NCBI GenBank assembly: GCA_964016885.1
Contig: OZ024764.1
Span: 26,226,001-26,290,000 of the forward strand
DNA from: Eledone cirrhosa
Lineage: Eukaryota
Length of the DNA: 64,000 nt
Reading direction: 5' to 3'
Each line of letters opens with the position of its first letter. The first letter of the stretch is position 1. The translations under genes and the position numbers were made by a program. Shown piece by piece: positions 1 to 64,000 of this stretch. The notes beneath the pieces were generated by a model, which ran no database searches, was not told the origin of the DNA, and saw only the letters and a list, made by a program, of their open reading frames with translations.

Positions 1-3000
1 TTTACTGGCCACTGCCATCGTGCCACCTCTGAGGCTGTGTCCCCATTAGTGCTTTGGGAAACCACAAGCAGTCACTAATAACAGGGGCCACAAGCTCTCC
101 TATCCCTGATTTGCTGGCCACTGCCATCGTGCCACCTCTGAGGCTGTGTCCCCATTAGTGCTTTGGAAACCACAAGCAGTCACTAATAACAGGGGCCACA
201 AGCTCTCCTATCCCTGATTTGCTGGCCACTGCCATCGTGCCACCTCTGAGGCTGTGTCCCCATTAGTGCTTTGGGAAACCACAAGCAGTCACTAATAACA
301 GGGGCCACAAGCTCTCCTATCCTAATTTACTGGCCACTGCCATCGTGCCACTTCTGAGGCTGTGTCCCCATTAGTGCTTTGGGAAACCACAAGCAGTCAC
401 TAATAACAGGGGACACAAGCTCTCCTATCCTAATTTACTGGCCACTGCCATCGTGCCACCTCTGAGGCTGTGTCCCCATTAGTGCTTTGGAATCCACAAG
501 CAGTCACTAATAACAGGGGCCACAAGCTCTCCTATCCTAATTTACTGGCCACTGCCATCGTGCCACCTCTGAGGCTGTGTCCCCATTAGTGCTTTGGAAA
601 CCACAAGCAGTCACTAATAAGAGGGGACACATGCTCTCCTATCATAATTTACTGGCCACTGCCATCGTGCCACCTCTGAGGCTGTGTCCCCATTAGTGCT
701 TTGGGAAACCACAAGCAGTCACTAATAACAGGGGCCACAAGCTCTCCTATCCCTGATTTGCTGGCCACTGCCATCGTGCCACCTCTGAGGCTGTGTCCCC
801 ATTAGTGCTTTGGAAACCACAAGCAGTCACTAATAACAGGGGCCACAAGCTCTCCTATCCCTGATTTGCTGGCCACTGCCATCGTGCCACCTCTGAGGCT
901 GTGTCCCCATTAGTGCTTTGGGAAACCACAAGCAGTCACTAATAACAGGGGCCACAAGCTCTCCTATCCCTAATTTACTGGCCACTGCCATCGTGCCACC
1001 TCTGAGGCTGTGTCCCCATTAGTGCTTTGGAAACCACAAGCAGTCACTAATAAGAGGGGACACAAGCTCTCCTATCCTAATTTACTGGCCACTGCCATCG
1101 TGCCACCTCTGAGGCTGTGTCCCCATTAGTGCTTTGGAAAACACAAGCAGTCACTAATAACAGGGGCCACAAGCTCTCCTATCCTAATTTACTGGCCACT
1201 GCCATCGTGCCACCTCTGAGGCTGTGTCCCCATTAGTGCTTTGGGAAACCACAAGCAGTCACTAATAACAGGGGACACAAGCTCTCCTATCCCTGATTTG
1301 CTGGCCACTGCCATCGTGCCACCTCTGAGGCTGTGTCCCCATTAGTGCTTTGGAAACCACACGCAGTCACTAATAACAGGGGCCACAAGCTCTCCTATCC
1401 CTAATTTACTGGCCACTGCCATCGTGCCACCTCTGAGGCTGTGTCCCCATTAGTGCTTTGGGAAACCACAAGCAGTCACTAATAAGAGGGGACACAAGCT
1501 CTCCTATCCTAATTTGCTGGCCACTGCCATCGTGCCACCTCTGAGGCTGTGTCCCCATTAGTGCTTTGGAATCCACAAGCAGTCACTAATAACAGGGGAC
1601 ACAAGCTCTCCTATCCTAATTTACTGGCCACTGCCATCGTGCCACCTATGAGGCTGTGTCCCCATTAGTGCTTTGGGAAACCACAAGCAGTCACTAATAA
1701 CAGGGGCCACAAGCTCTCCTATCCTAATTTACTGGCCACTGCCATCGTGCCACCTCTGAGGCTGTGTCCCCATTAGTGCTTTGGGAAACCACAAGCAGTC
1801 ACTAATAACAGGGGCCACAAGCTCTCCTATCCTAATTTGCTGGCCACTGCCATCGTGCCACCTCTGAGGCTGTGTCTCCATTAGTGCTTTGGGAAACCAC
1901 AAGCAGTCACTAATAACAGGGGCCACAAGCTCTCCTATCCTAATTTACTGGCCACTGCCATCGTGCCACCTCTGAGGCTGTGTCCCCATTAGTGCTTTGG
2001 GAAACCACACGCAGTCACTAATAAGAGGGGACACAAGCTCTCCTATCCTAATTTACTGGCCACTGCCATCGTGCCACCTCTGAGGCTGTGTCCCCATTAG
2101 TGCTTTGGGAAACCACAGGCAGTCACTAATAACAGGGGACACAAGCTCTCCTATCCTAATTTACTGGCTACTGCCATCGTGCCACCTCTGAGGCTGTGTC
2201 CCCATTAGTGCTTTGGAAACCACAGGCAGTCACTAATAACAGGGGACACAAGCTCTCCTATCCTAATTTACTGGCTACTGCCATCGTGCCACCTCTGAGG
2301 CTGTGTCCCCATTAGTGCTTTGGAAACCACAGGCAGTCACTAATAACAGGGGACACAAGCTCTCCTATCCTAATTTACTGGCCACTGCCATCGTGCCACC
2401 TCTGAGGCTGTGTCCCCATTAGTGCTTTGGGAAACCACAGGCAGTCACTAATAACAGGGGACACAAGCTCTCCTATCCTAATTTACTGGCTACTGCCATC
2501 GTGCCACCTCTGAGGCTGTGTCCCCATTAGTGCTTTGGAAACCACAGGCAGTCACTAATAACAGGGGACACAAGCTCTCCTATCCTAATTTACTGGCTAC
2601 TGCCATCGTGCCACCTCTGAGGCTGTGTCCCCATTAGTGCTTTGGAAACCACAGGCAGTCACTAATAACAGGGGACACAAGCTCTCCTATCCTAATTTAC
2701 TGGCCACTGCCATCGTGCCACCTCTGAGGCTGTGTCCCCATTAGTGCTTTGGGAAACCACAGGCAGTCACTAATAACAGGGGACACAAGCTCTCCTATCC
2801 TAATTTACTGGCTACTGCCATCGTGCCACCTCTGAGGCTGTGTCCCCATTAGTGCTTTGGAAACCACAGGCAGTCACTAATAACAGGGGACACAAGCTCT
2901 CCTATCCTAATTTACTGGCTACTGCCATCGTGCCACCTCTGAGGCTGTGTCCCCATTAGTGCTTTGGAAACCACAGGCAGTCACTAATAACAGGGGACAC

Positions 3001-3129
3001 AAGCTCTCCTATCCCAATGTCATCTCCAGAGATTCTGGTATTGAAATCCAGGACTTGGCAACAGCAATGAACGACAGACCGACGTGGAGATCAATTGTTG
3101 GGTCCATTTCAGCTGAGGCCACCGAATGA
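1..3129 (+). repeat. ~108-bp tandem satellite (~28 copies, cut by window start) amplified from the C-terminal coding region of a non-LTR retrotransposon, ending in that element's unamplified 3' end
   Basis: 107-109 bp unit translating as FAGHCHRATSEAVSPLVLWKPQAVTNNRGHKLSYP. The last unit continues as NVISRDSGIEIQDLATAMNDRPTWRSIV, resembling the RTE-like C-terminal AGH..LW.P...DR..W pattern. Confidence 0.85.
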
Positions 3130-3521
3130 TGCGGGGTAGATGAAGAGCTTTGGAGGTTGTTCAGGTCATGTACAGGACCAAAGTGAGCAAGGTTAGTGGG
3201 AACACACATATATGCCGTAGTTCTCACAGCTGGATCTGAAATAGAGCTAGAAACTAGGAGCAGTTGATTGGCTTGTGAGGGCCATACAGGCCATGTCAAC
3301 AAGGTCAGAGAGAACTCCAGCATGGTGATGGCCTGAGTCATATAGTTGAATCTATGACAGAATTAAACGTAAAATTCCAGACATGGAAGTATAACCTGGA
3401 ATGGAAAGGCCTGAAAGTAAACTTAGCAAAGGCTGAGAAGGACCCGCTTCATCATAAGTGACTCTAGGTTTTGCACCTAGGAGATTCCCCTCCGAGTTAC
3501 AAGCCTGGGCAAATATGAATT

Positions 3522-4512
3522 CAGACAATGTCTTTCATTAGAAATATGGTAGTGAAAGGGTTAATGACGTAGACAGTGTCTTTCATTAGAAATATGGTAA
3601 TGAAAGGGTTAATGACATAGACAGTGTCTTTCATTATAAATATGGTAATGAAAGGGTTAAAGACATAGACAGTGTCTTTCATTAGAAATACGGTAATGAA
3701 AGGGTTAAAGACATAGACAGTGTCTTTCATTAGAAATATGGTAGTGAAAGGGTTAATGACATAGACAGTGTCTTTCATTAGAAATATGGTAGTGAAAGGG
3801 TTAAAGACATAGTATCTTTATATAGAAATATGGTAATGAAAGGGTTAAAGACATAGACAGTGTCTTTCATTAGAAATATGGTAGTGAAAGGGTTAAAGAC
3901 ATAGTATCTTTCATTAGAAATATGGTAATGAAAGGGTTAAAGACATAGACAGTGTCTTTCATTAGAAATATGGTAGTGAAAGGGTTAAAGACATAGTATC
4001 TTTCATTAGAAATATGGTAATGAAAGGGTTAAAGACATAGACAGTGTCTTTCATTAGAAATATGGTAATGAAAGGGTTAATGACATAGACAGTGTCTTTC
4101 ATTAGAAATACGGTAATAAAAGGGTTAATGACATAGACAGTGTCTTTCATTAGAAATATGGTAGTGAAAGGGTTAATGACATAGACAGTGTCTTTCATTA
4201 GAAATATGGTAATGAAAGGGTTAATGACATAGACAGTGTCTTTCATTAGAAATACGGTAATAAAAGGGTTAATGACATAGACAGTGTCTTTCATTAGAAA
4301 TACGGTAATAAAAGGGTTAATGACATAGACAGTGTCTTTCATTAGAAATACGGTAGTGAAAGGGTTAATGACATAGACAGTGTCTTTCATTAGAAATATG
4401 GTAATGAAAGGGTTAATGACATAGACAGTGTCTTTCATTAGAAATACGGTAATAAAAGGGTTAATGACATAGACAGTGTCTTTCATTAGAAATATGGTAA
4501 TGAAAGAGTTAA
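3522..4512. repeat. 48-bp minisatellite (~21 copies) built from the terminus of a TTAA-ended MITE
   Basis: Unit tagacagtgtctttcattagaaatatggtaatgaaagggttaatgaca. An inverted single copy (ttaaccctttcattaccatatttctaatgaaagacactg) lies at ~4769-4808. Confidence 0.85.
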
Positions 4513-5384
4513 TATGTGTAGTAAAATTACAAGTGGGTTGGTATTAAGATAGTTTAGGAGAACCAGCATGTATAGTAGTGTGAAAGTATTCCATATTTCT
4601 ATTGAATGACACTGCCTATAATTTTCAAATAATTTTGAAAATAATCTTAAATTTAGAGGAATTTAGTAATATAAACTTTCTCATTATTAAGCTAAAGTTT
4701 GAAACATAACTTAATAAAGGTTCTTACATAAAATTATGATGGAAGGTTTTGAGATAAATATAAACACTTTAACCCTTTCATTACCATATTTCTAATGAAA
4801 GACACTGTTGGTGTTTCGAACATAAAGATTCTTACAGAAAATTATTTGCAGTATTATCGCTTAACATCCTGCAATGATTTAGCAGAAAATATCTAAAAAC
4901 AAATCTGTTAATTCAAATATTTATAGTATCTTTACTAATGGACAGATTGTTGTGAGAATTTTGTAGTAATAAAGTAAAGATTTGAATTTTTAATGTGATG
5001 CAGTCATCATGCTGTTTTGTACTTTTCAAATATGTCTTGCTAATGTGGTTTGATGTGGAACAGGACATAGAGTAATTGAAAAAAAAAAAAACAGTACCAA
5101 GATTGATATGATCAACAGAATCCCTCAAAGGTGGTGCCCCGGCATGGCTACAGTCTAATGACTGAAACAAGTAAAAGAATAATACCAGGCCGCTTGTTTG
5201 GGTCAGGAGTGCTTGTTGTTGCATTATGGGCAAGTGTTTTTTGAACACCAGTCTTAGTTAGATACACCCAATCGTTCAGATATTTGGCCTTCCCCGTGAA
5301 GGATGATATCTGCACCTTTTTCACTTGAAACAGAAGCCAGGTTAGTACTCGAAAATACAACAAATAATGTGATTAGTCAACATA

Positions 5385-5582
5385 TATATCATCATCATCA
5401 TCAACGTTTAACGTCCGTGTTCCACGCTTGCATGGGTTTGGACGGGGGTAGTCCCACTTGAGGCAAGAGTGATTGTCTTGCTCGCATAGGACTGTCTGGC
5501 AGGTTTTCTACAGTTGGATGCCCTTCCTAACACCAACCACATTTACAGTGTGGGTCTGGGAGGTTTTTACCGTGTTGCCTAC
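5385..5582 (-). mobile_element. 5'-truncated 3' end of an RTE-type element/SINE with (GAT)n tail
   Basis: Nearly identical to ~33560-33760. Reads ttaggaagggcatcc...acccatgcaagcgtggaacacggacgttaaacg(ttgat) on the - strand. Confidence 0.75.
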
Positions 5583-5839
5583 ATATATATATATACAATG
5601 ATTGAAAATAAAAAAATTAAGTGTGATGATATTTGCACGCTTGTATCGTGTATGTGTATATACTAAGATTACTAATAATATGACAGAGAAAACACAGGTG
5701 GTCTCTAAATTGGATACTCAAGAGGTGTTTCGAGATAATAGGCAGACTAACAGGGAAGGAAGAGTTTTTATGTCAAAGATTTCCAGGGAATATTGAGTCA
5801 GTGAGTCCTTGGCACACACCTTTTACAATCCCAGGTAGG

Positions 5840-6450
5840 GTCCATAGAAGTGGTTGATGGCTTCTGCTAAGTGATATAATTAGCAGTGGAGGAGGATGCT
5901 CCAGGAGCATAGTAGCTAGAATTTAGTTTAGGGAACAGTTACCCCTGTTGACAACAAAGGCTTTCTCCCTGCGAACGAAAGGTCGGCTGTATGATGCCTG
6001 TTACATGCGATATGCAATGCTGCATGGTAGTGACACATGGACGGCGACTGCAGAGAATATGCAAAGGCTAGAGAGAAACGAGGCAACCATGCTTAGACTT
6101 CGATGGATGTGAAATGTTGGGGCATGGATGAACTGTGACAGAAAAGTAGGTGTAAGAGAAATCAGATGTATTGTACAGGAGAGGAAACTTTGCTAGTATG
6201 GGCATTTGATACACATGGGTGATGATCACTAGGTGAAGAAGTACCAAGTAATACTAGTGGAGAGAGGATAGGGCAGAGGAAGACCAAGGAGGACCTGGAT
6301 GGAAGTGGTGAGAGCTGATATCAGATCGTTGAAACTCATGAAAGAGATGACAAAGGACCGTCATGCATGGGGATTTGATGTACTGAAAAGAATCCGCCTA
6401 ACACATGCAAGCGTGGAACAGCAGGTAAAAGTGATGCTGAAGATGGTGAT
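5840..6450 (+). mobile_element. Degenerate RTE LINE 3' fragment
   Basis: Broken frames give LPLLTTKAFSLRTKGRLYDAC and AMLHGSDTW, and a GRGRPRRTW segment. Homologous to the ORF at 33975-34517. Confidence 0.75.
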
Positions 6451-6529
6451 GCTGGAAATGGAGCAAAAATAGAGACATTAAGTTGATTTATCATGTTATG
6501 AATATTGCACATATAACACAGGCATCACA

Positions 6530-7915
6530 TTCGAGGCAACCCTTACCTATGGTCACGAATTTTGGGTAATGACTGAAAGAATATAATTGCGAATAGAAGC
6601 AGCCAAAAATGGGGTTCCTCCAAAGGGTCTTTGGAGGAACATGACTCGATAGAGTGCGTAGGTCGGAGATCAGAGAGTTACTCCAGGTCGAGCTGCTACT
6701 TCTCCGAATTGAGAGTTCACAGTTCCGACACTATGAGCATGTGGTTAGAATGTCTCAGGAAAGAATCTCTGGATTGAGAGATCACAGCTCTGATACTACA
6801 GACATGTGGTTAGAATGTCTGAAGAAAGAATCTCTGAATTGAGAGATCACAGCTCTGATACTACAGACATGTGGTTAGAATGTCTCAGGAAAGAATCTCT
6901 GAATTGAGAGATCACAGCTCTGATACTACAGACATGTGGTTAGAATGTCTGAAGAAAGAATCTCTGAATTGAGAGATCACAGCTCTGATACTACAGACAT
7001 GTGTTTAGAATGTTTCAGGAAAGAATCTCTGAATTGAGAGATCACAGCTATGATACTACAGACATGTGGTTAGAATGTCTCAGGAAAGAATCTCTGGATT
7101 GAGAGATCACAGCTCTGATACTACAGACATGTGGTTAGAATGTCTCAGGAAAGAATCTCTGAATTGAGAGATCACACCTCTGATACTACAGACATGTGGT
7201 TAGAATGTCTGAGGAAAGAATCTCTGGATTCAGAGATCACAGCTCTGATACTACAGACATGTAGTTAGAATGTCTCAGGAAAGAATCTCTGCATTAGAGA
7301 TCACACCTCTGATACTACAGACACGTGGTTAGAATGTCTGAGGAAAGGATCTCTGATTTGAGAGATCACAGCTCTGATACTACAGACATGTGGTTAGAAT
7401 GTCTCAGGAGAGAATCTCTGAATTGAGAGATCACAGCTCTGATACTACAGACATGTGGTTAGAATGTCTCAGGAGAGAATCTCTGATTTGAGAGATTACA
7501 GCTCTGATACTACAGACATGTGGTTAGAATGTCTCAGGAAAGAATCTCTGGATTGAGAGATCACAGCTCTGATACTACAGACATGTGGGTAGAATGTCTC
7601 AGGAGAGAATCTCTGAATTAAGAGATCACAGCTCTGATACTACAGACATGTGGTTAGAATGTCTCAGGAGAGAATCTCTGGATTGAGAGATCACAGCTCT
7701 GATACTACAGACATGTGGTTAGAATGTCTCAGGAAAGAATCACTGGACAGACTTTACAGGAAAAAGCGAGCAAGATGGTTTGATAATATCTATGAGCTTG
7801 GCTGGTCACACTTAGGGATCTAGCCGGATCTGTTGGAGATGGTTGCTTCTGACAGGACCGCAGAAAGGAGTGTTTGAGGTCTGCCCCTAATTCTCTCAGG
7901 AATAAGTGGGAGAAG
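6530..7915 (+). mobile_element. Rex3/RTE-like 3' fragment with an internal 60-bp satellite (~6770-7740, ~16 copies)
   Basis: TLTYGHEFWVMTER and VRRSEIRELLQVELLLLRIESSQFRHYEHVVRM, then repeats of attgagagatcacagctctgatactacagacatgtggttagaatgtctcaggaaagaatctctga, then the LINE resumes. Confidence 0.85.
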
Positions 7916-8267
7916 TGTATTTTATCAGAAATACAGCAATGAAAGGATTAACAATAAGTACAGTGATGAATATAATGTGCTTTTAGGGGTTCAGTTATCA
8001 GCCCCTTTCTGTTTATCATAGTTGTCTTGGCCATAAGAAGCAACAGAGAGGAGTTGCAGCAAGATCCTGTCAACACAATCTCCATTAGGTTTAAATACAC
8101 AGCAAGTCTCTGATTTCTGAATGGCTAAATGTCAGCAGAAGGGCACCCAGAAATGACCTGGATGTGGCCTGGTCCCCTTAGAGTGTAAGAAATTAAGGGA
8201 CAAAACACTCGCTTGAGGGGGTTTGCTTCTCTGAAGAACTTCTGTTGTTCTGAGAGTTCCTTACCAC

Positions 8268-8505
8268 TATATATATATATATTAAAATAACAGATTAAAG
8301 TTTAAGCAAAGAATCGGTGCTTTCACCCTTAACGGGAGTTTCAGAAGACCCCGTTAAGGGTGAAAGCAGCGATTCTTTGCTTAAACTTTAATCTGTTATT
8401 TTAATAAATATTTGCTCTAGGGTTCTTATATATTTGATATATATTTATCCTTATCTTTGGATTTTAGTCTTCGCATTTATTATTATTACTATCATATATA
8501 TATAT
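8268..8505 (+). mobile_element. Short (TA)n-flanked fold-back element
   Basis: ~55-bp inverted arms at 8281-8405 followed by a unique tail. Related copies without the hairpin at ~47115-47250 and ~44740-44830. Confidence 0.7.
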
Positions 8506-8856
8506 CATCCTCCTTACGAGGTCGATAAAATAAAGTACCAGTAATGCACTGGGTAATTGCTGGCCTTGTGCCTAAAGTAGAAACAATTATCGTTTAACAT
8601 CCATCTTCCACGCTAGAGAAAGAAAGAAAGAGTTTAAGGGCTAGAACACACGCTGGGGGGGGGGGGCTTTTCTCTGAAGGCCTTCTGCTGTCCTGAGAGT
8701 TTCTTACCACTTGTGGGAGTTGAGAAAACAAGGAGTAGAAAAAAGGGTTGTGGGAGCCATGGCAGCCATACTGTGGTACAGTCAATAGGGTGAAGGTTAA
8801 AATAAAAAGTACAGTGAGGAATAAAGTGTATGGTTAGTTGTGCACCAGTTAGTTGT

Positions 8857-9420
8857 GACCACCAGGGCCCAGTTCTCAGTCTCCTTATGTTTGTCAGTGA
8901 CCACCAGGGCCCAGTTCTCAGTTCCCTTCTCTTTGTCAATGACCACAGGGCTCAGTTCTCAGTTCCCTTCTCTTTGTCAGTGACCACAGGGCTCAGTTCT
9001 CAGCTCCCTTATGTTTGTCATTGTCCACCAGGGCCCAGTTCTCAGCTCCCTTATGTTTGTCAGTGACCACCAGGGCCCAGTTCTCAGTTCCCTTCTCTTT
9101 GTCAGCGTCCACCAGGGCCCAGTTCTCAGTTCCCTTATGTTTGTCATTGTCCACCAGGGCCCAGTTCTCAGTTCCCTTCTCTTTGTCAGCGTCCACCAGG
9201 GCCCAGTTCTCAGTTCCCTTCTCTTTGTCAGCGTCCACCAGGGCCCAGTTCTCAGTTCCCTTCTCTTTGTCAGTGTCCACCAGGGCCCAGTTCTCAGTTC
9301 CCTTCTCTTTGTCAGAGTTCCCCTGGCCATAACAGAAGAGCTTAAGACCAGCTATATGTGGGAACTCTTGTACACAAATGACCTAGTTCTCATAGCTGAA
9401 TCTGTGATAAGAGTTAAAAG
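8857..9420 (+). repeat. 42-bp minisatellite (~11 copies) from the reverse transcriptase motif-B region of an RTE LINE
   Basis: Unit encodes VHQGPVLSSLLFVS (cf. GVHQGSVLSPLLF). It continues into AITEELKTSYMWELLYTNDLVLIAES, a degenerate YADD region. Confidence 0.85.
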
Positions 9421-10269
9421 CAAAATCTCAGGACCCCAATGGTAGATGAACAGTATCAGTAGATGAATGGCTTGTAAGGGCCATACAGGTCATGTCAGCA
9501 GAGTTAGAGGGTACTCCAATATGGTTATGACCTGGTTATTATAGCTGAATCTGTGGCGGAATTAATAGCAACATTTTAGACATGAAAGCAATACCTGGAA
9601 TTGAAAGGCTTCAGAGTAAACATGGCTGAGATTAATAGGAAGGACAGACACATCATTGGTACCATCAGAGTTATGACAGGTCATATATATGGCTAGTGTT
9701 AGGAAGGGCATCCAGCCATAGAAACCAAGCCAAAATCGGTCCAGTGTGTGCTGGAGACGCTCATCCGATCTAGGTTGTCTCACATCTGGACAACTCATCT
9801 AACCCATGCTAGCGTGGAAAAATGGACGTTAAACGATGATGATGATATATACACACACACTAACAGAGAAGGTAAACTTTGTATTTGGCTCTACAGGTAT
9901 GGTTAGTAGTAAGAGCATGAGTAAAAAAAAATCTACCTTTCCCAATCCCAAGAAGGATCCATAGAAGTAGTTGATATCTTTTGCTACTTAGCTGATACTA
10001 TTAGTTGTGGAAGCAACAGAACTGAGAAGATAGTAGCTAGAATAAAGACAGGATAGGATAGTTACCTCCGTTTCTCTCTATGAAAGAAAGACCAAGTATA
10101 TGATGTTGGTGTTCGATGTCTGATGTTGCATGGCAGTGAGATATGGCCAGTGAATGCAAAGGATATGCAAAGGCTAGACGGTAATGAAGCAAGCACTCCA
10201 GTGGATGTGCAATGTTAGTGTGCATGAACAAATATACATAGATAACCTGCAAGAATACCAGGACATAAG

Positions 10270-13210
10270 AGGACAGATTTGATGGGCAAAACCAACCGGA
10301 AAGAGACCCAGGGGTAGACCCCGAGCAAGATGGTTAGATAACATTCATGAATTGAGAGATCACAGCTCTGATACTACAGACATGTGGTTAGAATGTCTCA
10401 GGAAAGAATCTCTGAATTGAGAGATCACAGCTCTGATACTACAGACATGTGGTTAGAATGTCTCAGGAAAGAATCTCTGGATTGAGAGATCACAGCTCTG
10501 ATACTACAGACATGTGGTTAGAATGTCTCAGGAAAGAATCTCTGGATTGAGAGATCACAGCTCTGATACTACAGACATGTGGGTAGAATGTCTCAGGAAA
10601 GAATCTCTGGATTGAGAGATCACAGCTCTGATACTACAGACATGTGGGTAGAATGTCTCAGGAAAGAATCTCTGAATTGAGAGATCACAGCTCTGATACT
10701 ACAGACATGTGGTTAGAATGTCTCAGGAAAGAATCTCTGGATTGAGAGATCACAGATCTGATACTACAGACATGTGGGTAGAATGTCTCAGGAAAGAATC
10801 TCTGGATTGAGAGATCACAGCTCTGATACTACAGACATGTGGGTAGAATGTCTCAGGAAAGAATCTCTGAATTGAGAGATCACAGCTCTGATACTACAGA
10901 CATGTGGTTAGAATGTCTCAGGAAAGAATCTCTGGATTGAGAGATCACAGCTCTGATACTACAGACATGTGGGTAGAATGTCTCAGGAAAGAATCTCTGA
11001 ATTGAGAGATCACAGCTCTGATACTACAGACATGTGGTTAGAATGTCTCAGGAAAGAATCTCTGAACTGAGAGATCACAGCTCTGATAATACAGACATGT
11101 GGTTAGAATGTCTGAAGAAAGAATCTCTGGATTGAGAGATCACAGCTCTGATACTACAGACATGGGGTTAGAATGTCTCAGGAAAGAATCTCTGAATTGA
11201 GAGATCACAGCTCTGATACTACAGACATGTGGTTAGAATGTCTCAGGAAAGAATCTCTGGATTGAGAGATCACAGCTCTGATACTACAGACATGTGGGTA
11301 GAATGTCTCAGGAAAGAATCTCTGAATTGAGAGACCACAGCTCTGATACTACAGACATGTGGTTAGAATGTCTCAGGAAAGAATCTCTGGATTGAGAGAT
11401 CACAGCTCTGATACTACAGACATGTGGGTAGAATGTCTCAGGAAAGAATCTCTGAATTGAGAGATCACAGCTCTGATACTACAGACATGTGGTTAGAATG
11501 TCTCAGGAAAGAATCTCTGAATTGAGAGATCACAGCTCTGATACTACAGACATGTGGTTAGAATGTCTCAGGAAAGAATCTCTGAATTGAGAGATCACAG
11601 CTCTGATACTACAGACATGTGGTTAGAATGTCTGAAGAAAGAATCTCTGGATTGAGAGATCACAGCTCTGATACTACAGACATGTGGTTAGAATGTCTCA
11701 GGAAAGAATCTCTGAACTGAGAGATCACAGCTCTGATAATACAGACATGTGGTTAGAATGTCTGAAGAAAGAATCTCTGGATTGAGAGATCACAGCTCTG
11801 ATACTACAGACATGGGGTTAGAATGTCTCAGGAAAGAATCTCTGAATTGAGAGATCACAGCTCTGATACTACAGACATGTGGTTAGAATGTCTGAAGAAA
11901 GAATCTCTGGATTGAGAGATCACAGCTCTGATACTACAGACATGTGGTTAGAATGTCTCAGGAAAGAATCTCTGAACTGAGAGATCACAGCTCTGATAAT
12001 ACAGACATGTGGTTAGAATGTCTGAAGAAAGAATCTCTGGATTGAGAGATCACAGCTCTGATACTACAGACATGGGGTTAGAATGTCTCAGGAAAGAATC
12101 TCTGAATTGAGAGATCACAGCTCTGATACTACAGACATGTGGTTAGAATGTCTCAGGAAAGAATCTCTGGATTGAGAGATCACAGCTCTGATACTACAGA
12201 CATGTGGGTAGAATGTCTCAGGAAAGAATCTCTGAATTGAGAGACCACAGCTCTGATACTACAGACATGTGGTTAGAATGTCTCAGGAAAGAATCTCTGG
12301 ATTGAGAGATCACAGATCTGATACTACAGACATGTGGTTAGAATGTCTCAGGAAAGAATCTCTGAATTGAGAGATCACAGCTCTGATACTACAGACATGT
12401 GGTTAGAATGTCTGAAGAAAGAATCTTTGGATTGAGAGATCACAGCTCTGATACTACAGACATGTGGGTAGAATGTCTCAGGAAAGAATCTCTGAATTGA
12501 GAGATCACAGCTCTGATACTACAGACATGTGGTTAGAATGTCTCAGGAAAGAATCTCTGAATTGAGAGATAACAGCTCTGATACTACAGACATGTGGTTA
12601 GAATGTCTGAAGAAAGAATCTCTGGATTGAGAGATCACAGCTCTGATACTACAGACATGTGGTTAGAATGTCTCAGGAAAGAATCTCTGGATTGAGAGAT
12701 CACAGCTCTGATACTACAGACATGTGGTTAGAATGTCTCAGGAAAGAATCTCTGGATTGAGAGATCACAGCTCTGATACTACAGACATGTGGTTAGAATG
12801 TCTCAGGAAAGAATCTCTGGATTGAGAGATCACAGCTATGATACTACAGACATGTGGTTAGAATGTCTGAAGAAGGAATCTCTGAATTGAGAGATCACAG
12901 CTCTGATACTACAGACATGTGGTTAGAATGTCTGAAGAAAGAATCTCTGAATTGAGAGATCACAGCTCTGATACTACAGACATGTGGTTAGAATGTCTCA
13001 GGAAAGAATCACTGGACAGATTTTACGGGTAAAATCAACCAGCAGGAGACCCAGGTGTAGACTCTGATCAAGATGGTTGGTTGGTCATGCTTAGGGATCC
13101 AGCTGGATCAGTTGGAGACGCTTGCTTTAGACAGGACCTGCTAGAAGGAATGTTTGAGGACTCTTCGCCCATGACCCTCGCAGGAATAAATGGGAGGAGA
13201 AGAAGAAGAT
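10270..13210 (+). repeat. 60-bp RTE-derived satellite (~10350-13010, ~44 copies) within an RTE 3' fragment
   Basis: Same unit as 6770-7740. Ends in cactggacagattttacggg, followed by the LINE 3' end and a GAA-type tail. Confidence 0.9.
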
Positions 13211-13674
13211 GTAATGTGCAGGAGAGAAGACTGTGCTAGTATGGACATGTTGCGTGTGTAAGAACGATGAGCATTAGGTGAAGTGCCAAGAAATCCCAGT
13301 ATAAGGGAACTACAGTAGAGGGAGGTCAAGGATGACCTGTGCAGGAAGCTCACAGTGGAGATCATGAAGGAAGCTGACTTGGGAAGGGCAGCTGTACTGG
13401 CAAAGACCCATCCAACTCATGCAGGCATGGAAAAACTGATGTAAAACACTTTTGATCACGTGTGCATTCACATACAAATATTATATATCTGCACGTATAT
13501 ATATGTATAACAAATTTAATATAGAAATGGCTTTTACAGGACTAGAACTGTTTCATTCAAAAAAATCATCAGGAAAGCCGACTGGCATTGTAATACGGTT
13601 GTATTTGTATGTTTTCTCATGGTTGGGAAAAGTGGTAATTTTGAGAATGGGGAGAGGTCATTGGCCATGGGATT

Positions 13675-28947: not shown

Positions 28948-29208
28948 TAGGCACACTGGAAGCGGGAGACCAAGGTTAACATATGTTGATGCCCTAAGGA
29001 CAGACATCCAGAGTTGACACTGCACTCAGTGCTCCTGTGGGAGCCCCTACATGGACACACTGGAAGAGGGAGACCGAGGTTAACATATGTTGATGACCTA
29101 AGGATAGACACTGGTCTGTTGGAGATGCAGGACATGGCAGCGATAATGAGGGACAGAGACCACTGGAGAGAACTCGTTCATGGATCTCAGGAATTTTACC
29201 CGCCCTAG
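28948..29208 (+). mobile_element. Non-LTR retrotransposon C-terminal fragment with short internal duplication
   Basis: HPELTLHSVLLWEPLHGHTGRGRPRLTYVDDL...MRDRDHW. Sister copy at 48216-48470 (-). Confidence 0.8.
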
Positions 29209-29342
29209 AATATATATATATATGTATATATATATATCAACATATATAAATCAACATCACTGCCGTTTTAACATCCACTTTCCCTGCTAGCAAGTGTTGG
29301 ATAGGTCCATATAGACCAAGTCCATAATAAAGAGGAGCCACT

Positions 29343-30145
<803 letters not shown>

Positions 30146-30231
30146 ATGTAAATGGGTATATATATATATATGTGTGATATATGTATAGGGATGTGTGTAT
30201 GTATGCATATATATGTGTATGTATGTGTGTT

Positions 30232-30269
<38 letters not shown>

Positions 30270-30273
<4 letters not shown>

Positions 30274-30860
30274 AATGATAATGAAATTATTGTGTACAGT
30301 GCTCAGGTGCACTACAACTCATCAAAGGTGCATGTATAGTACATAGAATAATGTACAAATGTCAGGAAAATGAACAGTGTATGAGTCATGATATAATAAT
30401 AATAATAATAATGAAATATTGTGTACAGTGCCCAGGTGCACCACAACTCATCAAAAAAGTGCATGTACAGTACATAGGGCAATGCACAAACATCAGTAAA
30501 ATGTGTGCATGTGTATGGAAGGGGTACATCAGGTGTAGTTTTGGCGTATTTCGGGAAGCATGAGTGTCTTAAAGGATGCAGTGTCTCGGCAGCTAACAAC
30601 TGATGCAGGGAGTTTGTTCCATGCTTCAGCAACTCTGAGCGTGAAAAAATGTCTATGAAAGTCATGGGAGCTGTGCTGTTTTCTTATCTTGTAGGCATGT
30701 CCACGTGTGTTAGACACATGGAGATCAAAAAGGTGCTCAGGGTTGCAATTGGCGAGATGGTTAATAACTTTGTGGGTATTCACCAAGTCCATTGCCAGAC
30801 GTCGGAGCTTCAATGAATCCATGCCCAGGGAAGCAAGGCGTTCAGAGTATGGTAGGTGTC
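30270..30860 (-). mobile_element. CR1/L2-type LINE 3' end, inverted relative to the adjacent copy
   Basis: Reverse complement of ~31426-31910. Its 3' UTR is partially doubled. Confidence 0.85.
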
Positions 30861-31899
30861 TCCCCCCATTGTACTTGTCCCACTTTTGATGCCCTGGTGG
30901 CAAATAAAAGAAACATATATATATATATATACACATATATGCAGATGACATCAAGCTGTACCTTGAAATCAAAAGGACTGATCCTGAAATTTACAACTCT
31001 TTCCTACAATCAGACCTCAGACCTGGACACAATGCAGCAATGGATCACAGACTGGCAACTGAAGCTGGCTGTGGACAAGTGTACCACCATGCATTTTGGA
31101 AGGAAAAATCCAGCGTCCACATACTCCCTCCACAACACTGATATCAAGAAGTCCTCTTGTGAACGTGACCTGGGCATTACTGTCAGCAACGATTTGCGTT
31201 GGACAAAGCATGTCTCTAAGATTGTCAAGAAGGCCGAGGGTGTCTTGGCATCACTCAGCAAGACCTTTGTTAGCCGCTCTCCAGCCATCTATTTAAAACT
31301 GTATACATCTATGGTACGACCACACTTGGAATTCGCATCATCAGTCTGGAACCCCTATCTTGCTCGGAACATTGACCTCCTGGAAACTGTTCAGAGACAT
31401 GCAACCAAGCGCATACCCTCCATCAGACACCTACCATACTCTGAACGCCTTGCTTCCCTGGGCATGGATTCATTGAAGCTACGACGTCTGGCAATGGACT
31501 TGGTGAATACCCACAAAGTTTTTAACCATCTCGCCAACTGCAACCCTGAGCGCCTCTTTGATCTCCATGTGTCTAACACACGTGGACATGCCTACAAGAT
31601 AAGAAAACAGCACAGCTCCCATGACTTTCGCAGACATTTTTTCACGCTCAGAGTTGCTGAAGCATGGAACAAACTGCCTGCGTCAATTGTTAGCTGCCGA
31701 GACACTGCATCCTTTAAGACACTCATGCTTCCCGAAATACGCCAAAACTACACCTGATGTACCCCTTCCATACACATGCACACATGTGTGTATCATGACT
31801 CGTGCACTGTTTATTTTCCTGACATTTGTACATTATTCTATGTACTATACATGCACCTTTGATGAGTTGTAGTGCACCTGAGCACTGTACACAATAATT

Positions 31900-31938
<39 letters not shown>
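30861..31938 (+). mobile_element. CR1/L2-type LINE, RT C-terminal half plus 3' UTR and (ATT)n tail
   Basis: YADDIKLY motif, then ERDLGI, YTSMVRPHLEFASSVWNP, LETVQRHATK and FFTLRVAEAWNKLP. Confidence 0.9.
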
Positions 31939-31940
<2 letters not shown>

Positions 31941-32239
31941 ATGCACCACACCACACAACCCACTCCCACACATCACACACGAGGACAAGCTGAAGTATAC
32001 ATCCAGTAAGGACCCGTTTCTGTTACCCAGAAAGTTCCCCTTCAAGACACAAGCCCGGTCTAGGTGCTTTGTAGAAGATGAAATCCGGCCCGAGATGTTA
32101 GAAGCCTTAAATTGAGAAGTGTGTGCCAGGCGGCCTAGATCTCTGGAAAGGCACCTAAACAATGGCAATGGGAAGTGATAATCCCAATTTTCAAAAAGGA
32201 AGATGAAAGATTGTTCCATTTACTAATGGATCTCAGTAT

Positions 32240-32475
32240 ATATATATATATATATTTTTTTTTATATTATAGAAGGAACTTCTACAGGACTAGTACTGTT
32301 TCATTCAGATGAAATCTTCAGGAGCTTCCTGAAGATTTCATCTGAATGAAACAGTACTAGTCCTGTAGAAGTTCCTTCTATAATATAAAAAAATTTTACT
32401 CTGCCATGTATTGAGTACCTTACTTACTGTGGTTATCCCTGACTCAACCCGGGACCTACGTATATATATATATAT
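32240..32475 (+). mobile_element. (TA)n-flanked fold-back element with hammerhead-like core
   Basis: ~68-bp near-perfect arms around ggagcttcc. CTGAAGA...GAAAC at 32329-32352. Tail gtattgagtacc...tgtggtta...cccggga. Confidence 0.75.
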
Positions 32476-33109
32476 AAGGTTAGTAATTTAAAACTCTACT
32501 TCAGAGATTTGATTCTGACTTAGTTTTTTTTCTATTTAATTGCTAAACCTGTAGATATTGTTCTCCATACAGTAACGGTTAAACTCACATGTAATAATTC
32601 TTTACACACATCTCACTGTGTAACACACTTCTCTCTGTGTAATATATTTGTAGTGAAAGAGTGAAGAATAACACGGTCAACAGTACAAGAAGGGTTTTAT
32701 TTACAGTATTAACAATTGTTTCATTGATTAAGTTGTCTAAAAATTGCTAATCACTTGAAGTTGTGTCACTCAATTTTAAATACAATGTATGCTTAATCAA
32801 ATCATCAGAAAAACTGATAAATACTGTAAATAAAACCCTTTTTGTACTGTTGACCATGTTATTCTTCACTCTTTCACTGTTATTACTCCAAGAATCACCT
32901 AGATGGGAATTCTCACAAACTCGCCACCTAACTAAGGAAACCTCTTGTTGAGTGAAACAACGCCGTACGTTAAAACTATCCGCAATACAAAGTACTCACA
33001 ACCTCTAACTGGATTACCTATAACGATAATTTGTTATCCCATATATATATATATATGTGTATATATATCAACCTGCCCATCCCCTCAATCTATCTTATTT
33101 CTGATTCTT

Positions 33110-33145
33110 TCTTCTGATGAAGGACTAGTGTCCGAAACGTTAAGA
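33110..33145 (+). ncRNA. Minimal type I hammerhead ribozyme motif (Penelope-like element type)
   Basis: UCUU-CUGAUGA-A-GGAC(UAGU)GUCC-GAAA-CG-UU^-AAGA. Conserved core, 4-bp stem II, palindromic ACGU stem III, 4-bp stem I. Confidence 0.75.
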
Positions 33146-33233
33146 CCCTCTTCCTGCTATATCAAGCGTTAACCTAATATATTCCTTCCATATACTGTAC
33201 TGATTGTGTTGTTGTTTCTGTTTACCTTTTACA

Positions 33234-33553
<320 letters not shown>

Positions 33554-33557
33554 ATAT

Positions 33558-34632
33558 CATCATCATCATCATCATCATCAACGTTTAACGTCCGTGTTCC
33601 ACGCTTGCATGGGTTTGGACGGGGGTAGTCCCACTTGAGGCAAGAGTGATTGTCTTGCTCGCATAGGACTGTCTGGCAGGTTTTCTACAGTTGGATGCCC
33701 TTCCTAACACCAACCACATTTACAGTGTGGGTCTGGGAGGTTTTTACCGTGTTGCCTACACGGCCACATTACAGCGTGGACTGTGTGTTTTTTTGTCGTG
33801 ACACCTACACGATCTCATTTGTTTCGGCCTCGATGGTGCGGCACCAACATAACTTTACATAGAACGGGGTGGTGTGGATCGGGTGGGGGTGGGGGTGGTG
33901 GGACGGGGTGTATTTTGTTAGAGATGCCTACTGGCTGGAGTAGGTTTTACTATATATTTAGGTAAGGCGGGTCTTCAAAGGTCTCGGTCCAGTGACATTG
34001 TCTTGGAGAGGTGTAAGTGTGTGATGTCGGAGTTTATCAGCTCGTCCCAGGTTTTTCTAGGTCTGCCTATTCCGTGACTACCGTCTATCTTTATTGCCCT
34101 GCACTTTGTTATACAGCTATCGACTTTCATGCGCATCACGTGTCCATACCAACGTAGCCTTCTCTCGAGTAAACAACATCTGATCCCTCTTATCTCTAAT
34201 TTATTCCTTAGTTCGTTTATGCTTTGCCGTTCACGTATATTACTGTTACACATCCAGCGGAGCATGCAAGCTTCGTTCCTCTCTAGTCTGCGTATATCCT
34301 CTGCACACAATGCCCAGGTCTCACTGCCATGCAGCATTGCTGTTCGTATGCAGGCATCGTACAACCTGCCTTTCATTTTTAGTGAGAACCCTTTAGCAGC
34401 TAATAGTGGTATAAGCTCTCTGAACTTTTTCCAACCAGTTCTGACTCTAGCTACAGTACTTTCAGAGCACCCTCCCCCACTGCTGATTTTATCGCCCAGG
34501 TAACGGAAGCTGTCCACTATTTCTATAGAACCCTCTGCGCAATTGAAAGAGCTAGTAGTTTGTGGGCACTTGCTGCTACTTATTGCACCAGAGCACCGGC
34601 CACATGTAAAATCTATGTTCTTAGTTAGCTTA

Positions 34633-34635
<3 letters not shown>
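33558..34635 (-). mobile_element. RTE LINE 3' portion with long 3' UTR and (GAT)n tail
   Basis: DSFRYLGD..ARVRTGWKKFREL..KGRLYDACIRTAMLHGSETW..RRLRWYGHVMRM..GRPRKTW. Confidence 0.9.
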
Positions 34636-34668
<33 letters not shown>

Positions 34669-34673
<5 letters not shown>

Positions 34674-35045
34674 AGTAAGTATGTTTTGAAACAGTGAGCA
34701 GGTTTGAAATTAGAAAATAGAATAGCTTTCACCGTATTTTTGACTAAAGGAATTTTAGCCTGATAATGGGGTTTAGAACCCTCAGATAGATGGAAAAAGA
34801 TGAGTATTGACGTACATGGGAGTCGAACCTACATCTTTGGTTATCCGGACCACTGTGCTACCATTTACACCAACACATCACCCTTGTGTTGGTGTAATTG
34901 TAGCACAGTGGTCGCGATAACCAAAGATGTGAGTTCGACTCCCATGTACGTCAATACTCATCTTTTTCCATCTATCTGAGGGTTCTAAACCCCATTATCA
35001 GGCTAAAATTCTTTTAGTCAAAAATACGGTGAAAGCTATTCTATT
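34669..35045 (-). mobile_element. tRNA-headed short element with head-to-head inverted partial copy, in (TA)n
   Basis: Arms 34716-34877 and 34885-35045 with a 7-nt loop. Segment 34808-34879 (-) folds as a cloverleaf with A box TGGTGTAAATGG and B box GGTTCGACTCC. Confidence 0.8.
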
Positions 35046-35120
35046 ATATATATATGTATATATATATATACATATATATACATACATATATATACATACA
35101 CATATATATATATAAATATA

Positions 35121-35397
35121 TAAAGAGGAATTAAACGATGGTTAAAAGAGTTCCATATATTTTATTATGCGCATTTCGAATACAAAATCATCCTGGGACA
35201 AAAATTGTGTTCTCATCAATTGTGTTGTCCCAGGATGATTTTGTATTCGAAATGCGCATAATAAAATATATGGAACTCTTTTAACCATCTTTTAATTCCT
35301 CTTTACTATATATACTCCAGTTCTACCAACTGTTGAGTGCTACTTATCTGATATATGCTTAGTTTTATTGTTCTACAATATTACTCACCTTCTACAT
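35121..35397 (+). mobile_element. (TA)n-flanked fold-back element
   Basis: ~80-bp arms at 35121-35305, containing GGATGA..GAAA-TGCGCAT (variant hammerhead-like). The tail carries ttgagtgct. Confidence 0.7.
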
Positions 35398-35420
35398 ATA
35401 TATATATATATATATATATA

Positions 35421-35798
35421 ACAAATGAGATCGTGTAGGTGTCACGACAAAAAACACACAGTCCACGCTGTAATGTGGCCGTGTAGGCAACATGGTAAAA
35501 ACCTCCCAGCCCCACACTGTAAATGTGGTTGGTGTTAGGAAGGGCATCCAGCTGTAGAAAACCTGCCAGACAGTCCACGCTGTAATGTGGCCGTGTAGGC
35601 AACACGGTAAAAACCTCCCAGCCCCACACTGTAAATGTGGTTGGTGTTAGGAAGGGCATCCAGCTGTAGAAAACCCGCCAGACAGTCCTATGCGAGCAAG
35701 ACAACCACTCTTGCCTCAAGTGGGAAAACCCCCGTCCAAACCCATGCAAGCGTGGAACATGGACGTTAAACGTTGATGATGATGATGATGATGATGAT
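35421..35798 (+). mobile_element. RTE 3' UTR/SINE-like copy with internal ~115-bp duplication
   Basis: Inverted relative to 33558-33822; (GAT)n tail. Confidence 0.8.
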
Positions 35799-36340
35799 AC
35801 CTGTATAGATATAAATTAGTGTGCAAATTGTCCTGATATCAAAAAGCAAATAAGGTTCAAAGGGAGATAATCAGGTAATATTGTGATTCACATGCCAATC
35901 TGTTCAGCCAAGTACAGGCCTTATGTTGTCTGTAGAGAGATACTCAACCACTTTAAATGTACATAAATCTAACAATAAAATTCATTGACAACTATTGTAT
36001 GAACTGGAAAAACCAGATTGTCAACAGTTGATGAAAATAGCCTTGATTAAATATATATATATGTAATAATATTGTTATACTTTGGGAGGGTCATGTTGCC
36101 AATAAGAAACACACGCACCAGTTGCTTTCACTTCAATTTATTATATATTTATAAATTTACAAATCTACAAACTTATAAATTTCTGGTTGGTTGGTTGGTT
36201 CCACAACCAGATAGTTGTTTATATATAGTCATAGTCCTTTCGTCAAAATGGCGTAGGAAACAAAAACAAAAACAAAAACAGAAACAAAATGGCGTAGGAT
36301 AGAAGAAAGGAAAGGCACAGAAACAAAGGAAGGAATCCCC

Positions 36341-36385
36341 AGTCACTGAAGAGGTCACAGAGTGTGTGACGAAAGGACTATGACT
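36341..36385 (+). ncRNA. Minimal type I hammerhead ribozyme motif
   Basis: AGUCA-CUGAAGA-G-GUCACA(GAGUG)UGUGAC-GAAA-GGAC-UA^-UGACU. Intact core, 6-bp stem II, 5-bp stem I, predicted cleavage after 36380. Confidence 0.82.
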
Positions 36386-36464
36386 ATATATAAACAACTA
36401 TCTGGTTGTGGAACCAACCAACCAACCAGAAATTTATAAGTTTGTAGATTTGTAAATTTATAAA

Positions 36465-37496
36465 TCTATATATATAAAACTGAGGTTGTCTGTCTGTCTA
36501 TCGATTTTTGGCACACATCTCCTCTTAGAATTTCTCACGGAATTGCACCGAAATTGCTATACTTGTACATTGAGCCCTAGCGAAGACATCGGAAAAAAAA
36601 TATTTCAAATTGACCCGCCCTATCTGACGAAATCGAATATAATGTATCGATTTTTGAGCGTAAGTGATCAGTTATTTCCCTTTGTTCTGTTTACATTGAG
36701 CGTCTGCGTGCAAAAATTAAAAAATTTACGCTGGCTTTCTCAGCGTTTAAAATGACATTAACACAATACACGAACAGTTGTCAAGTCAGCAAAATTTTGA
36801 CCTGCAAAATTCATCAGTTCGAACACTAGGCTTCCGTTTTGCTTCATTTCCATTTAAAAGCCTTTTAAAACAATATTTTTACTTGAAAACAAGTCTATTT
36901 AAAAACTACTTAAAACAAGCAAATATTTCGTAAAAAAAAGCAAAAATTATATAAGTTTATTTAAAATATATGTATCTGTAAATTTCGTTAGGCGTGCAGA
37001 CAGACAGTCGTGCAGAGAGGTGATATACGCGTGCAGACAGATAGTCGTGCAGAGAGGTGATATACGCGTGCAGACAGACAGTCGTGCAGAGAGGTGATAT
37101 AGGCGTGCAGACAGACAGTCGTGCAGAGAGGTGATATAGGCGTGCAGACAGACAGTCGTGCAGAGAGGTGATATAGGCGTGCAGACAGACATAACTGATA
37201 ATTTGGTTACGCTAATGTTTTTCTCTGCGTTGCAGTGTTTACATTTTCGATCTTTGTTAATAAATAACCAGTGCAGTTTTTATCCCCAGCATCCTCTTTT
37301 GTTATAACATTCGGGTTATCGTTATGTTTTCTTAACTTCATAAGGCATATTGTTGGTTGAGGGAATATTAATCAAAAACACCACATGCAAGTCTGCACAG
37401 TAGACACTACAGTTTTTAAGCCAAGAAAGAAACTTAACATTGTAACTTTAACACAGCTACTGAGCGACCCCGAGCAACGCCGGGCTTTACTGCTAG
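36465..37496 (+). mobile_element. Non-autonomous Helitron with internal 37-bp minisatellite (~36990-37190)
   Basis: 5' TC(tatatatataaaa), 3' cccgagcaacgccggg hairpin followed by CTAG. Inserted between A and T with no target-site duplication. Confidence 0.88.
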
Positions 37497-38054
37497 TATA
37501 TAATAAATTGAAGTGAAAGCAACTGGTGCGTGTGTTTCTTATTGGCAACATGACCCTCCCAAAGTATAACAATATCGGTTTCAACACACGATTTCAGATA
37601 AAGAATCTTGCTAAACAAATTCAGAAACGAAATATGTAATAATAATAATATTTATACTTATATATAGCTTATATATAATTATAAATATGGAGGGTAGTAA
37701 TAAGCACTAGTGAGTTACCGGTAAGAGAAAAGGCTCAATGTAAATTATCAAATGTGTTACAGAGCCGAGATACAAAATATAAAACAATAAAATCTTAGTT
37801 TAATATATTTAATTGCTGACAATTGTTTCTTCCAGATGAATGTTTGGATTCAGCGGAGCATAGGGAATGTTTAAACATATATATATATATATATGTGGAG
37901 AGATAGAGTGAGACAGAGTGGAAGTGAGAAACAGATATAGAGGAAGAATCAACCCCAGTATTAGACTGGTACTTTTTTTTATGACCTCGAAAGAATGAAA
38001 GGCAAAGTTGATCTCAGTGGCATTTGAAGAGACCAAATGTGACAAAGCAATACA

Positions 38055-39210
38055 TCTCTTTAGCATTTAAACCACCCATATCCGGCCAGAATTCTTTCAC
38101 CTCTTTCTGTTCAAACCGGCTGTAACTGGCTGCTCATACTGATATTAAGATATTGTTCTCAAAATAAATAACATTAAAATCTCAGAGATTCGTTATTATG
38201 TGAGGTAACTATGTAAGATAAAGCCTTTACTGTGAAAATACAATAGTATATATAGAGTAATGTAAATGTTATGTGAGATATGTGAGGTAAAGCCTTTACT
38301 GTGAAAATACAATAGTATATATAGAGTAATGTAAATGTTATGTGAGATATTATGTGAGGTAAAGCCTTTACTGTGAAAATACAATAGTATATATAGAGTA
38401 ATGTAAATGTTATGTGAGATATTATGTGAGGTAAAGCCTTTACTGTGAAAATACAATAGTATTTATAGAGTAATGTAAATGTTATGTGAGATATTATGTG
38501 AGGTAAAGCCTTTACTGTGACAATACAATAGTATATATAGAGTAATGTAAATGTTATGTGAGATATTATGTGAGGTAAAGTCTTTACTGTGAAAATACAA
38601 TAGTATATATAGAGTAATGTAAATGTTATGTGAGATATTATGTGAGGTAAAGCCTTTACTGTGAAAATACAATAGTATTTATAGAGTAATGTAAATGTTA
38701 TGTGAGATATTATGTGAGGTAAAGCCTTTACTGTGACAATACAATAGTATATATAGAGTAATGTAAATGTTATGAGATATTATGTGAGGTAAAGCCTTTA
38801 CTGTGACAATACAATAGTATATATAGAGTAATGTAAATGTTATGTGAGATATTATGTGAGGTAAAGCCTTTACTGTGACAATACAATAGTATATATAGAG
38901 TAATGTAAATGTTATGTGAGATATTATGTGAGGTAAAGCCTTTACTGTGACAATACAATAGTATATATAGAGTAATGTAAATGTTATGTGAGATATTATG
39001 TGAGGTAAAGCCTTTACTGTGACAATACAATAGTATATATAGAGTAATGTAAATGTTATGTGAGATATTATGTGAGGTAAAGCCTTTACTGTGACAATAC
39101 AATAGTATATATAGAGTAATGTAAATGTTATGTGAGATATTATGTGAGGTAAAGCCTTTACTGTGACAATACAATAGTATATATAGAGTAATGTGAATGT
39201 TATGTGGGAT
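38055..39210. repeat. Second MITE copy carrying the 72-bp satellite (~14 copies)
   Basis: Same unit as 13816-14597, with a homologous but more diverged left flank. Confidence 0.85.
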
Positions 39211-39392
39211 ATATATATCATCATCATCGTTTAATGTCTTCCAGGATAGCATGGGTTTAGACGGGAATTGTACCACATGAGGCAAAATTGGTTGTCTTGC
39301 TCGTATAGGACTGTCTGGCATGATTTTTACGGCTGATGCCCTTCCTAACACCAACCATGTTTACAGTTATATATATATATATATATATATAT

Positions 39393-39505
39393 ATAGGAAC
39401 GAGTAGGGGTCCTACTCGTTCCTATTACCCACTCTACTACCCTAAGTATTGAGTACTTTGGTGCGTTATGGTCCACCTGGTTCCTTACCACATTTCCTTC
39501 GTTAT
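39393..39505 (+). mobile_element. Truncated (TA)n-flanked element with a 15-bp perfect fold-back at its 5' end
   Basis: ataggaacgagtagg-ggt-cctactcgttcctat, followed by the tail shared with 33280-33340. Confidence 0.7.
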
Positions 39506-40069
39506 ATATATATAAAGTACTGGTCATGTACTGGGGTTGATTCTTCTTCTATAAAGCACTGCGAAAAAGACATTTTATTTCAATAAAAAAGTTGATTTAT
39601 TTAAAACCAAGGAAGTTTATATATTTATGAATATATAGGAAGAAAGAAAATCACTGGAAACACTTTAAGTTGTAGTGCACCTGAGCACTTTACACAATAA
39701 TTTAATTATTATTTAAATATAGTATTTTAAAATATATTTTTCCCACTCTAGCTAATTCTGTGACTTTATGCTCACCAGTTAATGGAGGCTATTTTCATCA
39801 ACTGTTGACAATCTGGTTTTTCCAATTCATACAATAGTTGTCAATGCATTTTATTGTTAGATTTATGTACATTTAAAGTGGTTGAGTATCTCTCTACAGA
39901 CGTCAATTGACAACATAAGGCCTGTACTTGGCTGAACAGATTGGCATGCGAATATTACCTGATTATCTCCCTTTGACCCTTATTTGCTTTTTGATATCAG
40001 GACAATTTGCACACTAATTTTTGTGTATATATTATATATATATATATATACAGGAATATGAAAAAAAAA

Positions 40070-40156
<87 letters not shown>

Positions 40157-40699
40157 TATATATATATTGGTATCTATATATATAGGTATATAGATATATA
40201 GCATAGACTTTATCGGGAAGCTTAACAAGGAGATCCTTCAGTAAATGGAACAATCCTTCATCTTCCTTTTTGTAATTGGGATTATCACTCCCCATTGCCA
40301 TTGTTTAGGTGCCTTTCCAGAGATCTAGGCCACCTGGCACACACGAGTCAGCCAGAGAATACCTTCTCAATTTAAGGTTTTTAACATCTCGGGCTGGATT
40401 TCATCTTCTACAAAGCACCTAGACCGGGCTTGTGTCTTGAAGGGGAACTTTCTGGGTAACCAAAATGGGTCCTTACTAAAAAGTCTAAAGTCTGTCTCAA
40501 GCCAGTGCTTATCCCAATCCAAACCCCCAGCTATTACTGGTACTCATTTTCAGCTGAGTATACTGGAACAATGTAAAAGGAAGTGTTTAGCTCAAGAACA
40601 CACACACATATATATCATCTAAACATCTCAAGTAGGTGACAATATAAGGCAGTACATGAATTTGAACAGCACATAGCAACCAACCCTGACAGCAAAGTG

Positions 40700-41630
40700 T
40701 ACATTCAAAGCAGAGACCTCTCTCTCCAGTTGGTCCTCATCGCAATCTCCACACAGGCCAAATTACTGACGATCCCAAAGAATGCGCAGAACTCATTGCT
40801 GAATGCTATGCAGGCATTTTTACTGATGAAAACCAAAACTTCTGACATCAAATTCTACAACTATGGAATTTACACTTGCAATGCTGCGATGTCACCTTAA
40901 GAATAAGCTCAACTATGCCTCTTCTGGTCTTGATGGTGTTATGTATTTGTGTTGGACAAAGCACATCTCTAAAATTGTCAAGAAAGCTGAGGGTGTCTTA
41001 ACATCACTCAGACCTTTGTCAGCCGCTCTCCAGCTATATACTTAAAGCTATATATAGCTATGGTGCAGCCACAATTAGAATTTGCATCACTATTCTGGAA
41101 CCCCTATCTTGCTCAGAATATTGACCTCCTGGAAATTGTTCAGAGATGTGCAACCAAGCGAGTACCTTTCATAAGGCATCTCCCATACTCTGAACACCTT
41201 GCTTCCATGGGCATGGATACATTGAAGCTCCATCTGGCAACTGACTTGGTAAACACCCACAAAATTATTAACCATCTTGCCAACAACAAATCTGAGCTCC
41301 TTTTTGAATTCCATATGTCTAACACCCTTGGGTATGCCTAAAATGTCAGAAAACAGCACAGCTCCCATGACTTTTAGAAACATTTTTTCACACTTGGAAT
41401 TGCTGAAGCATCAGTTATTAGCTGTCGAGACACTGCATCCTTTAAAACCGCCATGCTTCCTGAAATTTGCCAACACTACACCTGATATCCCCCCCTCCAT
41501 ACACACGCACACATGTATATCATGACTCATACACTATTCACTTCCCTCACATTTGTACATTATTCTATATACTATACATGCACCTTTGATGAGTTGTAGT
41601 GCACCTGAGCACTGTACACAATAATTTTCA
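40700..41630 (+). mobile_element. Older, deleted CR1/L2-type LINE copy
   Basis: MVQPQLEFASLFWNPYLAQNIDLLEIVQRCATKR; same 3' UTR as 31757-31900. Confidence 0.85.
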
Positions 41631-41835
41631 CTGGCAGTGGATTGGCAATATCAATGGAGCGTCAGAGACCATGCTTTGCAGCATAGAGTTATGGCCCTTT
41701 ACGTTCTGAGTTCAAATCCGCCGAGGTTAACTTTGCCTATAGGGTCGATAAAATAAAGTACCAGTAATGCACTGGTATAATTGCTGGCCTTGTGCTAAAA
41801 GTAGAAACAATTATTATTTTATATACATATATATA

Positions 41836-55750: not shown

Positions 55751-55820
55751 TATATGCTACAGGAGGGCAGCAGTACATTATTCTATGTAACCCTTACTCT
55801 ATTCTATCTCTATATTTCAG

Positions 55821-55972
55821 TGGTTTGGACTCTTCCTCTTCTTGCGGGCCCTAGTTGGTATTGGTGAAGCCACATACTCCACTATTGCCCCAACTATTAT
55901 TGCAGATCTTTTTGTTAAGGACATGCGCTCCCGAATGTTAATGGTTTTCTATTTTGCTGTCCCAGTTGGCAG
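55821..55972 (+). CDS. spin: Spinster exon 3
   Basis: tttcag| [50 protein letters not shown](S) |gtaaga; phase 0 to 2. Confidence 0.95.
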
Positions 55973-56001
55973 GTAAGATTTCTGTTTGAAAGACTTCTCA
56001 T

Positions 56002-57295
56002 TTAACCCTTTAGTATTTACATTACTCTATATCTACTATTGTATTTTCACAGTTAAGGCTTTACCTCACATAATATCTCACATAACATTTACATTACTCT
56101 ATATATACTATTGTATTTTCACAGTAAAGGCTTTACCTCACATAATATCTCACATAACATTTACATTACTCTATATATACTATTGTATTGTCACAGTAAA
56201 GGCTTTACCTCACATAATATCTCACATAACATTTACATTACTCTATATATACTATTGTATTTTCACAGTAAAGGCTTTACCTCACATATCTCACATAACA
56301 TTTACATTACTCTATATATACTATTGTATTTTCACAGTAAAGGCTTTACCTCACATAATACCTCACATAACATTTACATTACTCTATATATACTATTGTA
56401 TTTTCACAGTAAAGGCTTCACCTCACATAATATCCCACATAACATTTACATTACTCTATATATACTATTGTATTTTCACAGTAAAGGCTTTACCTCACAT
56501 AATATCCCACATAACATTTACATTACTCTATATATACTATTGTATTGTCACAGTAAAGGCTTTACCTCACATAATATCCCACATAACATTTACATTACTC
56601 TATATATACTATTGTATTTTCACAGTTAAGGCTTACCTCACATAATATCTCACATAACATTTACATTACTCTATATATACTATTGTATTTTCACAGTAAA
56701 GGCTTTACCTCACATAATATCTCACATAACATTTACATTACTCTATATATACTATTGTATTGTCACAGTAAAGGCTTTACCTCACATAATACCTCACATA
56801 ACATTTACATTACTCTATATATACTATTGTATTTTCACAGTAAAGGCTTTACCTCACATAATATCTCACATAACATTTACATTACTCTATATATACTATT
56901 GTATTGTCACAGTAAAGGCTTTACCTCACATAATACCTCACATAACATTTACATTACTCTATATATACTATTGTATTTTCACAGTAAAGGCTTTACCTCA
57001 CATAATATCTCACATAACATTTACATTACTCTATATATACTATTGTATTGTCACAGTAAAGGCTTTACCTCACATAATATCTCACATAACATTTACATTA
57101 CTCTATATATACTATTGTATTTTCACAGTAAAGGCTTTATCTTAGATAATTATCTCACATAATATCGAATCTACGAGATTTTGATGTTATTTATTTTGAG
57201 AACAATACCTTAACATCAGTGTTAGTGGCTGGTTACTGCCAGTTTGAACAGAAAGAGGCGAGAGAATTCTGGCTGGATATAGCCAGTTTAACTTT
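56002..57295 (-). mobile_element. Third MITE copy carrying the 72-bp satellite (~15 copies), 30 bp after the exon 3 donor
   Basis: ttaaccctttag terminus; unit is the reverse complement of the 13.8-kb array. Confidence 0.85.
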
Positions 57296-58140
57296 AAAGT
57301 CTTTATTGTAATACTATCCACTAGTAAAGATACTATAAACATTTAGTACAAAACAACACTATGACTACATCACATTAAATATTAAAGTCTTTACTGTAAT
57401 ACTGTAAATATTCACAACAATATGTCCACCAGTAAAGATACTATAAACATTTAGTACAAAACAACACTATGACTACATCGCATTAAATATTAAAGTCTTT
57501 ACTGTAATACTGTAAATGTTCACAACAATCTGTCCACCAGTAAAGATACTATAAACATTTAGTACAAAACAACACTATGACTACATCACATTAAATATTA
57601 AAGTCTTTACTGTAATACTGTAAATATTCACAACAATCTGTCTACCAGTAAAGATACTATAAACATTTAGTACAAAACAACACTATGACTACATCACATT
57701 AAATATCTAAAGTCTTTACTGTAATACTGTAAATATTCACAACACTCTGTCCACCAGTAAAGATACTATAAACATTTAGTACAAAACAACACTATGACTA
57801 CATCACATTAAATATTAAAGTCTTTACTGTAATACTGTAAATGTTCACAACAATCTGTCCACCAGTAAAGATACTATAAACATTTAGTACAAAACAACAC
57901 TATGACTACATCACATTAAATATTAAAGTCTTTACTGTAATACTGTAAATATTCACAACAATCTGTCTACCAGTAAAGATACTATAAACATTTAGTACAA
58001 AACAACACTATGACTACATCACATTAAATATCTAAAGTCTTTACTGTAATACTGTAAATATTCACAACACTCTGTCCACCAGTAAAGATACTATAAACAT
58101 TTAGTACAAAACAACACTATGACTACATCACATTAAAGAT
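57296..58140. repeat. ~108-bp AT-rich tandem repeat (~8 copies)
   Basis: aaagtctttactgtaatactg...cacattaaatatt, period 108-109. Confidence 0.9.
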
Positions 58141-58183
58141 ACTATCAACATTTGAATTAACAGAAAATAAATTTGTTTTCCAG

Positions 58184-58250
58184 TGGTCTTGGCTATATCG
58201 TTGGATCTAATGTTGCCTCAGCTGCAGGAACCTGGCAGTATGCCCTAAGG
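58184..58250 (+). CDS. spin: Spinster exon 4
   Basis: ttccag| (S)GLGYIVGSNVASAAGTWQYALR |gtaggt; phase 2 to 0. Confidence 0.93.
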
Positions 58251-58317
58251 GTAGGTACTGCTTATTTTCTACACCTCTATTAGAGGTTGTGGGGAAAAGT
58301 CCTCAAACACTCCTTCC

Positions 58318-58580
58318 AGATATGGGTCCCTGAAAGTCTGGGTAGGGTTAATGTCCTAGGGAAGATATGGGTCCCTGAAAGTCTGGGTAAGGTTAATGCC
58401 CTAGGTAAGATATGGGTCCCTGAAAGTCTGGGTAGGGTTAATGTCCTAGGTAAGATATGGGTCCCTGAAAGTCTGGGTAGGGTTAATGTCATAGGGAAGA
58501 TATGGGTCCCTGAAAGTCTGGGTGGGGTGTCCTAGGTAAGATATGGACCCCTGATGACCCCTGAAAGTCTGGGTAGGGTT
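58318..58580. repeat. 45-bp minisatellite (~5-6 copies)
   Basis: Unit agatatgggtccctgaaagtctgggtagggttaatgtcctagg(g/t)a. Confidence 0.9.
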
Positions 58581-58739
58581 TGAAAGGAGAATTCAGCTGG
58601 AATAATTATGAGATCATCTAATGAGATCATCTAATGACTGCCAGTTTAACAATCTGTGTTAATTATAACAACAACAATACCATCCTGTTGATTACATAAA
58701 TGGTTGATGGCAAACTACAGAAAAATGTATCGGTTTATT

Positions 58740-59425
58740 TTAGTAGTAGCAGTAGTGGTGGTGGTGTTGGTAGTGGTAGTGGTGGTAGTGTAGTGGTGGT
58801 AGTGTAGTGGTGGTAGTAGTAGTAGTAGGGGTGGTGGTGGTAGTAGTAGTAGTAGGGGTGGGGGTGTTGGTAGTGGTGGTGGTGGTAGGGGTGGTTGTGT
58901 TAGTAGTGGTAGTGGTGGTGGTAGTAGTAGTAGGGGTGGTGATGGTAGTAGTAATAGTAGGGGTGGTGGTGGTAGTAGTAGTAGTAGGGGTGGTGGTGGT
59001 GGTAGGGGTGGTGGTGTTGGTAGTGGTAGTGGTGATGGTGGTAGGGGTGGTGGTGTTAGTAGTGGTAGTGGTGGTAGAAGTAGTAGGGGTGGTGGTGGTA
59101 ATAGTAGGGGTGGTAGTGTAGTAGTGGTGGTAGTGTAGTAGTAGTGTGTGGTAGTAGTAGTAGTAGTAGTAGGGGTGGTGGTGGTAATAGTAGTGGTGGT
59201 AGTGTAGTAGTGGTGGTAGTAGTAGTAGTAGGGGTGGTGGTGGTGGTAGTAGTAGTGGTGGTGGTGGTAGTGTAGTAGTAGTGGTGGTGGTGGTAGTAGT
59301 AGTAGTATGGGTGGTGGTGGTGGTAGTAGTCCTAATGGTAGTGGCAATGGTATTATTATTATTAGTAGTAGTAGTAGTAGTGGTGGTGGTGATGGTATTT
59401 GTAGTAGTAGTAGTTTTAGTGGTAG
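58740..59425. repeat. (GGT/AGT)n compound microsatellite
   Basis: Direct observation. Confidence 0.9.
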
Positions 59426-59577
59426 TTTCTGATACAATAATACTATTGTTGTTGTTGTTGTATAACAAAGAAATGAAGCAGCATCCAAGTTATAAATAGT
59501 TGTGATATCACCACCTACAAACACCATTGTCTTTGGTCTGGCGTCTGGAATTATGGAATCACCATTATTATAAACTC

Positions 59578-62500
59578 GGTGGATTGGTAGTATCGGTAGA
59601 GGGTCGGACACCATGTTAGTGTGGTGGATTGGCAGTATCGGTAGAGGGTCGGACGCCATGTTAGGGTGGTGGATTGGTAGTATCGGTAGAGGGTCGGACG
59701 CCATGTTAGTGTGGTGGATTGGCAGTATCGGTAGAGGGTCGGACACCATGTTAGTGTGGTGGATTGGCAGTATCGGTAGAGGGTCGGACACCATGTTAGT
59801 GTGGTGGATTGGCAGTATCGGTAGAGGGTCGGACACCATGTTAGTGTGGTGGATTGGCAGTATCGGTAGAGGGTCGGACACCATGTTAGTGTGGTGGATT
59901 GGCAGTATCGGTAGAGGGTCGGACACCATGTTAGTGTGGTGGATTGGCAGTATCGGTAGAGGGTCGGACGCCATGCTAGGGTGGTGGATTGGTAGTATCG
60001 GTAGAGGGTCGGACGCCATGTTAGGGTGGTGGATTGGTAGTATCGGTAGAGGGTCGGACACCATGTTAGTGTGGTGGATTGGCAGTATCGGTAGAGGGTC
60101 GGACGCCATGCTAGGGTGGTGGATTGGCAGTATCGGTAGAGGGTCGGACACCATGTTAGTGTGGTGGATTGGCAGTATCGGTAGAGGGTCGGACACCATG
60201 TTAGTGTGGTGGATTGGCAGTATCGGTAGAGGGTCGGACGCCATGCTAGGGTGGTGGATTGGCAGTATCGGTAGAGGGTCGGACACCATGTTAGTGTGGT
60301 GGATTGGCAGTATCGGTAGAGGGTCGGACACCATGTTAGTGTGGTGGATTGGCAGTATCGGTAGAGGGTCGGACGCCATGCTAGGGTGGTGGATTGGTAG
60401 TATCGGTAGAGGGTCGGACGCCATGTTAGGGTGGTGGATTGGTAGTATCGGTAGAGGGTCGGACACCATGTTAGTGTGGTGGATTGGCAGTATCGGTAGA
60501 GGGTCGGACACCATGTTAGTGTGGTGGATTGGCAGTATCGGTAGAGGGTCGGACACCATGTTAGTGTGGTGGATTGGCAGTATCGGTAGAGGGTCGGACA
60601 CCATGTTAGTGTGGTGGATTGGCAGTATCGGTAGAGGGTCGGACACCATGTTAGTGTGGTGGATTGGCAGTATCGGTAGAGGGTCGGACACCATGTTAGT
60701 GTGGTGGATTGGCAGTATCGGTAGAGGGTCGGACACCATGTTAGTGTGGTGGATTGGCAGTATCGGTAGAGGGTCGGACGCCATGCTAGGGTGGTGGATT
60801 GGTAGTATCGGTAGAGGGTCGGACGCCATGTTAGGGTGGTGGATTGGTAGTATCGGTAGAGGGTCGGACACCATGTTAGTGTGGTGGATTGGCAGTATCG
60901 GTAGAGGGTCGGACACCATGTTAGTGTGGTGGATTGGCAGTATCGGTAGAGGGTCGGACACCATGTTAGTGTGGTGGATTGGCAGTATTGGTAGAGGGTC
61001 GGACACCATGTTAGTGTGGTGGATTGGCAGTATCGGTAGAGGGTCGGACGCCATGCTAGGGTGGTGGATTGGTAGTATCGGTAGAGGGTCGGACGCCATG
61101 TTAGGGTGGTGGATTGGTAGTATCGGTAGAGGGTCGGACGCCATGTTAGTGTGGTGGATTGGCAGTATCGGTAGAGGGTCGGACACCATGTTAGTGTGGT
61201 GGATTGGCAGTATCGGTAGAGGGTCGGACGCCATGTTAGTGTGGTGGATTGGCAGTATCGGTAGAGGGTCGGACGCCATGTTAGTGTGGTGGATTGGCAG
61301 TATCGGTAGAGGGTCGGACGCCATGTTAGTGTGGTGGATTGGCAGTATCGGTAGAGGGTCGGACGCCATGTTAGTGTGGTGGATTGGCAGTATTGGTAGA
61401 GGGTCGGACACCATGTTAGTGTGGTGGATTGGCAGTATTGGTAGAGGGTCGGACACCATGTTAGTGTGGTGGATTGGCAGTATTGGTAGAGGGTCGGACA
61501 CCATGGTAGGGTGGTGGATTGGCAGTATCGGTAGAGGGTCGGACGCCATGCTAGGGCGGTGGATTGGCAGTATTGGTAGAGGGTCGGACGCCATGCTAGG
61601 GCGGTGGATTGGTAGTATCGGTAGAGGGTCGGACGCCATGCTAGGGCGGTGGATTGGCAGTATTGGTAGAGGGTCGGACACCATGATAGGGTGGTGGATT
61701 GGCAGTATCGGTAGAGGGTCGGACGCCATGCTAGGGTGGTGGATTGGCAGTATCGGTAGAGGGTCGGACGCCATGCTAGGGTGGTGGATTGGTAGTATCG
61801 GTAGAGGGTCGGACGCCATGCTAGGGCGGTGGATTGGCAGTATCGGTAGAGGGTCGGACGCCATGCTAGGGCGGTGGATTGGCAGTATTGGTAGAGGGTC
61901 GGACACCATGTTAGGGTGGTGGATTGGCAGTATCGGTAGAGGGTCGGACGCCATGTTAGTGTGGTGGATTGGCAGTATCGGTAGAGGGTCGGACGCCATG
62001 TTAGTGTGGTGGATTGGCAGTATTGGTAGAGGGTCGGACACCATGTTAGTGTGGTGGATTGGCAGTATTGGTAGAGGGTCGGACACCATGTTAGTGTGGT
62101 GGATTGGCAGTATTGGTAGAGGGTCGGACACCATGGTAGGGTGGTGGATTGGCAGTATCGGTAGAGGGTCGGACGCCATGCTAGGGCGGTGGATTGGCAG
62201 TATTGGTAGAGGGTCGGACGCCATGCTAGGGCGGTGGATTGGTAGTATCGGTAGAGGGTCGGACGCCATGCTAGGGCGGTGGATTGGCAGTATTGGTAGA
62301 GGGTCGGACACCATGATAGGGTGGTGGATTGGCAGTATCGGTAGAGGGTCGGACGCCATGCTAGGGTGGTGGATTGGCAGTATCGGTAGAGGGTCGGACG
62401 CCATGCTAGGGTGGTGGATTGGTAGTATCGGTAGAGGGTCGGACGCCATGCTAGGGCGGTGGATTGGCAGTATCGGTAGAGGGTCGGACGCCATGCTAGG

Positions 62501-62845
62501 GCGGTGGATTGGCAGTATTGGTAGAGGGTCGGACACCATGTTAGGGTGGTGGATTGGCAGTATCGGTAGAGGGTCGGACGCCATGCTAGGGTGGTGGATT
62601 GGCAGTATTGGTAGAGGGTCGGACGCCATGCTAGGGCGGTGGATTGGCAGTATTGGTAGAGGGTTGGACGCCATGCTTTGCAGCGTAGAGTTACGGCCCT
62701 TTACGGTCTGAGTTCAAATCCCGCCGAAGTTAACTTTGCCTCTAATCCTTACGGGGAGGGAGGGGGGGTCGATAAAATATAAAGTACCAGTAATGCACTG
62801 GGTTAAATTGCTGGCCTTGTGCCAAATGTAGGAACAATTATTACA
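59578..62845 (+). repeat. 45-bp satellite (~69 copies) of a SINE 5' head, ending in a complete SINE body
   Basis: Unit ggtggattggcagtatcggtagagggtcggac(a/g)ccatg(t/c)tag(t/g)gt. The final unit runs into tttgcagcgtagagttacggccctttacggtctgagttcaaatcc. Confidence 0.92.
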
Positions 62846-62851
62846 AACTGT

Positions 62852-63297
62852 CGGTAGAAGGTCGGACACCATGCTTTGAAAATGGTAGAAGGTCGGACAC
62901 CATGCTTTGATAGCGGTAGAAGGTCGGACACAAAGCTTTGAAAACGGTAGAAGGTCGGACACAAAGCTTTGAAAACGGTAGAAGGTCGGACACAAAGCTT
63001 TGAAAACGGTAGAAGGTCGGACACAAAGCTTTGAAAACGGTAGAAGGTCGGACACAAAGCTTTGAAAACGGTAGAAGGTCGGACACAAAGCTTTGAAAAC
63101 GGTAGAAGGTCGGACGCCATGCTTTGAAGCATAGAGTTACGGCCCTTTACGATCTGAGTTCAAATCCCGCCGAGCTTAACTTTGCCTTTCATCCTTACGG
63201 GGAGGAGGTGGGGGGGGGGGGGTCGATAAAATAAAGTACCAGTAATACACTGGAGGGGATAAATGCTGGCCTTGTGCCAAAAGTAGAAACAATTATT
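62852..63297 (+). repeat. 31-bp satellite (~9 copies) of the same SINE head plus SINE body
   Basis: Unit cggtagaaggtcggacacaaagctttgaaaa. Confidence 0.88.
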
Positions 63298-63326
63298 ATA
63301 GTTGTTGTTGTGTTGTTTCGCTGCAG

Positions 63327-63463
63327 GTGACCCCTCCACTCGGTATTATCTGCACCGTTCTCATCATCTTTGTCCTGTGTGAACCTGAGAGGGGCTCCAG
63401 TGAGGGTGGTACACAGCTCAGGAACACCTCCTACATCACAGATGTTAAGGCCCTGCTGAGAAA
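63327..63463 (+). CDS. spin: Spinster exon 5 (gene continues beyond window)
   Basis: ctgcag| [45 protein letters not shown] |gtaagt; phase 0 to 2. Confidence 0.93.
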
Positions 63464-63513
63464 GTAAGTCACTCCCACCTTCTCATCATCATCATATATA
63501 TGTATATATATAC

Positions 63514-63553
<40 letters not shown>

Positions 63554-63558
63554 ATATG

Positions 63559-63591
<33 letters not shown>

Positions 63592-63599
63592 ATATATAC

Positions 63600-63635
<36 letters not shown>

Positions 63636-63640
63636 ATATG

Positions 63641-63717
<77 letters not shown>

Positions 63718-63748
63718 GTATCATCATCATATATATGTATATATATAC

Positions 63749-63784
<36 letters not shown>

Positions 63785-63790
63785 ATATGA

Positions 63791-63828
<38 letters not shown>

Positions 63829-63902
63829 ATACATATATATATATATATATATATATGTATATGTATATATATATGTATATATATATATATATATGATGAT
63901 AC

Positions 63903-63933
<31 letters not shown>

Positions 63934-64000
63934 TATATGATGATACATATATATATATATATATACATACATATATATATATATATATACATACATACAT

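Follow-up and report, generated by a model that had tools for sequence, protein, structure and literature searches.

The six hairpins (A to F) that lie in or beside (TA)n tracts of the window, the whole 64-kb stretch of Eledone cirrhosa DNA analysed here, are probably 5′-truncated 3′ ends of several families of Penelope-like elements (PLEs), in each of which a 3′ tail stays unpaired beside an inverted and a forward copy. This would be a simpler reading than a set of separate non-autonomous families, and the anatomy of the hairpins is mostly that already known for PLEs. B looks like an end of the Hydra clade, A, D and F with its relative H are probably ends of the same kind, and E and the solo end G carry minimal hammerheads of another PLE type. 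The mechanism by which PLEs form inverted copies is called undefined in the available part of PMC8557442, and short head-to-head copies, present in the thousands and with their fold positions mapped, provide a natural dataset on the process. In practice, annotation would label such pieces MITEs, SINEs or simply unknown; with about 15 present in 64 kb, counts of PLE remains in this genome would seem to be too low.

Geometry of the hairpins and their (TA)n setting

Alignment of the arms across the window confirmed an arm pair at all six sites, with arms of 14–177 bp and loops of 3–23 nt in five hairpins and of 121 nt in the sixth (E). When the window was scanned without bias for perfect arms of at least 14 bp that were not simple sequence, with loops of up to 30, six were returned, versus none in each of 30 shuffles. 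Eleven of the 12 outer hairpin ends adjoin, within 10 nt, a TA tract of at least 10 nt, compared with 3.4% of non-TA positions, a figure that is biased because the six hairpins were chosen for their TA setting. A preliminary description of this DNA had reported at least six hairpins in or beside (TA)n, and to this extent it is borne out. It had also read each element as a full unit plus an inverted part of its 5′ end, which does not hold: the unpaired piece is the 3′ tail.

The tail, present at one end only in 6/6 elements, remains unpaired because the inverted arm begins at a near-fixed site 47–90 nt inside the 3′ end. The fold point, on the other hand, marks a 5′ truncation that varies: related copies have their fold or their end elsewhere. 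Among relatives in the window the outer ends are constant and the fold varies, the arm measuring 14 nt in F versus ~45 nt in H, and 67 versus 43 nt in B and its relative. The outer arm end stops at the tail boundary in unrelated families, 5–10 nt ahead of a conserved hairpin, and host flank is never included. The arms of B, E and F are 100% identical.

Short non-coding inverted repeats in TA are also what MITEs or fold-back artefacts of sequencing or assembly would offer, and library chimeras can arise at palindromes. We regard this origin as highly improbable: the repeat covers only one end, the flanks are not inverted, and changes private to one arm occur, among them the 1-kb insert in E. 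Where the preliminary description had named fixed arm ends and fixed TSDs as the mark of ordinary MITEs, the folds vary and the joints of C differ. A MITE in the strict sense, with inverted repeats at both termini and a fixed interior, does not fit the unpaired tail and the 52 different C joints.

Fold-backs occur in non-PLE DNA of the window too (18700–18832, 47261–47453 and 30400–31914), so that hairpin shape alone is not diagnostic of PLEs. The first is a perfect 66-bp fold-back in microsatellite-like DNA and the second a folded piece of a SINE, both without PLE features, and these two favour an origin of the inversions later than insertion, through template switching at replication or repair of breaks next to palindromic (TA)n. 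For the six hairpins such an origin seems unlikely, as it predicts neither the tail boundary common to unrelated families, set just before the hairpin, nor the constant exclusion of host flank from the arms.

Elements A, B, D and F and their relatives

The inverted arm of A (8283–8336, − strand) lies next to a TA tract (8268–8282) and matches 8350–8403 at 53/54 positions across a loop of 13. Its forward copy (8337–8493, +) contains a hammerhead-like motif with a one-base core change (8342–8382) and the unpaired tail (8404–8493). One relative, a forward copy without an inverted arm (47112–47252, +; 74%), has the same first base as the A forward copy. Another (44742–44825, +) is a tail only, with TA on both sides (match to A over 44732–44828, 87%).

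In B, the inverted arm (32257–32323, −) matches 32327–32393 at 67/67 positions with a loop of 3 nt, and the forward copy (32324–32460, +) carries an intact type I hammerhead (32329–32367) of the Hydra-clade pattern, judged by eye against the published table, followed by the tail (32394–32460, +) with its hairpin at 32398–32416. The fold sits within a 4-bp inverted repeat that is itself part of the 9-bp stem I of the hammerhead. Three relatives were found: a 43-nt inverted arm, short junction and tail without a forward arm (47480–47621, +; 87% and 79% to B), a tail only (47995–48042, −; 90% to the B tail) and a hammerhead part without a tail (13517–13575, −; 82% to B), which extends upstream past the fold point of B. 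Insertion into (TA)n and a hammerhead of the Hydra pattern, by eye, are found both in B and in this last copy.

The inverted arm of D (35121–35201, −) matches 35225–35305 at 80/81 positions with a loop of 23. Its forward copy (35202–35395, +) includes a degenerate hammerhead-like stretch without a descriptor match, and its tail (35306–35395, +) bears a hairpin (35314–35338) that is the minimum-energy fold. F has the shortest arm (39394–39407, −; 14/14 matched to 39411–39424, loop 3 nt), and the tail (39425–39502, hairpin 39431–39454) of its forward copy (39408–39502, +) is 92% identical to 33282–33346. The latter belongs to H (33280–33403, −), which consists of a longer inverted arm, a 6-bp hairpin at the junction and then the tail, without a forward arm; the 3′ half of a hammerhead (33362–33390, +) lies within its inverted arm. 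A further tail-like piece with the common hairpin motif (hairpin 37765–37733) occupies 37672–37790 (−), its ends being approximate.

Element E and the solo end G

The inverted arm of E (36069–36245, −) is matched at 177/177 positions to 36367–36465 plus 37497–37575 and stops inside stem II of the hammerhead. No microhomology is seen at the junction with its 121-nt loop. The forward copy (36246–37636, +) has an intact minimal hammerhead (36346–36380) and a tail from 37576 to ~37636, and is split by the 1-kb insert (36465–37496, +), present in the right arm only, which we take to be Helitron-like from its TC start, CTAG end, A|T target and subterminal hairpin. A search with the 40-codon frame of the E end, a weak probe, gave two candidates, none of which scored. 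G is a solo end in TA (33069–33236, +) with an intact minimal hammerhead (33114–33141) and no inverted arm; its second copy lies at 15000–15145 (−; 89%).

Hammerheads and the tail hairpin

The full type I descriptor found three intact motifs in the window versus a null mean of 0.05. These predicted hammerheads lie in B, E and G, so that the hammerhead core described earlier as frequent is present in the window, although intact in only two of the six hairpins: A has its core change, H half a motif, and C, D and F none intact. No Rfam hammerhead family reached its gathering score, and none appeared at E up to 10 in 30–42 kb. No hammerhead was clearly the minimum-energy fold, and folding z-scores, at best −1.65, did not stand out for hammerheads or tails. 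As in the Hydra-clade table, by eye, stem II of the B motif is flanked by one unpaired base on either side, and stem III has the same start. The descriptor scan shows hammerheads that are complete and uninterrupted at the cut site. Cleavage as the event that sets the fold position is ruled out, the folds lying 5′ of or inside the core and not at the cut; the hammerhead is probably a passenger during the insertion step.

The tails of B, D and F open with one common hairpin motif, and the bodies, which had been described as unrelated, are thus not wholly so. The evidence is the position of the motif: its count (5, against a null mean of 1.44 and maximum of 5) is not significant, and neither are the four exact matches of an 11-base tail motif evidence, since 2.6 are expected with one mismatch allowed. 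By eye, the hairpin is full in two of six published Hydra consensi and variant or partial in two more; the other two stop before it. The available part of the Hydra-clade description (PMC8557442) passes over it without remark.

A scan of the metagenome for the Hydra-type pattern gave 117 loci, with stems I and II paired in 7/117. None is a relative of the window families. At one locus (L098) the tail hairpin begins after the same hammerhead pattern, and another (L079) has a weak upstream RT match (RVT_1, E 0.0099), whose translation has no tblastn match in the window.

Family C and its tRNA-like segment

C consists of a forward copy (34670–34884, −), with a tRNA-like segment (34879–34808) and an unpaired tail (34716–34670), and an inverted arm (34885–35044, +), the pair 34717–34877/34885–35044 matching at 154/161 positions with a loop of 7 nt. 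The segment scores 36.9 bits with Rfam tRNA and is called tRNA-Ser(gga) by ARAGORN. The copy number of the family is high, with 3503 contigs in X1 and with 3065 and 2808 reads. One of its motifs gave 0 matches in the metagenome scan, and its motifs gave none by text matching in the published PLE consensi, where line wraps may hide matches.

Illumina read evidence covers C, one of the six families, and leaves aside runs X5–X20, which hold small shares; none of the listed pieces spans the exact C locus of the window. Of 52 joints found, 15 are listed, of which 12 are no more than 10 nt off symmetry. The joint seen most often, 34814 to 34943, is centred on a 4-base palindrome and recurs in 6+1 contigs and in two sets of raw reads, 24 from 6 starts and 29 from 10 starts. 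The folds fall mostly at the T-arm of the tRNA, molecule ends accumulate at 34751–34754, and TA-rich loose ends occur at 34672. So many different fold points in Illumina reads argue against MITEs and long-read chimeras; joints recur, with many starts, in raw reads from two further samples, which, for this family, answers the earlier concern over fold-back read chimeras.

Some or all of the elements could instead be true non-autonomous families, either short RNAs that start at a 5′ end proper to them or tandem retrozyme-like units, moved in trans by PLE proteins. We consider this somewhat doubtful, and most plausible for C, where a high copy number goes with a possible Pol III promoter in the tRNA-like segment and one deep contig stops at 34883, directly entering (AT)n; the shared first base of two A copies points the same way, and PLE derivatives of non-autonomous type have already been published. 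However, 185 and 189 reads (agreement 0.85–0.86) show C copies continuing past the tRNA by at least 25 nt on its upstream side, an extension without a second occurrence within the window. A run of Ts terminates Pol III transcription, and the five Ts ~10 nt past the tRNA-like segment would thus end a transcript before the C tail. Moreover, none of the six elements has head-to-tail copies, and the whole hammerheads also speak against this alternative. As regards tRNA-derived SINEs, C has the tRNA-related head, but the 5′ end of the family is not at that head. A start of C at its tRNA is ruled out, as copies continue upstream.

The tRNA-like segment at the fold site is a possible clue to the origin of the inversion. 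We tentatively suggest, as a speculative extension, that Penelope-like proteins move C as a tRNA-bearing, non-autonomous element, and that the C folds record RT stalling in the T-arm and snap-back on a short palindrome, with the tail hairpin conserved across Hydra-clade ends as a likely RT-binding signal. If so, C folds and this hairpin would be a direct, countable readout of PLE inverted-copy formation, and a true tRNA-bearing passenger would add a SINE-like partner for PLEs, none having been found in a literature search.

Formation of the inverted copies

The PLE GIY-YIG endonuclease, an activity known for the class, would nick (TA)n, and the nick would then prime RT, with the tail bracketed by the two start sites available to it. 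Two start sites have been shown in vitro for a Poseidon element, and are suggested here by the fixed tail end and arm end. RT would stall after ~100–350 nt, often at folded RNA such as a hammerhead or tRNA T-arm; clustering is seen in family C, and stalling at folded RNA is its presumed cause. The cDNA end would then fold on a short natural inverted repeat, be copied back to the tail boundary and be joined to the other TA end, fold-back and joining being steps that we infer. Later loss of one arm would leave arm-plus-tail or tail-only relics; such relics are observed in the window, and the route to them is putative.

The preliminary description had likewise proposed integration through cDNA fold-back, which the junctions fit, but two opposite-strand cDNAs fit them nearly as well. 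Primed on opposite TA strands, one from the outer start (copy and tail) and one from the inner start (inverted arm), the two would be joined at their 3′ ends without fold-back. This is a serious possibility, if not the one we favour. In PMC11167929 both strands are cut and extended, two start sites are used and a dimer is predicted; the fixed outer arm end is explained directly, palindromic junctions also permit annealing of two identical ends, and the 121-nt loop of E without microhomology suits two cDNAs better. Yet loops stay at 3–23 nt in 5/6 hairpins despite arms of 14–161 nt, which argues for coupled ends, and the perfect arm identity of B, E and F also counts against separate cDNAs. On balance we lean slightly towards cDNA fold-back.

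Relation to known elements

The earlier view of a PLE-mobilised, retrozyme-like set stands as to the PLE link and fails as to the retrozyme features, head-to-tail arrays and ends at the ribozyme cut being absent. Non-LTR retrozymes (Cervera and de la Pena 2020, PMC7229834; bioRxiv 10.64898/2026.07.22.740005) are likewise short, non-coding and pLTR-derived, with a type I hammerhead, but they are defined by head-to-tail repeats with a hammerhead per unit, an arrangement not seen in the window, where elements are head-to-head and single. The window copies show no partial tandem (pLTR) arrangement, which for solo truncated ends is not to be expected. Schistosoma SINE-like hammerhead repeats (reviewed in PMC6765202) resemble C in being short retroposed units with a promoter of Pol III type, which in C is a possible one; they are tandem with an active hammerhead, whereas C lacks an intact one and is head-to-head in TA.

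In E and G an additional base precedes stem II and stem III is tiny, as in the minimal hammerheads described for truncated metazoan PLEs (Cervera and de la Pena 2014, PMC4209133), for which that paper reports opposite-strand pairs 100–700 bp apart and solo motifs; B differs in its full 4-bp stem III, and the window hammerheads are predicted from sequence. Poseidon PAc of Anolis (Frangieh et al. 2024, PMC11167929) resembles the window elements in the two RT starts that bracket the tail, the AT-rich target and the dispensable hammerhead, mutants of which insert normally in vitro. It belongs to another clade with another tail length, and the joining of inverted copies was left unexplained there.

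The proposed link to PLEs, with a (TA)n target and variable folds, agrees with the published PLE pattern: an inverted 5′-truncated copy, a tail at one end and a microsatellite bias (PMC8557442, as far as available). As noted earlier, no RT or GIY-YIG partner is visible in the window, a Pfam scan of 136/176 candidate frames giving no match. Published PLE tails measure 30–40 nt, compared with 47–90 nt here. Relative to the Hydra-clade PLEs described in the available part of Craig et al. 2021 (PMC8557442), the window elements differ in having no ORF seen and tails of 65–90 nt, and none matches, by eye, the 3′ end of Hydra-1_Obim. The shared features are the (TA)n target, listed in that supplement for nearly all Hydra-clade families, an octopus family included; the attached inverted truncated copy, recorded for Penelope-13_HM; a hammerhead of the B pattern ~50–200 nt from the 3′ end; and the tail hairpin, recognizable by eye in Hydra-2_Amil and Hydra-2_Ajap.

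Hairpin elements at TA tracts

Six short hairpin-shaped elements, A (8283-8493), B (32257-32460), C (34670-35044), D (35121-35395), E (36069-37636) and F (39394-39502), each comprise an inverted arm, a forward copy and an unpaired 3′ tail, and the arm pairs of the preliminary description were present at 6 of 6 sites. Arms match at 53/54 positions in A (loop 13 nt, unpaired end 90 nt), 67/67 in B (3 and 67 nt), 154/161 in C (7 and 47 nt), 80/81 in D (23 and 90 nt), 177/177 in E (121 and about 60 nt) and 14/14 in F (3 and 78 nt). A scan for perfect arms of non-simple sequence returned six hairpins in the window versus none in 30 shuffles. The location in or beside (TA)n likewise held, with 11 of 12 outer ends at most 10 nt from TA versus 3.4% of background, in six elements that had been chosen for TA. 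The window (38.6% GC) contains 143 TA tracts of at least 10 nt, together with MFS-transporter exons (Pfam MFS_1) and numerous satellites and repeats, the repeats being presumably octopod SINE-like. A 72-bp AT-rich satellite unit is the same in three separate arrays (13800-14600, 38190-39200 and 56015-57165). Most elements lie between the first exons of a divergent gene pair, at 19685-19750 (-) and 46479-47070 (+), which we take from their translations to be neurofibromin- and spinster-like, respectively.

The right arm of E is interrupted by an insert (36465-37496) whose ends we assume to be of Helitron type; it is non-coding, has an internal 37-bp tandem and is younger than E. An open frame in E (37550-37636, +) starts with an ATG within the arm and runs through the tail up to the AT-rich flank. 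A search found no homologue of this frame, whose layout is that of the ORF start in Poseidon pLTRs.

Reading these structures as MITEs or as chimeras is contradicted by the tail, by folds that vary, by flanks that are not inverted and by the insert in one arm of E. Shape alone is not diagnostic, since fold-backs without features of Penelope-like elements (PLEs) occur at 18700-18832, 47261-47453 and 30400-31914. The first is microsatellite-like DNA with a perfect 66-bp fold-back, a 1-nt loop and no element features. The second (85/91), intronic and between A- and B-family copies, comes from an abundant SINE-like repeat, of which it folds back the 3′ half, and has no tail. At 30272-31914, a LINE-like 3′ fragment, presumably CR1-like, is joined by a head-to-head inverted copy of its own 3′ end (361-bp core, 97%) and an additional copy of its extreme end. 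The earlier label retrozyme-like is not supported: retrozymes, in the portions available, are head-to-tail units with a hammerhead in each (bioRxiv 10.64898/2026.07.22.740005; PMC7229834), an arrangement that A-F do not have.

Hammerheads and tails

A type I descriptor found three intact hammerheads in the window versus a null mean of 0.05 (20 shuffles): in B (32329-32367), in E (36346-36380) and at 33114-33141 in a solo end without an arm (33069-33236). The core, described earlier as frequent, is thus intact in B and E; A has one core change, common to its relative at 47112, and C, D and F gave no intact motif with this descriptor. A relative of F, H (33280-33403), has the 3′ half. The fold, said to lie just 5′ of the core in several elements, does so in B, falls inside the core in A and E and lies elsewhere in the others; in no element is it at the hammerhead cut site. 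An Rfam search of the window returned no hammerhead, and in minimum-energy folding the motifs were not clearly the optimal folds.

Relatives within the window keep their outer ends and vary in the interior. The B family occurs as the full hairpin, a 43-nt arm plus tail (47480-47621), a tail only (47995-48042) and a tailless piece that extends further upstream (13517-13575); the A family has hairpin, forward-only and tail-only forms. F and H have tails 92% identical, with arms of 14 nt and about 45 nt. At least four such pieces surround TA tracts within 1 kb (47112-48052), which suggests repeated insertion at a single site.

The bodies had been called unrelated, which does not wholly hold for B, D and F: 5-10 nt beyond the arm end, their tails open with one hairpin (RCTC, stem, TTGAGY), whose stem varies in sequence among families and keeps its pairing. 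The window has five such motifs, three at the B, D and F arm ends, one in a B tail-only copy and one within a further tail-like piece (37765-37733). Since this count is within the null maximum (mean 1.44, maximum 5), the evidence is the position of the motif.

Element C in public reads

Copy data came from the window and one set of public runs. Reads were mapped to C alone, in contig sets X1 (possibly the same sample as the assembly) and X4 and raw Illumina RAD runs X21 and X22, 4 of 23 listed runs. C is high-copy, with 3503 and 50 contigs and 3065 and 2808 reads, respectively; among the pieces listed none crosses the exact locus, so that the support is for the family and not the site. Of 52 joints in these data, 15 were listed and could be placed on the C unit. 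Twelve of these are at most 10 nt off symmetry and have their left ends at 34810-34821, on the acceptor/T-arm side of a tRNA-like segment; 7-8 of the 15 share 2-4 bases. The commonest joint has a 4-base palindrome at its centre (24 and 29 reads, 6 and 10 starts). Molecule ends accumulate at 34751-34754 (35010 on the opposite arm), where loose ends are mixed AT-rich; this is likely the usual arm end of the family, with a tail of about 82 nt, and subfamily divergence could add to the pile-up. Loose ends at 34672 are TA-rich, and ends at 34708-34711 likely mark a short indel variant. At the 5′ side, 185 and 189 reads continue beyond the tRNA through the same 25 nt, which makes the tRNA internal. 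One X4 contig passes from 34883 straight into (AT)n, and another contig continues for about 2 kb.

Origin of the fold

Across A-F, tail and arm ends are near-fixed and folds variable; those of C cluster at folded RNA. Reverse transcription may stall, whereupon the cDNA end would snap back on a short inverted repeat and be copied back to the tail boundary. A modified T-loop base may be what stalls reverse transcription in C. Snap-back, which we put slightly above even, is favoured because loops are tiny although arms span 14-161 nt, and because the fold of B sits in a 4-bp repeat, itself part of hammerhead stem I. Two separately primed cDNAs, a little short of even, would account more simply for the fixed outer end, and the long loop of E without microhomology counts against snap-back; the palindromic junctions are compatible with both. 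For PLEs, the sections available of PMC11167929 describe GIY-YIG nicking of AT-rich DNA with target-primed reverse transcription, both strands cut and extended in vitro, a tail bracketed by two start sites, and insertion retained in hammerhead mutants.

Relation to known PLEs

An inverted copy, a forward copy and a tail within a microsatellite is the PLE insertion pattern in the available text of PMC8557442 and PMC8969392, and it is the layout of A-F. These elements are real and mostly explained; their architecture has been described before, and the families probably represent new members of that kind. None of the elements could be tied to an ORF, with no RT or GIY-YIG match in Pfam for 136 of 176 candidate frames of the window. 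An octopus annotation counts 31 recently active PLE families (PMC13282606, in part), which makes PLE donors plausible for an octopod host. Truncated PLEs with minimal hammerheads, solo and on opposite strands, were described in 2014 (excerpts of PMC4209133).

Hydra clade PLEs, whose hosts include octopus, target (TA)n, and their hammerheads, compared by eye, follow the same pattern as that of B (PMC8557442, portions available). By eye, two of the six new Hydra consensi there have the tail hairpin, two have it varied or partial and two end before it. The hairpin also begins at metagenome locus L098, one of 7 with paired stems among 117 pattern matches. A single metagenome contig family (L079:61-1031, L022, L036 and L048) has a paired type I hammerhead, with an RT-like frame upstream in L079 (weak Pfam match). 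Literature searches, judged from listings, found no published account of a conserved PLE tail hairpin or of a tRNA-bearing family with a PLE signature; the nearest published case to C is the Schistosoma hammerhead SINE, as it appears in the excerpts of PMC6765202.
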